Counted from the stretch's first letter, positions 1-64,000 are shown. The stretch is 64,000 bases of DNA from Bdellovibrionales bacterium GWB1_55_8 (GCA_001769835.1 MEPR01000025.1:5442-69441); one strand, 5' to 3'. A program made the numbers and translations. The notes: generated from the letters alone by a model not told the origin.

Positions 1-2
1 AC

Positions 3-2075
3 GAAAAAGCATCACAGGTGCTCCTCGGGGTCACCGGTTCGGGAAAAACGTTCACGATGGCCAACGTCATCGCGCAGGTGAACCGTCCGACGTTGATCCT
101 GAGCCACAACAAGACTCTGGCCGCACAGCTATTTTCCGAATTCCGAGAATTTTTCCCGACGAATGCCGTGGAATATTTCGTGAGCTATTACGATTATTAT
201 CAGCCGGAAGCTTATATTCCGTCGACCGACACGTTCATTGAAAAGGACGCTCAGATCAACGACGAGATTGATAAGCTCCGGCACTCCGCGACGCGTTCAC
301 TGCTTGAGCGAAACGATGTCATCATCGTCTCGTCAGTGTCCTGTATCTATGGTTTGGGTTCTCCTGAAGCTTATGAGGGTATGCTCCTGTACCTCGAAAC
401 CGGGCGCGAGATGAAGCGCCAAGAGATGCTGAAGAAGCTGGTTGAAATCCAATACCGGAGAAATGACGTGGATTTTCATCGCGGGACGTTCCGGGTCCGC
501 GGAGATGTAGTCGAGATTTTCCCGGCATACGAGGAAGAACGCGCGATTCGAGTGGAGTTTTTCGGGGATGAGATCGAAAGCATCTCCGAGGTGGACCCGC
601 TTCGGGGCGTGAGACTTCAGCGCATTCCCCGGGTGACGATTTACCCCGGAAGCCACTATGTGACCACGGCGGAGAATCGCAAACGAGCGATCGATACCGT
701 ACGCGAGGAGCTTAGGTTTCGTCTTGAGGAGCTCAGATCCCTGAACAAGCTGGTCGAGGCACAGCGTCTGGAGCAACGGACGCTGTTTGACCTTGAGATG
801 ATGGAGGAGCTCGGGTTCTGCCAGGGTATCGAAAATTATTCGCGTCACCTGACGGGCAAGGCGCCTGGATCCCCGCCGCCCACGTTGCTGGAGTACTTTC
901 CGAAAGACTGGCTCCTGATCGTGGACGAGAGCCATGTCACTGTTCCGCAGATTGGTGGAATGTACCGGGGAGACCGTGCGAGAAAAACCACTCTCGTGGA
1001 GCACGGGTTCCGTCTTCCGTCCGCATTGGATAATCGACCATTGAGCTTTGAGGAATGGGAACGCCACTTGAGCCTTACCGTTTACGTTTCAGCGACACCG
1101 GGTGACTATGAGCTCGGAAAGTCGGGTGGTGAATTCGTGGAGCAGGTGATCCGTCCGACGGGCCTTCTGGATCCTCGTGTGGAGGTGCGCCCGGCCGGTA
1201 CGCAGGTCGACAATCTCCTCGGGGAAATTCGGAAAAGAGTGGAACGGAACGAGCGCGTCCTTGTGACCACCTTGACGAAGCGATTGGCGGAGGACCTGAC
1301 CCGATACTATCAGGAGCAAGGCGTCCGCGTGAAATACCTGCACTCGGATATCGAGACGCTTGAGCGCATTGAGATCCTGCGCGACCTCCGGCTCGGGGCA
1401 TTCGATGTTCTGATCGGGATCAATCTGCTTCGCGAGGGCCTTGACCTGCCCGAAGTTTCGCTCGTTGCGATTCTTGATGCGGATAAAGAGGGCTTTCTTC
1501 GTAGTTTTCGTTCGCTCATCCAGACGATCGGGCGCGCGGCTCGAAATGCGGACGGTTTCGTGATCCTGTACGCCGACAAGCAGACCGATAGCATGAGAAA
1601 AGCCCTGGACGAGACCGCTCGCCGTCGTGCGCTCCAGGAGGATTTCAACCGGGCGCACGGCATCACCCCGCAAACCATTCAAAAAGCAATTCCGGCACCC
1701 ATCCTCCAGGCTGAAGTTGAGAATCTCGGGACCTCGCGTTCAGGACGCGGCGGGAAAGACGACAAGAGCGTGCTTGCCAAGCGGGCGCTCAGGACCGGAG
1801 CAGGTTCGGGGCATGGCAAAAGCCTTTGGAGTGCCGCTGAATCGGCAGCAGCTGCTCATGCCATGGGGAATCTGGACCTGCTGGACCCGCAAGGAAGGAT
1901 TGAGGCGGTACGAGAGGCCGCTGGTGATTATTTCACGTCTCTTGAAGAGGTGAACAAGTCAGTACGAGCGATGGAGCGGGATATGCGAGAAGCAGCGAAG
2001 GAGATGCAGTTCGAGCGCGCAGCCGAAATCCGCGATCGCATCAGGCGACTCAAGGTGCTGGCGCTGGGGCTGTAA
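3..2075 (+). CDS. uvrB: Excinuclease ABC subunit B, 5'-partial (frame open to the window edge)
   Basis: Walker A GVTGSGKT, beta-hairpin [16 protein letters not shown] box, helicase motifs [13 protein letters not shown] and [10 protein letters not shown]-terminal UVR coiled coil ([11 protein letters not shown]). Confidence 0.98.
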
Positions 2076-2081
2076 GCCCGT

Positions 2082-4139
2082 ATGAATCGACTTGAAAAAG
2101 AAACGAGCCCGTATCTCAGGCAGCATCAGAATAATCCCGTGGACTGGTTTCCCTGGGGCGAGGAGGCTTTTCGCCTGGCGAGGGAAACGAACCGGCCGAT
2201 CCTCCTGAGTGTCGGCTATGCCGCCTGCCACTGGTGCCACGTGATGGCGCATGAGAGCTTTGAAAACGCGGAGATCGCCGCTATTTTGAACGAACACTTC
2301 GTCAGCATCAAAGTGGATCGAGAGGAGAGGCCGGAACTCGATCGAATTTACCAACCGGTCGCGCAGGTCTTCACCGGTGGCGGCGGCTGGCCTCTGACCG
2401 TTTTTCTCACTCCTGATCAAAAACCGTTTTTCGGGGGTACCTATTTTCCTCCTGAGGATAGCTACGGCCGGGCCGGGTTTAGACGCGTTCTCCTGGCTGT
2501 GCTCAATTCTTACCGTGATGATCCTGAAGGAGTCGCGAGGAGCTCAGGTCAACTCACTGAAGCGATTCTCGAAGCCGAAAATGGCATGGTCCGTGTACAT
2601 CCAGCTGAAGCAGGTGAGACTGTGAGGATACTCAGCGAGTCCGCCGCGAAAATTCATTCCTACATGGACCCGACTTTCGGTGGGATTGGGCGCGCTCCTA
2701 AATTTCCAAATGTTCCCATGCTGACGTTTCTCTGGCGATCGGGCCGGAGGGATGGCGTGATTCTTACACTTCGTCGAATGGCTGAAGGGGGGATCTTTGA
2801 CCAGCTCGGCGGCGGCTTCCATCGCTACGCCGTTGATGAAGCCTGGGCGGTGCCTCATTTCGAAAAAATGCTTTCTGACAACGGGCTTTTGTTGAAGTTG
2901 TACTCCGAGATCTTGCTTTCCGGCGCCTCCGAACTGAAGGAGGCCGACCGGGAGCTGTTTACTCAGGTCATCACAAGTACGGTGGATTATCTGCTTCGTG
3001 ACTTAAGATCTCCGGCTGGCACATTCTTCAGTTCGCAAGATGCTGATTCGGAGGGTGAGGAAGGTAAATTTTATGTTTGGACTGCGGATGATCTTTCATC
3101 CCTGGTTAAACGCGGGGATTTAAGCCAAGCGGAAGCCGCGATTGCGGCAAAACGGTTTGGCATCTCGGCAGCCGGCAATTTTGAACAAGGCAAGACGGTT
3201 CTTTTCGCTGCCAAGTCGTACGAGGCAATTGCTTCCGAACTTGAAGTGCCAGCGACAGAGGTTGAACGTCTGATGGAATCCGTGCGCAGGAAGCTTCTCA
3301 GGCTTCGATCCGAAAGGGTTTCGCCGCAGATCGATGATAAAGTCCTTGTCAGCTGGAACGCGCTCGCGATCAGCGGCCTTTCCTGGGCCTCTGGCGCGCT
3401 GTCCGTCTCGGGCGAGAGTTCCAAAGCACGCGTTGCTTATCAGGCGGCGAAGAAAGCCTATGACGCGCTCGTAACCGGTGCGGCGGGGCCGCATGCGGGC
3501 TCGCACCGATTGAGTGGAACCATTCAGCACGGGATTGCAAAAACAAACGCCACGCTCGACGATTACGCCTTTCTCACGGCCGCGGCCCTGGATCTGGCGA
3601 GGTGGTCTCCGGAGAGCGAGATCTCTGGTCTGATCGAACAGGCTCACGAATGGCTGACGATTCTATTTAATTCTTTTCAGGCCGATGCAGGATTCTACTT
3701 TACCGGGGACGATCACGAGACCTTGCTGTTTCGCCCGCGAGGACTGTTTGACTCCGCGATCCCGGCCGGTACGGCGGTAGCACTGGCAAGCGCGCTCGTA
3801 CTGGCTGAAATCAGCGGTAAATTAGACCTCCGTGCGCGTGCCGAGCAGCAACTCCGGCGAGTTCGACCGCTTGCGACTGGTAATCCCTCCGGAGGAGCTG
3901 AAACGCTTTCTACGCTGCTGCTTTATGAACTCGGTCCAGTAGTGGTATCCGGTCCCAATAGTCAGGATGTTTGCCGGAACGCTCACGTTTTTCGTAAAGC
4001 GAGCGCGAATGAATCTGGGGTGATCGTCTGTCACGGGTTTACTTGCGGAGCACCGCATCTCGATGCGGCATCCGCTTGGCGCGAGACGTCACGAAAGGTG
4101 ACTCTTGAATCGGCCACTGGCCGCCCGGCTGGCACATGA
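2082..4139 (+). CDS. Thioredoxin-domain protein, YyaL/Ssp411 (DUF255 + six-hairpin glycosidase-like) family
   Basis: N-terminal [21 protein letters not shown], [23 protein letters not shown] and LDDYA motifs. Confidence 0.92.
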
Positions 4140-4169
4140 CTGGCAGGGAGGGGGTCGAATGGGGGTTTT

Positions 4170-4892
4170 GTGAAGCGTGTTCCCATCGAAAAGACAGTCG
4201 CCCTGCCGGAAGGGAAAGCAGTGGGCTGTCGCTGGAGCTATCCCGAAGATGTGCGAGTGCATGACAGTCGGTCGCCGATCGTTTTTCTGATACCTGAATT
4301 TTACCTTCATGACATTTCGAGAGATGGCGCAGGTTTTCTCAGGGCAACGAACTTCGCTGAACTCTCGACCGAGCTGAATCGCTGCGGATTGATCACTTTC
4401 GAATTTGATGCCTCGCAATCACTTCATCCGCAGGAGATCGCGGAACTCTATCGACAAGGTCTGGAGAACGACGCCGTCGATCCTGATCGCGCGGTTCTTC
4501 TTGCGCTCGGACAGTCGGCAGACCTCCTGGCGCGCTCGTATTACGATTTTTTCACGGTTCATCCGCCGCGCGGACTGATTCTGATTTCACCGCGCGTGGG
4601 CCCGCTCGAACTGAATAACGTCACTTGCCCTTACCTGATGCTCCACTCACAGCTTGACTCCAAACGGACTGGTCATGATGTCAACGCCATGAAAGAGGCC
4701 ACTCAACGCCATCAGATGAGATATGGCGATCCGACCACTTATCTTGTTCTCCCGCAGATTTCAGGACAGGGATCAGAGGTGTTAGCGCAGGACGCGTTGC
4801 GCGAGGTCTGTGGTTGGTTGGATCTTGCGGTGTTTGATGAAGGTTTCGCGCATCGCTTCCGTGGTACCGGCACTGAGCCGATGCATATTTAG
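4170..4892 (+). CDS. Hypothetical protein, possibly a degenerate alpha/beta-hydrolase fold
   Basis: 240-aa ORF filling the gap. Strand/helix pattern (GLITFEFD, VLLALGQSA, GLILISP, CPYLMLHS) resembles alpha/beta hydrolases, but there is no GxSxG. Confidence 0.55.
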   Translation: MKRVPIEKTVALPEGKAVGCRWSYPEDVRVHDSRSPIVFLIPEFYLHDISRDGAGFLRATNFAELSTELNRCGLITFEFDASQSLHPQEIAELYRQGLENDAVDPDRAVLLALGQSADLLARSYYDFFTVHPPRGLILISPRVGPLELNNVTCPYLMLHSQLDSKRTGHDVNAMKEATQRHQMRYGDPTTYLVLPQISGQGSEVLAQDALREVCGWLDLAVFDEGFAHRFRGTGTEPMHI

Positions 4893-4904
4893 ACGACCTG
4901 TAAC

Positions 4905-6443
4905 TCAGCTGGTAATGCCTGAAAATTGATGTCGAAGTTTTGTGTAGTTCGGCTGGTTGCCAAAATCCTTTGGAATGAAGTCGGTGAATGCAACGGCTTT
5001 GGGCGCAAGATTCGCTGGTAATTTACCCACGCAATAATCCAATATCTGCTTGTCGGAAATTGAGCCCGCCCCTCTGACAATGGCGCAGAGAACAATCGGC
5101 TTCCCGGTCGCGCGAGGCACTATGAAGGCGGCGCCATCGTCCACGCCCTGGATTTCCTTTAGGACCTGATTGACCTCGTTCAGGCTCTCATATTCCTCAT
5201 CTATGTGCAGTAAATCGGACTGCCGCCCCAGAAGCTGAATGCTGAGCGTATCGCCATCTCCATCGAGCCGCGCGACATCCCCGGTATAAAGCCAGGTCCC
5301 TCGCAGCGCGTTCTTCGTTTCCTGCGCGAGATCTTTTTTTTCGGCACCGTGGCGATAATACCCCGACATGGCCGTCGGAGTTGTCACGGCGAGACGTCCG
5401 GTTCGGGGTTTTGGCCCTGGAATCTCGTCACCATTGTCGTCGACGACTTTGTATTTGAAGCCGGGAAGTCCTTTTTCCGCGGACGAAGAGCCTTCGGAAA
5501 GCGCCGTGTCCTGCATCGAAATAGTCCAAAGATTCTCGGTCTGGCCGTAGCAGTGTCCCACGGAAATTTTCATCAGCCCAAAAACACGTGCCACGTCAGA
5601 GGAAAGGGGGCCGCCAGCAACGGTAATAGACTTGATGCCCGGAAGGGTTCGCTTCTCGCTTCGGCAGGTCATGAGGAGTTTCCAGAAAAAAAGAGGAGCA
5701 CCGAGGACGCGATTCGTTCGGGATTCGATCAGGAAATCGAGGAATTCAGCCCCTTCAAGTCCGTGATCGATCACAACGGTAGCGCCTGAAAGAATGGGGA
5801 ATAGCAGCGCGTGCAAAAATGCAAATGGGTGCGCCCAGGAAATTTTCGTCAGAAAGCGATCGGAAAGGTTGATGTGGTACGTGCCGCGAATGGAGGAGGC
5901 ACCAAACCGCAATTGTTTGTGGGTGAACGTGACCAGCTTCGGATGCCCGGTGGTTCCAGCGGTGCGAAGAATCAGAATAATATCATTTTCAGCAGGTTGG
6001 TTGTCGGTTTGGGCGGTAAACGAGGAATCGTACTCGCCACCCTGTTTTTTCTCGATCTCAATGATGGGAAGTGAAAGTCGGGCTGAGGAGAGGATCTCTC
6101 TGGCGGGCGCGATCAGGTCGGATGTCACTGCCAGATGTGTGGCGCCGCTTTCTTTGAGCCAATTTTCGATTTCGTCACGAGGGCGGTCAGGGTCGATTGG
6201 AATCGACGTCGCGCGGATATTGGTGAGCGCGAAAAATGTCTGAATCAGGGCTGGTGAATTCCTGGCTAAAAAGGCCACCCGCACTCCACCAGGGTGGTGA
6301 CCGATCTCGTTCTGAAAAAGATAGCTGAGCCGTGCCACGCGGATCTTCAGTTCTGAAAAACTTGTTTCCTTGCCCAGATATCGATAGGCGGGTCGAGTTG
6401 GGTTTTTAACGGCGATTTGCGATAGCAGCTGCGTGATGAGCAT
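4905..6443 (-). CDS. AMP-binding (ANL/acyl-CoA ligase-like) protein with degenerate motifs
   Basis: TAGTTGHPK P-loop variant, YGQTE, YTGD, GRQSD; the C-terminal A10 lysine motif is absent. Confidence 0.85.
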   Translation of the reverse strand: MLITQLLSQIAVKNPTRPAYRYLGKETSFSELKIRVARLSYLFQNEIGHHPGGVRVAFLARNSPALIQTFFALTNIRATSIPIDPDRPRDEIENWLKESGATHLAVTSDLIAPAREILSSARLSLPIIEIEKKQGGEYDSSFTAQTDNQPAENDIILILRTAGTTGHPKLVTFTHKQLRFGASSIRGTYHINLSDRFLTKISWAHPFAFLHALLFPILSGATVVIDHGLEGAEFLDFLIESRTNRVLGAPLFFWKLLMTCRSEKRTLPGIKSITVAGGPLSSDVARVFGLMKISVGHCYGQTENLWTISMQDTALSEGSSSAEKGLPGFKYKVVDDNGDEIPGPKPRTGRLAVTTPTAMSGYYRHGAEKKDLAQETKNALRGTWLYTGDVARLDGDGDTLSIQLLGRQSDLLHIDEEYESLNEVNQVLKEIQGVDDGAAFIVPRATGKPIVLCAIVRGAGSISDKQILDYCVGKLPANLAPKAVAFTDFIPKDFGNQPNYTKLRHQFSGITS

Positions 6444-6462
6444 GAGCCCCTAGTATAGGAGC

Positions 6463-7119
6463 CTATTCATATTGCTCAAAGAATTTCCTGAATGCCTGCC
6501 TTGCGAGACCCTCAAGAAAGCGAAGTTTCGGCGGGAGGTGAATGGAGCCGGATTTCGCGTCAGCAGAAACGGTTTCCTCGTGAGCAGCGGTGCCTTTGCG
6601 AAAACTCGCATCTGTTTTGGAGCGAGCATCGGCAAACTCGAGCTCCACTTCCACAACGCCTTTCATGCTTTTCACTTTGAAAAGGCGATTGGTTTTTCCT
6701 TCTTTTTTTCCGCGCTCCTTGGCGAGCTGGCTGTCATAGACTTCTTCGGCGGAGTAGCCTTCTTTCGTTTCGGCGTCGAATCGGGCAATCCGGGCGCGAA
6801 GAGCGATATCGGAACCCGCGCGTTCGGCGATTGCGCGCCAATCGGTCGGGTCCACATCGGGAGCGTTGCGCGCTTGATCCACCTCGTTCTTGGGAACGAG
6901 GATGAAGGTTCCACGCTTGATCAGTTCGTTGATGAGAGCGACTTCGACCACAGCCCGCCCGCTGGCTTCTCCATCGATGTCAATCAGGGCGACCTTCTTG
7001 CCTTCGTAATCCGAAAGCACGGGCGGACTGCCGGGTTTGGGCGCAGAGGCACAACCCGAAACGATGAGTGTCGCGGAAACGCAGAGGAGTGGAATCAGGC
7101 GCAGGCTGGCGCGGATCAC
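6463..7119 (-). CDS. Lipoprotein, possible CsgG/LpoB-like alpha/beta fold
   Basis: Lipobox-type signal LIVSGC; KKVALIDID strand followed by helix LINELIKRGTF; overlaps the upstream gene by 4 nt. Confidence 0.65.
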   Translation of the reverse strand: MIRASLRLIPLLCVSATLIVSGCASAPKPGSPPVLSDYEGKKVALIDIDGEASGRAVVEVALINELIKRGTFILVPKNEVDQARNAPDVDPTDWRAIAERAGSDIALRARIARFDAETKEGYSAEEVYDSQLAKERGKKEGKTNRLFKVKSMKGVVEVELEFADARSKTDASFRKGTAAHEETVSADAKSGSIHLPPKLRFLEGLARQAFRKFFEQYE

Positions 7120-7562
7120 TGGTTCGTGACGCCGGCGTGAATCAAAACCTTGATGTTGTTTGAGAAGATGACTTCCAGTTTGTTCGGGTAAATCAGCTTT
7201 CCAACAATTCCATCGCCGAAGGTCGGGTGCTTGAGCTTGTCGCCAAGAGCAAACGACGCCTTCATGCTGTAAGGCTTCATCGGGGCGTCTTTATGGGCGG
7301 TCATGAGCTTGGTCCATTCAGCTTCGATCGAGCTGATGGCAGCCTCAGCGGCCGCAGTTTCTTTCTTGGATTTCTTTTTAACAGGCTCGGTCGCTCCCTT
7401 GGGCGCCCGGTAGACGTGTTCTTTTTTGCAGGTGAGGCACTGAACCTTGGCAATCCGGTCGCCTTTCATCGCAACGATAACGTGGTTGAGGTCCATTTTG
7501 CAGCTGGTGCAATAGGACAGGGCTTCTTGGGCGACTTCAGTCGACGGGTTTGTGCGTGCCAT
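7116..7562 (-). CDS. Zn-ribbon + Tudor-like (UvrD/PcrA C-terminal-like) small protein
   Basis: CxxC (CTSC)..H..CxxC (CLTC)..H at the N-terminus; C-terminal FALGDKLKHPTFGDGIV...LEVIF...KVL; strong RBS (AAGGAG). Confidence 0.75.
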   Translation of the reverse strand: MARTNPSTEVAQEALSYCTSCKMDLNHVIVAMKGDRIAKVQCLTCKKEHVYRAPKGATEPVKKKSKKETAAAEAAISSIEAEWTKLMTAHKDAPMKPYSMKASFALGDKLKHPTFGDGIVGKLIYPNKLEVIFSNNIKVLIHAGVTNQ

Positions 7563-7600
7563 GAGGAAATTTCTCCTTAATCTGGTTATAGTGGACTGAG

Positions 7601-9349
7601 ATGGAAAAGCAAGCTCCTAAACCATCGAAAAATCACGCGGAAACCGGTCCGGCGGTCGAAATCGTGCTGCCGAGCAGGCAAATACTGCTGGAGCAGGCGC
7701 GCGCTGTGAAAGCCTGCCCTGGCGTGTATCTGATGAAAGATCCGCAAGGGCACATTCTGTACGTCGGAAAAGCAAAGGTTCTGCCGAACCGGCTTGCCAG
7801 CTACTTCCAGGCCGGGTCGCATGAGGTCCCGCGAACCGAGATGCTGGTGAATCGGGTTCATCACTTCGACGTCATTCTGACTGAAACGGAAGCCGAAGCG
7901 CTGATCCTTGAGTGCACTCTCATCAAGAAGCATAAGCCTAAGTTCAATGTCCGGCTCAAAGATGACAAAGCTTATCCGTACCTGAAAATTCAGGTAAACG
8001 AGCGTTTTCCGAGGATTGAATGGACGCGGCGGGTCATGCGAGATGGCGCCCGGTACTTCGGACCTTTTCCCTCAGCCTGGTCCGCCCGGCAGGTGATGCA
8101 GCTCCTGAACGAAACGTTTCAGCTTCGGGATTGCTCGGACAATACTTTCCGGCATCGAAGCCGCCCCTGCATTCTGTTTCAAATGGGAAAGTGTTCGGGT
8201 TCTTGCGTCGGCGAGTTGGACGAGAACCACTACCGAGAATCGATCACGCAAGCCATGGCCGTGCTTGAAGGAAAAGCCGATCATCTTCAAAAATCTCTTC
8301 GGAGAGGGATGGAAGATGCCGCGGCTCAAGAGGAATATGAGCTTGCGGCTGAATACCGGGACCAGCTGAAGAACCTGGAACTCGTGACGGAGACGCAGGG
8401 AGTGGTCGAGGCCGGTTCTCAGCGCGATCGCGATGTGGTTGGACTATTCCGGAAAGATGCCGACGCGCACGCGACACTGCTCCGGATTCGCGGGGGCCGT
8501 TTGATCTCGATTCAACACTTTCACTTTCAGAATACGGATTCCTCGCTCACGGACTCAGGAATTCTATTCGATTTTCTATCGCAGAACTATCTCTCGCCGG
8601 CCAGGGAAGGCGAGCCCCCGCCTAACGAAATCCTTCTGTCCGAAGCGCCTGATGATCTTGAGTTGCTCGAGCGGACGCTCGGGCTTTCGGTGAGAGTCGC
8701 CGAGAACGCGGTCGATGAGCAGCTTCTCAATGTGGCTCGCACGAATGCCGAATATGCACAGGAACAGGCCGCCAAGCGTTCGCCGGGGCATGGATCCGAG
8801 GCGCTCGAAGAAGTGCTGGAGAAGCTTCATCTGCCCAAGCTTCCTTATCGGATCGAGTGCTATGACATCTCCAATATCCATGGTCGCGATGCGGTGGCTT
8901 CCAGGGTGGTTTTCATGAACGGAGCGCCGGAAAAGGGGCTTTACCGGCGTTACAAGATTCGAACAGTCGAGGGCTCCAACGACTTCGCGATGATGAAGGA
9001 AGTCCTGGGTAGGCGTTTTGCGCATAAGGAAGAGGAACTTCCGGATCTGGTCGTGGTGGACGGAGGGAAGGGCCAGTTGGCCCAGGCCGTTGCCATTCTC
9101 GAGGAACTCGCGGTCCAGGGCGTGAGTGTTGCGGGCCTGGCCAAGGCGCGTGTGGAGCGCGATTTCCAGTCGGCCGAAGTGAAATCATCGATGGAACGGG
9201 TCTTTATCCCGGGACGGAAGAATCCGATTCCGCTGCTCCCTCATACAGGTGCGTACAAGCTTCTTACGCACGTGCGCGATGAGGCCCATCGCTTTGCGGT
9301 GAGTTATCACCGTGTCATACGCTCAAAACGTACTTTGGGCGGCGAGTAA
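7601..9349 (+). CDS. uvrC: Excinuclease ABC subunit C lacking the C-terminal HhH domain
   Basis: GIY-YIG (GVYLM...YVGKAK), Cys cluster, UVR domain (EYELAAEYRDQ), RNase H-like motifs ECYDISN, VDGGKGQL, RDEAHRFA; stops 15 codons after HRFA. Confidence 0.95.
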   Translation: MEKQAPKPSKNHAETGPAVEIVLPSRQILLEQARAVKACPGVYLMKDPQGHILYVGKAKVLPNRLASYFQAGSHEVPRTEMLVNRVHHFDVILTETEAEALILECTLIKKHKPKFNVRLKDDKAYPYLKIQVNERFPRIEWTRRVMRDGARYFGPFPSAWSARQVMQLLNETFQLRDCSDNTFRHRSRPCILFQMGKCSGSCVGELDENHYRESITQAMAVLEGKADHLQKSLRRGMEDAAAQEEYELAAEYRDQLKNLELVTETQGVVEAGSQRDRDVVGLFRKDADAHATLLRIRGGRLISIQHFHFQNTDSSLTDSGILFDFLSQNYLSPAREGEPPPNEILLSEAPDDLELLERTLGLSVRVAENAVDEQLLNVARTNAEYAQEQAAKRSPGHGSEALEEVLEKLHLPKLPYRIECYDISNIHGRDAVASRVVFMNGAPEKGLYRRYKIRTVEGSNDFAMMKEVLGRRFAHKEEELPDLVVVDGGKGQLAQAVAILEELAVQGVSVAGLAKARVERDFQSAEVKSSMERVFIPGRKNPIPLLPHTGAYKLLTHVRDEAHRFAVSYHRVIRSKRTLGGE

Positions 9350-9401
9350 CAGTGCTTGACGCACCTACCGGCTTGCTTCTTGAAGCGCCTCACATTGTTC
9401 T

Positions 9402-9779
9402 ATGGAATGCTCGGGTGTCCTTATCATCGAAGACGAACAGGAGATCCGCGACACTCTGCGGGAGCTTTTTGAATTTGAAGGCTACAAGGTTCTTACCGCC
9501 GAAAATGGTGCTGAGGGGCTCCGTATGCTGCAGGAGATTCGGCGGCCCTGCATCATCCTACTCGACATTCTGATGCCCGTGATGAATGGCTGGGAATTCC
9601 TCGAAGCACGTCAGCGAAAACAGGAATTGGCCTCGATCCCGGTGGCGATTCTTTCAGGCATAGCCGAAAAACCCGACAGCATCCCGGGTGTCACGTTTTT
9701 CTTCAGAAAGCCCGTAAACTTCGAGCGGCTTTTGAAACTTGTCGATGAGCAGCGCGAGGCGCAAGCGGGGGAACGATGA
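9402..9779 (+). CDS. Single-domain response regulator (CheY-like receiver)
   Basis: IIEDE acidic pocket, LLDILMP phospho-Asp, RKP conserved Lys. Confidence 0.93.
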   Translation: MECSGVLIIEDEQEIRDTLRELFEFEGYKVLTAENGAEGLRMLQEIRRPCIILLDILMPVMNGWEFLEARQRKQELASIPVAILSGIAEKPDSIPGVTFFFRKPVNFERLLKLVDEQREAQAGER

Positions 9780-10972
9780 AAATTCCGATCGATCGATCTT
9801 TACTGAATCATCCTGAATCGCTCAGGAAGTTCGTCGCGCCGGAGTTTGTCTTCGGAATCGGAGCAAGGCTCATTGTCGCCCGATATGCGGCTAATCTGGG
9901 CTCGACGAAGATCCTGGTCGTCAGCGATCCGGGAGTCGTGGAGGCCGGATGGACTCGTGAGCTGAACGGATGCCTCAGCGAAGCGGGGTTCCCGCTGGCT
10001 GTCTACTCGGAAGTTTCGTCCAACCCTCCTGCGGAACAGGTGATGGCAGGCGCCGAAATCTTTTTCAGGGAGCGATGCAACGCGATTGTTGCGGTGGGTG
10101 GCGGAAGCCCGATGGACTGCGCAAAAGGGATCGGGATTGTTGTCGCTCAGGAAAAACACATTCTCGATTTCGAGGGCGTCGACAAGGTCTCGATGCCAAT
10201 CGCGCCCCTGATCTGCATCCCGACGACAGGAGGGAGCTCTGCCGACGTCTCGCAGTTCGCGATCATCACGAACCGCGAAGCCCAGGCGAAGATCGCGATT
10301 GTCAGCAAGGCCATCGTTCCGGATATTGCGCTGATCGATCCGGCGACGCTCATCACCATGCCGCATGAGATCGCTGCTGCTACCGGAATGGACGCCCTGA
10401 CGCATGCGTTTGAAGCCTATGCGTCAAACGCCCAGTCTCCAGTGACGGACCTGCTCGCAATTGAGGCCGTGCGCCTGCTTTTTCATTTTCTGCCTTTGTC
10501 CGTTCGTGAGCTGAGTAATCTGGAGTACAAAACGCAGGTGATGCTTGCCAGCCTCAATGCCGGGCTTGCGTTCTCGAATGCAAGCCTGGGTGCCGTTCAT
10601 GCCATGGCGCATGCCATCGGTGGGCTGCGAAATGTTGCCCACGGCGAGGCTAACTCCATCCTGCTTCCGCATGTTGTGCGCTACAACTTCAGCGCGATCC
10701 CGGGTCGCTACCGCAAACTTGCGGAAGCCTCGGGTTTTGATCCCCATGAGCTGGGCCGTATGAGTGATGACGATGTGAAGGAGGCGCTGGTGGCGAGAAT
10801 CATCTCCTTGCAGGAAAACTTGAGTGCGCCGCGACGGCTCAGGGCTTTCGGGGTGAAGAATGAAGACCTGCCGAAGCTTGCCGAGACCGCGATGCGAGAT
10901 GCATGCATGGCGACGAATCCACGCGAGCCCACCATCCAAGAGGTAGAGCGGATGTATGAAACCGCACTCTGA
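9776..10972 (+). CDS. ercA: Iron-containing alcohol dehydrogenase, ErcA-like regulatory type
   Basis: GGGSPMDCAKG, IPTTGGSSADVSQF (typical of ErcA-like members), metal ligands DALTH, HAMAH, HG; overlaps an ErcS-like kinase. Confidence 0.8.
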   Translation: MKIPIDRSLLNHPESLRKFVAPEFVFGIGARLIVARYAANLGSTKILVVSDPGVVEAGWTRELNGCLSEAGFPLAVYSEVSSNPPAEQVMAGAEIFFRERCNAIVAVGGGSPMDCAKGIGIVVAQEKHILDFEGVDKVSMPIAPLICIPTTGGSSADVSQFAIITNREAQAKIAIVSKAIVPDIALIDPATLITMPHEIAAATGMDALTHAFEAYASNAQSPVTDLLAIEAVRLLFHFLPLSVRELSNLEYKTQVMLASLNAGLAFSNASLGAVHAMAHAIGGLRNVAHGEANSILLPHVVRYNFSAIPGRYRKLAEASGFDPHELGRMSDDDVKEALVARIISLQENLSAPRRLRAFGVKNEDLPKLAETAMRDACMATNPREPTIQEVERMYETAL

Positions 10973-12167
10973 AAGAAGTTCATCCGGGATTGGGCGCGAC
11001 TTCCGGCGACAACGCGAGCAGATCATCGGCTTGGGTGAAAAGTCGTTCAAGAAAACCTATTTTCCAGAACTCCAGCGACGTCTGGCGGAGCTTGAGCGTT
11101 TCAGACTCCTGATCGAACAAACCGGTGAGGCCATTTTCCTTTTTCGTGTTCCGGACGCTGGCATGATCGACGTCAATCGAGCGGCCTGCCTGTTCACGGG
11201 ATTAAGCAAGGAGGAGCTGCTTGCCACGTCTATTACCGAGCTTTGGGACTCCGGCTCGGCGGAACAAATCTCACGATTGCTGGCTGATCCGGACAGTGCG
11301 ATAGGACGTACCACGGCGATCATCGGGGCTCTTCGAGGCCCCGAAGCGCACCAACAGGCCGTCGAAACGACCTTTCAGTTGGCTTCCCTGGAAGATGGAA
11401 AGTACGCCGTCGCGGTGGCGCGGGATATCGCCGTACGGAAAAGAGCGGAGGAAGCTCTACTGGTAGCAAAGGAGCGCGCTGAACGAGCGGACCGCGCGAA
11501 AAGCGAATTTCTGAATATCGCCTCCCACGAGCTGCGAACGCCGATCACCTCGGCCACTTTGCTGCTCGAGCTATTGAAAAAGCAATTGGCTGCCGGGCAG
11601 ACCGTGACGACAATGACAACGATCGATCGGATGCGGCGCCAGCTCGATCATCTGGCATCGATGGTTTTCGATATGATCGACATTTCGCGACTCGAGCGGG
11701 GAACTTTGAGTATCCGGCGCGAGCAGGGCGATATCGTGCGACTTGTGCACGATGTCGTGGAGTCTTTCCGTCTCCGGACGAAGGATCATGAAGTCGTGTT
11801 CAATGAACCATTGGAAGCGATAACAGTCGATGTGGATCCTGTTCGTATCGCGCAGGTCCTCGACAATTTCCTCGATAATGCGGGCAAGTACAGTCCTTCT
11901 GGTGCGCCGATTCTGGTGAAATGTCAGACAGACAGAGGCAAGGTGCGTATTTCAGTGAGTGACCAAGGTGAAGGGATTTCAGACGAAGAACTTCAGTATA
12001 TATTCAAGCGATTCTTCAGGAGTAACAGCGACATTGTTCGAAGGAACGCCGGGCTCGGACTTGGCCTCTATATCTCAAAAGAGATAGTGGAACTTCATGG
12101 AGGACAGATTTTCGTCGAGACGGCTCCCGGCGCGGGGAGTACGTTTTCTTTTGAGATTCCGATCTGA
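10956..12167 (+). CDS. PAS-domain sensor histidine kinase with ErcS-like N-terminus
   Basis: N-terminal IIGLGEKSFKKTYFPELQRRLAELE, PAS domain, H-box SHELRTP, N-box LDNAGKY, G-boxes DQGEGI and GLGLGL. Confidence 0.92.
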   Translation: MKPHSERSSSGIGRDFRRQREQIIGLGEKSFKKTYFPELQRRLAELERFRLLIEQTGEAIFLFRVPDAGMIDVNRAACLFTGLSKEELLATSITELWDSGSAEQISRLLADPDSAIGRTTAIIGALRGPEAHQQAVETTFQLASLEDGKYAVAVARDIAVRKRAEEALLVAKERAERADRAKSEFLNIASHELRTPITSATLLLELLKKQLAAGQTVTTMTTIDRMRRQLDHLASMVFDMIDISRLERGTLSIRREQGDIVRLVHDVVESFRLRTKDHEVVFNEPLEAITVDVDPVRIAQVLDNFLDNAGKYSPSGAPILVKCQTDRGKVRISVSDQGEGISDEELQYIFKRFFRSNSDIVRRNAGLGLGLYISKEIVELHGGQIFVETAPGAGSTFSFEIPI

Positions 12168-12183
12168 TGGGATACTGAGTCGA

Positions 12184-12957
12184 TCATAACCCTGCGTACC
12201 AATCGTAACCTCGTTCAGCCCAATAATCGCGGGGGCGTGTGCCTGAGAAATAGATTTGTCCAACCTTCTTCAAGCTCTTGATTCCATATTTAACCGGAAT
12301 CAGAAGGCGAAGAGGGGCACCATGCGCTTGCGAGAGCGGAATTCCGTTCATTTCATAGGCCAGGATTGTTTGAGGGTGAAGCATGCTTTCGATGTCAATC
12401 GAGACGTAGTAGCCCTGGTCGGGGGTCTCGAGCGCGACGTAGGGCGGCAGGATCCCTGGGACGCCATTCAAATAAAGATCTGGATAGAGGGCCGAGAGGA
12501 AATCTGAAAAACGTATTCCTGCATAGGACATCTTTTCCGTCCAGCCCTCGATGCATTTGAATTCAGTCGTTGTCTCGGTTCGGGGTAAAGTTTTCAACAT
12601 TTCCATCGAGAAACTGCGCCGAACCACTGAGCGTGCTTCACTGAGTACTTCGAGTCTCCATTCCGTGGTTGAGGAGGAGGAATCAAGGCCAAGTTTGCCG
12701 TTTTCGCGAATGGGTTGCCCGACGGGAGGGGTTTCGGGCTGAACCGTCAGGCGGTTTCGATCGAAAAGTGCTCGCCCGAGCTTTTCATTGAATCGCAGCA
12801 TTTGCCGGAGTGGCCACGGGGTCCCGTTGTTTTCTTCCTGTTTCCAAAGCCAGCGCCAGGCACCCACCCCAAGTGCGGATGCCAGAATGCCTGTGATAAG
12901 GCTTCGACGAGTCCTCCTGTGAATCTCAGCTTCGAGGAGGTCTTTATCCTTTTGCAT
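12184..12957 (-). CDS. Molybdopterin-dependent oxidoreductase (sulfite oxidase/MsrP-like family)
   Basis: Twin-arginine-like TRRSLI, Moco-ligand CIEGW, LAYEMNG..L...HGAPLRLLIPVKYGIKSLK. Confidence 0.9.
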   Translation of the reverse strand: MQKDKDLLEAEIHRRTRRSLITGILASALGVGAWRWLWKQEENNGTPWPLRQMLRFNEKLGRALFDRNRLTVQPETPPVGQPIRENGKLGLDSSSSTTEWRLEVLSEARSVVRRSFSMEMLKTLPRTETTTEFKCIEGWTEKMSYAGIRFSDFLSALYPDLYLNGVPGILPPYVALETPDQGYYVSIDIESMLHPQTILAYEMNGIPLSQAHGAPLRLLIPVKYGIKSLKKVGQIYFSGTRPRDYWAERGYDWYAGL

Positions 12958-13582
12958 TATTTTTCACCTCAAAGCCCGCGAGCATGGATCGGAGATTGTT
13001 CCAACCTGCGCGCAGGACCTGGATCACGTGGATTATGAAAAAAACGGCATACCCCAAAGCAAGAACGAAATGAATGAGCCGAGCGGTCTCGTATCCGCCG
13101 AAAGCAGTACGAATGATATCGAGTTGAACGGGTTTGTAGATTGCGAGCCCAGATAGAATCGAGATCGTCCCCATCAACAGAATACAGGTGTAAGCCACCC
13201 GTTGTGCGGCGTTGAATTTCCCTCGGATCGGCGGTGAAGTTCCCCAACCTAAATCAGCTGTGAAAGTCGACGGAAGTTCACGCCAGGCTTTTCGATCGGG
13301 GGTGATGTGGCGCCACTCACCGGTTACCGCCAGGTAAACCGCGTGCACGAGCCCGTTCAACAGGAATGGCCACATGAAAAAGAAGTGCACGGCCATGCCT
13401 TTGGCCAGCTTATGATCAATGCGGAAGAACTCGTAAAACCATTCGGGGAAAAAAGGACGATAAACGTCGTTTGCCCAGTAGATCCAGATTCCGCTCCAAA
13501 GCATTACCGACAGGAGGGGAAAGTTCAGCCAGTGTGTCCAGCGGATCCATCTTGAATGCTTCTCGATCAGGCGCCGCCTCAT
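12944..13582 (-). CDS. Cytochrome b/b6-domain membrane partner (PhsC/YdhU-like)
   Basis: HS..IRWTHWLN, MAVHFFF, ARLIHF heme-ligand histidines, FNAAQRVAY; four TM helices. Confidence 0.88.
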   Translation of the reverse strand: MRRRLIEKHSRWIRWTHWLNFPLLSVMLWSGIWIYWANDVYRPFFPEWFYEFFRIDHKLAKGMAVHFFFMWPFLLNGLVHAVYLAVTGEWRHITPDRKAWRELPSTFTADLGWGTSPPIRGKFNAAQRVAYTCILLMGTISILSGLAIYKPVQLDIIRTAFGGYETARLIHFVLALGYAVFFIIHVIQVLRAGWNNLRSMLAGFEVKNNAKG

Positions 13583-13630
13583 GATGAGGCGTGGGTTATC
13601 ATGGAGAACCTATGCAGACAATCACGAGGT

Positions 13631-13831
13631 CTATTCAGCGAAATGGTTGAAAATGAGCTTCGCCGCGGAGCTTAACGCGCTGATGGAAAGCACAATCCTC
13701 AAAACGTGGAAGCTGAATCCCATTTTCTCGGACATCCGGTCGATGAGGTTCAACTCCCAACCATTGCCGGTTTTTAGAATGGAGATCTCCTGAGGAACTT
13801 CGTCTTTCGGGGACAAGGGTGCGTGCGCCAT
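13631..13831 (-). CDS. Possible small membrane-associated hypothetical protein
   Basis: 66-aa ORF in an otherwise empty 270-bp gap, co-oriented with neighbours, hydrophobic C-terminus; weak RBS. Confidence 0.3.
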   Translation of the reverse strand: MAHAPLSPKDEVPQEISILKTGNGWELNLIDRMSEKMGFSFHVLRIVLSISALSSAAKLIFNHFAE

Positions 13832-13855
13832 TCAAACTGCCTGCGGGCGCGGGAT

Positions 13856-14617
13856 TTAGTCCTTGCTGAGCTTCCGCAGAAACGGCGCGATGATGTCCAT
13901 CGGCAGCGGGATAATCGTGTTTGTCGTGTGCTCGCTCGACATTTCCCGAAGCGTCTGCAGATAGCGAAGCTGGAGAGAGATCGGCTGCTTCTCCATCACA
14001 GCGGCGGCTTCAGACAGCTTCTGAGAAGCCTGCAGTTCGCCCTCGGCGGCGATGACCTTGGCGCGGCGTTCGCGCTCGGCTTCTGCCTGGCGCGCCATTG
14101 CACGCTGCATTTCAATCGGAAGATCGATCTGTTTCACTTCAACGTTGGCAACCTTCACACCCCACGGTTCCGTCTGGGCGTCAAGAATGGTCTGAAGGCG
14201 ATGATTGATCGCTTCGCGGGAGGCGAGGAGCTCATCGAGTTCCACCTGACCCAAGACCGAGCGAAGAGTGGTTTGAGCCAGCTTTGACGTGGCGAGAAGA
14301 TAGTTTTCAACTTCAACTACGGCGCGGTTCGGGTTCACGACTCGGAAGTAGACGACGGCGTTCACCTTGATGGTGACGTTGTCCCGGCTGATGGCGTCCT
14401 GAGGCGGAACATCGAGCGTGATCGTACGCAGATCCACGCGGAGCATCCGGTCGATGATCGGAATCAGAATGATCAGACCCGGTCCTTTGGCTCCGATGAT
14501 TCGGCCGAGGCGGAAGATGACGCCTCGTTCGTACTCATTGAGAACTTTCACGCTCATCGCGAGGAATGCGACGCCAAGAACCACGATGAAGAAAAAACTT
14601 CCTGAGATGGCTTCCAT
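13856..14617 (-). CDS. Slipin/stomatin (SPFH, band 7) family protein
   Basis: [49 protein letters not shown]. Confidence 0.95.
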
Positions 14618-14670
14618 GAGATCTGACCTCCGTTAATTCCGTTGTAACGACTGCGAGTTAAGCATGAAAC

Positions 14671-15249
14671 TCAGAGTTTTTCTTTAGAAATTTTGATGCC
14701 GAGTTCCGCTGCAACGAGTTGGAGGTCCGCCCATGCTTCACGCTTGGAACTCGGATTACGGAGAAGGTAACCCGGGTGAAACGTGGGCATGAGCCGGGCT
14801 CCACGAAACGAATGAAATCGTCCGCGAAGGTCTGAAATGGCAGTTTCAGTTTTAAGGAGGGTCTGTGAAGCGAACTTGCCGAGGGAAAGGATCACCTGCG
14901 GCCGGACCGTTTCGATCTCCTCTAGAAGCTGTTGAGAGCAGGCCTGGGTTTCCGCTTCGGTCGGGGCTCTGTCATCCGCAGGGCGGCACTTCACGATCGC
15001 GGTGATATAGACCTGGTCCCGCTTAAGCCCGATCGCCTCAATCATTTTAGTGAGGAGCTGACCCGCATCGCCGACCAGTGGGCGGCCTTCGATTTCTTCT
15101 TGCGCATTGGGCACATCGGTCACCAGCATCAGGCGGGCGTTCTTCGGGCCGTTTCCTTGAACCGCTTTGGCGCTGTTTGAAGAAAGACCGCAGGACGAGC
15201 AGGGTTTTTCCTGCGTTGACGGCACTGCCTGCTTTGGCCGCTTCGCCAT
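14671..15249 (-). CDS. Uracil-DNA glycosylase family-4-like protein with altered active-site motifs
   Basis: 4Fe-4S Cys (CSSC, KCRP, C), HPGYLLRNP motif B; start placed at MAKRPK (the ORF track extends to 15315). Confidence 0.88.
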   Translation of the reverse strand: MAKRPKQAVPSTQEKPCSSCGLSSNSAKAVQGNGPKNARLMLVTDVPNAQEEIEGRPLVGDAGQLLTKMIEAIGLKRDQVYITAIVKCRPADDRAPTEAETQACSQQLLEEIETVRPQVILSLGKFASQTLLKTETAISDLRGRFHSFRGARLMPTFHPGYLLRNPSSKREAWADLQLVAAELGIKISKEKL

Positions 15250-15396
15250 GACAATGGCGCGGGAAGGTAAAAAGGGAAGCCAGGTGGATGCTGCTGTGCG
15301 TCTGTTTTCGGTCATAACGAGATGACCTACGGTTACGCGATTCAGTCGGGGATGTAAATGGCCGGATGGAGATGAGTTTCTGACTAATTTAGTTCA

Positions 15397-15633
15397 TTAA
15401 TGCAGGCGATGGGTGACCTGCCGGGTTTTGATCCCGCATTCAATGCACTTCGCGGATTCCTGGGTCAGGTTGTGCGAAAAATTCGTGACGTGCATGAAGT
15501 GGAGGTTAGCACCGCAAAGCGCGCAATGAGTGTAACGCTCAATTACGTCCTTTGCGGTGCCACAGAATTGAGAGCACGCTTCTTCCACAGGAATTTCTGT
15601 CTCTGCCGTGGCTATCTCGTGTCTCTCGTCCAT
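15397..15633 (-). CDS. Small Zn-ribbon hypothetical protein
   Basis: CALCG..x22..CIECG pairs; RBS GGAGG upstream. Confidence 0.7.
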   Translation of the reverse strand: MDERHEIATAETEIPVEEACSQFCGTAKDVIERYTHCALCGANLHFMHVTNFSHNLTQESAKCIECGIKTRQVTHRLH

Positions 15634-15804
15634 GTTTTGCCTCCATGTCGCGGGCCAAGTGTGGTTGTGGACCGCGCGGGGCCAATCGAGCCCCGCTTAC
15701 ATGAGACCTTTCGGACGCATTTGGATTCCTCTAAACGGGAAAAATTTGCCCAAAAACAATCGCGCTAGCCTGGAGCGCAATGCTTGTTCATAATCAAATG
15801 ACGC

Positions 15805-17121
15805 ATGATGCGTCTCGTATTCGGGGGAAGGATTCTCCCTATCAGAAGCGATGTTTTCATCGCAACAATTGCAGCCGTCGCATCTTGCGTCGCAATCCTG
15901 TTTGAACTCCCACCCGCCCTTGCGTCGCCGGTTCCGCCGGAGCGAGGTTTCGCGCAGAAACGCCGCGTTCGGGTGCGTCTGATGGATGCCGTTTCTGAGT
16001 TTCGGGTCAGGGGACTCGATCTCAAGGTCAGCAACAGCATTGCACGGAAAAATCTGAAGGCCGACCTCACGAGTGAGTGGGTTTTCAAATGCGTTCGAGG
16101 CGCGGTCCATGCGCAGCAGCTGGCGGGGGTCGGAAAACAAAACCGCTCTTTTATACTTGGGGCTCAGGCAGAGGTTCGAACGCCGGCTGGCTTCCTTCTG
16201 ATCAATGGGCGTCCTTATCGCGAAGAGATCCGTCTCTATGCCGGGCGCCGCGGGTGCGAGGTGGTGAATCACCTCGATCTGGAAAAATATCTGGATGGCC
16301 TGGTAAATGCCGAGTTTTCAGCGCGATGGAGCGAAGAGGCGATCGCCGCCCAGGTCGTGGCCGCGCGTACTTACGCCATTTATCAGATGAATCACTATCG
16401 AAAACGCCACTATGATGTCGAATCTGATGTCACCGATCAGGTCTATGGGGGATCGGCAATCGAGGATTTCCGGGCTTCGCGCGTCGTGGCCAAAAGCCAG
16501 GGTCTGATTCTGACCACCGGTTCGCCACGGAATTTCAAACCGCTGAAGGCTTTTTATCATTCGACCTGCGGAGGCGCGACCGAACTTCCTCAAAAGGTGT
16601 GGGGAAAACCTCATCCCGGTTTTCAAACAGGAGTTCAGTGCAAGTTCTGCCAAAGTTCACCGAAATTCAGATGGCAAGTCACTTTGGGATCGCCTGACGT
16701 CGTCCGTGCGTTCATTCGCGGGATGAAGTCACGGACGATGCCAAAAACCTGGCCAAAGGATGCCCTCCGATGGATTGAAAAAGGCAAATTGATCGGTCTG
16801 GCGGCAGATCGCGTGAATGCCAGCGGACGCGTGGAGCAGGTTTCATCCCTCTGGACGCTGGGAGACAAGGCTCTGCGCCTTTCATTGCCGGGTTCGCGTT
16901 TCCGATCGTGGCTCGGAACAACACAGATCCAAAGCGCTGCTTTCCGCGCGGTCGCGGTCCAGGGGACGCGCGATCTGAAGTGGCTTTTCGAAGGACGCGG
17001 CTATGGCCACGGCGTCGGAATGTGCCAATGGGGCGCCAAGGTGATGGGTGAAAAAGGCTTTTCCATGGCCCAGATCCTCAAGCACTACTATCCGGGCGCA
17101 GTCCTTCGCAAAGTGTGGTAA
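15805..17121 (+). CDS. SpoIID/LytB domain protein (lytic transglycosylase-like)
   Basis: VVNHLDLEKYLDGLVNAE, AQVVAARTYA, SDVTDQVYGG, FYHSTCGG, GRGYGHGVGMCQWGA. Confidence 0.93.
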   Translation: MMRLVFGGRILPIRSDVFIATIAAVASCVAILFELPPALASPVPPERGFAQKRRVRVRLMDAVSEFRVRGLDLKVSNSIARKNLKADLTSEWVFKCVRGAVHAQQLAGVGKQNRSFILGAQAEVRTPAGFLLINGRPYREEIRLYAGRRGCEVVNHLDLEKYLDGLVNAEFSARWSEEAIAAQVVAARTYAIYQMNHYRKRHYDVESDVTDQVYGGSAIEDFRASRVVAKSQGLILTTGSPRNFKPLKAFYHSTCGGATELPQKVWGKPHPGFQTGVQCKFCQSSPKFRWQVTLGSPDVVRAFIRGMKSRTMPKTWPKDALRWIEKGKLIGLAADRVNASGRVEQVSSLWTLGDKALRLSLPGSRFRSWLGTTQIQSAAFRAVAVQGTRDLKWLFEGRGYGHGVGMCQWGAKVMGEKGFSMAQILKHYYPGAVLRKVW

Positions 17122-17131
17122 CCCAAGCTCC

Positions 17132-18238
<1,107 letters not shown>

Positions 18239-18242
18239 AGTA

Positions 18243-18821
18243 TCAGATCACACTGCCGACCGGACGTTTGCCGATTCGGGTCAGGACGGTCGTGCGAAAG
18301 CGCACCCAAGGCGCGTGAACGGCTCGTTCCGCTTGCACGCTGAATTCCGGGGTGATCGGAAGCTTTCGTACCCAGGCCTGCGCCTGCGCTATGGCTTCGT
18401 CAACGAGAGCCGTGCTGGCATCCGGCTCGGATCCCGGTACGCTCTGGATCCGGGAATTCAGATCAAGCGGGCTTTCGATGAATGCTCTGTAGTGCGGGTA
18501 GGCCCAAAGATAAAATTCCAGAACAGAAGGAAGCTTCATGTCCCGAACAGCCGATTCCAGCTCGGAATAGGCTGATGAGGCCGTATGGATTCCGCGAACC
18601 TTGGGCCGGACAAAAGATCCCGCAGGGGGGGGAACTGGTTTCGGCTGACTTTCGTCCTCTTCGGATCTTTCGATCATCTCGATCAAGATATCTTCACCGA
18701 AAAGCGCGGCAAGGCGCTGAAGTGCCTGGGCATGTGTTTCGAGCAACAAAATCAGGAAATCTACAAGTCTCACAGCAGGAGAATAACCTAGGTGCCGCTC
18801 GGCGGAAAGAGAAGCTTCCAT
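18243..18821 (-). CDS. Hypothetical protein
   Basis: 192-aa ORF overlapping the upstream ORF, helical composition, no recognised motif. Confidence 0.6.
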   Translation of the reverse strand: MEASLSAERHLGYSPAVRLVDFLILLLETHAQALQRLAALFGEDILIEMIERSEEDESQPKPVPPPAGSFVRPKVRGIHTASSAYSELESAVRDMKLPSVLEFYLWAYPHYRAFIESPLDLNSRIQSVPGSEPDASTALVDEAIAQAQAWVRKLPITPEFSVQAERAVHAPWVRFRTTVLTRIGKRPVGSVI

Positions 18822-19435
18822 TCAGGCGCTTCTGAAATGTGATTTTGCGCAGTAGCCCTGCGGATCACGATCCAGCGACCGCGCCAATTTCGTCGATCGC
18901 TCGCTGGATTGGAATCAGCCTCAACGAACAGGACCAGTCCCTCCGGCCAGAGCCGTTTTTTAAGGTCTTCATGCCATGTTTCAACAATTTCCAGCGGGAG
19001 TTCGGCTACCACGCTCCAGAAAACCCAACTCAGTCGGAAGGCTTCTTCCACGAGTTTGCGTTCCCAGAGTCGATCCGGGCGATTCAGTTTTTTTATGCCT
19101 CCGAGCTTTTCAACAAGAGTCGGCGGAAGTTCGCGGTTTGGAACAGGTGCCACCGGTGTGACCTCCGCGGGCAGCCCACAGGTAAGCCAGTTTTCCAGCT
19201 CTTTACCCGTGGCGGGGAACGAGCGCGCCGCTTCCATTTTTACAATTCGTGTTTCCACTTCTTCGATCGAGCTGATTAGGTTCTGGTTCTGCGTCGCCAA
19301 GCCCTCGGAGCGAAGCGCGTGTAGACGTCCGATGAGATCCCGGAGAAGAGAGAGTCTGAGTACGGAATTGTCGGAACAGGCGGCGCAGCTATCCCACCCC
19401 ACAGCAGTTTTTCCGATCAGCTCAGCTGCTTTCAT
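18788..19435 (-). CDS. Hypothetical protein (Trp-rich, CxxC near the N-terminus)
   Basis: 215-aa ORF coupled to both neighbours by short overlaps. Confidence 0.6.
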   Translation of the reverse strand: MKAAELIGKTAVGWDSCAACSDNSVLRLSLLRDLIGRLHALRSEGLATQNQNLISSIEEVETRIVKMEAARSFPATGKELENWLTCGLPAEVTPVAPVPNRELPPTLVEKLGGIKKLNRPDRLWERKLVEEAFRLSWVFWSVVAELPLEIVETWHEDLKKRLWPEGLVLFVEADSNPASDRRNWRGRWIVIRRATAQNHISEAPEWKLLFPPSGT

Positions 19436-19931
19436 CGTCAGTCGAGCGGAGAATGGGTTGCGAGCTGCCAGGTGTACGCCGGAAATTGGAAGCTTTTTGA
19501 GTGGTGCGGATTTCAGGTGCCCGGGTCGGAGCGAATTTATCCGACTCCTGGCGGATGGGAGCGGGAGAGGGTCTCAGGCCTGAGGAGCGCTCCAGGCGCA
19601 ACAAGGCCTCTATCAGCTGCCGGTCACGAAGGGCGGGCGTGTACTCGGGGCGCGATGTCGAAAATTTCCTTGGTGTTGCGATCTCAGGTATCTCAGCCCG
19701 CGTTTCGAGGCCGGGTTGCGGCATGGCCGCACTTGGCTGAGTTTCAGCGGGTGCTTGTTCGAGGGGAAGAATACTTTCGGTCGCCAGTTTTTCGAGCTGG
19801 CCCAGCCATCCCAGGGCGGCGATTGTCTCATTGAGACTCTGAGAGCAAGTTTTCGGCTCCACAAGCTCGGAGTGCGACAGGAGGTGGGCCGCAGGAGTCA
19901 GCGGGACCGCAGGTCCTAATGCACGATCCAT
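19422..19931 (-). CDS. Hypothetical, largely disordered Pro/Ser-rich protein
   Basis: 169-aa ORF overlapping both neighbours by 14-16 nt. Confidence 0.5.
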   Translation of the reverse strand: MDRALGPAVPLTPAAHLLSHSELVEPKTCSQSLNETIAALGWLGQLEKLATESILPLEQAPAETQPSAAMPQPGLETRAEIPEIATPRKFSTSRPEYTPALRDRQLIEALLRLERSSGLRPSPAPIRQESDKFAPTRAPEIRTTQKASNFRRTPGSSQPILRSTDDESS

Positions 19932-20362
19932 AAAGGGAGTCCTTTCAGGTTGTTGCGGAGATGATCATCGTCCATGCCGCCAAAATCAGCGCGCGATATC
20001 GCTATTCTCTGAAGGCCGAGTGAACCCAGGTTTTTCCGGATTACCGCAAATGTTTCCGCTGTGGCGGCTGCGCGCTTTCCAGGAGCAGTACAGTCTCCGG
20101 CGCCTAGAAATAACAGGTGGTAGACAGTTCCATTTCTCGTGATCGGCACATAGGCGCATTGGCCAGGGTCACCTGAAATCGCACCAGCGCGCATAAACGC
20201 GGAAACGGCACCATGGAAACGCCAGTCCAGCAATCCCGCGAGTCCGTGCAAGGGGCGCTCGTTTCTGTGCAGAACAACCGCGAGTCCCTGGATCTGGTTT
20301 GTGAACAACGCGTCTTCCGGATTCAGTGCGAGCTGTTGCAGTGAAGTCGCTGACTCACTCAT
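19916..20362 (-). CDS. Stand-alone peptidase M17 (leucyl aminopeptidase) N-terminal-domain-like protein
   Basis: NERPLHGLAGLLDWRFHGAVS and LLFLGAG motifs typical of this macro-like domain family; no catalytic domain. Confidence 0.65.
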   Translation of the reverse strand: MSESATSLQQLALNPEDALFTNQIQGLAVVLHRNERPLHGLAGLLDWRFHGAVSAFMRAGAISGDPGQCAYVPITRNGTVYHLLFLGAGDCTAPGKRAAATAETFAVIRKNLGSLGLQRIAISRADFGGMDDDHLRNNLKGLPLWIVH

Positions 20363-20442
20363 TATTTTAGTTTAGCTGTGTCTGGGTTCGCGGACAAGGT
20401 CCGGCTGCTTGAACCGGCTTGAGTCAAAACTTTGGCACACCC

Positions 20443-20895
20443 TCAGGAGCTGCGTATCTGTCGCTGGAGAGCGTCTAAAATGCCGTTAATGAACGCGGGG
20501 CTGTCGCTCGTCCCGAATTCTTTCGCTAACTCAATCGCCTCGTCAATCACGATGGAAGCAGCGGTCTCGGGAAAACGGAGCAGCTCATAAGCGGACAGGC
20601 GTAAAAGGTTTCTGTCGACAAGAGCCATGCGAGCCATTTTCCAGTTGGACGCATGTTTCTCGATCAGGACGTCCAGCTCCGCGAGTTCTTTCAAGGTGCC
20701 GGCAACAAGCTGGGCCGAAAACTCGCGGACATCAGCCGGAACCTGAAAATGTTCAAAGTGATCCTGAAGCGCTCGCGCCAGGACCGAGTCAAATCCCGCG
20801 GTAGCGGAAGAGGAGAGTACGCCGTCGCTCTGCTTTTCCATGTCGTGGCGATAAAGGAACTGGAGCGCGATCTCACGCGCGAGATGTCTTTTCAT
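20443..20895 (-). CDS. nusB: Transcription antitermination factor NusB
   Basis: RHLAREIALQFLY, NWKMARMALVDRNLLR, IDEAIELAKEFG...FINGILD. Confidence 0.97.
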   Translation of the reverse strand: MKRHLAREIALQFLYRHDMEKQSDGVLSSSATAGFDSVLARALQDHFEHFQVPADVREFSAQLVAGTLKELAELDVLIEKHASNWKMARMALVDRNLLRLSAYELLRFPETAASIVIDEAIELAKEFGTSDSPAFINGILDALQRQIRSS

Positions 20896-21422
20896 TTCTT
20901 CCCCTCAGAGGCGGTTCCGCCAGCACCTTCGTTCGCGGCGAACGGGAATGCAAGGCTTGCCGGATCGTCTTGAGTTAGGGCAGGGCCCTGAAGCTCGGCC
21001 ATGAATTCCTCCACGTCCTGGAACTCACGATAGACGGATGCAAACCGGATGTAGGCGACTTTATCCAACTTGTGAAGCTCGGCCATCGCCATCTGCCCGA
21101 TCGCGCGGGTTGGCACTTCCTTCAGACCATAGCTCTGGATCATTTTTTCGATGTGCGTGACGATCTCGTCCACTTTTTGAGTGGGGACCGAACGTTTCTG
21201 GCAGGCCTTTTGGATCCCATCCCACACTTTATCGCGATTATAAGCCTCGCGCCGTCCGTCTTTTTTGATCACGGCGGGCATGACTTCTTCCACTCGTTCG
21301 TAAGTCGTGAATCGGCCTTCGCATCTCGGACATTCCCGGCGTCTTCGGGTGATATCGCCGGTCTGATTCAGGCGCGAATCGATGACCTTGGTGTCAATCG
21401 CAGTGCAATAAGGGCATTTCAC
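20892..21422 (-). CDS. nrdR: Transcriptional repressor NrdR
   Basis: GTG start KCPYC...RRRRECPRCEGRFTTYE, ATP-cone, VAYIRFASVYREF. Confidence 0.97.
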   Translation of the reverse strand: MKCPYCTAIDTKVIDSRLNQTGDITRRRRECPRCEGRFTTYERVEEVMPAVIKKDGRREAYNRDKVWDGIQKACQKRSVPTQKVDEIVTHIEKMIQSYGLKEVPTRAIGQMAMAELHKLDKVAYIRFASVYREFQDVEEFMAELQGPALTQDDPASLAFPFAANEGAGGTASEGKK

Positions 21423-21471
21423 GGAAAACTCTCCAGGAACCGCTTGTAACCGATTTGTTCGTCCGCGGCAA

Positions 21472-22752
21472 TCAGGCTGAATAAAGGGGGAACTTTCCGC
21501 AAAGTTCGGCAACATCGGAGCGAAGTCGCTCGGTTACGCCCTTGTCTCCCCGAGCCTCGAGTGTCAGGCGGATCCAGCGGGCAATCTGCTTCATTTCCGA
21601 ACGGCCCATGCCCCGGGTCGTGATCGCGGGCACGCCAATTCTGATTCCACTGGTAATAAACGGGCTTCTTTTCTCATTCGGCACGGTGTTTTTGTTCACC
21701 GTGATTCCCGCCTGGTCGAGCCAATGTTCGGCTTCTTTGCCCGTAATTGAACCGTCGCCGAACGTGGACAGGTCGGCCAGCATCAGGTGGTTATCCGTGC
21801 CGCCGGTAACAAGCTTCAGACCGGCAGCCATCAGTTCGTCGGCGAGCACTTTCGCATTGGCGACGACTTCTTTTTGATAATCGCGGAAGGACCCATCCAA
21901 TGCCTCGCCGAAAGCCACGGCTTTGCCGGCGATCACGTGCATGAGGGGGCCTCCCTGAATGCCTGGAAATATCGTGGAGTTGATGGCTTTTAACCGCTCC
22001 GTCGACGACAAGATCAGACCACCGCGTGGGCCTCGAAGTGTCTTATGAGTCGTCGAGGTCGTGTAGGTGGCGTAGGGAATGGGTGAAGGATGAAGGCCTG
22101 CTGCCACAAGCCCTGCGATATGGGCCATGTCCACGACGAATTCAGCCCCGACCTCGCGTGCAATCGATGACATCGTGGCGAAATCGATGATTCGGGGGTA
22201 AGCGCTTGCGCCGGCTACGATGACCTTGGGCCGTTCTCGTTTGGCTGTTTCGCGAATCAGATCATAATCCAGACGATCTGTTTCTGGGTTCAGTCCGTAA
22301 GCGACCACCTTGAAAAGCTTTCCACTGAAGTTTGCAGGGCTGCCATGGGTCAGGTGTCCGCCATGTGCCAGGCTCATGCCCATCAGGGTATCGCCGGGCG
22401 AAAGAAGGGTCATGTAAGCCGCCATATTGGCTTGCGAGCCCGAGTGGGCCTGGACATTCGCGGCCTCCGCTCCGAAGAGTTTACAAGCTCTCTCAATTGC
22501 GAGCGCTTCAATCTGGTCCACGAATTCGCAGCCACCGTAATATCTTTTACCTGGGTAGCCCTCTGCGTACTTGTTGGTGAGGATGGTGCCTTGCGCGTCC
22601 AGAACGGCACGACTGACATAGTTCTCAGAGGCGATGAGCTCAATGCCGGTTTCCTGACGATGGAGTTCCCGATTCACTGCCGCCGAAACGAGGGGATCTG
22701 ATTTCTGCAGGGATTCTTGAAACTTCGTTGCGGTTTTCTGATCCGAACTCAT
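21472..22752 (-). CDS. glyA: Serine hydroxymethyltransferase
   Basis: [34 protein letters not shown] (PLP Lys), SGIRIG. Confidence 0.98.
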
Positions 22753-22759
22753 GAATGCC

Positions 22760-23212
22760 TCATTTCTTTTCCAACCGGGCGATCTTTTTGATCCGTCCTT
22801 CATGCCGATGGTCAGCGCTGAACTCCGTCGTCAGCCAGGCCTGCGCAATCTCGGCGCCATACTCAGGGGCAATGAAACGGGATCCCAGGCAAAGGACATT
22901 AGCATCGTTGTGCTCGCGTGAAAGTCGCGCGGCTACAGGATTTTCCACAACTGCAGCCCGGATGCCCGCTATTTTGTTTGCCGCAATGCTCATTCCGATG
23001 CCGCTTCCGCAGATCAGGATGCCGCGTTTGGCGACGCCCGACGCAATCGAGGCTCCCAGTTTTTCGGCAAAGTCAGGGTAGTCCACCCGATCGCCGTTCA
23101 CCGGGCCCAGGTCTTTCCATTCCCAATCTGAAAGAGCTTTTTGAATGGCGGCCTTCAAGGCGATTCCCGCATGATCGGACGCGATCAGAATGGTTTCCGC
23201 ATTTTTTTTCAT
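22760..23212 (-). CDS. rpiB: Ribose-5-phosphate isomerase B
   Basis: [45 protein letters not shown]. Confidence 0.97.
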
Positions 23213-23247
23213 GAATGGAGCTCCTCTGCTGTCTGGCAGAAATGCGA

Positions 23248-24549
23248 TCAAACCCGCCCGACGATCAGGCTGGCGTTTGTTCCTCCGAAACCAAAACTAT
23301 TGGACATCGCGAAGTCGAAGCGTTTCTCAGCGGTCCTGTTCGCCGTAAAATCAATACCGAGTTCAGAACAGCCCGGGTCGAGATTTTCAAGGTTGATAGT
23401 CGGTGGAATTCGCCCCTCGCGAATGGCCAGGGTGCAGAACAGCGCTTCGAGCGCGCCTGCGGCGCCCAATAGGTGGCCCGTCATCGACTTTGTGGAGCTG
23501 ACGTGAAGGTGCTTCGAGGCATTCGGGAAGAGCCGCGCCACTGCGCGGGCTTCTTCCACGTCGCCTGCTGGAGTGGAGGTTCCGTGCGCATTGACATAGC
23601 CAATTTGATCGGCGGAAAGACCGGAGCTTTTCAAAGCCATCTGCATGGCGCGGAAACCACCGGCGCCTTCGGGAGCAGGGGTGGTCATGTGATAGGCGTC
23701 GCCAGAGAGACCATAGCCACGAATTTCGCCGTAAATCTTCGCGCCGCGCTTTTTAGCGTGCTCAAATTCCTCGAGGACGAGCACGGCACTTCCTTCGCCC
23801 ATTACGAATCCGTCGCGATCCTTGTCAAAGGGGCGCGAAGCACGAGCCGGTTCATCATTCCTCGTGGAAAGAGCACGCATCGAGGCAAAACCCCCGATTC
23901 CCATCTGGCAGATCACGGCCTCCGCACCGCCTGCGAAGACGATGTCGGCATCGTCACGTTGAATCATCCGGAAAGACTCACCCACGGAATGCGCGCTCGA
24001 GGAGCAGGCGCTCACGGTGCACAGATTCGGGCCTTTCAGATCGAGCAAAATGCTGAGCTGACCTGAGGCCATGTTCGGGATCACCTGAGGAATAAAGAAA
24101 GGCGTGATTCTGCGATATCCCTTGGCAACGAAATCGTTGTGGATCTCGATAATCTCGGGAAGCCCGCCCATTCCCGCTCCAATGTTGATCCCCATGCGTT
24201 CGGGATCAATTTTCGAGCGGACCAGATCCAGACCTGAGTCTTCGTATGCCTCAAGGCCCGCCGCCAGCGCGAAATGGACAAAACGTCCCACACGACGCGC
24301 ATCTTTCGCATTTGCGGCCTGTGTGAGTTGTTGATCCGGATGAGCCGAGTCAGGACGGAAGGGCCCGATCGAGCGAGTCACATCAAAGCCTTTGACCTCA
24401 CCGGCGATCGTTACCGGACAATCGGTGAGATCAAAGAGCGATATTCTGCCTACGCCGGAGCGCCCTTCAAGGGCGTTCTTCCATGTTTCTGGAACCGACA
24501 AACCCAGAGGTGTTACGGCTCCCAAACCGGTAATGACGACCCGGCGCAT
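23248..24549 (-). CDS. fabF: Beta-ketoacyl-ACP synthase II
   Basis: RRVVITGLG, SACSSS catalytic Cys, AHGTST, KSMTGHLLGAAG, SNSFGFGGTN. Confidence 0.97.
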   Translation of the reverse strand: MRRVVITGLGAVTPLGLSVPETWKNALEGRSGVGRISLFDLTDCPVTIAGEVKGFDVTRSIGPFRPDSAHPDQQLTQAANAKDARRVGRFVHFALAAGLEAYEDSGLDLVRSKIDPERMGINIGAGMGGLPEIIEIHNDFVAKGYRRITPFFIPQVIPNMASGQLSILLDLKGPNLCTVSACSSSAHSVGESFRMIQRDDADIVFAGGAEAVICQMGIGGFASMRALSTRNDEPARASRPFDKDRDGFVMGEGSAVLVLEEFEHAKKRGAKIYGEIRGYGLSGDAYHMTTPAPEGAGGFRAMQMALKSSGLSADQIGYVNAHGTSTPAGDVEEARAVARLFPNASKHLHVSSTKSMTGHLLGAAGALEALFCTLAIREGRIPPTINLENLDPGCSELGIDFTANRTAEKRFDFAMSNSFGFGGTNASLIVGRV

Positions 24550-24555
24550 GAGACC

Positions 24556-24798
24556 TTACTGAGTGGTGCGCGAGACGATGTATTTCGTGACATCGCCAAC
24601 GGTTTTAATCTTTTCCGCGTCTTCATCCGGAATATCGAGGTCGAACTCTTCTTCCATGGTCATGACGAGTTCAACGATATCGAGGCTGTCAGCGCCTAGA
24701 TCATCGATAAACGATGCGGCGGTGGTCACCTTTTCCGGTTCCACGGCGAGCTGATCACAAATGATGTTACGGACTCTTTCTTCTACGGATGCGGACAT
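24556..24798 (-). CDS. acpP: Acyl carrier protein
   Basis: [14 protein letters not shown] phosphopantetheine Ser motif. Confidence 0.97.
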
Positions 24799-24865
24799 CT
24801 TTCTTCTTCTCCTATGTATCCAAATCGTAACCCGGTTGTTTCGGGTCGCGTCACTCCACGCGGAT

Positions 24866-25612
24866 TCACATGTACATCCCGCCGTTGACCCCAATCACCT
24901 GTCCGGTGATATAGCGGCTGGCCGGCGAGGCCAGAAAGGCGACCAGGGATGCAACATCCTCCGGGGCCCCAAAAAAACCGAGCGGGACGGTTCGCAGAAT
25001 GGCCTCTTTTTGGTTTTCCGTCAAGGCCCCTGTCATATCGGTTTCAATGTATCCTGGGGTAATTGTATTTACCCGAATCTTTCGGCTTCCCAACTCCTTA
25101 GCCACGCTTTTGCTGAATCCGAGCAGACCCGACTTAGCCGCTGCATAGCCGCTTTGCCCCGCATTTCCGGTTTCCCCGATCACTGACGAGATCTGGACAA
25201 TGCTTCCCTCGCGGGCCTTCATCATGTGTTTTGCCGCCGCTCGCGTGCAGTAGATAGCCCCGGCCAAATCAATGGAAAGCGTTTTCGCCAGATCCTCGTC
25301 CTTCAAACGAAGAAGGAGTCCGTCGATCGTAATCCCCGCATTATTGACGAGGACAGCGAGGGGACCGAAATTTTTTGCAATCCAATCGAATTTTTCATCC
25401 ACCTGGGCGGACTGGGAGACGTCAAACTGGCAAAGCTCCGCAGAACCTCCGGACGCTCTGATTTGGTCGCGAACGGCGGCGGCCTTCTCCTCGTTTCCCA
25501 TGTAATTGATGAAGACCTGGTAGCCCTCCTGAGCCAGGCGAACCGCGATAGCGGCGCCGATGCCACGCGAAGCTCCCGTCACGAGCGCCCTTGGTTTTGC
25601 GTTTGGTTCCAT
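24866..25612 (-). CDS. fabG: 3-oxoacyl-ACP reductase
   Basis: [32 protein letters not shown]. Confidence 0.96.
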
Positions 25613-25614
25613 GC

Positions 25615-26661
25615 TCAGTGATCCTTTCCGGCGGATAAGGCGGGTCCCATTGCCTCGAGGGCTTTGAGGCCGGCCGAGTCTCCGAGTGAGACAACGTCAA
25701 ATTTCCTGTCGGCACTGCGGCTGATGCGTTTCACCAGGCCGGCAAGAACCTTTCCGGGCCCAAATTCGACACCGACTGAAGAAACGTCCGACTCAAGAAG
25801 GGCCTTCACTGATTGCTGCCACAGAACGGGATGATCCACTTGCTCAACAAGAAGATCGAACACCACGCCTGATTCCTGTGTCAGACGTGCGGTTCTATTC
25901 GGCACGTAGGGAGCAGTAAGGACACGGGGACGTTCGAAGGGCTGGGCTTTTAGAAAAAGTTCGGCCATTCGTTCGCGTGCCGGCGCCATGAGTTTGCAAT
26001 GGAATGGCGCGCTCACTTGAAGCGGGATAGCCTTGCCGCCTGCGAACTCACCGCTCTGAACGAGCAAAACAGCTTCACGAATCGCATCTGACGAGCCCGC
26101 GATCACGATTTGCCCAGGAGCATTGAAATTCGCGGGCTGCACGATGGCTTCAACCACGGAGGAGCTCTCGCCCGAAGCGCGCTTTTGTTTCGTCGCTTCC
26201 GTCGCCTTTGAGCAGAGACGGAGAATCGCCTCCTCTTCCAGCCCCATGATGGCAGCCATCGATCCTTCGCCAGCGGGTACCGCCCGTTGCATCGCGATTC
26301 CGCGTTCCCTGACCCACCTGGCGGCGGACGAAAGCGGAAACGCACCTGCCGCGACGAGTGCCGAGTATTCACCGAGGGAATGCCCGGCTACCGCCGAAGG
26401 CTTGAATCCCAGTTCGCTATGGGCAACGCGGTAAGCGGCGACGGAGGCCGTGAGAAGGCAGGGCTGCGTGTTTTCGGTGAGCGTGAGATCGGTTTCAGGG
26501 CCTTCAAAACAAAGTTTTTTCAGGTCCACGTGAAGGGCGTCTGAGCATTCCTCGAAAACTTCGCGAGCTATGGGGAAGTTTTCGTAAAGGTCCTTTCCCA
26601 TTCCGACATGTTGCGAGCCTTGACCTGGGAATAGCGCTACGGGCGCGGATGTCTGGGTCAT
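25615..26661 (-). CDS. fabD: Malonyl-CoA:ACP transacylase
   Basis: FPGQGSQ, GHSLGEY, SAPFH, EFGPGKVL. Confidence 0.97.
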   Translation of the reverse strand: MTQTSAPVALFPGQGSQHVGMGKDLYENFPIAREVFEECSDALHVDLKKLCFEGPETDLTLTENTQPCLLTASVAAYRVAHSELGFKPSAVAGHSLGEYSALVAAGAFPLSSAARWVRERGIAMQRAVPAGEGSMAAIMGLEEEAILRLCSKATEATKQKRASGESSSVVEAIVQPANFNAPGQIVIAGSSDAIREAVLLVQSGEFAGGKAIPLQVSAPFHCKLMAPARERMAELFLKAQPFERPRVLTAPYVPNRTARLTQESGVVFDLLVEQVDHPVLWQQSVKALLESDVSSVGVEFGPGKVLAGLVKRISRSADRKFDVVSLGDSAGLKALEAMGPALSAGKDH

Positions 26662-26662
26662 T

Positions 26663-27691
26663 TTACCACCTCATGAGAGTTGAGCCGTAGGTCAGACCGG
26701 CGCCGAAAACGTCGATCAGGACGGTTTGCCCCTGCTTGACCCGGCCATCGCGTACGGCTTCATCCAATGCGGTGATCGCAGTCGCGGATGAAGTGTTTCC
26801 ATATCGTTCAATATTAAGCAGGACCTTTTCCATCGGGAAGTCGAGACGCTTGGCAACGGCCTCGATGATGCGAAGATTGGCCTGGTGCGGGACAAACCAA
26901 TCCAGGTCGTCCGCCTTCATTCCATTGCTCTCGAGCGCGATCACGGCGTAATCGGCGAGCGTTTTTACGGCTACCTTGAAGATCTCGCGGCCCTTCATTT
27001 TCATCTTGTCGAGCTTGGCCGCGTGAACTTCCGGCGTGACTTCCATATTGGAACCGCCGGCCGGAAGGTGAAACATCTCCCAGAGTCTGCCATCGGCGCC
27101 CAGGTGGGTGGATAAGATCCTGCTTTTCGAATTTCCAGGCACCTGTTCCACGATGGCCGCTCCTGCGCCGTCTCCGAAGAGAATGCAGGAGCCGCGGTCT
27201 TCCCAATCCGTGAAGGTGCTCAGAACTTCCGCTCCGATGACCAGCGAGGTTTTTGCGAGGCCGCAGCGGATGGATTGATCGGCCATCGTGAGGGCGTAAA
27301 CAAACCCCGAGCAGGCCGCGTTGATGTCCATCGCATGGGCGCGGTGTGCGCCGAGCTTGAGCTGAAGCCAGCAGGCAGTATTGGGGACGAGGGTATCGGG
27401 CGAGACCGTTGCATACAGGATCTGATCGATATCTTCGGGACGCTTGCCCGCCATCTCCAGCGCCTGTTGGGCCGCACGCAGCGCGAGGGATGAATTCCGT
27501 TCGTTCGGATCAGCTGGCTTCGAGATACGACGTTCCCGGATCCCGGTCCGCTCCCGAATCCATTCGTCACTCGTATCCAGAGTTTTCGAAAGATCGTCGT
27601 TGGTGACTATTCGTTTCGGAAAACCCGAACCTGTGCCCGTGATTTTCGATGCGAATTGTTGTGCTGAGAAAGGAGCAGATGAAGTAATCAT
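26663..27691 (-). CDS. fabH: Beta-ketoacyl-ACP synthase III
   Basis: AACSGF, HQAN, GNTS triad motifs. Confidence 0.97.
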   Translation of the reverse strand: MITSSAPFSAQQFASKITGTGSGFPKRIVTNDDLSKTLDTSDEWIRERTGIRERRISKPADPNERNSSLALRAAQQALEMAGKRPEDIDQILYATVSPDTLVPNTACWLQLKLGAHRAHAMDINAACSGFVYALTMADQSIRCGLAKTSLVIGAEVLSTFTDWEDRGSCILFGDGAGAAIVEQVPGNSKSRILSTHLGADGRLWEMFHLPAGGSNMEVTPEVHAAKLDKMKMKGREIFKVAVKTLADYAVIALESNGMKADDLDWFVPHQANLRIIEAVAKRLDFPMEKVLLNIERYGNTSSATAITALDEAVRDGRVKQGQTVLIDVFGAGLTYGSTLMRW

Positions 27692-27710
27692 ATAGGTTCA
27701 ACTCTTAGGT

Positions 27711-28796
27711 TCAACTCTGTGTCAGGGCTTCTTCGAGCCGCTCGACGAACCGTTCCTGAAGTGCCGTCCTTGCCCGCAGGAGTGCATTGCGGATCGCCCT
27801 TGGATTGCTCCGACCATGACAAATAAAAGCGTAACCTGCCACTCCTAAAAGCGGCGCGGCTCCATATTCAGCGTAGTCGAGTTTGTGCTTCATTTTCCTG
27901 AGTACGCCAGCCGACAGGAGCATGCCGATAGGAGCAAGAAGGCTTGATTTCACTTCTTTTTGCAACATGGAGACGATCGCTGATCCGAGGCCTTCCAAGC
28001 TCTTCAAAACGACGTTGCCGGTAAAGCCATCCGTCACCACCACGTCGACTTTACCTTTGAAGATTTCCTTTCCTTCGACGTAACCCAGAAATTCTCCCAT
28101 GGTTAAGGACTCATGGGAAAAAAGCGGGGAGGCGGCGATCAGAGCGGCGGCGGCACGGGTCAGTTCCGTTCCTTTTCCTTCTTCCTCGCCGTTGGACAAA
28201 ACGCCCACGCGAACAGGGGCGGCGGATTTTCGTTCAACTTTGGCGAAATGGGCACCCATGATCGCGAAATCACGCAGGTGAGTGGGCTTGCAATCAACGT
28301 TTGCCCCGATGTCGAGGAGAACGCATCCATCAGGACTGAGAGTCGGAAGTTTTATGGCGATCGCAGGGCGCTCGATTTTCGGAAGCCGGCCCATGTGCAG
28401 CAGGGCCGATGCCATGGCAGCGCCAGAATGGCCTGCACTGACGAACGCGGCGATTTCCCGTGGCCGCGTATGTCTCTGATCGTAGGAATCAGCGGCGAGT
28501 TTGCATCCGACGTTGATCGTCGCGTCGGGTTTTCGACGCAGGGCCCGGATGGAATCTTCCATCTCGATGTTCTGCGGAGCGTGAATGATCCGGACTCGTC
28601 CTTCGGTTTCGGCGCTGGTGAGTGGATGGAAACGGCGGCGTTTCAGATGCGACCGGATGATGGCCTCATCCCCAAGAAGAACCAGGGTGCATGGAAAATC
28701 AGGACGTGTGATTTCCGCAAGCGCCAGCGTGGCACCTTCTAAAAGAGCATGGGGTGCGTGATCGCCCCCCATCGCATCGAGAACTAATACTGGCAT
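27711..28796 (-). CDS. plsX: Phosphate acyltransferase PlsX
   Basis: LDAMGGDHAP, VSAGHSG, LDIGANVD, VTDGFTGNVVLK, YGAAPLLG, ICHGRS. Confidence 0.96.
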   Translation of the reverse strand: MPVLVLDAMGGDHAPHALLEGATLALAEITRPDFPCTLVLLGDEAIIRSHLKRRRFHPLTSAETEGRVRIIHAPQNIEMEDSIRALRRKPDATINVGCKLAADSYDQRHTRPREIAAFVSAGHSGAAMASALLHMGRLPKIERPAIAIKLPTLSPDGCVLLDIGANVDCKPTHLRDFAIMGAHFAKVERKSAAPVRVGVLSNGEEEGKGTELTRAAAALIAASPLFSHESLTMGEFLGYVEGKEIFKGKVDVVVTDGFTGNVVLKSLEGLGSAIVSMLQKEVKSSLLAPIGMLLSAGVLRKMKHKLDYAEYGAAPLLGVAGYAFICHGRSNPRAIRNALLRARTALQERFVERLEEALTQS

Positions 28797-28820
28797 GAAG
28801 GCTGAACGAGAGCCCTAGCC

Positions 28821-29018
28821 TCAGACAGTAGCGGCGACTTTACCAGGAAGGATCGCTTTGCCTTCGTAGTGACCGCAAGAGGAGCACACGCGATGAGGGC
28901 GGCTCACTTCATTGCAGTTCGAGCAGGTGGCACCAGTGGGTTTGTCCAGTTTGTTTCCGGCTGCGAAGCGACGCATGTTTCTACGGCTGCGGGAGCTCTT
29001 CTTTTTTGGGGTTGCCAT
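28821..29018 (-). CDS. rpmF: 50S ribosomal protein L32 (C+ zinc-binding form)
   Basis: ATPKKKSSRSRRNMRR, CSNC...PHRVCSSCGHY. Confidence 0.96.
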   Translation of the reverse strand: MATPKKKSSRSRRNMRRFAAGNKLDKPTGATCSNCNEVSRPHRVCSSCGHYEGKAILPGKVAATV

Positions 29019-29060
29019 TTTTCGTTCTCCTTAAGGTTAAGATAATGATCTGGAATTTGC

Positions 29061-29693
29061 CTATTTGAGCTTGAGATTCGCCAGAGCCCCGAATGCGCTC
29101 TGTTTCATGGTTTTTGCGCAAGCGCAACGACCTGAGTTCAGATCGGCTCCGCAAATCGTGCAGATGCCTTTGCAGGTTTCCGCGCAAATCGGTTGAAACG
29201 GTACTTGGAATTGAAGCTGTTCCGTAAGAACCGCGGTCAAGTCGATGAAGTCTTCTGAAACGTAAGTGATATCGAGGTTGCTCGTGGACGACACACCCGA
29301 GACGGAATCGTCTTCAGCATCAAAGTCATGTGCGTGACGTGCGACTCCTTTGTTCTGGCCGGCGGGTTTTTCGACACCATCGCGCGTGCGCTGAAGATAA
29401 CCCACGCCCGCCATCTCGGGGTCTTTGCAGTACAACGATGAAAACCCGGTTGAGCACCGGAAATCGAAAGGGGTGCCGCAGCGGCTGCATAAAAGCCGCA
29501 AATGAGTCTTGAGATGTCCGGTGATGACAACGACCTCGTCGATTTTTTGAACCGCGAAATTCACCCTCACCGGACGTGATTGAGGCGTTTCAACCTCGTC
29601 TGCTTTTGCGACAGCGGGCAAGACCCAGGATTCAGTCTCATCAAAGACCAAATCGGTTGCCACATCAGTGATTTCATTCAAATAAAGCTTCAT
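29061..29693 (-). CDS. yceD: YceD/DUF177 family protein
   Basis: CSRC, PICAETCKGICTICGADLN...C; canonical position upstream of rpmF. Confidence 0.9.
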   Translation of the reverse strand: MKLYLNEITDVATDLVFDETESWVLPAVAKADEVETPQSRPVRVNFAVQKIDEVVVITGHLKTHLRLLCSRCGTPFDFRCSTGFSSLYCKDPEMAGVGYLQRTRDGVEKPAGQNKGVARHAHDFDAEDDSVSGVSSTSNLDITYVSEDFIDLTAVLTEQLQFQVPFQPICAETCKGICTICGADLNSGRCACAKTMKQSAFGALANLKLK

Positions 29694-29828
29694 AATAAAT
29701 AAAACAAAAACAAACGGGTGAACGAGCGGATGCGCCCATTTCGGCGAATCCCATTAGCAGTCCTGAGTTGTCGGACACTAGCCGCAGGGGCCCCGTCAAG
29801 TCAACCGGAATTTGAAAATCCTGAGTTC

Positions 29829-30920
29829 TTACCGGGGGGAACGCCCCAGCAGCTCGATTCGTTTAGACGTGCATTTCCAGCGAAGTTTGTGGCGGGATGA
29901 CAGAGACGTGGGCAAGTTCAGGGACTTCAGAGGAGCGCTTGTGAGGGCGGGCAGGTACTTCTTCAGCAGGGCTTGCGCAGATTCGCCGGATCGCCGAGTC
30001 TCGGCATTGATCCAGTTCTCAAAGGCGTGCCCTAGGAGTGTTCCTCCGCCCGCGAGCGAGCCATCCGGGAGGCGGGCAGCGCCCTCATCCAGGTGAATCG
30101 AGAGGGGTCCAAAAGACACTTCCTTGTTTCGAGTGCCAGCGGCTGGAGCACAATCGGATACAAAGCATACCCGGTTGATTCCATGAAGAGCACAAGTCCA
30201 TCGCATCAGTGCGGGGCTCACGTGGATCTGGTCCAGGATCAGTTCCAGAAAAACATCCGGGCGACCCATGGCCGCCCCAAGCACGCCGGGATCCCTGTGG
30301 TGAAAACGAAGCGCATTCCAGGCGTGCGTGACGTGAGTGATTCCTTGCTCGAAAACCCGGTGAGCCTCGGTTTCAGAAGCCTGGGTGTGCCCCAAGGAAA
30401 GGGTTACTCCGTTTTTCAGAGCCCATTGTGTCAGTTTGTTTAGTTCAGCTTTGGGAAATTCATCGGCCGCGACGGTCAGGATTTTGAGCTTTCGTCGGCT
30501 CGCCTCCCAGAATTCGAGAAGTTCCCCCATCGAAAAAGGCCGTATTGAGGAAGGAGGGTGAGCACCCGCGGCACGGGCGCTGATAAACGGCCCCTCAAGA
30601 TGGATGCCGAGCGGAACCGCGGAAGCAGTGTCGGGCTTTTTGTTCGAGATCCATGCGCCAATGCGATCGAGCGCGCCCTTCAGTTTGTCCGAAGAAACCG
30701 TGAGCGTTGTCGGGCAGAAAGCGGCGATGCCGTTATTTCCGAGGAGCCTGCTGAGTTCATCAAGTTCGGAGGAATCGGCCCGCATGATATCGATACCGAA
30801 GGCACCATGGAAATGAAGGTCGACAACTCCTGATGATTCGATGATTCTGGAAGCAGAGAGTGGAGCGGCGGGCGACCGGAGAGTTCGTTTGCTCTTGACG
30901 TCAGTGAGTCGGCGTGGCAC
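29829..30920 (-). CDS. nagA: N-acetylglucosamine-6-phosphate deacetylase
   Basis: DLHFHG, GIHLEGPF, LGHT, THAWNA, DQIHV, VSD, LAGG; start estimated (the ORF-track extension to 31322 is antisense to the next gene). Confidence 0.88.
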   Translation of the reverse strand: MPRRLTDVKSKRTLRSPAAPLSASRIIESSGVVDLHFHGAFGIDIMRADSSELDELSRLLGNNGIAAFCPTTLTVSSDKLKGALDRIGAWISNKKPDTASAVPLGIHLEGPFISARAAGAHPPSSIRPFSMGELLEFWEASRRKLKILTVAADEFPKAELNKLTQWALKNGVTLSLGHTQASETEAHRVFEQGITHVTHAWNALRFHHRDPGVLGAAMGRPDVFLELILDQIHVSPALMRWTCALHGINRVCFVSDCAPAAGTRNKEVSFGPLSIHLDEGAARLPDGSLAGGGTLLGHAFENWINAETRRSGESAQALLKKYLPALTSAPLKSLNLPTSLSSRHKLRWKCTSKRIELLGRSPR

Positions 30921-30974
30921 CCAACAAACGTACCATGCCAGGCGCAAACCAGGCGCAAAAAAGAGAGGGACTTC

Positions 30975-31835
30975 ATGCCAGTGAGTAGGGCAGTGAGCAA
31001 GGCTAGCAGCAAAGCCAAAAGCAAAGTTAAACCCAATGGAAAGGGCTCGAAGACCGCCGTTAAGCACGGAAAAGCGATCTCGGCAGTTTCTTCGAAACCC
31101 GCTCCCAAGGGAAAAGCTCCAGCCAAGGCCGTGCAGCCCGCTAAAGCAGCCAAGGAAAGCAAAAAAGCCGGGTCGAGCCTCGCATCGATCATTAAAGGCG
31201 CGCTGCTCGGAAAGAAAGCTCCTGAGAAGAAGGTATCTGAGAAGAAGGCATCCGAGAAAAAGGCAGCGCCTCAGCCGGCAGTCAAAGCCGTGAAAAACGG
31301 TGGAAAAGGTGCGCCTGCGCATAAAGCGCTTTCCGCCAAAGCTGCTCCGTCCAAGCCCGACGAAAAATTGAAAAAAGAGGCGTCTTCAGTTCCTGCGAAA
31401 GCGGCGAAAGCCGCACTGGCCGCCGCCAAAGGCGCGAAAGCAAAAGGCGCCAGTGCCATGGCTGCATTGAATTCACTGCGGGGCGGATTCGACTCTGAGG
31501 CAGTTTGCCGCGAAGTGGCCTGCGAAGGGCTCTCCACTTCAGCAGGGTACTGCCGCCTTCATTACATCAAGAACTGGAAGAAGATTAAGCGCAAGGAACT
31601 TATCCTGAAGGAAAAGAAGCTCAATCAGTACATCGAAGAGCTCGTCGTGAAATATCCGGACAAATACATCGAAGCGATCCGTCAGGACCTCGCGAACGAC
31701 AAGGATTTCGCTAAAGTCATTTACGACCTGGATCTCGATGAGTCCGACGATGAGTTTGACGGTGAAAACGAATCCATGGACGCGCTGATCGACAACATCA
31801 AGCGCGACTTCGATGACGAGGGCGACGCGTTTTAG
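30975..31835 (+). CDS. Protein with Lys/Ala-rich histone-H1-like N-terminus, CCCH-type zinc finger and acidic tail
   Basis: About 165 aa of K/A/P/S low complexity, then C-x4-C-x9-C-x2-H, a helical domain and a D/E-rich C-terminus; RBS GAGGGA. Confidence 0.8.
   Translation: MPVSRAVSKASSKAKSKVKPNGKGSKTAVKHGKAISAVSSKPAPKGKAPAKAVQPAKAAKESKKAGSSLASIIKGALLGKKAPEKKVSEKKASEKKAAPQPAVKAVKNGGKGAPAHKALSAKAAPSKPDEKLKKEASSVPAKAAKAALAAAKGAKAKGASAMAALNSLRGGFDSEAVCREVACEGLSTSAGYCRLHYIKNWKKIKRKELILKEKKLNQYIEELVVKYPDKYIEAIRQDLANDKDFAKVIYDLDLDESDDEFDGENESMDALIDNIKRDFDDEGDAF
31221..31265 (+). repeat. Three imperfect 15-bp tandem repeats encoding (P/S)EKK(V/A)
   Basis: cctgagaagaaggta tctgagaagaaggca tccgagaaaaaggca. 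Confidence 0.8.
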
Positions 31836-32425
31836 TGTTTGATCGGGGGGCGTTTTGGTCCCGTGACGAAGAGGTCCTCGGTTTCCTTTTCCTCTTCGGC
31901 TTCAATTTCACGCATTTCTGGGTCATGAGCACGTAGCCAGTCGTCGGCCATTTTCTCCAGATTCGGATTGGCTCTGTCGATTCTAAGAAAAATGCGTTGG
32001 CGTTCAACTTCGACGGGAGTCCACTCGAAGGGCAACCCATCGAGTGCCGCAAGGGATTCATCAGCTACCTGTTCGAGTTTCTTCCTGTTCGTGTGCGAAA
32101 GGAGCTGGGAGAAAATAGAGCCAATTCCGTCAACGCAAGCACCCAGAAGGTCCTCGACTGAAGGGGAGCTCGCCTTTGGGTCAAAATCGCAGCTTGCATA
32201 CACCGTGGTCGCGGAGAGCTGGCCACTCAGGGTCAATGAGACGACCAGCAGGATTTCGTCACTGTAGATATTCCCCTGAGCGAGGAAGTTTGCGGGAGTT
32301 GATTTGATCTCCTGAAGGATCTTAATCCCTCCGTCGAAATTCGAGATGAACACATCGGTCACCATGCGGGTGAAATCCACGGGTAGCGGACTCGATTTCG
32401 ACGGAGTGTTTTTGCGGCGATCCAT
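31832..32425 (-). CDS. Conserved hypothetical protein
   Basis: 197-aa globular ORF with an acidic tail, directly downstream of degP. Confidence 0.7.
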   Translation of the reverse strand: MDRRKNTPSKSSPLPVDFTRMVTDVFISNFDGGIKILQEIKSTPANFLAQGNIYSDEILLVVSLTLSGQLSATTVYASCDFDPKASSPSVEDLLGACVDGIGSIFSQLLSHTNRKKLEQVADESLAALDGLPFEWTPVEVERQRIFLRIDRANPNLEKMADDWLRAHDPEMREIEAEEEKETEDLFVTGPKRPPIKH

Positions 32426-32444
32426 AAATTCTCTCTTTCAGTTC

Positions 32445-33530
32445 TTAAATGATTCCCTGGTGAACGCGGTCAAGCTTGGGCAGTTCTTCAAGTTTGACCT
32501 TGAGCTCGAGTTTGCGGAGGCCGCGGCGAATGCTGAGCTTCACGGAATCCGAGGGACGATGTTTGGCCAGCGCCCGTTCAAGGTCGTTGGGCTCCGCCAC
32601 TGCAGTGCCGTTCAATGCGGTGATGATGTCCCCTTGCTTGAGTCCGGCGTCGTCTGCAGGGGCATTTTGAACAATGTTATAAACGAGCACGCCTTTGTCC
32701 ACTGATAGCCGATAGTACACCTGGATTTGCGGAGTCATCCGTTCCGCGAGGAGGCCGAGCCAGGGCCTCGGAACCCGGCCATAGCGCTTCAGATCAGGAA
32801 TCATTTCCTTGGCTTCATTCACCGGGATCGCGAAGCCGAGGCCGCCGCTTTGTCCTGTGCGGGAGTAGATGACCGTGTTGATGCCGATGACTTCGCCTTT
32901 CATGTCGAACAGCGGTCCACCGCTGTTTCCCGGATTAATGGAGGCGTCCGTCTGCAGGAAGTTGTCGAAAGGACCTTGGCCGATGGTGCGGTTCTTCGCG
33001 CTGATGATTCCCATGGTGACGGTGTGCTGAAGTCCAAAGGGATTCCCGACGGCGAAGACGGGTTCCGCAATGCGGACCGCGTCTGAGTTCCCCAGGGGAA
33101 CGGGCAACAGGTCAGAGGGAACCCGCCGTTTCTCGTCCTGGATCTGAAGGAGCGCGATATCGATTTTCTGGTCCTTCCCTACGATTCTTGCGCGAAACTG
33201 GCGTTTATCAAGAAGCGTGACGAGAACTTCGGTTGCCTGGTCCACGACATGGTTGTTCGTTATGACGTATCCATCCTTGTCGATCAGGAGCCCGCTGCCC
33301 AGTGAAGTGTGTTTTCGCTCCTGCGGAATCCCCCAGAACCTCAGAAATTCATCCATGCCGAACACTTCGTAGTTCACGACTGTCGTGGAGCTGATGTTCA
33401 CGACACCCGGAAGAGTCTTTTCGACGAGATCGGGCATGCTCGGCGGCGCCACAGGTGCCGCGGTCACGGGGGCTGAGTTCAAAAGGAGTGCGATTAAAAA
33501 CGGAGTCATCTTCAATAGCATGAAGAGCAC
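32445..33530 (-). CDS. HtrA/DegP-family periplasmic serine protease (single PDZ)
   Basis: Signal peptide, TNNHVV, DIAL, QTDASINPGNSGGPL, C-terminal PDZ. Confidence 0.95.
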   Translation of the reverse strand: MLFMLLKMTPFLIALLLNSAPVTAAPVAPPSMPDLVEKTLPGVVNISSTTVVNYEVFGMDEFLRFWGIPQERKHTSLGSGLLIDKDGYVITNNHVVDQATEVLVTLLDKRQFRARIVGKDQKIDIALLQIQDEKRRVPSDLLPVPLGNSDAVRIAEPVFAVGNPFGLQHTVTMGIISAKNRTIGQGPFDNFLQTDASINPGNSGGPLFDMKGEVIGINTVIYSRTGQSGGLGFAIPVNEAKEMIPDLKRYGRVPRPWLGLLAERMTPQIQVYYRLSVDKGVLVYNIVQNAPADDAGLKQGDIITALNGTAVAEPNDLERALAKHRPSDSVKLSIRRGLRKLELKVKLEELPKLDRVHQGII

Positions 33531-33561
33531 CTTAAACCCGCAGGCGCTGCTATTTCAAGCC

Positions 33562-34062
33562 TTACGGAGTGCCGGGGTGCCCGAACTTTGATGCCAGAAT
33601 CACAGGAGAAATAGCGGCTGCTTCAGGCTGCGAGATTTTCCAGACTCCCTCGTTTTTGACGAGGCGAAATGTGACGCGCCGTTCCGCGCTAGGCGCCGGC
33701 ATGATCGTGCCGTGGGCGTCGCCAATGCCGAGGATGTCGTACCGCACTTCCACGAGAGCCTCATTGGCCCGAGTTTTCGCGGGAGCAATTTCGTATGCCT
33801 TGGCGATGTAAAATGAGTCCTGCGCCGGAAGCTCCTGCCAAAGGGTAAAGGCACGCCGTTCAACTTCAAGAAGTCCTGACCAGACAAACCCCGAAGCATC
33901 ACGAGCACAGTAATACTTCACCACTTCTTCAGGAGTTTGAAAGCTGTTTCGGAACTGAAGGCGTTCGTGCTGAACGGCGGCGATACTGGAACTTATTGTG
34001 CCGAGCGCAAAGAAGCTTACAAGAATCATGATCACCGGATGGGTTACCTTATGGCTTTTCAT
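33562..34062 (-). CDS. Small secreted protein, NTF2-like pattern (candidate immunity/partner)
   Basis: Signal peptide; TPEEVVKYY helix and VTFRLVKNEGVWKI terminal strands; 14-nt overlap with the amidase gene. Confidence 0.7.
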   Translation of the reverse strand: MKSHKVTHPVIMILVSFFALGTISSSIAAVQHERLQFRNSFQTPEEVVKYYCARDASGFVWSGLLEVERRAFTLWQELPAQDSFYIAKAYEIAPAKTRANEALVEVRYDILGIGDAHGTIMPAPSAERRVTFRLVKNEGVWKISQPEAAAISPVILASKFGHPGTP

Positions 34063-35731
34063 GTGTACCTGCTTGTTTCCGGGCCCCCGGTTTACTTCTA
34101 TTCCGCCTGTCCTGATATTTGCAGACGCTGTTATCCACGGGTTTCAATCGGAGGTCTACAAAACCCGGGCGTACCATCCGGATCGCATGAGAGGGCGGAT
34201 CAAACGAAAGCGGGAAGTCCCGCTCACGGATGGTACCGGCACTTTGCGCTGCTTCCAGTACGCGAGCGACCATTGTTTTCGGATCGTAGTCTTTGACCAG
34301 AAACACGTGCCCAGCTGCTTTCCATGGCAAACGGTAGACCAGCATGTCGCCCGGGACCGGCTTCTCACCCATGTAGAGATCCACCGGGAGGAACGCCTTC
34401 GCGGTTTTTTCGACCAGCTTTTCGCGCTCTTTGCTCCATTTGGGAGGTTTTGGCATTTCTCCTGATTTATTCAGCTGCCACATTGCCTGCAGGTCCAGCG
34501 TCGTGAAGTTTCCTTTCCGAATATCGACCGGTAGAGCAGAGCTGACAAAACTTGAGCAATCAGTGCCCGATTTGCCGGCGCCGAAAATGTAACCATTGTG
34601 GAGAATCGGAACTATTTTGGATTTTCCGTTCGCGAGCCTCAGTTTTTGTTTTTCGAGCAGGCGTAATCGAGCAAGAGCGGATTGACGATCGGCTTCATCA
34701 AGGCCGTTCATCATGATCAAACGATCGAGCAACGCGTCCTGGCTCGTCGCCGCGTAGCTGCCGCTGAACAGATCGTTCAGGGCGGCGTTTTTGGTAAGCG
34801 CCGAGCCCGCGTTTTTCGACGTGTCACCTGAGGCAAGTGATTCTTTCACGATCTCCCGAGCCGCGGCTGCCTTGTCCCTGGCATTCCTGTAGATGTTCTG
34901 AAATCGTATAAGTTCACCCGGATCCATGCTGTTTTGGCCTGGTTTCGTCGAGGAGAGGTCCTGAAGCATCTTGTTTAAACCAGCTTCAGCTCTCGAATAA
35001 TGGCTGTCTAATTCCTGCAGATCCATGGCTTTGTATTTACTCGAAAGAACCGCCGTGTCGTGTTCTGCTGACTCTCGTATTGCTTGCCGCCGTTTCAGGG
35101 CGTTATCGAGGAATTCATTTACCCGCGCCTGCTCCGCCAGTGCCGCGGCATTGCGGACGGAGCCCAGATTGCCAGGCGTTATCGGCTGGACCGGAATCTC
35201 CCCATTGTGAGTGCTTCCAGCTGCTCGCGATTCGGCCAATGAGGGCAATGCTGGACTCGCGAGGTGATCCCCAGGCGGCACCTGGATGCCGTGAGGTGCG
35301 CTGGGAGAGCCCGATGCATCGCGCGAATCGCCTTTGTCCGTTTCACAGAAGGATTTGGTTTCCGCTTCCGCTGCTCGTTTCTTTGCTTTCTCCAGCGCCG
35401 CTCTTCTTTTGTCGGAGGACCCGTCATGCTGATACAAGGCGGATTCAGCGATGATGTATTTGGCTGCCGGGTTTTTGGGATCGTAGACCTCGAGCACCCC
35501 TTTGTATTTTTCCCTGGCGAGAGCGGATTTTGATTCCTTGGGGACGCATAGATCCTGGCCCGGTTTGATGTATTTCTCGTTATTGCCGGAGAGATCATCG
35601 GAACCACCATAGCCCCAATTGACTGCGGGGGTATCGCCTGGCGGACACTGGGCCCATGTGACTTCGGCCGCAAGCGCGGTGATACCCAGAAAGGCGAGGG
35701 TGGCGCTCGTCTTAATTCGCTTTCTTCGCAT
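34049..35731 (-). CDS. Secreted protein with C-terminal NlpC/P60 (papain-like) amidase domain
   Basis: Signal peptide from MRRKRIK; coiled-coil middle; GYIFG...GTDCSSFV (Cys), PGD...GHVFLV (His), VLEAA (Glu). Confidence 0.75.
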   Translation of the reverse strand: MRRKRIKTSATLAFLGITALAAEVTWAQCPPGDTPAVNWGYGGSDDLSGNNEKYIKPGQDLCVPKESKSALAREKYKGVLEVYDPKNPAAKYIIAESALYQHDGSSDKRRAALEKAKKRAAEAETKSFCETDKGDSRDASGSPSAPHGIQVPPGDHLASPALPSLAESRAAGSTHNGEIPVQPITPGNLGSVRNAAALAEQARVNEFLDNALKRRQAIRESAEHDTAVLSSKYKAMDLQELDSHYSRAEAGLNKMLQDLSSTKPGQNSMDPGELIRFQNIYRNARDKAAAAREIVKESLASGDTSKNAGSALTKNAALNDLFSGSYAATSQDALLDRLIMMNGLDEADRQSALARLRLLEKQKLRLANGKSKIVPILHNGYIFGAGKSGTDCSSFVSSALPVDIRKGNFTTLDLQAMWQLNKSGEMPKPPKWSKEREKLVEKTAKAFLPVDLYMGEKPVPGDMLVYRLPWKAAGHVFLVKDYDPKTMVARVLEAAQSAGTIRERDFPLSFDPPSHAIRMVRPGFVDLRLKPVDNSVCKYQDRRNRSKPGARKQAGTHEKP

Positions 35732-36947
35732 TAGACGGCTTGCCTTTGCTGGACGGTGTCTGGGTTTCACTTGGCAAGAGTCCCTTCTCGTTTTCAAAAA
35801 TAGCCTTGCACACGCTGTAAAAGTCCTTGCGACAGCCTCCGAGGCTTTCGCGCATACCCAGTGTCGCACATGTGAGCAGGGTATTATCATCCAGGTGTTT
35901 CATCGGATTGAGTTTGCAATCCTGGCATCCGGCCGTTCCCAGTTGATATCCGCGTTGATAGTCTGCAACGCAGGCCGCGCCTTCTGAATCCGTCGGCGCT
36001 TTCGCCAATTCCGCTCGAAGGTGGCTCTCGCCAGCATCAAATCCCCGCATGCAGCAGAAATAATCCGCGTTCTGGTCGTCCAGGAGAGAAGCGATCGGGG
36101 CATTCAGGGCCGAGGATCGTGCCAGGAGGAGTTTTATTTTCCGAAGTTCCTCATCATCGCCTTCATCATACAGGGTCGCCTGGTCAATACGCTTATCGGC
36201 TTCCTTATACCGCTTCTCGAGCGCGTCAAGTTGAGCCTTCAGATCAGAAGGCGAGTAATGTTTTCGCGGGAGTTTCCCGGCCGATTCAGACTTGAATGAT
36301 TCGAGTTCCTTCTCGACGAATTCGGACCAATCAGCGTTAAGCAGTTCCGGCAAGAGCTTGATTTTTGTTTTCCTGATCAACGCGGGTTTAAAACCGAACG
36401 CCTTCATTGTCGCGGCCTGGAAAATTTCATCGCCCTCTTTTTCCGAGAAATCCTTGATATCAGTGGTCGCATTGACGGCGTTTTTGAGCAGAAGATCCCT
36501 GGCTTTCAAACGCGAAATGATTCTCGCCTGGATCTCGCGCGGATCAGCTGTCGCATCTCCTTTCCGCACCAGGCTCTCTTTGGAGAGGTCCGGGGCATAC
36601 TCGGAGCAGGCCAGCTTTGCGGGGTTCGCTTTTTCAATTTCCGGATGCGTTCGACTGAATCGATTCCCGCTGAGAGCTTGCTTTATTCCAAGGACAAATG
36701 CGGGTTGGGCGGATCTTGACGGATCCCGGGTTTCACAGCCGCTGGCGGTTATTCGGCGAAGAATCGGAGCTGATGACCTTGCTGATTCCCAAGCGGAATC
36801 AAAGAAGGCGGATTTCTTCGGGGCTTCTGAGGTTGCAGGTGCTGGCTCCGCCGCGACAGCAAGAGCGGTGCTGCACGAAAGGAGTAGTCCTAAAAACCCG
36901 AGCTCACCGACATTAAAGACGCGTGAATTGGCAAACGGCTTTGACAT
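35712..36947 (-). CDS. Secreted hypothetical protein with Cys-rich C-terminus
   Basis: Signal peptide (..ALAVAA); about 8 Cys in the last 110 aa; overlaps the downstream gene by 20 nt. Confidence 0.7.
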   Translation of the reverse strand: MSKPFANSRVFNVGELGFLGLLLSCSTALAVAAEPAPATSEAPKKSAFFDSAWESARSSAPILRRITASGCETRDPSRSAQPAFVLGIKQALSGNRFSRTHPEIEKANPAKLACSEYAPDLSKESLVRKGDATADPREIQARIISRLKARDLLLKNAVNATTDIKDFSEKEGDEIFQAATMKAFGFKPALIRKTKIKLLPELLNADWSEFVEKELESFKSESAGKLPRKHYSPSDLKAQLDALEKRYKEADKRIDQATLYDEGDDEELRKIKLLLARSSALNAPIASLLDDQNADYFCCMRGFDAGESHLRAELAKAPTDSEGAACVADYQRGYQLGTAGCQDCKLNPMKHLDDNTLLTCATLGMRESLGGCRKDFYSVCKAIFENEKGLLPSETQTPSSKGKPSNAKKAN

Positions 36948-36985
36948 GGCGCACCCCACCTTCAGCAAAAAAGGACCCAGATAAG

Positions 36986-37014
36986 ATTCTAGAAGGCAGT
37001 ATGCGGATTTACAA
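36986..37014 (-). promoter_or_regulatory. Sigma70-type promoter for the 36947-31832 gene run
   Basis: Minus strand TTGTAA-17 bp-TAGAAT, about 40 nt upstream of the ATG at 36947. Confidence 0.55.
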
Positions 37015-37117
37015 GGTTGGCTGCTATTCCGAAACGGGCGATCGCATTATTTTCCGAATGTTTTCGTCAACTTTCCGATTTCTTTCTGGAATCTTCCGTC
37101 TGAAGGAGTATGAACGG

Positions 37118-37131
37118 AAATACCGGTATTT
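37118..37131. promoter_or_regulatory. Perfect 14-bp palindrome AAATACCGGTATTT, candidate operator
   Basis: Intergenic, 70 bp upstream of the thiolase ATG. Confidence 0.4.
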
Positions 37132-37200
37132 TTCCAACACCTCTTGTGCCAGGCCGGGCGACAATACCGCCGTCACGAGATTTTAAAGGAGATTTTGGTT

Positions 37201-38379
37201 ATGCGCGAAGTCGTGATCGTAGGTATGGCTCGTACGCCGCTCGGAAGCTTTCAAGGCGGTTTGTCGGCTGTTTCCGCCCCTAAACTCGGTGCCATCGCCA
37301 TTCAGGCGGCTTTGAAACGCGCAGGTGTCAGTCCCGATCAGGTTTCAGAAGTGATCATGGGAAACGTGCTGACCGCAGGTGAAGGCCAGGCCCCGGCCCG
37401 CCAAGCTGCGATTGGCGCCGGAATCCCGAACACCGTGCCCGCGCTCACGATCAACAAAGTTTGCGGCAGCGGTATGAAAGCGGTCATGCTCGGCGCTCAA
37501 AGCATCCTCCTCGGCGACAGCGATGTTGTCGTTGCGGGCGGCATGGAGAACATGAGCCAGGCGCCTTACATTCTGCCGACCGCACGAAACGGTTTTCGGA
37601 TGGGTCACCAGCAGGCGATCGACACCATGATCTACGACGGCCTTTGGGATCCGTACAGCAACCAGCACATGGGAAATTGCGGGGAACTTTGCGCCCGGGA
37701 GAAAAATTTCTCGCGTAAGGATCAGGATGATTTCGCGATTGAAAGCTTCAAGCGCGCTCAGGAAGCTCAGAAAGCCGGCAAGTTCAGGGATGAGATCATC
37801 GCTGTCGAGATCCCCGGCAAAAAAGGTGACGTGGTGAAGGTCGATACCGACGAGGGTCCGGCCAAAGGCCAATTCGACAAGATCCCCACCCTGAAACCCG
37901 CTTTCGACAAGGCTGGAACGGTAACCGCGGCGAATGCTTCGACGATCAATGATGGAGCGGCTGCTCTTGTTCTGATGTCCGCTGAAAAAGCAAAACAGCT
38001 CGGCATCAAGCCCCTTGCGAAGCTGGTGTCCTACGGCGGAAATGCCCAGGCCCCCGAGTGGTTCACCACAGCGCCTGCGGAAGCCATGCGCCGCGCGATG
38101 AAGAAAGCCGGCTGGCAGCCCAATCAGGTGGATCTCTGGGAAGTGAATGAAGCTTTCGCGGTGGTGTCTCTGGCGGCACAGCGCGAGCTCGAGATTCCGA
38201 AAGAGAAGCTCAATGTCTGGGGCGGTGCTATTTCGCTCGGGCATCCCATCGGTGCAAGCGGCGCGCGCATTCTCGTGACGTTGCTTTCGGCGCTGAAGGA
38301 TCGCGGCGAAAAACGCGGTGTTGCGGGAATCTGCATCGGCGGCGGAGAAGCGACTGCGGTTTGTCTCGAAATTCTCTGA
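37201..38379 (+). CDS. atoB: Acetyl-CoA C-acetyltransferase (thiolase)
   Basis: [31 protein letters not shown]. Confidence 0.95.
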
Positions 38380-38413
38380 AAAGAAGCTTCTAAAAAACGG
38401 TAAGGAGAAACTC

Positions 38414-39106
38414 ATGAAGAAAGTTGTTGCGGACGCGCGTGAAGCCGTCCGGGACATTCCTGACGGGGCTACGCTCGCCATCGGCGGCTTTGGTCTGTGC
38501 GGAATTCCGGAAAACTGCATTCAGGCCCTTTACGAAAAGGGCACCAAGAACCTCACCTGTATTTCGAACAACGCCGGAGTGGACGGGTTCGGGATCGGCA
38601 TCCTGCTGGAAAAAAGGCAGGTGAAGAAAATGATTTCGAGTTACGTCGGTGAGAACAAGCTCTTTGAAACGCTTCTTCTCTCTGGAGAACTGGAAGTCGA
38701 GCTGACTCCCCAAGGCACCCTGGCTGAGAAACTTCGTGCGGGTGGCGCGGGTATTCCGGCTTTCTTCACCCCGACGGGAGTGGGCACCCTGATCGCCGAG
38801 GGCAAGGAAGTCCGCGAATTCGAAGGCAGGAAGTACGTGCTCGAGCGCGCGCTAACGGCGGATTTCTCGATAGTGAAGGCCTGGAAAGGGGATGCGCTTG
38901 GAAATCTTGTTTTCAGGAAAACCGCGCGCAACTTCAATCCGATGATCGCAACCGCCAGCAAAATGACGATCGCGGAAGTGGAAGAGCTCGTGCCGGTCGG
39001 TTCGATCGAACCCGATCAGGTGCATATTCCTGGTATTTACGTGAAGCGTATTTTTCAGGGCACAAACTACGAAAAGCGCATTGAAAAGCGCACGCTGAGC
39101 AAGTGA
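38414..39106 (+). CDS. scoA: 3-oxoacid CoA-transferase subunit A
   Basis: [40 protein letters not shown]. Confidence 0.95.
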
Positions 39107-39116
39107 GGGAAAACCG

Positions 39117-39773
39117 ATGGCTCTGACTCGTGAACAGATTGCACAGAGAATCGCCCAGGAACTGCGCGACGGCTACTATGTGAACCTTGGAATCGGGATT
39201 CCGACATTGGTCGCGAACTACATCCCCAAGGGCATGGAAGTGATCCTTCAAAGCGAAAACGGTTTGCTTGGTATCGGCCCCTTTCCGAAAGAGAATGAAG
39301 TCGACGCCGATCTGATCAACGCCGGAAAGGAAACCGTGACGACTTTGCCGGGTTCGTCCTTTTTCTCCAGCGCGGATTCCTTTGCCATGATTCGAGGCGG
39401 GCATGTGGACCTCACGGTGCTTGGCGCAATGGAAGTCGATGAAACCGGAAGCATTGCCAACTGGATGGTGCCGGGCAAGATGGTGAAAGGCATGGGCGGC
39501 GCGATGGACCTGGTTGCTGGCGCGCGTAATGTCATAGTGGCCATGCAGCATGTGGCCAAGGACGGAACGAGCAAGATTCTGCCGAAATGCACACTGCCGC
39601 TCACCGGTGTCGGCGTCGTTCAGAAGATCGTCTCCGAGCTTGCCGTGATCGAGGTCACGCGGGAAGGCCTGGTTCTTCGCGAACGCGCTCCGGGCGTGAG
39701 CGCCGAGGAGATCCGCAAATCAACCGCCGCGAAGCTTCAGATTCCGGGGGATGTCCCCGAAATGAAGTTCTGA
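39117..39773 (+). CDS. scoB: 3-oxoacid CoA-transferase subunit B
   Basis: [13 protein letters not shown] (catalytic Glu), GMGGAMDLV. Confidence 0.95.
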
Positions 39774-41563
39774 TGAGAGTGGCGCTGAGAGCCTTCCTTG
39801 TTTTCACGGGGATGGCGGTGGTGGCCGGTTGTTCAAGCGTACGTTCAAAAACAGCGGAGTCGCAGATCGGGTTCGATCCTGCGCGCTGGGATGGAAGTGT
39901 CGAATCGCAGGAGCAGATGCGGGTGAATGCGGTGGTCTCCACGGGAGGCCTCGTCGTCTCGGACGATCGTGAGGCTTCCGAATGGGGCGCCGAAATTCTC
40001 AGGCGGGGCGGCAACGCGGTCGATGCGGCGGTCGCCACGGCTTTTGCGCTGGCTGTGACTCGTCCTCATTTCGCTGCTCTTGGCGGAGGTGGATTTTTCC
40101 TTTACTGTCCAAAGCCGGTTTCGGGAAAGCCGACCTCCTGCGAAGCGATCGATTATCGCGAACGCGCGCCGGCAGCGTCCAAACGAGATATGTACGTCCG
40201 GGATGGCAAGCCGGTCTCTGCGCTATCGCGCGATGGAGCACTTGCGATCGGCGTCCCGGGAGTGCCCGCGGGTTTGCTCCTGGCGCTGCAGCGCCATGGT
40301 TCCATGTCTCGTTCCAAGCTGTTGGATAAGCCCATTCGGCTGGCCAAAGACGGTTATCGTTTCACCAGCCATTCTGAAATGGCGGCTTCGCAACGATGGT
40401 TTGCGTTCAATGATGAGGCAAAGCGAATCTTTGGTTGCGGGCTTGAGAAGGAAATCAAGCCCTGCCCCGTGGGTACACGTATTCAGCAACCTGAGCTCGC
40501 CAAAGTGTTGGAAGAGATTTCCCAAAAAGGGGTGAATGGCTTTTATCAGGGGTGGGTCGCTGACAAGATCGTGGCTGGTTTACGGTCTTCGGGCGGGATC
40601 ATGAGCCTTGAGGATTTGAAGTCTTATCGTCCGGTTCTGAGGACCCCGCTTGAAGGCGATTTCAGAGGAATGAAAGTGGTTACGATGCCGCCGCCATCGG
40701 CCGGTGGTACCATGCTCCTTCAGATGCTGGGTTATGTTGAACGAGCTTCACGCACTGGCCAGCTGTCAGAAGGCTTCGGAGCCGCATCCTCGATTCATGC
40801 ACTCACTCACGCGATGTCGCTCTCGTTCGCCGATCGGGCGAAGTATTTCGGTGATCCCGATCATGTGCGGGTTCCGGTGCAGGCATTGCTCGCGCCGGAT
40901 TATCTGGATCAGCGCTGGCGAACGTTTGACTCTGCCAAAGTAGTGATCCCGGACGCCGCAGGTGAGGTGCCGCGCGAGGGGATGCACACCACTCATTTCG
41001 CTGTCATCGATCGGGACGGGAACGCGGTCTCGGTGACGACAACCGTGAATGAACATTTCGGGAGCGGCTTTGTTCCGAAGGGGACAGGCGTCGTCATGAA
41101 TGATGAAATGGATGATTTCAGCTCGCAGCCTGGCGTGCCTAACCTCTTCGGGCTTGTTGGCGCGGAAGCCAACGCGATCGCTTCGGGAAAGCGCCCCTTA
41201 AGCTCGATGACCCCGGTGATCGTGCGCGATGTGCAGGGAAATGCCAGGATTCTGCTCGGAGCAGCGGGAGGCCCTCGCATCACCTCGTCGGTTTTTCTGA
41301 CGCTTGTGAACCGGCTTCATTTTGGAATGTCTTTACCCGACGCCATGGGGGCTCCGAGATTTCATCATCAATGGAAGCCCGGAAAGCTTCGCGTGGAACG
41401 CTGGGGCTTTGCTCCCGACGTGCTCAGGAAACTGACCTCGCTCGGTTACGAGCTTGATATCGTTGCGACGAGTGCGCGAATGCAGGGACTTGAAAGATTT
41501 TCAAACGGAAGAAGCTGGGCAGCGCCGGATCGCCGAGGCGAGGGTGCCGGCGCTGCTGAGTAG
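39773..41563 (+). CDS. ggt: Gamma-glutamyltransferase (lipoprotein signal)
   Basis: GGNAVDAAVA, PGVPAGL, HTTHF nucleophile Thr, NDEMDDF, KRPLSSM, GAAGGPRI; TGATG overlap with scoB. Confidence 0.95.
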   Translation: MRVALRAFLVFTGMAVVAGCSSVRSKTAESQIGFDPARWDGSVESQEQMRVNAVVSTGGLVVSDDREASEWGAEILRRGGNAVDAAVATAFALAVTRPHFAALGGGGFFLYCPKPVSGKPTSCEAIDYRERAPAASKRDMYVRDGKPVSALSRDGALAIGVPGVPAGLLLALQRHGSMSRSKLLDKPIRLAKDGYRFTSHSEMAASQRWFAFNDEAKRIFGCGLEKEIKPCPVGTRIQQPELAKVLEEISQKGVNGFYQGWVADKIVAGLRSSGGIMSLEDLKSYRPVLRTPLEGDFRGMKVVTMPPPSAGGTMLLQMLGYVERASRTGQLSEGFGAASSIHALTHAMSLSFADRAKYFGDPDHVRVPVQALLAPDYLDQRWRTFDSAKVVIPDAAGEVPREGMHTTHFAVIDRDGNAVSVTTTVNEHFGSGFVPKGTGVVMNDEMDDFSSQPGVPNLFGLVGAEANAIASGKRPLSSMTPVIVRDVQGNARILLGAAGGPRITSSVFLTLVNRLHFGMSLPDAMGAPRFHHQWKPGKLRVERWGFAPDVLRKLTSLGYELDIVATSARMQGLERFSNGRSWAAPDRRGEGAGAAE

Positions 41564-41712
41564 CGTACAGTTCGCGGACATTCACTGACAGGAACTTCAT
41601 GTGTCTCCATTGACCCGGGGGTAAGTTGTGAAACCCGGCCAATTTGATTCTTCTCTGCATATCCCCCATAATGAAGAATATTGCGAAGCGTGATGAACGT
41701 TTTGGGGGATTT

Positions 41713-42387
41713 ATGAGCAAAGTGACTTTGGGTTTCAGGGGCGTTTCTCTGCTTGCCGCGACTGCCGGTATGTTTCTGAGCGCGGACCTGCTTGCGGCCC
41801 AGTTTCGCTCCGGGTCCCTTGAGGATGTTTATCAGGATCAGATCCTTCAGTCCTCCTCCGAGGGGGAGCTTTTGAAAGCGGCAGCAAAGGTTGCGAGCGC
41901 TCCGATTGATTCCGGACACGCCTATCAACTTCTGGAAAGCGTCCTTCGTTCCAGTCATGCGTCGACGGACACGACTGATTACCTGAAAAGGGTATGTGAT
42001 TGGTCCGACAAAAGCCCTAAGTCCGCCGCTCTCAAGAAGAAGTCCGATCGTGAACGACTCCGGGCTCTCGTGACTTACGCCGAGCTTTCTCCGAAAGACC
42101 AGTGGGCCAGCTGTCAGAAAACGCGTGAATACCAGGAATCAAAGGTCTTCAAGACGTTGGTCCATGATTGGCTGATGGTGCTCGATACGTCGCAAGGCAA
42201 GCCCGATATGGACGGGATCCGGTTTTATCGCAGCGCCGGGGCAGCTAATCTCTCGCCCGGAGAAATAAGCGCCAAGATCGCCGACTGCGAAAAAATATTC
42301 TGGGCGAACGGTAATTTCAAACCGGTCACCTCGGAAAGAGGCGTGCTCCTAGAACTTCACAAGAAGAAGGCCGGCAGAGCTGATTAA
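41713..42387 (+). CDS. Secreted hypothetical protein
   Basis: Signal-peptide-like N-terminus, RBS GGGGA, helical body. Confidence 0.65.
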   Translation: MSKVTLGFRGVSLLAATAGMFLSADLLAAQFRSGSLEDVYQDQILQSSSEGELLKAAAKVASAPIDSGHAYQLLESVLRSSHASTDTTDYLKRVCDWSDKSPKSAALKKKSDRERLRALVTYAELSPKDQWASCQKTREYQESKVFKTLVHDWLMVLDTSQGKPDMDGIRFYRSAGAANLSPGEISAKIADCEKIFWANGNFKPVTSERGVLLELHKKKAGRAD

Positions 42388-42421
42388 TCAGGTCAGGGGC
42401 ATTCGCGGTATACCGTTGAAA

Positions 42422-43621
42422 TCACCTGGGGGTCACCGCGTCCACGGCGCCGACGGGTTTGAACGTGACCGTTGCGCGGTCATCGCCGACCAGCTTCGCT
42501 GAGCCGTGCAGTTCGATGGCGTACCCCGAGGCGCGGTTCATTTCGGAAGGCCAGTCAATCGTGGCTGCATTGTCCACCCAGCCCGCATACGTCCAGCCGT
42601 TTTCGGTGTCCTGCGGGATGATGGAAGACTGGTTCAGATCGCCATTGGCGTATTTCGTGACGACGACCGTGTCCATGTTCGGCTCCCGTTCAATGAACAG
42701 GTAACGCGTGCGGAACTGGATCTGCGTGTTGGTCAGGTGATTGTCGAGCGATGCCAGAATGCTGCTGACCGGCTGTGAGCAAACATCGTAAGTTTCTCCG
42801 CCCAGGGCGGTTGCCATTTCCATGTAACGATTGCCCACATAGGCATCGCGTCCGAAGCATTGCAGACTCGGGGAAACCGCAGAGTAGAAGCGAACCATTC
42901 CGGGATTCCCGGGTTTCAGATTGAGTAATGCGCCTTTGTAATTGGCAAAACTCGATTCTTTGCTTCCAGCGCAGGCCACCATGTAGCCATCACCCCGGTT
43001 GCAATACTGAATGCCTGAGGTGTCTTCGCCATTTCCGACGGCGAGCACCACCAGCATGGCATCAGGTCTGAGAAAGCCGCCTTCTCGAGCAGCAGCGCCA
43101 TAAAGAGTGGAATAGATATTCTGGAGGCCAGGTTCCGATCCGTTCGTGGAGCTCGAAAGGTCGTCCTTTGACAGAAAACCTGTGTATTGGCTCAGGGGGC
43201 GAAATAGCCAGCTCGCCAGCGTTCCCGCGCCATCCGCGGTAGCGCCAGGATAGGGGGCTATCCAAAGCGATCCGTAATTGGAATCGTGACGAGAGGCCGT
43301 GACCTGGTCGAGTGGGCGGGTTCCCGCCAGCGGAATCGTTGCGAAATGGTAATCCCAGCGTTTTCCCTCAAGGCCGTTCAAGAAGACGGGCATCTGTTCG
43401 GCGATCTTTTCGTAGACTTCCTTCATCGAGCCCGAATCGTCCTGGGCGAGAAGGATGTCGACTTTCGCTGGAACCATGAATGTTCCGGGAGCTTTTTGTT
43501 CCTGGATCGTGTTTGTCACGACGAATGCCTGCTGGCTGCAGCCCGTGAGGGCGCTCGTGACGGCGGCAAGTGCCGCGCCCAGGAGAAGAATACTGCTGGA
43601 TTTGCGAGTATCGGTAATCAT
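42422..43621 (-). CDS. Lipoprotein with VWA/MIDAS domain
   Basis: Lipobox LTGC, VDILLAQDDSGSM (DxSxS), GNGED, Cys-containing loops. Confidence 0.8.
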   Translation of the reverse strand: MITDTRKSSSILLLGAALAAVTSALTGCSQQAFVVTNTIQEQKAPGTFMVPAKVDILLAQDDSGSMKEVYEKIAEQMPVFLNGLEGKRWDYHFATIPLAGTRPLDQVTASRHDSNYGSLWIAPYPGATADGAGTLASWLFRPLSQYTGFLSKDDLSSSTNGSEPGLQNIYSTLYGAAAREGGFLRPDAMLVVLAVGNGEDTSGIQYCNRGDGYMVACAGSKESSFANYKGALLNLKPGNPGMVRFYSAVSPSLQCFGRDAYVGNRYMEMATALGGETYDVCSQPVSSILASLDNHLTNTQIQFRTRYLFIEREPNMDTVVVTKYANGDLNQSSIIPQDTENGWTYAGWVDNAATIDWPSEMNRASGYAIELHGSAKLVGDDRATVTFKPVGAVDAVTPR

Positions 43622-43691
43622 ATGGGGCTCTCTCTCTATTGGCTCTCTCAAATGCGCCCACCTGGCGCACTCATCCGCTTAAGCTCAATAA

Positions 43692-43707
43692 AGCAAGGGG
43701 GGTGCCA
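43692..43707 (-). promoter_or_regulatory. Sigma54 (-24/-12) promoter upstream of the VWA lipoprotein gene
   Basis: Minus strand TGGCAC-CCCCC-TTGCT, a perfect consensus match with correct spacing, about 70 nt upstream of the ATG. Confidence 0.75.
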
Positions 43708-43895
43708 GGATCGATTGTCTCTTTGGTTTAGTAAAAAGGCTTTAGTTATCAGTGTTTACGTACTGCTTCTGGTTCAGATGCTGATGAGTTTTTCAGGGAA
43801 TTCACCGACTCGCTCTGACGGCTGTCGAGTTTTTCGACACTTTTCGGAGGCCGGCTATGGGAGACAAAGGTGAAATAGTTTGAGACAATTCATAA

Positions 43896-45449
43896 ATGAA
43901 GCGGGGCAAGAGCCTTCTTGTCAGTTTAATTTTCGCCCTTTCCAGGCCGCTGTCTGCAGAGGCAGCTCCTCTTGCTTTCATCGTGCAAGGCGGAACCAAC
44001 GCTATCAACAATAACTGCTATCTCTATACAGTCGGCCAAAAGGCTTGGGATCTTTTTCCCGACTGGGAGAGACATTACTTTGTAGCGGATGGTTCGGACG
44101 CGAAGGGTCCACCCAATGCGATCGCATGCGACTCAAGGGGCTTCACGCTTCTTGAATCCAACGGCGCTCCGGCGCTTACGCGGAGAATTCCCTCTTTGCC
44201 CGTCGATGGTCCAGCGCGCTTCACCGCTATCGAGAAGAAACTCAAAGCTGAAATTCCAAAAACGAACCCCGGGGATCCGGTTCTGCTCTATTTCGCCGGG
44301 CATGGAAGTTACCATGAGGGTCCGGGGGCCAAATTCGAGCTTTGGGGCGCCGAGCGGATCGACGTCAAACGTCTCAGGCGTTTGATGAGCCAGGTCCCCA
44401 AGGACCGGAAAGTGATCATCATCCCTGACCAGTGCAAGGGCGGCGGAATGCTCGAGGCGATTTTCGATGCAAAGGGCCGTCCTCGGCCCAACAGTTGCGG
44501 ATTTTCCGCCACGCAATTTGATGAAAAAGCATGGACCCGTGAGTTCATGATGGACGCAGTTCACAACCGGATATCGATGGCGGGCCGAAATGCCGCGGAT
44601 AACCCAGGGGCGGTTTCCTTCGGTGACATCTATCGCACGCTTGATGACCAGAATTTCTCGAGGTCAACTCCGCTCTCCTCGAGTGAACTGTTTCTCCAGA
44701 AGCACATGGCGAAAAAGCTGAAGGCGCAGGCATTTTCACCTGACTGCGAAGAATGCAGGCGGAGCGCAGCCAACGCATCCTCGAACACAGGACACATCCT
44801 CCGTCTCAGTCTACAGCTGCAGGAGCTTGAGGCGAAAATGCCTCGTATATGTGCAAAAGCGGGTATTTCGTCGTCGTGTTCCACTGCGTTGCTGGCAGAA
44901 CGGTTCCAAGCCTATTACCAGCAGCTCCAGGACCTGAATACTCGCGAGATGTCCGTGAAAGAAGTGCTCGCCCAGGCAAAGGTTGCGTTTGTTCAGTACC
45001 AGATGGGGGCCAGGTATTCGCGTTATCAGGAACTGAAATCGCAGATTGAAGCGCAGAACAGAGTGCTCGGCAAGGTACGCAAGGGCCCGAGGCGAGACCA
45101 GGAACTCGCCGTCTACAGGCAGCTTGTAGCTGAGTATCAACCGCTGAACATAGAGGCCTGGGAGCGCGGCCAGAAGGCGACGTTTGGAAACAAGGCCTTC
45201 GAGAGTTTTGTGGGTGGCGCTGCCGCAAGTAAGGGTTTGTCGGGGAATCTGGATTTACAAATCAAGTCCATGTCGCGGGCCAGAACGGAGCACCTGGAGA
45301 ACCTTCCGCCGCTCAGAAAGGCGGATTTGGGCCTGAAAAAAATCGAGGCGTTGCGCACGTTGCTGGACAGCGGCGATGACCAGGCGATTCAGGACTATCT
45401 GGGCCTCGTCGATTGCGAAGCCACAGCTATTCGCCGGAGGAACCCGTGA
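43896..45449 (+). CDS. Secreted caspase/legumain-fold (clan CD) peptidase-like protein with coiled-coil C-terminus
   Basis: Signal peptide; VLLYFAGHG (His-Gly) and IIIPDQCKGGG (Cys) after hydrophobic strands; FSAT, P..SSE motifs. Confidence 0.7.
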   Translation: MKRGKSLLVSLIFALSRPLSAEAAPLAFIVQGGTNAINNNCYLYTVGQKAWDLFPDWERHYFVADGSDAKGPPNAIACDSRGFTLLESNGAPALTRRIPSLPVDGPARFTAIEKKLKAEIPKTNPGDPVLLYFAGHGSYHEGPGAKFELWGAERIDVKRLRRLMSQVPKDRKVIIIPDQCKGGGMLEAIFDAKGRPRPNSCGFSATQFDEKAWTREFMMDAVHNRISMAGRNAADNPGAVSFGDIYRTLDDQNFSRSTPLSSSELFLQKHMAKKLKAQAFSPDCEECRRSAANASSNTGHILRLSLQLQELEAKMPRICAKAGISSSCSTALLAERFQAYYQQLQDLNTREMSVKEVLAQAKVAFVQYQMGARYSRYQELKSQIEAQNRVLGKVRKGPRRDQELAVYRQLVAEYQPLNIEAWERGQKATFGNKAFESFVGGAAASKGLSGNLDLQIKSMSRARTEHLENLPPLRKADLGLKKIEALRTLLDSGDDQAIQDYLGLVDCEATAIRRRNP

Positions 45450-45871
45450 AAATGATGTTCAGGACCGCACTGTTTTTTTCGGTTTGCGCCTGGGTGTCCG
45501 TTCCAGGGCGGGCTGCGTTAGCGGCTTCGCAATCGGGACGGGTTCCGTTCAACGAACTGGGATCCTATGAGGTCACAGGTTTGCTCAAGACCGAACGAGG
45601 AGCGTTGGTTTCAATCCTGGAGATCCATGCAGGGAGCAATGATCAGCAATTCGTCATCCTCGAAGCGCTCAAAGCGGAAGACGCAATCGGCTACGACAAG
45701 ATGTCCGTGAAGCTCGAGATCGAAGTTTGTCGGTTGGCCACTTCGGATTCTCATGCGCGTGCCCGGGTTCTGAAGAAACCTTCAGCCGCCGTGGACGTTC
45801 CCCCGGGAAAAGAGGCCGTCAAACGGATTCCGACTTCCGGTAAAGAGAAGAGAGAGCCCTGTTCGGAGTGA
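45446..45871 (+). CDS. Small secreted hypothetical protein
   Basis: GGAGG RBS then GTG overlapping the upstream stop (GTGA); signal peptide ending AALA. Confidence 0.65.
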   Translation: MKMMFRTALFFSVCAWVSVPGRAALAASQSGRVPFNELGSYEVTGLLKTERGALVSILEIHAGSNDQQFVILEALKAEDAIGYDKMSVKLEIEVCRLATSDSHARARVLKKPSAAVDVPPGKEAVKRIPTSGKEKREPCSE

Positions 45872-45955
45872 TGATGCTCCGCGTCTAGTCGGCGATGCCG
45901 ACTGATTGCTGCTGAATCCGTTTGCTCAGCGGCCTTCTTTCATTAGACTGGAATA

Positions 45956-46804
45956 ATGGAAAACACCTCCGACGTATTGTTCAAGGACGATGTCCCACAA
46001 TGGTATATCGCGGAAGGCGAGAAATGGGTGGGGCCGCTGACGGCGGCGGATGTTTACCAAAAAGTGGTGAGTCAGGAAATCTCCTGGGCACATTACGTCT
46101 GGAAACCCGGCCAACCGGAATGGAAGCGCATCTGCGATCTGAAAACGTTTCAGGGTGCGGTGCCCTCGATCCCGAAAAAGGCCGTGTTGCAGGAAGTGAA
46201 AGAGGCGGCGAAGCCCGCCGTTCGCCAGACGACCCGGCGCGCAGCTCCTACACCTGCCGCGCCCTCTAAGCCACTTGGAGCATCCGATAAAATCTGGTTT
46301 CTCTACTACAACCAGGCCCAGTTCGGACCGTTTTCGGCGGACGAAATCACACGCTCCCTGAAATCCGGAAAAATTCACAAAAAAGTTTTTGGCTGGCGAG
46401 ATGGAATGCCGAACTGGCTTCGTCTCGAGGAGATCGCGGAGTACAAGAATATTTCTGCTCCCCCCGGCAAGCCTGCCGCGCGCTCGGAGCAGCGAAGCGC
46501 GCCCCGGCGGCCGCTGGTGGCCAAAATTGTCATGGCAGATGATTCCGCGATTCACGTCGCGATGTGCCGCGATATCAGTATCGGCGGCATGCAGGTGCTG
46601 ACCGACAAGGTGCCTGGAAAAGTTGGAAAAAAAATCCGGATGAACGTGAGCTCGACCGGTGGCGAGTTGCCGCCTTTTGTTGCGGAAGGGCAGATTGTCC
46701 GCGTACTCGAGGATCAGCGAGGATTCAGCTTCCGGTTTGACCGACTCTCCGAAGATGCAAGAAAAACCATTGAAGCCTACATCAGAGCCGAAGAATCCAG
46801 CTGA
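45956..46804 (+). CDS. Tandem GYF_2 (DUF4339) domains + PilZ domain protein
   Basis: Two W-Y/F...GP(L/F)...W..G...W modules; PilZ RxxxR (RSAPR) and DxSxxG (DISIGG). Confidence 0.88.
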   Translation: MENTSDVLFKDDVPQWYIAEGEKWVGPLTAADVYQKVVSQEISWAHYVWKPGQPEWKRICDLKTFQGAVPSIPKKAVLQEVKEAAKPAVRQTTRRAAPTPAAPSKPLGASDKIWFLYYNQAQFGPFSADEITRSLKSGKIHKKVFGWRDGMPNWLRLEEIAEYKNISAPPGKPAARSEQRSAPRRPLVAKIVMADDSAIHVAMCRDISIGGMQVLTDKVPGKVGKKIRMNVSSTGGELPPFVAEGQIVRVLEDQRGFSFRFDRLSEDARKTIEAYIRAEESS

Positions 46805-47762
46805 CCCGAGCGGCGGGCGCAGCATCTATCAGGGCGTTCTTCAGCCGACCGGGTTCCCTGGTCTGCCAAGCGGGTGGGTCTCGCAGTGGGAGACGTTTGC
46901 CGCCACCGGGCCCAGTCCTCTCCAGCTTTTTGCCGTCACGCACCATCCGTCGAACTGGTCAGCGCATCCTGCTCCCTATCGGGTTCTGCTCGTGTTTCAC
47001 GGACTCGGGGAACATGGAGGGCGCTACCTGCATCTGCCGCATTATCTGCAAGACGCGGTCAGCGCTGTTCAGTGCGTCGATTTCCGGGGTCATGGGCGCT
47101 CCGAAGGACTTCGGGGAGACATCAAGCGATTTGATGACTTCGTTGATGATCTGATTTTATCCGTTCATCGGATGGATGAGCAGCTCAAGCGGCGGTTCGG
47201 ACGCTCTGAGATTCACGTTTTCGGGCATAGCATGGGTGCACTCGTGGCGCTTCGCGCTTTCTTTCAGGACCCGGGAATTCCCGTGGCGTCGGCCACGCTT
47301 TCCTCGCCTCTGCTTGGAATCCGGGTGAAGGTTCCGCCGGTGAAGAGAGGGGCTGCGTTTCTTCTTTCGAAGGTCTGGGGTTCGCTCCACCTGATTTCGG
47401 AACTGAACCCCGAAGAGCTTTCTCACGATCGCGCCGTGTCCGAAGCTTATGTCGCTGACCGCCTGGTTCATCGGAAGGTCACTTCTCGTTTCTATTTCGA
47501 GCTCCTGTCCGCGGTTCAGAAAACCGCGCAGATGGCGAGAAAGAGGGCTAAAACAGCTGTTCCTTTGCAGTTCCTGGCGCCACTTGAGGACCGGATCGTG
47601 GATTCGGACACGGTCATTCGATTTTATCATCAGCTGAAACACAAGATCAAAGAGCTGAGAACGTACGATGGTTTTTTTCACGAGTCCGTGAACGAAATGG
47701 GGAAGGAAGCAGCCCTGGAGGATATCAAGAAATGGATTTTGAAAAACGCCGCGCCGAGCTGA
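46755..47762 (+). CDS. Lysophospholipase-type alpha/beta hydrolase
   Basis: HGLGEHGGRY, DFRGHGRSEG, GHSMG nucleophile, D and HE triad residues. Confidence 0.92.
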   Translation: MQEKPLKPTSEPKNPADPSGGRSIYQGVLQPTGFPGLPSGWVSQWETFAATGPSPLQLFAVTHHPSNWSAHPAPYRVLLVFHGLGEHGGRYLHLPHYLQDAVSAVQCVDFRGHGRSEGLRGDIKRFDDFVDDLILSVHRMDEQLKRRFGRSEIHVFGHSMGALVALRAFFQDPGIPVASATLSSPLLGIRVKVPPVKRGAAFLLSKVWGSLHLISELNPEELSHDRAVSEAYVADRLVHRKVTSRFYFELLSAVQKTAQMARKRAKTAVPLQFLAPLEDRIVDSDTVIRFYHQLKHKIKELRTYDGFFHESVNEMGKEAALEDIKKWILKNAAPS

Positions 47763-48295
47763 TCGCGTTGATCCGGAAGCTGAGCTATCGCGAAGGTGAC
47801 TTCACTCTCGCTTCGGGACAGAAGAGCAGCTTTTACATCGATCTCAAAGCGACGACTCTTCATCCGCTTGGAGCAAAGTTGATTGGAGAGCTGGCGGTGG
47901 AGCTCCTCAAGCGTGAGGGAACCGTGATCGATGCGGTGGGAGGTCTGACACTCGGAGCGGATCCTCTTGCGACCGCGATTTCCCTGGGTGCCTTCGACCG
48001 AGGAATTTCCTGGCCTGCTTTGATCGTGCGGAAAGAACCCAAGGGGCATGGTACCTCGCGTTTCGTTGAAGGAATGGAAAATGTCGGGGCAGGGGCCCAT
48101 GTTCTTGTGCTCGAGGACGTGACGACGACCGGAGGCTCTGCCGTGAAGGCAGCGGAACGGCTTCGCGAGGCAGGACTTCTTGCCACTACCGCGTTGACCG
48201 TGGTGGACCGCGAACAGGGCGGCGCGAAAGCGCTTTTGGAATCCGGGGTGAAACTCCTGCGTCTCGCAACCATCGCCGAGATCCGGACCGCATGA
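47732..48295 (+). CDS. pyrE: Orotate phosphoribosyltransferase
   Basis: FTLASGQKSSFYID, VRKEPKGHG, VLEDVTTTGGS PRPP loop. Confidence 0.96.
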   Translation: MDFEKRRAELIALIRKLSYREGDFTLASGQKSSFYIDLKATTLHPLGAKLIGELAVELLKREGTVIDAVGGLTLGADPLATAISLGAFDRGISWPALIVRKEPKGHGTSRFVEGMENVGAGAHVLVLEDVTTTGGSAVKAAERLREAGLLATTALTVVDREQGGAKALLESGVKLLRLATIAEIRTA

Positions 48296-49245
48296 CTCTT
48301 GCCGGCCCGAAAAAAATTTCCAGGGACCCGCGAACCGAGGCTACTGCTCATGGCAGAAAAGCCGTGATGATCGGAATGGGGGGGCTCGGCATTGCCGCAT
48401 TGCTCGGGTTCATCTCAACAAAGGTGGAAGCGGAGGACGGGCGCCTCTTCGCGAGCCTTTTTGCATTGTTCTGGCTGTTTGCGGCTGTCAGCTTCCTGAA
48501 AAAGGGCAGGGCGGATATCGCGGAAGCGGCAAGGATCGACCGCCGGAAAAATATGGCGCCGGATCAACCCTGGTATTGGGATTATCGGTGGGATTCTGGA
48601 GGATTATCCGAAGGTGTCGCACAATCACTGAAGGGTATGACCAGAAAGCTCGCTGTTCTCAGTGTCGTTTTCGGTTCATTCAGCTGGTTCGTTTTCTATT
48701 CAAGCCGGATGGAAAATGCTCCAGACCTTTTTCGAATGATCACAGTTGGGATCGACCTGGTTTTAATCGGTTTTTGGTGCCACTTGGGATACCGGACCTT
48801 ACGCTATTTCAAATACGGGGATTCACGGCTCAATTTTGAAACATTTCCGTTTTTTCTGGACGAAATCCTGCGAGTAAGCCTGGTTCTTCCACGCGCAATG
48901 CAGGCGAGTCAACTCGAGATACGTCTGCTTGCGATCGAGGAGCGCTATGAATGGCGCAACGTGAATGGCAAGCGCAAGGTCGTCGTGGAGTGTTACCAGC
49001 ATTATGAGCATGCGCAAAAGGTCGCCGTTGAAGCGGGGGCTGTCGAACTTCCGATTGAACTTCCTTTGCCTGCTGCGCCTGAAACGCGGTTGAGCCTTGT
49101 TCCTCCTTTTTACTGGGTTCTTGCGGTTTCAGCGGAAACCCCTGGGATTGACTATTCAGCTGAGTTTCTGCTCCCGATCTATGGAAAAAACAATATTGAT
49201 CGGCAGTGGCGCACGAGCGCGTCTCTGGATAAACTGAACCTATAA
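48292..49245 (+). CDS. Hypothetical inner-membrane protein
   Basis: Four TM segments plus a soluble beta-rich C-terminus; coupled to pyrE (ATGA overlap). Confidence 0.7.
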   Translation: MTLAGPKKISRDPRTEATAHGRKAVMIGMGGLGIAALLGFISTKVEAEDGRLFASLFALFWLFAAVSFLKKGRADIAEAARIDRRKNMAPDQPWYWDYRWDSGGLSEGVAQSLKGMTRKLAVLSVVFGSFSWFVFYSSRMENAPDLFRMITVGIDLVLIGFWCHLGYRTLRYFKYGDSRLNFETFPFFLDEILRVSLVLPRAMQASQLEIRLLAIEERYEWRNVNGKRKVVVECYQHYEHAQKVAVEAGAVELPIELPLPAAPETRLSLVPPFYWVLAVSAETPGIDYSAEFLLPIYGKNNIDRQWRTSASLDKLNL

Positions 49246-49254
49246 GGGGAACTT

Positions 49255-49839
49255 ATGACATCTTTGGTTTTTGCCGGCATTGTAGTGCTTCTGCTTGTCT
49301 TCCTGATCGCGATTTACAATCGGCTTGTGGCGCTGAGAAACCGCTTCAAGAACGCGTTTTCCCAGATTGATGTTCAGCTCAAGCGCAGATACGAATTAAT
49401 CCCGAACCTCGTCGAAACTGCAAAAGGTTATATGGCGCATGAGCGCCAGACTCTCGAAGCCGTGATCACGGCGCGAAACGCCGCTGCGTCGGCGAGCACA
49501 AAAGCCTCGGCGCACCCTGAAGATGCGGGAAGCATGAAAACCCTGGTGCAGGCCGAAGGGGCTTTAACGGGAACGTTGGGGAGATTATTCGCGCTCTCCG
49601 AAAGCTATCCCGATCTGAAGGCCAATCAGAATATGGCAAAGCTGATGGAAGAGCTCTCTTCAACGGAAAACCGCGTCGCTTTCGCACGACAGGCTTATAA
49701 CGACAGCGTCATGGTCTACAACACGGCCCGTGAAACGTTTCCGAATGTCCTCGTGGCAGGCCCGTTCGGCTTTCATCCTGCGCAGCTCTTTGAAGTGGAG
49801 AGTGCCGAGGAGAGGCGTGCTGTGAAGGTTTCGTTCTAA
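49255..49839 (+). CDS. lemA: LemA family protein
   Basis: YNRLV..RN....AFSQIDVQLKRRYELIPNLV, ESYPDLKAN, ENRVAFARQAYND. Confidence 0.95.
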   Translation: MTSLVFAGIVVLLLVFLIAIYNRLVALRNRFKNAFSQIDVQLKRRYELIPNLVETAKGYMAHERQTLEAVITARNAAASASTKASAHPEDAGSMKTLVQAEGALTGTLGRLFALSESYPDLKANQNMAKLMEELSSTENRVAFARQAYNDSVMVYNTARETFPNVLVAGPFGFHPAQLFEVESAEERRAVKVSF

Positions 49840-49851
49840 AGTTGGACGGAT

Positions 49852-51660
49852 ATGGATATTTTTGACCGGCAGGAGGCTGCGCAGAAAAGAACCGGTGTTC
49901 TGCTGTTTTTCTTTGCGCTCGCGGTGTTGCTGATCGTAGCGGCTGTGAATCTGGTCGTGCTGGTCGGTACGGAAGACAGCGCGAAATTGCAGGCAGGCGA
50001 GGTGAACTGGATTTTAGTGGGCTGGACCACCTTCATCACGCTTCTGGTGATCGGGGGCGGAACGTTAAAGCGAGTTCTCGAACTTGCGAAAGGCGGAAGC
50101 GCCGTTGCGGAGATTCTGGGTGCGCGCCTTGTCAGCCCCGATAGTAAAGATCCGGACGGACGCAAGCTCCTGAACGTGGTCGAGGAAATGGCGATTGCTT
50201 CGGGAATGAGTGTTCCGCCCGTCTATGTTTTGGATCGTGAGGGGGGGATTAACGCGTTTGCCGCCGGTTTTTCACCGAGCGATTCGATTATCGCGGTCAC
50301 CCGGGGAGCTTTGGTGCAGCTGTCGCGGGATGAGCTGCAAGGGGTGGTGGCTCACGAGATCGCTCATCTCTTGAACGGTGATTCGCGGCTCAATCTCAAG
50401 CTAGTGGGGATGCTGGGCGGTATTCTGGCGATTTCCACCATCGGGCGTGGAATGCTTCAAGCGAGGGTGCGCTCCGGAAAACGCGACGCAAGGGTGGAGG
50501 CCGGGCGTTACGGGTTAGGTCTCGCCCTTCTGATCATTGGCTCCATCGGAACTTTTTTCGGGAAACTGATTCAGGCAGCCGTCTCGCGACAGCGCGAGTT
50601 TCTGGCCGATGCCTCAGCAGTTCAGTTCACCAGAAATCCCTCCGGGATCGGCGGCGCGCTCGTGAAAATTCAGGAGGGCGGTTCGGACGTCCTTGCGGGA
50701 GGGGGCCAGGAGCTCCGTCATCTGTTTTTTGCTGAAAGCCTCGCTCCCAAATTCCTGAGGTCCTGGTTTGCAACGCATCCGGAACTCGAAATTCGTATTC
50801 GCGCAATAGACCCCGCGCTTTTGACCGGTATCACGAAAGCTCCTCGTTCAGTCGCTCAGCCAGCGATGGCAGCTCCGCAGGAGCTTGCTGCCGGAATCAG
50901 CGGATTTGCGGCAGTCGGTGCTGCGCGGCCAGACCAAATAATTGCAGAGCTGCCTTCCAATCTTCGGGATGCCGTGCGTTCGCCCGTGAGCGCGCAGGCG
51001 GCAATAGCCGCTTTCCTGGTCGACGATTCAGATCACGTTCAGGCAGCTCAGAAGTCTATTTTTCAAACCGGTGACGAGTCCGTATGGACCTCGGTCATGG
51101 CGCTCAGAAATGAGGCTCGGGCGATTCCGCGGTCTCAACGCCTGGTGCTGATCGAACTGGCGGTGAGTGCGTTAAAGCTGCTTCCGCTGGAACCGAGGAA
51201 GCGCTTCGTGGATAAGGTCCGACAGCTGATTTCCGCCGATGAGCGAACGACGATTTTTGAATTCGTGCTTCTTTCTATTTTATCCGAGCAACTGCTGGCA
51301 TCCGATCGCAAGGGGGCACGCGTGAACTTCTATGCGATCGACCCCGTCTTGCCGGACTGCATCAGAGTCATTTCTCTTCTGGCGCATGGCGGCGCTCCCG
51401 AGCGAGCTGAACTCGGTTTCTGGAAAGGGATGAAAGTACTTACGGCCAAACCTGTGACGCTTTTGCCGCTTGAGCAGTGCAGGCCGAAGGTGGTCGAGGA
51501 ATCTCTCCATCGAATTCGGGGCTTGGCGCCGGGCCTCAAACGAGAGTTCATAGCCGCGCTGACAGCATGCGCGATGGAAGACGGTAGACTGCGCTCCTCT
51601 GAGCTTGAACTTTTGAAGGCGATCGGAATCACCATTGATTGCCCGATTCAGGTGAGCTAG
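49852..51660 (+). CDS. M48 (HtpX-like) membrane metallopeptidase
   Basis: INAFAAG, AHEIAH (HExxH), SRQREFLADA, ATHP; typical lemA partner. Confidence 0.92.
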   Translation: MDIFDRQEAAQKRTGVLLFFFALAVLLIVAAVNLVVLVGTEDSAKLQAGEVNWILVGWTTFITLLVIGGGTLKRVLELAKGGSAVAEILGARLVSPDSKDPDGRKLLNVVEEMAIASGMSVPPVYVLDREGGINAFAAGFSPSDSIIAVTRGALVQLSRDELQGVVAHEIAHLLNGDSRLNLKLVGMLGGILAISTIGRGMLQARVRSGKRDARVEAGRYGLGLALLIIGSIGTFFGKLIQAAVSRQREFLADASAVQFTRNPSGIGGALVKIQEGGSDVLAGGGQELRHLFFAESLAPKFLRSWFATHPELEIRIRAIDPALLTGITKAPRSVAQPAMAAPQELAAGISGFAAVGAARPDQIIAELPSNLRDAVRSPVSAQAAIAAFLVDDSDHVQAAQKSIFQTGDESVWTSVMALRNEARAIPRSQRLVLIELAVSALKLLPLEPRKRFVDKVRQLISADERTTIFEFVLLSILSEQLLASDRKGARVNFYAIDPVLPDCIRVISLLAHGGAPERAELGFWKGMKVLTAKPVTLLPLEQCRPKVVEESLHRIRGLAPGLKREFIAALTACAMEDGRLRSSELELLKAIGITIDCPIQVS

Positions 51661-51670
51661 TCGTCCGATT

Positions 51671-53182
51671 GTGGAGCGCTACACGATTCACTGGTTTCGC
51701 CGCGACCTTCGCTACGCCGGCAACCTGGCATTGGCGAGTAACATTCAGCAGTACGCCGGCCGTGTTCTGGGCATTTTCTTTATTGATCCGGAAACCCTGA
51801 AACGCAGCGACTTTTCGTTTAATCGGTTTGGATTTTTGCTGAAGACTTTAATGGCATTGAAAGTTGAACTGAAGTCCTTAGGTGGGGATCTGCTGGTTTT
51901 ATCCGTAAGTCCTGAAGTAGGTTTTCGACTTTTGCACAAGAAGCTCTCGTCCGCGGGGCTGCCAGTTCCGGAAGAGGTGACTTTCAGCGGGGACTACGAG
52001 CCCTTTGCCTTGGAACGCGATCGTCAAGTCACTGACCTCCTGCAAAAAGGATTAGGTATTCGGGTTCGATCCGAACGGGATCATCTCCTCATCGAGCCAG
52101 GCGAGTTGCTTCAGAAAAAAGGAACGCCCTATCGCGTTTACGGGCCATTTGCAAAAAAGTGGTTTCTCCGGCTGCATTCCGAAGAGATCCGGACGCGGCT
52201 TGAAAAACAGAAGGACGGTCTGCGGTACCTCGCAGGGTGTCTTCGTGAGCGTTCTCAGGAGCCGCATTTCAGGCTTACCTGGAAGCAGCTGTTTAGAGGT
52301 AAGAACGTAGGACTCGTGGACGAGCTCGATCGTTTCATTCAGGGCAATTCCAGGAAGTTAAGTGTGCCGCTCCCGCCGGCCGGGAGCAAGGCTGCTTATC
52401 AAACCCTTGATGAGTTCGGAAAATCCGGAATCGAGGATTACGCCGGCGCCCGTGATTTTCCCGCTGTCGCGGGTACCTCACGGCTTTCCATTTATCTGAA
52501 AAACGGATCACTCACAGTCCCGCAGGTGATTCTCTTCCTGGAACTCGAAAAAGAGCGATTTTCCTCCTCGGGCAGTCGCTCCCGATTTCTGAAGGAACTG
52601 GTCTGGCGTGAATTCTACTATCATATTCTCTTTCATTATCCTCACGTCGAGCATGAAGCCTTCAATCAGAAGTTCAGGAATATTGCATGGCGCAACCGCG
52701 AGAAGTGGTTCTCTGCCTGGAAAGACGGCCGTACGGGGTACCCGATCGTGGATGCGGGAATGCGTGAACTTCGAGAGACGGGGTGGATGCACAACCGGGT
52801 ACGGATGATCGTTGCTTCGTTTCTCACCAAGGATCTTCAAATTGATTGGCGCTGGGGTGAACGCTATTTTATGCAGCAACTCCTTGATGGTGATCTTGCG
52901 GCAAATAATGGCGGATGGCAGTGGGCAGCTTCAACCGGTTGCGATCCTCAACCTTATTTTCGGATATTCAATCCTGAGCTGCAGAGCCGCAAATTTGATC
53001 CGCAAGGAGCATATATCCGCCGGTTTCTGCCTGAGCTTGCGGGTCTGAGTGATCGGCAAATTCATGCGCCCGACGATCGAAGCCGGCCCGCGGCGTATCC
53101 AAAACGCCTGGTGGAACATTCAGAGCAGCGATTCAGCTCTTTGCTCTTGTACGAAGGTTATCGGAACGGTGCGCGAAAATGA
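51671..53182 (+). CDS. phrB: Deoxyribodipyrimidine photolyase (class I CPD-type)
   Basis: WFRRDLR, TSRLS.YL..G, ELVWREFY, GYPIVDAGMR, WMHNRVRM, NNGGWQW, FRIFNP. Confidence 0.95.
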   Translation: MERYTIHWFRRDLRYAGNLALASNIQQYAGRVLGIFFIDPETLKRSDFSFNRFGFLLKTLMALKVELKSLGGDLLVLSVSPEVGFRLLHKKLSSAGLPVPEEVTFSGDYEPFALERDRQVTDLLQKGLGIRVRSERDHLLIEPGELLQKKGTPYRVYGPFAKKWFLRLHSEEIRTRLEKQKDGLRYLAGCLRERSQEPHFRLTWKQLFRGKNVGLVDELDRFIQGNSRKLSVPLPPAGSKAAYQTLDEFGKSGIEDYAGARDFPAVAGTSRLSIYLKNGSLTVPQVILFLELEKERFSSSGSRSRFLKELVWREFYYHILFHYPHVEHEAFNQKFRNIAWRNREKWFSAWKDGRTGYPIVDAGMRELRETGWMHNRVRMIVASFLTKDLQIDWRWGERYFMQQLLDGDLAANNGGWQWAASTGCDPQPYFRIFNPELQSRKFDPQGAYIRRFLPELAGLSDRQIHAPDDRSRPAAYPKRLVEHSEQRFSSLLLYEGYRNGARK

Positions 53183-54111
53183 TGAAGCCTCGGATTGGAA
53201 TCAGCGCGTGTCTGCTGGGGCGGAAAGTGCGGCATAACGGGGGCGATAAGCGTAACGACTGGCTGGTTGACCAGCTTGGCAGGTTCGTGGAGTGGGTGCC
53301 GTTTTGTCCGGAGCTGGAGATGGGGTTAGGAGTGCCCCGACCCACGATGCGCCTGAAAGGGAAACTGAAAGATCCTCAGCTGATCGTCAAAGGCACTGAG
53401 CAGAATCTTACGTTGCTCGCGCGCAGTACCGCGGAACGCCTGCTCAGCGAGGATTTGAAGCTGGACTCGTTCATCTTCAAAAAGGGCTCACCAAGCTGCG
53501 GACTGGAGCACGTGAAGATCTACGGAAAGAATGACTCACCATCCAGTTCTGCCATCGGATTTTTTGCCGCGGCCTTCAAGGAAAAAAATCCGTCGCTTCC
53601 CGTCATCGAAGAAGGGCGCCTGAGCGATCCGAGGCAACGTGAGCGCTATCTCGTAAAGTTATTCGCATTTGTGAGGCTGCGTCGTCTGCCCCGTGAGGTT
53701 GCTTCCCTTCAGAACTATCATAAGAATCAAAGGTTCATTCTGATGGCGCATGCTCCGGGACACTGTCGAAGGCTGGGGGCGATCGCCGCAAACTCAGAGA
53801 ATATCGGGGTGAATGAGCTCTTTTCGAATTACCAGTCGCTCTTCCTTGATGTCATCAACACGTCTCCGTCGTGTAACCATTGGATAAACGTGCTTCTGCA
53901 TATGCTCGGGTTCTTTAAAAATGAAATCAGTGGCGGTGAAAAGCAGCAGATACTGCGGACTTTTGACGATTATCGATGCGGTGCGCTTCCTTTGATCGCG
54001 GTGATGACACTCATGCACCATCTCGCGGAAAAATACTCCAACAGGTATTTGCTCGATCAGGCCGTATTTGAGCCGTACCCGAAGGGTTTGTTGGTGATGG
54101 ACCGCAATTGA
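53179..54111 (+). CDS. ybgA: DUF523 (2-thiouracil desulfurase-like) + DUF1722 protein, YbgA family
   Basis: GISACLLG..VR.NGG, CPE, SPSCG; NVLLHMLGFFK; classical phr neighbour. Confidence 0.9.
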   Translation: MMKPRIGISACLLGRKVRHNGGDKRNDWLVDQLGRFVEWVPFCPELEMGLGVPRPTMRLKGKLKDPQLIVKGTEQNLTLLARSTAERLLSEDLKLDSFIFKKGSPSCGLEHVKIYGKNDSPSSSAIGFFAAAFKEKNPSLPVIEEGRLSDPRQRERYLVKLFAFVRLRRLPREVASLQNYHKNQRFILMAHAPGHCRRLGAIAANSENIGVNELFSNYQSLFLDVINTSPSCNHWINVLLHMLGFFKNEISGGEKQQILRTFDDYRCGALPLIAVMTLMHHLAEKYSNRYLLDQAVFEPYPKGLLVMDRN

Positions 54112-54132
54112 TGCGGCGCAGATGATGGATTC

Positions 54133-55416
54133 TTGCTTCGGCTTATGTTTGAATCTCCTATCATGGAAAACAGTCGCACGCCCGATGTTCCACTTCTCTT
54201 TTTTTCTCGCGGGCTCAGGCTCTTCGGGTACGGAGCGGTCTCGATCATCCTCATGTTGTATCTCCTTGAGGTGGGACTGTCGGAGAAAGAGGTTGGACTG
54301 CTTTTCAGTCTGACCTTGCTTGGAGATACGGTGATTTCGCTCGGATTGACCACCCGGGCGGATCGCTGGGGCCGCAAGCGAACGCTCCTGCTAGGGGCGG
54401 CGCTGATGATCCTGGCGGGTGTGATTTTCGCCCTTACCCAGAATTACGTGTTTCTCGTGCTTGCCGCAATCATTGGCGTAATCAGTCCGAGCGGAAACGA
54501 AGTTGGACCTTTCCTTTCCATCGAGCAGGCGTCGCTGACCGAACTGATCACTCCTACTCAAAGAACGAGGCTTTTCGCCTGGTACAATCTCACGGGATCG
54601 TTTGCCACTGCTTTCGGAGCTCTGGCATCAGGATTCGTCATCCGATTCCTTCAGCATGATCTGGGGTGGGCTGCGGTTCAAAGCTACCGGGCTGTGGTGT
54701 TGGGGTACGCCCTTCTAGGCGGGTTACTGCTGATTGTTCTGTCGCGGCTGTCTCCGGCCGTGGAGGTGCATGGCGGGAAACCTAGAGTTGAAGCTTCGCG
54801 ATCAATTCGTCAGAACTGGCATGGACTCAGTCATTCAAAACAGTTTGTCCTGAAGTTATCGTCCCTGTTTTCGCTTGATGCGTTTGCGGGTGGATTCGTC
54901 ATCCAAAGTTTTATGGCTTTTTGGTTCCATACGAAATTCGGTGTGGAGCCCGCGCTTCTTGGAAGCATCTTTTTCGGAGCTAATATCCTGGCTGGCGTTT
55001 CGGCCCTGTTGGCGGCACGAGTTGCTGCCCGCATAGGCCTGATCAACACCATGGTTTTCACGCATCTGCCCTCGAACGTTCTTTTGATTCTGGTTCCGCT
55101 CATGCCGAACCTGCCACTTGCGATCACGGTGTTGCTGCTTCGTTTTTCCATTTCGCAGATGGACGTTCCGACTCGGCAATCCTATACGATGGCGGTGGTT
55201 CACGCCGAGGAGCGTTCGGCGGCTTCAGGCATTACCAATGTTGCCAGGACCGTGGGCGCTTCGCTCGCGCCGCTCTTTGCGGGGCCGCTGCTGGCGGTAC
55301 CCGCGCTCATGAGCGTGCCGTTTTTTATCTGCGGCGGACTCAAGATCGTTTACGACATCGCTCTTTATCGAGGCTTCAAAGCGATTCGCCCTCCTGAGGA
55401 GCAGGCGACGTCGTGA
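54133..55416 (+). CDS. Major facilitator superfamily transporter
   Basis: 12 TM segments, ADRWGRKR motif A, SQMDVPTRQSY; start may be the ATG at 54163. Confidence 0.93.
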   Translation: MLRLMFESPIMENSRTPDVPLLFFSRGLRLFGYGAVSIILMLYLLEVGLSEKEVGLLFSLTLLGDTVISLGLTTRADRWGRKRTLLLGAALMILAGVIFALTQNYVFLVLAAIIGVISPSGNEVGPFLSIEQASLTELITPTQRTRLFAWYNLTGSFATAFGALASGFVIRFLQHDLGWAAVQSYRAVVLGYALLGGLLLIVLSRLSPAVEVHGGKPRVEASRSIRQNWHGLSHSKQFVLKLSSLFSLDAFAGGFVIQSFMAFWFHTKFGVEPALLGSIFFGANILAGVSALLAARVAARIGLINTMVFTHLPSNVLLILVPLMPNLPLAITVLLLRFSISQMDVPTRQSYTMAVVHAEERSAASGITNVARTVGASLAPLFAGPLLAVPALMSVPFFICGGLKIVYDIALYRGFKAIRPPEEQATS

Positions 55417-55608
55417 TAAGATAGCAGAGCTTACAAGTCGGTTGCGGCGCAATAAGCGCAACGAATTCGTCGGATGATATGAGGCAGTCCCTCTCATTTC
55501 GAATGTAATATTTGCTCGATTAGAGGCCATAATGGCTCTTTTTGTCCCGTGATCTCCTGTGATCTGTTTTGCGCTCTCGAAATATATGCACTTTACGTTG
55601 GATTTCGC

Positions 55609-55624
55609 TGGCACAGCCTTGGCA
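55609..55624 (+). promoter_or_regulatory. Sigma54-like promoter upstream of the Cys-repeat gene
   Basis: TGGCAC-AGCCT-TGGCA: GG/GC at exact -24/-12 spacing, one mismatch; ATG about 40 nt downstream. Confidence 0.5.
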
Positions 55625-55662
55625 ATGGCGACCCGGTAAATTTTTTATCTTGGGGGAAATTT

Positions 55663-56154
55663 ATGATCGGATTCGGAGTTGGCCGGGTGGCGGTACTGAT
55701 CGGGTTGCTTTGCATGGCGAACGCTTTCGCTGAGGAAGTTTCTGATTCGGATTTATTATCAGCCATTGGATTCAGTAAAGCGGTGAGTGGACAAGCCTAC
55801 TGTCTAAGAAGCGGGCGCGCGGCCTACGAGTGCACCGGGGTGAGTTGGGGGCAAGGAGTGTGCTTGTCTTCGGAAGAGCGGAAATCTTATGAGTGCAGTG
55901 GTGTGGGAGCAGCAGAAGGGGTCTGCTTGTCGGGTGACAGGGCTTCCTACGAGTGCGTGGGGGTGAGCCTTGCACAGGCGGTTTGTCTCTCTGGCGATCG
56001 GCCGTCCTACGAATGTGTGGGAGTATCCAGACTCAGCGCCATTTGTCTGAGCGGAGGGCGTCCCTCCTACGAATGTTCAGGCATCAGGTCGCTCGATCAG
56101 GCGATGTGTCTTCAGGAATCCGAGAGGCCTTCCTATGAGTGCTCGGGCCTCTAG
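55663..56154 (+). CDS. Secreted Cys-rich tandem-repeat protein
   Basis: Signal peptide (..ANAFA); six CLxxxRxSYECxG repeats. Confidence 0.8.
   Translation: MIGFGVGRVAVLIGLLCMANAFAEEVSDSDLLSAIGFSKAVSGQAYCLRSGRAAYECTGVSWGQGVCLSSEERKSYECSGVGAAEGVCLSGDRASYECVGVSLAQAVCLSGDRPSYECVGVSRLSAICLSGGRPSYECSGIRSLDQAMCLQESERPSYECSGL
55801..56151 (+). repeat. Six imperfect 60/63-bp tandem repeats
   Basis: Units start at about 55801, 55861, 55924, 55984, 56044 and 56107; conserved core tccta(c/t)ga(g/a)tg(c/t). Confidence 0.85.
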
Positions 56155-56165
56155 GCCCAGCCTGA

Positions 56166-56981
56166 TTATTCCACCCGTTCGCTGAAAGAAACGCGTTTGT
56201 CGCCCAGAATCACGGTGCTCCGGTAAGTCGAAGGGAAATTCGAGTTACAGGTGCCCGTATAGGTGGACACCAGCCGCGGACGATAGGAGTAGGACGTGGA
56301 TTGCGTTGAGCGCAGCGTCACCGAGTTCAGCGTCGCATTCGAGCTTTTCATCAGAAAGCCATAATGCGGCATGGTTCCGTTCGCGCTGATGAGATCCTGG
56401 AAGTAGTCCGTCACATCGAACGTCACCGTGGTTCCGTCAATATCACTGAGTACTGGCGTAAAAGCAGGATCGACGTCGCCTCCCGGCGTTGCCCAGGTGC
56501 CGCGGACCGCCGAGAAAGGGTGAGCCCTGGTCCAGTTCACGCTCTGCCACCAGGGGCCGGCCAGGGTGCTCAAGGAAAGTTTGTCATCCAGGCCGCCATT
56601 CGCATCGTCCTGGACATCGAGCACGAGTTTGGCGCTCGTGAGGTTCTCGGGGGTAACCACGTCATTGGAGCAGTCCAAAAGCTCTGCCATGATGTAAAGA
56701 GGCATGAAAAAAAGCTTCACGAAGGCATCGGCCAGAATGTCATCGACGCCTTTGTCGGGGCCATCTTTTTGAGTGGGGAGCTTCAGGATGATTCGTTCTT
56801 CGTCGGTGGCCGATTTCGAAACGCGCAGGTGATCCAGTGATGCGTGGTTACCAGGATCGCTGCTGCTGATATAAGTGTCGGTCTCAAGCGGCAGCGTTTC
56901 GGTGATGGTCATTTCGCCACAACCACTGATGACTGTGGCGAGCGCTACGCTGATCAGAATTTTGCGATTTAGAAGTGCCAT
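56166..56981 (-). CDS. Lipoprotein with DNRLRE/CBM96-like beta-sandwich domain
   Basis: Lipobox ISGC; DTYISS..P..N, LTSAKLVL, W..PGGD, FDVTDY, HYGFLMK, RPRLV. Confidence 0.72.
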   Translation of the reverse strand: MALLNRKILISVALATVISGCGEMTITETLPLETDTYISSSDPGNHASLDHLRVSKSATDEERIILKLPTQKDGPDKGVDDILADAFVKLFFMPLYIMAELLDCSNDVVTPENLTSAKLVLDVQDDANGGLDDKLSLSTLAGPWWQSVNWTRAHPFSAVRGTWATPGGDVDPAFTPVLSDIDGTTVTFDVTDYFQDLISANGTMPHYGFLMKSSNATLNSVTLRSTQSTSYSYRPRLVSTYTGTCNSNFPSTYRSTVILGDKRVSFSERVE

Positions 56982-57823
56982 CGGACCTCCCCGGTCATCA
57001 CTTTGCGAGCAGTAAGGTTTTCATTCAGATAAAAAGGTGCTTGGTAAAGGAATTCGACCGGATCGTTGTTTCGAACCGGATAAACCGCGGCAACGCGGGC
57101 CCAGATTTCGAACCCCGCCAGGTCCACGCCCGCGCCGATGCTCGGACGAAAAACGGTTTGTCGCGGGATGTGGTAGCCGAATTCCTTTGAAGCGATTGCA
57201 GCCGCACCCAGGCTGTACATCGAAAGCGCCGCTTCGCCCATGATCAGCGGAAGTTTGAGTTGAAGTGAGGGCCGCAGAAGATACGCCGTATCCCGTCCGA
57301 TCTTGGTGGGGAGCCCTTCAAGATCCGCGATATCGGATTTCGCGAACTCGATCATTTTGAATTCAAGTCCCGGCCTCAGAAATCCTGAGTGAGATGCGAG
57401 CCGTGCCACTGCGGCCCAACGCATATTTTGCATGAAGCCGCCGGACATCGGTGGCGCGAGTTGCCCGCTGTTCTCGATCTCCAGTCCGAGTTTGAGTGTC
57501 GCGTTTTTCAACGCGATCGCCGGTCCTGCTGAGACGCCGTACGCAGGATTCATGGTGTAAATGAGATGCGCAACGTGCGCATCGAGCCAAAAACCCGTAC
57601 CGTTATCGCCGCGAGGAGCTTTCAATAACTCGATCCCGAAAAGGATCGGTGGTCGCAGGTACCTGGCTTCAGAGTTGAGGGGCAAAGGATCGAAGTTCTC
57701 GATGACTGAAGACCCGGAGAAGGTCATCGTTGCGTTCAGCCCTGCGGTTTCGGATTCCGCATGAGCTGGATTATTTCCAATGATCAGGACAAGCCCGATC
57801 AGAACTGCAGCTTTCTTTATCAT
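56969..57823 (-). CDS. Outer-membrane beta-barrel protein
   Basis: Signal peptide (PAHA), alternating amphipathic strands, C-terminal aromatic BAM-type signal VRWHF; start at MIKKAAV (the ORF-track extension overlaps the next gene). Confidence 0.72.
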   Translation of the reverse strand: MIKKAAVLIGLVLIIGNNPAHAESETAGLNATMTFSGSSVIENFDPLPLNSEARYLRPPILFGIELLKAPRGDNGTGFWLDAHVAHLIYTMNPAYGVSAGPAIALKNATLKLGLEIENSGQLAPPMSGGFMQNMRWAAVARLASHSGFLRPGLEFKMIEFAKSDIADLEGLPTKIGRDTAYLLRPSLQLKLPLIMGEAALSMYSLGAAAIASKEFGYHIPRQTVFRPSIGAGVDLAGFEIWARVAAVYPVRNNDPVEFLYQAPFYLNENLTARKVMTGEVRWHF

Positions 57824-57876
57824 AGCCTTTAGTTCTACACGTGGGTTCGGGACATTGGAAGTGATCACGTAACGTT

Positions 57877-58701
57877 TTATAGCCACTTGAAAAGATCGAA
57901 GTTGAGCTGAAAGGTTTGCCGGCTTTGTGATTGAGCCGCGAGTTTCTCCACTTGCCGGATGAAATCCTGGTAGAGCGCCTTTACTCCGGCAAAGGTTGCC
58001 GCGTCGGCAGAGAAGGTTACCATAAACGAATGCTTTTCCTCTTCGGGGCAGGAGTGAACGCGCGAGGCGCTGAGCTGGCGGAGGATCGCCTGGTTTGCAC
58101 GCATTAAAGGATGGTCCGTGCTGTAATGGATCTTGCTTTGAAGCACACGGCCCAGGTGTTCGCGGTCTTCCTCGAGTTCGATGAAGCCAAGCTCGCTGAG
58201 TTTGCGAAGGATTTCCTTCAGCTTCGCAGGACTGATGCCGAGCAAGGCGCAAAGGCGCCTGGGATGATTCTGGTATTCGGGAATGTGCAGTGAAGCGTGA
58301 ACAATCGGACAGTAAGGATCAAAAAGGTACGCCATCTCCAGATTCAGTCGGCTGCTTTGGAATGTCTGTACATCGGCGCTGAGGGCTTTGGCTCTTCGGA
58401 CATGATCGATTTTTGCGCGCAGGTGTTTTTGTCGTAGAGGGTCATGGGAAGTGGCCAGGGATCTCAGAAGAAACAGGTATTCGGATTCCTCCGGCAGAAG
58501 TTCCAGGAGGCGCGACACGGTGAAAAGGTGATCCTCGTTCAAGTGCGTCTTTGGATCATTCAGCGCCTTCGAAAAGTAAGTGTATTGGACCGGGATTTTG
58601 GCCGCGAGCATCTTCAGCGAGAAGTGTTTTCGGGTGGCCGCGAGTTCTTTGATCCGTGCGCGGATAATGTCGCGATAGTTATCGTGCTGGTAAACATCCA
58701 T
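57877..58701 (-). CDS. TIGR02147 family (HTH + DUF4423) putative regulator
   Basis: MDVYQHDNYRDII, FSLKMLAAKI..QYTYFSKALN...HL HTH, winged-helix segment, TFS.D...F..VK...QDF..QV, FQLNFDLF terminus. Confidence 0.85.
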   Translation of the reverse strand: MDVYQHDNYRDIIRARIKELAATRKHFSLKMLAAKIPVQYTYFSKALNDPKTHLNEDHLFTVSRLLELLPEESEYLFLLRSLATSHDPLRQKHLRAKIDHVRRAKALSADVQTFQSSRLNLEMAYLFDPYCPIVHASLHIPEYQNHPRRLCALLGISPAKLKEILRKLSELGFIELEEDREHLGRVLQSKIHYSTDHPLMRANQAILRQLSASRVHSCPEEEKHSFMVTFSADAATFAGVKALYQDFIRQVEKLAAQSQSRQTFQLNFDLFKWL

Positions 58702-58714
58702 AAAACAACGGGTT

Positions 58715-58763
58715 ACCTCTATTTGAGGTGATTATACCAAAAATATAAACATAAGCCATGTTT
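58715..58763. promoter_or_regulatory. Divergent promoter region with extended -10 and two inverted repeats
   Basis: Minus-strand TGGTATAAT (58731-58739); ACCTC-N5-GAGGT (58715-58729); AAACAT-N5-ATGTTT (58747-58763); AT-rich. Confidence 0.55.
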
Positions 58764-58860
58764 TATAGAACTAAATTATACGAAAACTACTAGAAGTGAC
58801 CGAAAACCTAAGTAGGCCCAAAGACGGTAATGAACTTTTTGTAGAAAGGAATTCGGGAAC

Positions 58861-59616
58861 ATGTTGCACAAGGTGATCGGATTATTCGGAGCGGTCTTTT
58901 TTCTCAGTGGATGCGCGGTTGTTGGATCGTCGAAGGTGGATCCGTCGGCGATCCAGACCTCTTATCGCGCCTCCTATAGCGAGCAGAGTGGGAGATTGAG
59001 TTACGAAGCCACCTTTCAGGTGGGGGATGGTTTTGGCACGTACGTGCAATTCGATGATGGGAGCGAAGTCAAAATTGATTCCCAGCTCATGGTGCTTTCG
59101 GACACGCTTTTCAATCAGATCTCCTATATCGCTTCGGTGAGTTCTGTCGCGCCAGGCGCTGACGACCTTACAAAAACCCACGTTTTCTCGTACAAAAACG
59201 CGCAATGCCAGCAGGGTGCCTGTGGCACTTCGTCCGAAATTTTCCAGAACTCGTTTCGAATTCCTGCCCGCGTTTTCATCGCCGAAGAGCAGGACAAAAC
59301 CGCCTCGCCACAAGCGGCGTTCCTGGTTCACTGGGGTACCTCAGACCGGATTCAGAGCAACGAGAGGATTTACGCTTATATCAGTCAGCCCACCACGCAA
59401 GGTGGTGAGCGGCAACACTCGAGGATTGCATCGAACGCACAGGGGTCTTCCGGCGTGATTGAATTTGCTGCACTGGACATGGCGAATTTCGTTACAGGGC
59501 CTGCCGAGGTCTGGGTGTGCCGAGAGGGGTATTCATCATCCATTCAGTCCCCAAGCGAAGGGGGAAGTCTTTCGGCGGGGTACTGCTCCAAACGGGTATC
59601 TCTGAATATTGACTAA
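58861..59616 (+). CDS. Lipoprotein, hypothetical, beta-rich
   Basis: Lipobox LSGC; two beta-sandwich-like halves. Confidence 0.75.
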   Translation: MLHKVIGLFGAVFFLSGCAVVGSSKVDPSAIQTSYRASYSEQSGRLSYEATFQVGDGFGTYVQFDDGSEVKIDSQLMVLSDTLFNQISYIASVSSVAPGADDLTKTHVFSYKNAQCQQGACGTSSEIFQNSFRIPARVFIAEEQDKTASPQAAFLVHWGTSDRIQSNERIYAYISQPTTQGGERQHSRIASNAQGSSGVIEFAALDMANFVTGPAEVWVCREGYSSSIQSPSEGGSLSAGYCSKRVSLNID

Positions 59617-59633
59617 ATGCGTCAAGTTAGATA

Positions 59634-60806
59634 GTGGTGAGGCACTTTATGAGAACTCGATTGGTATTTTTGGCCTTGGGAGTCTTGCTCAGTACTCAAT
59701 CCGTCTTCGCTGCAGGCGGAGGGTGGATCGGAAGCGGTGGCGAGATCTACAAAAACGGAAGAAACCCCTGGTTCGTCGAGAACACCGAGACGGTCCGTTA
59801 CTGCGTGGTGGTAGATGAGAAATCGGTTTCGGCTTCCGCGGACCATATTGAAATCCTGATTGAGACCGCGATCGCCAATTGGAAGCGCGAGTTCAAAAAG
59901 TATGATGAGGCGCGACTTTTCACGGAGTTCCGTGTCGCAACCCAGGAGTTCATCCAGGTTCCTTGTCAGCGGAATCCGGAACTGAAGTTCCAGTTTGGAT
60001 GGAGCACGCTCGATACTGAACAAGCGGCGTACCTCGTTTCACAAGGTGCGGAGAGCATTCTGGGAATCGCGGTACGGACGGACTACGACGATGTGCAGCT
60101 CAGGGGCAAAGGGTTCATCTACATTGCCTCGGATCTCGGAGAGCATCGCTATGACGGCGGGCCGGATACCGTTGAACGAGCCTGGCAGTACGACGCGCTT
60201 CTTTACTATGTGATCGCTCACGAGTTCGGGCATGTGCTGGGTGTTCCGCATGTCGGAGCGGATCATTTCGTCGATACGTCGCGGTTTCTCATGGCCGAGC
60301 AGTTTCCGGAGTATGTTCTTCGGAAAGCGGCGGTGGATCTGCTGAAGCAAACACCTGGCTTTGACCTGAACCGGCCGAATGAATTCAAGGATTTTTTCGT
60401 TCTTCCGCGCGAACGCGAGCAGTGCCGTCTCGGAGCTTATTCGGCGAAGTGGTTTGGTATTCCGAAAGAAGCGAAATGCGTGCGTTTGAGTCGAGTGGAT
60501 GCGAAAAAATATCTCGTGTCCGCCCGAGGACCCTCGCTGGACGAAACGCTTGTCGGCGAAATCGAAGTCACAGGTACACGCACGACGAATGATTCTCTTC
60601 TGACGTTGTATCTGGACCCGGGGCAGGTCGTGTTCCCGCCCAATGGTCCCTGGCCGACGCTTTTTGGTCCGGGCTTCACCTATGACACGATTGTGGGCGT
60701 TTACAAGCCGCTCCAGGGTGATTCTAAAGCCATTTCGGTGGCCTTTGATGAAAAGCTGGTCGTGATCGGTGAAGACAGCGGTCAGATGAATTTTATTCTG
60801 AGATAG
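59634..60806 (+). CDS. Secreted zinc metallopeptidase (metzincin)
   Basis: Signal peptide (SVFA), HEFGHVLGVPH (HExxHxxGxxH), downstream Met (FLM). Confidence 0.85.
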   Translation: MVRHFMRTRLVFLALGVLLSTQSVFAAGGGWIGSGGEIYKNGRNPWFVENTETVRYCVVVDEKSVSASADHIEILIETAIANWKREFKKYDEARLFTEFRVATQEFIQVPCQRNPELKFQFGWSTLDTEQAAYLVSQGAESILGIAVRTDYDDVQLRGKGFIYIASDLGEHRYDGGPDTVERAWQYDALLYYVIAHEFGHVLGVPHVGADHFVDTSRFLMAEQFPEYVLRKAAVDLLKQTPGFDLNRPNEFKDFFVLPREREQCRLGAYSAKWFGIPKEAKCVRLSRVDAKKYLVSARGPSLDETLVGEIEVTGTRTTNDSLLTLYLDPGQVVFPPNGPWPTLFGPGFTYDTIVGVYKPLQGDSKAISVAFDEKLVVIGEDSGQMNFILR

Positions 60807-60814
60807 GAAAAGGG

Positions 60815-61297
60815 GTGAGTGGGGTGTTGGGCAGGTTTTCCTTAGTCATTCTCCTGTTGTTTTCTTTTTCGGGGTGTTTTGATCCGACGCCTGCGGTTGG
60901 GCCACTGCCATCGGAAGAAGACGTGTGGGAGTTGCAAAGTGCGGAGTGCGACGCGGGCATTGCCAGTCCCCGCACGCAGGGGCCTGCGCTTCGGCTCACG
61001 ATTGGAAATTCCTCCGCGTCTGCAAGGGTCAGTTTGGCCACGTTTCCTCCAGTCGTGTGCATCACGGAAGAAACACTTACTTATCCAACTGCGAGTTCCA
61101 TGCGGTTCGTCGATGGATCCATTTCCTGCAATACGTCATCTTCTGCCGATCACTATCCTTGGGGCGACGGGCCCGATGATGTCACCTTCGATTTCGTGAA
61201 AACCGGAAATTATCTGATCCTTTCGAAGCCCGCGGGTGATGCAGGGTGCAATAGCTCTCAGACGTTTAATTACGTTTTTGAGCTGATCTCGGGTTGA
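60815..61297 (+). CDS. Lipoprotein, lipocalin-like beta-barrel candidate
   Basis: Lipobox FSGC, W near the N-terminus (DVWELQS), paired Cys, terminal strands. Confidence 0.65.
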   Translation: MSGVLGRFSLVILLLFSFSGCFDPTPAVGPLPSEEDVWELQSAECDAGIASPRTQGPALRLTIGNSSASARVSLATFPPVVCITEETLTYPTASSMRFVDGSISCNTSSSADHYPWGDGPDDVTFDFVKTGNYLILSKPAGDAGCNSSQTFNYVFELISG

Positions 61298-61329
61298 TTC
61301 CACACCGGAGACCCGTTAAAAAAGAACCT

Positions 61330-61842
61330 ATGATTAAGCCCTCTGTTCTGTTGTTGGCAGCAACGTTCTCAATCGCGGGTCTTTGCTCCGCTTCCGATGC
61401 ATTCGCATCCGATCTGGAAGGGGCCTGGCAGGGCGAAAAGAGCAGTTTGATTTATTTCACCACGCAGCCCGGCGATTTCGAAAATTCGATTGATGTTGAA
61501 GGATGTCGCCTTCGCGCCGCTGTCAATCTTCCTGAGGGGCGCTTCGAGCTCAGCGAGCTTTCAGCGGAGTGCCAAAATCCCCAACTGATTTTCAAGGCCG
61601 CATTTCCCGTGATTTCTTTTACGGTTGATGAAAATGGCTGGCTTTACGACGAGGCCGGCCCTGCCGGGCGAATTTTCGGCAATACAGTTGATTTTGATTT
61701 CAGTGATGACCAAGGCGGCGTTCATACCGTCCATCTCGAAGCGACCGAAGACGGGCTTCGTGCGCAATGGAAATTCGATGGCTGGGGTTCGCCCTCGTTT
61801 GACCTCTCCAGCATGAATCACCCGCTCAAAAGAACTCGCTAA
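61330..61842 (+). CDS. Secreted hypothetical protein (beta-rich)
   Basis: Signal peptide (DAFA), LEGAWQG start of the mature region. Confidence 0.7.
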   Translation: MIKPSVLLLAATFSIAGLCSASDAFASDLEGAWQGEKSSLIYFTTQPGDFENSIDVEGCRLRAAVNLPEGRFELSELSAECQNPQLIFKAAFPVISFTVDENGWLYDEAGPAGRIFGNTVDFDFSDDQGGVHTVHLEATEDGLRAQWKFDGWGSPSFDLSSMNHPLKRTR

Positions 61843-61852
61843 GTTTTTTCAT

Positions 61853-62167
61853 TCAAGGGCGCCAGTTGGAATCTGAGCGCCGACTGAATGCCCGGTAAAT
61901 GCGCTGCCAGATGCTGCCGGGTTCGTCTGCCGGAGCGGGAGCGGTGGGCTTGGCGCTGCGGCGGTTCAGGCTTGCATGGCGGGCTTCACGGCGTTCTTCT
62001 TTTTCGCCCTCTTCCCAGGTCTGTTCCTGATCGTAGAAAAATTTATCTTCCGTAGTGGGCGGTCGGCGAGCGAACTGCTCAGAAGTGACGGTCGCATGCT
62101 CGGCATCTTGCAACTCTTCGAGGGGCAGCTGATGGTCGACGTAGATATGTCTTTTAGGCTCTCCCAT
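61853..62167 (-). CDS. Small charged hypothetical protein
   Basis: About 104-aa ORF in the gap downstream of a terminator; basic amphipathic C-terminus (SIWQRIYRAFSRR). Confidence 0.5.
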   Translation of the reverse strand: MGEPKRHIYVDHQLPLEELQDAEHATVTSEQFARRPPTTEDKFFYDQEQTWEEGEKEERREARHASLNRRSAKPTAPAPADEPGSIWQRIYRAFSRRSDSNWRP

Positions 62168-62199
62168 GAATACACACTGGTGCAAGCTGTGTGCTGAAC

Positions 62200-62234
62200 G
62201 AAAAAGACCCCACGCGCTTTCGCGAGTGGGGTCT
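62200..62234 (-). terminator. Rho-independent terminator after the 62244-63125 gene
   Basis: Minus strand AGACCCCACTCGC-GAAA-GCGCGTGGGGTCT followed by a T-tract. Confidence 0.85.
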
Positions 62235-62243
62235 GAATAGCTG

Positions 62244-63125
62244 TCAGTTCGGAACGTAGCCCAGGATGTTCCAGGGGATGGCGTTGTAGATGTGTGATAA
62301 GACCAGATAGTCTTTTTCCGCGGCTGAAGTGGTCTGGATGCAATCCGTGGCGGAGCAGACCTGGTACAACGCGGTCGTACCGGTTTGTTCCGTTTTATAG
62401 ATAAAGCCTACAGAGCCTTCGTTCCTTACATTTGTGGAGCCATTGAATCGGCAGTTCGATTCCGATGCCAGGAAGTGGACGGCGTCTTCGTTATTGCATC
62501 TAAAGAGCTCCTTCATTTCCGAGCCAGCTGAAGCTGTATAGGTTTCGAACGCCGTCGATTCCAGATAGAAGCCCGGGCCGGGGATACTCGAACTCAGTGT
62601 GAATATATGCATTGCCAGGTAAGCATTGACATAGCGGTAGACGGGCTGCGTCTCTAGCTCGGTCGACGGATCCGAGGAACTTGCGGACGAGGCCGAGCAG
62701 GATGCACTTCCGCCGCAGGTCCAAACCCAAGGTCCGGATCCGCTAACTGCCGAGGCAGAGCCCAAGGTACAGAGATTTACCGTCGGCTTGGAACTGTATG
62801 TCCCGCCATCGGCAGTTCCGCATTCGCCGGATATCACTGATTCATCAGCGGAGCACGAGACGCTGGACGAAGTCCCGGCGCAATCCCAATACCAGGGCCC
62901 GCTACCAGAGACGCTGGAAGGTGTTCCGGATGCGCACAATTTGCTGGCTGGCTTCAGACTGAAGCTTTGGCCGCTGGCGCTGCCGCAAGCAGGGTCCACG
63001 TCCACAGGGCTGACTCCGGCATGGTTGAGTGCCGCGGACAGTCCAGCCTGATCGCTGGGGGGGAGACACGCGGTTAGCGAACCTAAGCCGACACAAAGAA
63101 CCAAATACGAAAATTTCCGATCCAT
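62244..63125 (-). CDS. Lipoprotein with two Cys-rich CGxAxG...GPWxWxC repeats and a C-terminal DUF5648-like (PVYR...H.FT) domain
   Basis: Lipobox LTAC; two ~47-aa 4-Cys repeats; PVYRYVN...HIFT, ELFRC...HFLA, ALYQV pseudo-threefold motifs. Confidence 0.75.
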   Translation of the reverse strand: MDRKFSYLVLCVGLGSLTACLPPSDQAGLSAALNHAGVSPVDVDPACGSASGQSFSLKPASKLCASGTPSSVSGSGPWYWDCAGTSSSVSCSADESVISGECGTADGGTYSSKPTVNLCTLGSASAVSGSGPWVWTCGGSASCSASSASSSDPSTELETQPVYRYVNAYLAMHIFTLSSSIPGPGFYLESTAFETYTASAGSEMKELFRCNNEDAVHFLASESNCRFNGSTNVRNEGSVGFIYKTEQTGTTALYQVCSATDCIQTTSAAEKDYLVLSHIYNAIPWNILGYVPN

Positions 63126-63228
63126 AACGTCCTCTCTTCTCAAAGCAGTGGGGTTTCAGCGCAACGTGCTGCTCTGCAATCTCAGACGTATACCGGACAA
63201 AAAGGTTCAAATATAAATTTGATGTAAA

Positions 63229-63702
63229 TTAGTCAACCATATCAAGCATTTGTATATGTAAGGACTTAAACTCGGGCTTTCCTGATCCGATGATCTGCCC
63301 ATTGACTTCAATGGAGTACTCCATGGGAACGGCTTTCCAGAGCACCGCGCTGACACCGCAAAACTTTGTCTGCGACAGGAGTACGCTTTCGCGGACTTTG
63401 TCCAGATCGAGCTGACCTTCGAGTTTGAAGGTCAGGTGAATCGATTTGTAAACGATAGGCTGCGCGCCTTCTGTCATCGTCACGTCCGCTTCGACGGACA
63501 GTTTTTCGAGCGGTTGTTTATGCTTTTTCATCAGCGCGGCGACATCCATTCCAGTGCATCCGCAAAGTCCGGCGATCACCAGCTGTTTCGGAGTCATCGC
63601 CGAATCGCCCCCAAGCGGTGGCTTGGAATCCATGGTGATGGAGTGCCCGTTCGCCTGGGCGGTGAACAATAGATTCTCTTTCCAGATACACGTGACGTTC
63701 AT
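63229..63702 (-). CDS. OsmC/Ohr (YhfA-like) family protein
   Basis: MTPKQLVIAGLCGCTGMDV...KFCGVS two-Cys pattern. Confidence 0.9.
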   Translation of the reverse strand: MNVTCIWKENLLFTAQANGHSITMDSKPPLGGDSAMTPKQLVIAGLCGCTGMDVAALMKKHKQPLEKLSVEADVTMTEGAQPIVYKSIHLTFKLEGQLDLDKVRESVLLSQTKFCGVSAVLWKAVPMEYSIEVNGQIIGSGKPEFKSLHIQMLDMVD

Positions 63703-63763
63703 GAATCCTCCCTGTGGAATATCGTCCGGATTGTAACAGCAGTTTGTAGCAGGTTCTCTTTAA

Positions 63764-63787
63764 ATGTTCAATTGACTTATTGAATAT
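63764..63787. promoter_or_regulatory. Inverted repeat ATGTTCAAT-N6-ATTGAATAT, candidate repressor operator
   Basis: Perfect TTCAAT/ATTGAA arms (63767-63784) in the divergent osmC / Fe-S gene spacer, overlapping a TTGACT -35-like box. Confidence 0.55.
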
Positions 63788-63807
63788 CAGCTGACAAAGT
63801 TCCCGCT

Positions 63808-64000
63808 ATGACCAAAAAGGCTCGTCCTCGCGCTCTCCTGAAACGGCTCATCTCGTGGCGACGCGGATTTCAAATCGTATTCGGTTTGAGTCTTTATCTG
63901 GCGATATCGAACTGGGGAATCAGCCTGTGGTGGGTGATCGCCGCCGGATCCGCGCTTGGAATTTTTCTCGGTAAATTTTTCTGCCGCTGGATGTGTCCGA
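63808..64000 (+). CDS. 4Fe-4S-binding membrane protein (NapH/FixG/YccM-like), 3'-partial, not in the ORF track
   Basis: Manual translation MTKKARPRALLKRLISWRRGFQIVFGLSLYLAISNWGISLWWVIAAGSALGIFLGKFFCRWMCP ends in the GxxFCxWxCP motif. Confidence 0.8.
   Translation, partial: MTKKARPRALLKRLISWRRGFQIVFGLSLYLAISNWGISLWWVIAAGSALGIFLGKFFCRWMCP

Follow-up and report, generated by a model that had tools for sequence, protein, structure and literature searches.

What kind of protein is encoded between positions 55609 and 56154 of the analyzed stretch of DNA (64,000 nucleotides from Bdellovibrionales bacterium GWB1_55_8, referred to here as the window), and does it belong to a repeat family that is already described? 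The interval has a promoter-like motif at one end and a stop codon at the other. The original prediction, made from the sequence, proposed a secreted protein of six disulfide-forming repeats behind a sigma54-like promoter. Our analysis favors an exported, disulfide-stapled helical solenoid that would act as a multivalent binder and be driven by a sigma54 promoter, and to this reading as a whole we assign a probability of roughly 0.55.

Gene boundaries and protein layout

The longest open reading frame of the interval encodes 201 residues and starts at an in-frame GTG at position 55549. This start was rejected, as it adds only a non-conserved extension that runs over the promoter-like site. The evidence favors a start at the ATG at 55663, which lies 5 nt downstream of a ribosome-binding site (GGGGGA, 55652 to 55657, plus strand, read directly from the DNA), is followed at once by a signal peptide, and is shared with the closest homolog. 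The repeat gene spans positions 55663 to 56154 on the plus strand and encodes a product of 163 residues (P0001), called the window protein below.

Residues 1 to 23 (MIGFGVGRVAVLIGLLCMANAFA, 55663 to 55731, plus strand) form a predicted Sec-type signal peptide, identified by hydropathy and by its alignment with its counterparts in all homologs. It is composed of n-, h-, and c-regions, with an arginine at position 8, a hydrophobic stretch at residues 9 to 19 where the locally averaged hydropathy reaches 3.1, and two AxA motifs, ANA and AFA, at residues 19 to 23, after one of which the peptide is probably cleaved. The basic n-region, the hydrophobic h-region, and the AxA motif are those of a Sec type I signal peptide, and all homologs have an equivalent N-terminus. 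An acidic N-terminal cap follows at residues 24 to 46 (EEVSDSDLLSAIGFSKAVSGQAY, 55732 to 55800, plus strand), which was delimited by sequence and alignment and for which AlphaFold predicts a short helix at residues 29 to 34.

The remainder of the protein consists of six repeat units, all on the plus strand: unit 1 at residues 47 to 66 (CLRSGRAAYECTGVSWGQGV, 55801 to 55860), unit 2 at residues 67 to 87 with 21 residues (CLSSEERKSYECSGVGAAEGV, 55861 to 55923), unit 3 at residues 88 to 107 (CLSGDRASYECVGVSLAQAV, 55924 to 55983), unit 4 at residues 108 to 127 (CLSGDRPSYECVGVSRLSAI, 55984 to 56043), unit 5 at residues 128 to 148, again with 21 residues (CLSGGRPSYECSGIRSLDQAM, 56044 to 56106), and unit 6 at residues 149 to 163 (CLQESERPSYECSGL, 56107 to 56154, including the stop codon). 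The last repeat cysteine sits three residues before the end of the protein (...YECSGL), as it does in the homolog P0002. The mature protein has a mass of about 14.6 kDa and a pI of 4.6; it is acidic, contains no histidine, and is neither amphipathic nor cationic. Every detail of the layout that had been proposed for this locus, namely, the signal peptide, the acidic segment, the six units of 20 to 21 residues, and the 12 cysteines, is found in the reading frame at 55663 to 56154.

Repeat units and selection

The units follow the pattern C-L-x2-3-x-R-x-[SA]-Y-E-C-x-G, which is followed by about seven further residues. The mature part contains 12 cysteines, and a 13th lies in the signal peptide. 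All 11 gaps between successive cysteines measure 10 or 11 residues, a regularity not reached once when the mature sequence was shuffled 100,000 times (the best shuffle gave 7). The cysteine positions are also invariant, or nearly so, in alignments of 19 and 41 family members.

Between units, the protein identity is 45 to 75%, whereas the DNA identity is only 43 to 67%, and the codons differ in 107 of the 156 pairs of identical residues. Tandem Repeats Finder reports no DNA repeat in the gene. Given this heavy synonymous divergence and the lack of a repeat at the DNA level, the duplication of the unit is old, and protein-level selection has preserved every unit, as the original prediction had proposed from the synonymous differences. 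The comparison with the gene of the closest homolog, P0002, gives a saturated pS of 0.81 and a pN of 0.31. With a GC content of 57% and a GC3 of 60%, the gene resembles its neighbors, so that there is no sign of a recent transfer.

Database matches

The window protein is matched by no model of NCBIfam, PADLOC, or PHROGs, and neither phmmer nor two profile searches found a match in the PDB. Nine further family members yielded nothing credible in Pfam, and our literature search found no paper on a repeat of the ICLxGGRPSYEC type. An EGF-like match (Pfam ID PF00008) was rejected at 13.9 bits and an E value of 0.069, compared to a cut-off of 21.5 bits.

The only Pfam match above threshold is to the zf-CCHC_3 family (Pfam ID PF13917), with 31.1 bits (cut-off, 27). 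In the precomputed Pfam tables, this family is assigned to the window protein and to many of its relatives. The match would make the protein a zinc knuckle, but its score adds up six weak matches, none of which passes singly, and it spans only positions 10 to 22 of the 41-position profile, six times over. Each unit offers two cysteines, 10 residues apart, and neither a CxxC nor a CX2CX4HX4C motif is present; the mature protein lacks the histidine of the latter, it is exported to an oxidizing compartment, and other family members stay below the cut-off (18.4 bits). We therefore rejected the match as an artefact of summed repeats, and a zinc-knuckle or other metal-binding protein is left with next to no probability. 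The metal binder that had been listed among the possible activities is contradicted, as far as the zinc-knuckle type is concerned, by the missing histidine and the two cysteines per unit. The original prediction had also named a match to a characterized family as the result that would speak against it; zf-CCHC_3 is formally such a match, yet an artefactual one. Its statement that the repeat is not a recognizable one is borne out, as the repeat is in no curated family and in no solved structure, according to Pfam, NCBIfam, PADLOC, PHROGs, the PDB, and Foldseek. The case points to an annotation hazard, in which the Pfam zinc-knuckle model exceeds its threshold on a repeat family by adding up the repeats.

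A rare family with short and long forms

Relatives were found by phmmer (9 in 5.8 billion clustered proteins), by an exhaustive scan (42 clusters at an E value of ≤0.001 among 1.84 billion representatives), and by a profile search (36). The phmmer E values between the window protein and family members range from 1e-46 to 1e-20. Every relative that carries a name is called a “hypothetical protein.” Five large proteins of the LRR type with weak phmmer matches (P0029, P0030, P0037, P0041, and P0042) were set aside as chance matches between repeats or low-complexity sequences.

The closest relative, P0002, has 161 residues, 60% identity, the same layout, and the C-terminus ...CSGL. The typical relatives are longer, with 200 to 245 residues, and are composed of a signal peptide, an N-cap helix, and three to eight units, to which about 55 residues are added at the C-terminus. 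This addition is a Trp-rich cap with the pattern WAWDxF..WxCRGxxTGxFAxxxKC..KxDxxWP, and a search with the cap alone found it only together with the repeat. The window protein, P0002, and a few others represent a short form without the cap. Distant short forms of 160 to 169 residues are found elsewhere in the phylum, in other families, and have the loops GKNSRTC, GRHSSVC, and GxxASDC, which differ between subfamilies and yet are uniform within each protein. A variant unit of 22 to 24 residues is carried by lipoproteins of 262, 538, and 691 residues, the latter two having a further C-terminal region beyond the repeat array.

Across 199 units from 43 proteins, the consensus is [TS]-[LI]-[GA]-[QK]-[GA]-I-C-L-[AS]-G-G-R-P-S-Y-[ED]-C-S-S-x, with the strongest positions at Cys0, Leu+1, Gly+4, Ser+7, Tyr+8, and Cys+10. 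The only positions common to all members of the family are the cysteines, the glycine, and the hydrophobic positions of the helix. The window protein fits the family pattern, with its signal peptide, its N-cap helix, and its [IV]-C-[LM]-x-x-G-x-x-x-x-x-C units at a period of 20.

Among 401 genomes of the phylum, a profile search detected the family in 7, and it did not find it in the sister genera (about 40) of the host’s own family. When 185,579 species genomes were scanned with a two-unit alignment of the core motif, one other genome was retrieved, a Bdellovibrionales MAG. Three tandem paralogs occur in one genome, and long forms extend beyond the phylum, Rheinheimera sp. UJ63 being one example. 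In the host genome the gene is a single copy: a protein search, a profile search, and a search for the cysteine period by regular expression over all six-frame open reading frames gave no paralog. The repeat family is therefore rare, uncatalogued, and centered on the Bdellovibrionota.

Predicted fold and disulfide pattern

The AlphaFold model of the window protein, built on a shallow alignment of 19 sequences, has a mean pLDDT of 84.7 and a pTM of 0.72, with values of 87 to 96 in the repeats. Each unit is predicted to fold into a helix of eight residues (..AQAVCL) and a second helix of three to four residues at SYEC. The model of a long form, based on 41 sequences, reaches a pLDDT of 87.2 and a pTM of 0.82 and shows the same helices, with a two-stranded beta-hairpin as the cap. 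An all-helical solenoid of six 20-residue units is thus a very likely fold for the window protein, judging from these models. As far as the secondary-structure output shows, the predicted solenoid is open rather than closed into a ring. Of the disulfide-stapled solenoid or ring that had been put forward for this protein, the helical solenoid, apparently in an open form, agrees with AlphaFold and with the logic of the sequence.

Foldseek searches with both models against the PDB gave no match below an E value of 1. The best matches are designed repeat proteins with TM scores of 0.2 to 0.34, the lowest E value being 1.4 at a TM score of 0.34. A Foldseek search against viral structures gave no match.

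The arrangement of the cysteines suggests how they are paired. In every member, the first cysteine is a helix cysteine and the last repeat cysteine is a loop cysteine, and the helix behind the last loop cysteine of the long forms reads A-L-x-L and not I-C-L. Since a helix that is not followed by a loop cysteine has no cysteine itself, the helix cysteine would pair with the loop cysteine 10 residues further on. We infer from this pattern one disulfide inside each unit, from Cys0 to Cys+10, and six in all. The genome encodes a VKOR-thioredoxin fusion as well as a second DsbA-like gene, and it lacks DsbB; with these two oxidative folding genes the formation of disulfides in the periplasm is possible in the host. 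The 20-residue unit would then be a minimal disulfide-stapled helical repeat for which the PDB searches gave no solved counterpart.

Comparison with known disulfide-bridged repeat proteins

The nearest known design is that of the Helicobacter proteins HcpB and HcpC, which are built from disulfide-bridged Sel1-like alpha/alpha repeats (PMC2581425, PMC3851747; PDB IDs 1KLX and 1OUV, PMC3851747). Disulfides of this kind are rare among repeat proteins, with three cases described by 2008 (PMC2581425). As in the window protein, these are small Sec-exported bacterial proteins that consist entirely of tandem alpha-helical repeats, arranged as a solenoid with one disulfide per repeat. The Hcp repeat, however, has 36 residues and two full helices, and its disulfide bridges neighboring repeats, from the end of the first to the beginning of the second, whereas the predicted unit of the window protein has 20 residues with one eight-residue helix and a single turn, and there is no sequence similarity. 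The window protein has no Sel1 (Pfam ID PF08238) or TPR match in Pfam at an E value of ≤1, its period is 20 to 21 residues, and no Hcp or SLR chain was among the Foldseek matches in the PDB. The two are alike in principle, but the window protein differs from Sel1 in period and is linked to it neither by Pfam nor by the fold search.

Three other systems share single features only with the window protein. The middle repeats of CagY from Helicobacter pylori are alpha-helical with regular conserved cysteines, which presumably stabilize them by disulfides outside the cytoplasm (PMC2581425). The likeness lies in a tandem alpha-helical repeat with regularly spaced cysteines, whereas the CagY motifs have 31 to 39 residues, are rich in Lys and Glu, and belong to a very large type IV secretion protein, with no similarity detected. 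The twin Cx9C (CHCH) proteins of the mitochondrial intermembrane space have the same Cys-x9-Cys spacing, disulfide-stapled helices, and an oxidizing compartment. In CHCH proteins, both cysteines of a Cx9C motif lie on one long helix and are paired with a second helix. In contrast, the predicted helices of the window protein have eight and three to four residues, and the two cysteines of its motif would lie on the end of a helix and on the next short turn. Pfam shows no CHCH or CX9C match for the window protein, and a distant relative remains below the cut-off with 13.8 bits and an E value of 0.057. The beetle antifreeze proteins of Tenebrio and Dendroides, with 12-residue repeats, have a similarly short repeat in which one disulfide per turn replaces the hydrophobic core, but they are beta-helices with Thr ladders, whereas the window protein is predicted to be all-helical and is unrelated in sequence. 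The window protein would thus be of a kind already known, the disulfide-bridged helical repeat proteins, and its repeat family is uncatalogued and without a solved counterpart.

A candidate sigma54 promoter

The sigma54-type promoter-like site TGGCACAGCCTTGGCA lies at positions 55609 to 55624 on the plus strand, 38 nt before the ATG. It reads TGGCAC-N5-TGGCA and agrees with the consensus at 15 of 16 positions, the mismatch being TGGC for TTGC in the -12 element; the GG at 55610-11 and the GC at 55622-23 have the canonical spacing. The pattern TGGCAC-N5-TKGCW occurs three times in the window, compared to 0.11 expected. The upstream MFS gene ends at 55416 and is separated from the repeat gene by a terminator-like hairpin (GGCCATAATGGCT) with a T-run (CTTTTTGTCC) at 55525 to 55547 on the plus strand. 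No sigma70-like site was found on the plus strand of this intergenic region, and Rfam gave nothing credible in the leader. Direct repeats at 55545 to 55564 and a palindrome with 6-bp arms at 55441 to 55462 are weak candidates for activator sites.

The genome has rpoN, with one Sigma54_DBD gene, and PF00158 finds 25 stretches matching sigma54 activators, of which about 20 are full length; the window’s contig (C25) carries no activator gene. Genome-wide, the pattern TGGCAC-N5-T[TG]GCW occurs at 24 sites, 17 of the TTGC type and 7 of the TGGC type, where a rough estimate, not computed by a tool, would place the chance expectation at about 3.6 per type. By this estimate, the sites of the TGGC type are about twice as frequent as chance. 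The TTGC-type sites lie just upstream of open reading frames with signal-peptide-like starts in 12 of 17 cases, whereas about four of the seven TGGC-type sites fall inside long open reading frames, and TGGCACAGCCTTGGCA and one or two others lie upstream of genes. No such site was found upstream of the closest homolog or of the short-form loci L010, L011, and L017, and a sigma54-like match at locus L002 was discounted, being located inside the downstream coding gene.

With rpoN and activators in the genome, its canonical spacing, and comparable sites ahead of exported proteins, TGGCACAGCCTTGGCA fits the local pattern. We consider it likely that the site functions as a sigma54 promoter, and the sigma54-like promoter noted in the original prediction holds up as a candidate with a good match in a genome with rpoN and many activators.

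Genomic neighborhoods

The repeat gene lies between the MFS transporter gene (plus strand) upstream and, downstream, three minus-strand genes that run toward it and encode a DNRLRE/CBM96-like lipoprotein, an unassigned exported protein, and a TIGR02147 regulator (DUF4423). The occurrence of the TIGR02147/DUF4423 family agrees with a host in the Bdellovibrionales. These neighbors are not conserved with the homologs, and the approximately 10 contexts compared have no common partner. Forty further genomes of the same family show no conserved synteny, and in genome G173 the MFS ortholog has different neighbors and no repeat gene.

Elsewhere, short forms adjoin clpB, infC, or an unannotated AAA+ ATPase-like gene, which we take to be ClpX-like. 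The long forms are found next to an integrase and a methylase/MvaI-BcnI restriction pair; to RES, VbhA, and GIY-YIG genes; to three transposases and a DUF499/DUF2357/AAA_5 set; to a type I-F CRISPR-Cas operon; to Fic; and to T5orf172 and XRE genes. Two long forms have small genes upstream, which bear no relation to one another. The long forms are thus mostly found in variable mobile or defence islands, which we regard as a lead and not as a function.

Possible functions

In the reading that we prefer, an activator would drive transcription from the gene’s own sigma54-dependent promoter at 55609 to 55624, and the acidic six-unit protein would be exported by Sec to the periplasm or to the outside. 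Each unit would consist of an eight-residue helix with I/V-C-L at its end, then a G-G-R-P loop, and then a single helical turn at S-Y-E-C, and a VKOR/DsbA-type oxidase would close the six intra-unit disulfides in the periplasm. The disulfide staples would stand in for a hydrophobic core, which so short a repeat is unable to form. The six R-x-S-Y-E loops would provide equivalent contact sites along one face, and the protein may bind, in a multivalent and non-enzymatic manner, a target outside the cytoplasm that is periodic or repeated, for example, a glycan of the envelope or the surface of a protein.

The loops are read as contact sites because they have been kept separately despite the saturated synonymous divergence, and because the loops of distant members differ but remain uniform within a protein. 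As the cysteines, the glycine, and the hydrophobic helix positions alone are universal, the unit resembles a structural frame that presents a row of equivalent sites. The non-enzymatic reading follows from the searches of Pfam, NCBIfam, PADLOC, PHROGs, and the PDB, in which no enzyme or known domain appeared. The conserved R, S, Y, and E could instead be purely structural, forming salt bridges between units and packing the tyrosine. A binding role as a non-enzymatic multivalent scaffold is accordingly proposed only tentatively, from the sequence pattern.

Among the other readings, a specific inhibitor or immunity-type protein that blocks one periplasmic hydrolase, such as a lysozyme, a peptidase, or a peptidoglycan enzyme, survives best, though it is unlikely. 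Small periplasmic repeat proteins act in Bdellovibrio self-protection, and a small, exported, non-enzymatic repeat protein would suit such a role. The patchy, accessory distribution and the tandem paralogs in one genome are common for conflict genes, and toxin-antitoxin, restriction, and CRISPR genes share their islands with the long forms. Against this, no enzyme or toxin gene is conserved next to the family in the contexts compared, and six near-identical loops are better suited to a repeated ligand than to a single protein interface.

The preferred multivalent binder could also be given a more specific and more speculative form, as an extracytoplasmic conflict protein. Here the solenoid would act as a multivalent cover or dock on an envelope structure of periodic build. 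It would either hide a receptor from a phage or predator or tether the predator to a prey glycan, and it would represent a new minimal fold with short forms and with capped long forms that are carried in mobile and defence islands beside restriction, CRISPR, and toxin-antitoxin genes. We consider this improbable as it stands.

A secreted antimicrobial or prey-directed, bacteriocin-like effector with a stable disulfide-rich body would agree with an exported, small, disulfide-rich protein encoded by an accessory gene in a predatory phylum. The low pI and the lack of amphipathic or cationic character argue against such an effector, as does the absence of an immunity gene, a dedicated exporter, and a toxin domain in the Pfam, NCBIfam, and PADLOC searches, leaving it quite improbable.

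Six near-identical Cys-x9-Cys cores in tandem behind a leader might also suggest a precursor, polyprotein or RiPP-like, that is cut into six disulfide-cyclized peptides of about 11 to 20 residues. The leader, however, is a Sec signal peptide and not a RiPP leader, the predicted fold is confident and continuous, and the segments between the cores are its main helices. Cleavage sites are not recognizable, no context compared has a conserved protease or modifying enzyme nearby, and AlphaFold caps the long-form array with a folded domain, all of which makes a multi-core precursor very unlikely.

An ice-binding solenoid of the antifreeze type, placing a flat repetitive face on ice, has hardly any probability: the beetle antifreeze proteins follow the principle of one disulfide for each short repeat (the Dendroides case is cited in PMC2581425) and the sole named genome match is a MAG labelled GL121_UP, for which a glacier-fed stream is a guess from the label, but the predicted structure is helical and not a beta-helix, there is no Thr or Ala ladder, and the family has members in Rheinheimera and in other samples as well.

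Implications

If the structure model is right, the unit of the window protein is among the shortest helical solenoid repeats known, with one disulfide per 20 residues, and would be a useful case for the folding and design of repeat proteins as well as an inexpensive object for crystallography or NMR. The family adds a rare, accessory, exported member to the secreted repertoire of the predatory Bdellovibrionota, which is mostly unstudied, and its capped relatives in defence and mobile islands offer a testable functional lead. The receptor-masking or tethering reading, if true, would define a new class of extracytoplasmic conflict protein.

Divergent relatives and annotation of the repeat family

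A divergent short form of the repeat family, without the Trp-rich C-terminal cap, is encoded as three tandem paralogs of 169, 167, and 167 aa at locus L017 (1411-3102) on contig C406 of another genome (G344). Each of the three paralogs has a signal peptide and contains seven Cx9-10C units. Repeat lipoproteins of 691 aa (locus L015, 454-2529), 538 aa (L018, 607-2223), and 262 aa (L013, 1486-2274) are found in other Bdellovibrionota and contain about 8 to 20 copies of a 22-24-residue unit variant, G-[YF]-G-[IL]-C-[ML]-A-A-G-R-x4-C. The 691-aa and 538-aa proteins have roughly 130 C-terminal residues in common, and no Pfam model matches any part of the three lipoproteins.

The zinc-knuckle model zf-CCHC_3 (Pfam ID PF13917) exceeds its gathering threshold on the repeat family through summed weak repeat matches, a case covering the 163-aa protein of the window (P0001) and its relatives P0005-P0010 and P0053-P0061. 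Many family members already hold PF13917 as a precomputed label, which is likely to spread as a wrong annotation. Neither P0001 nor a near-identical entry is present in the two large protein libraries (5.8 billion clustered proteins and 1.84 billion representatives), where neighboring window proteins are found, and gene calling for the public record may have missed the P0001 gene (55663-56154).

A repetitive open frame of 128 aa (C57_-_2_7561, six-frame translation of source-genome contig C57, minus strand frame 2) shows a 12-residue period, CSEGRAE(G/S)R(T/S)AG, in about six copies; most likely this is repetitive DNA translated out of frame.

Genomic contexts and disulfide formation

Every long-form member whose context was read (L004/L005, L007, L027, L028, L029, and L031/L032) has mobile or defense-type genes within a few kilobases: an integrase with methylase/MvaI-BcnI, RES/VbhA/GIY-YIG, transposases with DUF499/DUF2357/AAA_5, type I-F cas3-csy1-4, Fic, or T5orf172 with XRE. 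No partner gene is conserved among these contexts. In the window, a minus-strand gene set (56166-58701) converges on the repeat gene and encodes a 271-aa DNRLRE/CBM96-like lipoprotein, an exported protein without family assignment from an overlapping gene, and a TIGR02147/DUF4423 regulator-like protein.

Elsewhere in the source genome, a 410-aa open frame (C95:37916-39022 (-)) matches both VKOR and Thioredoxin_4, and we read it as a VKOR-thioredoxin (DsbA-like) fusion. There is a second DsbA-like gene (C36:12242-12727 (+)), and DsbB was not found in this genome; periplasmic disulfide formation apparently follows the VKOR route.

Sigma54-type sites

Upstream of the -24 element of the sigma54-like site (55609-55624 (+)) that precedes the repeat gene lie a direct repeat with a 10-bp period, TCCCGTGATC/TCCTGTGATC (55545-55564, about 45-65 nt upstream), and a palindrome, GTTGCG-N10-CGCAAC (55441-55462, about 160 nt upstream). 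Either element may be bound by a regulator or may have arisen by chance.

The window holds two further sigma54-type sites, at 43692-43707 (-) and 4130-4145 (+). Genome-wide, there are 17 exact TGGCAC-N5-TTGCW sites (for example, on contigs C10, C11, C36, C57, C58, C64, C73, C83, and C87), 12 of which, by our reading, stand directly 5' of open reading frames with signal-peptide- or lipoprotein-signal-like starts. Together with the approximately 20 sigma54 activators encoded in the genome, this distribution suggests that the chief role of sigma54 in the source organism may be to drive exported proteins.
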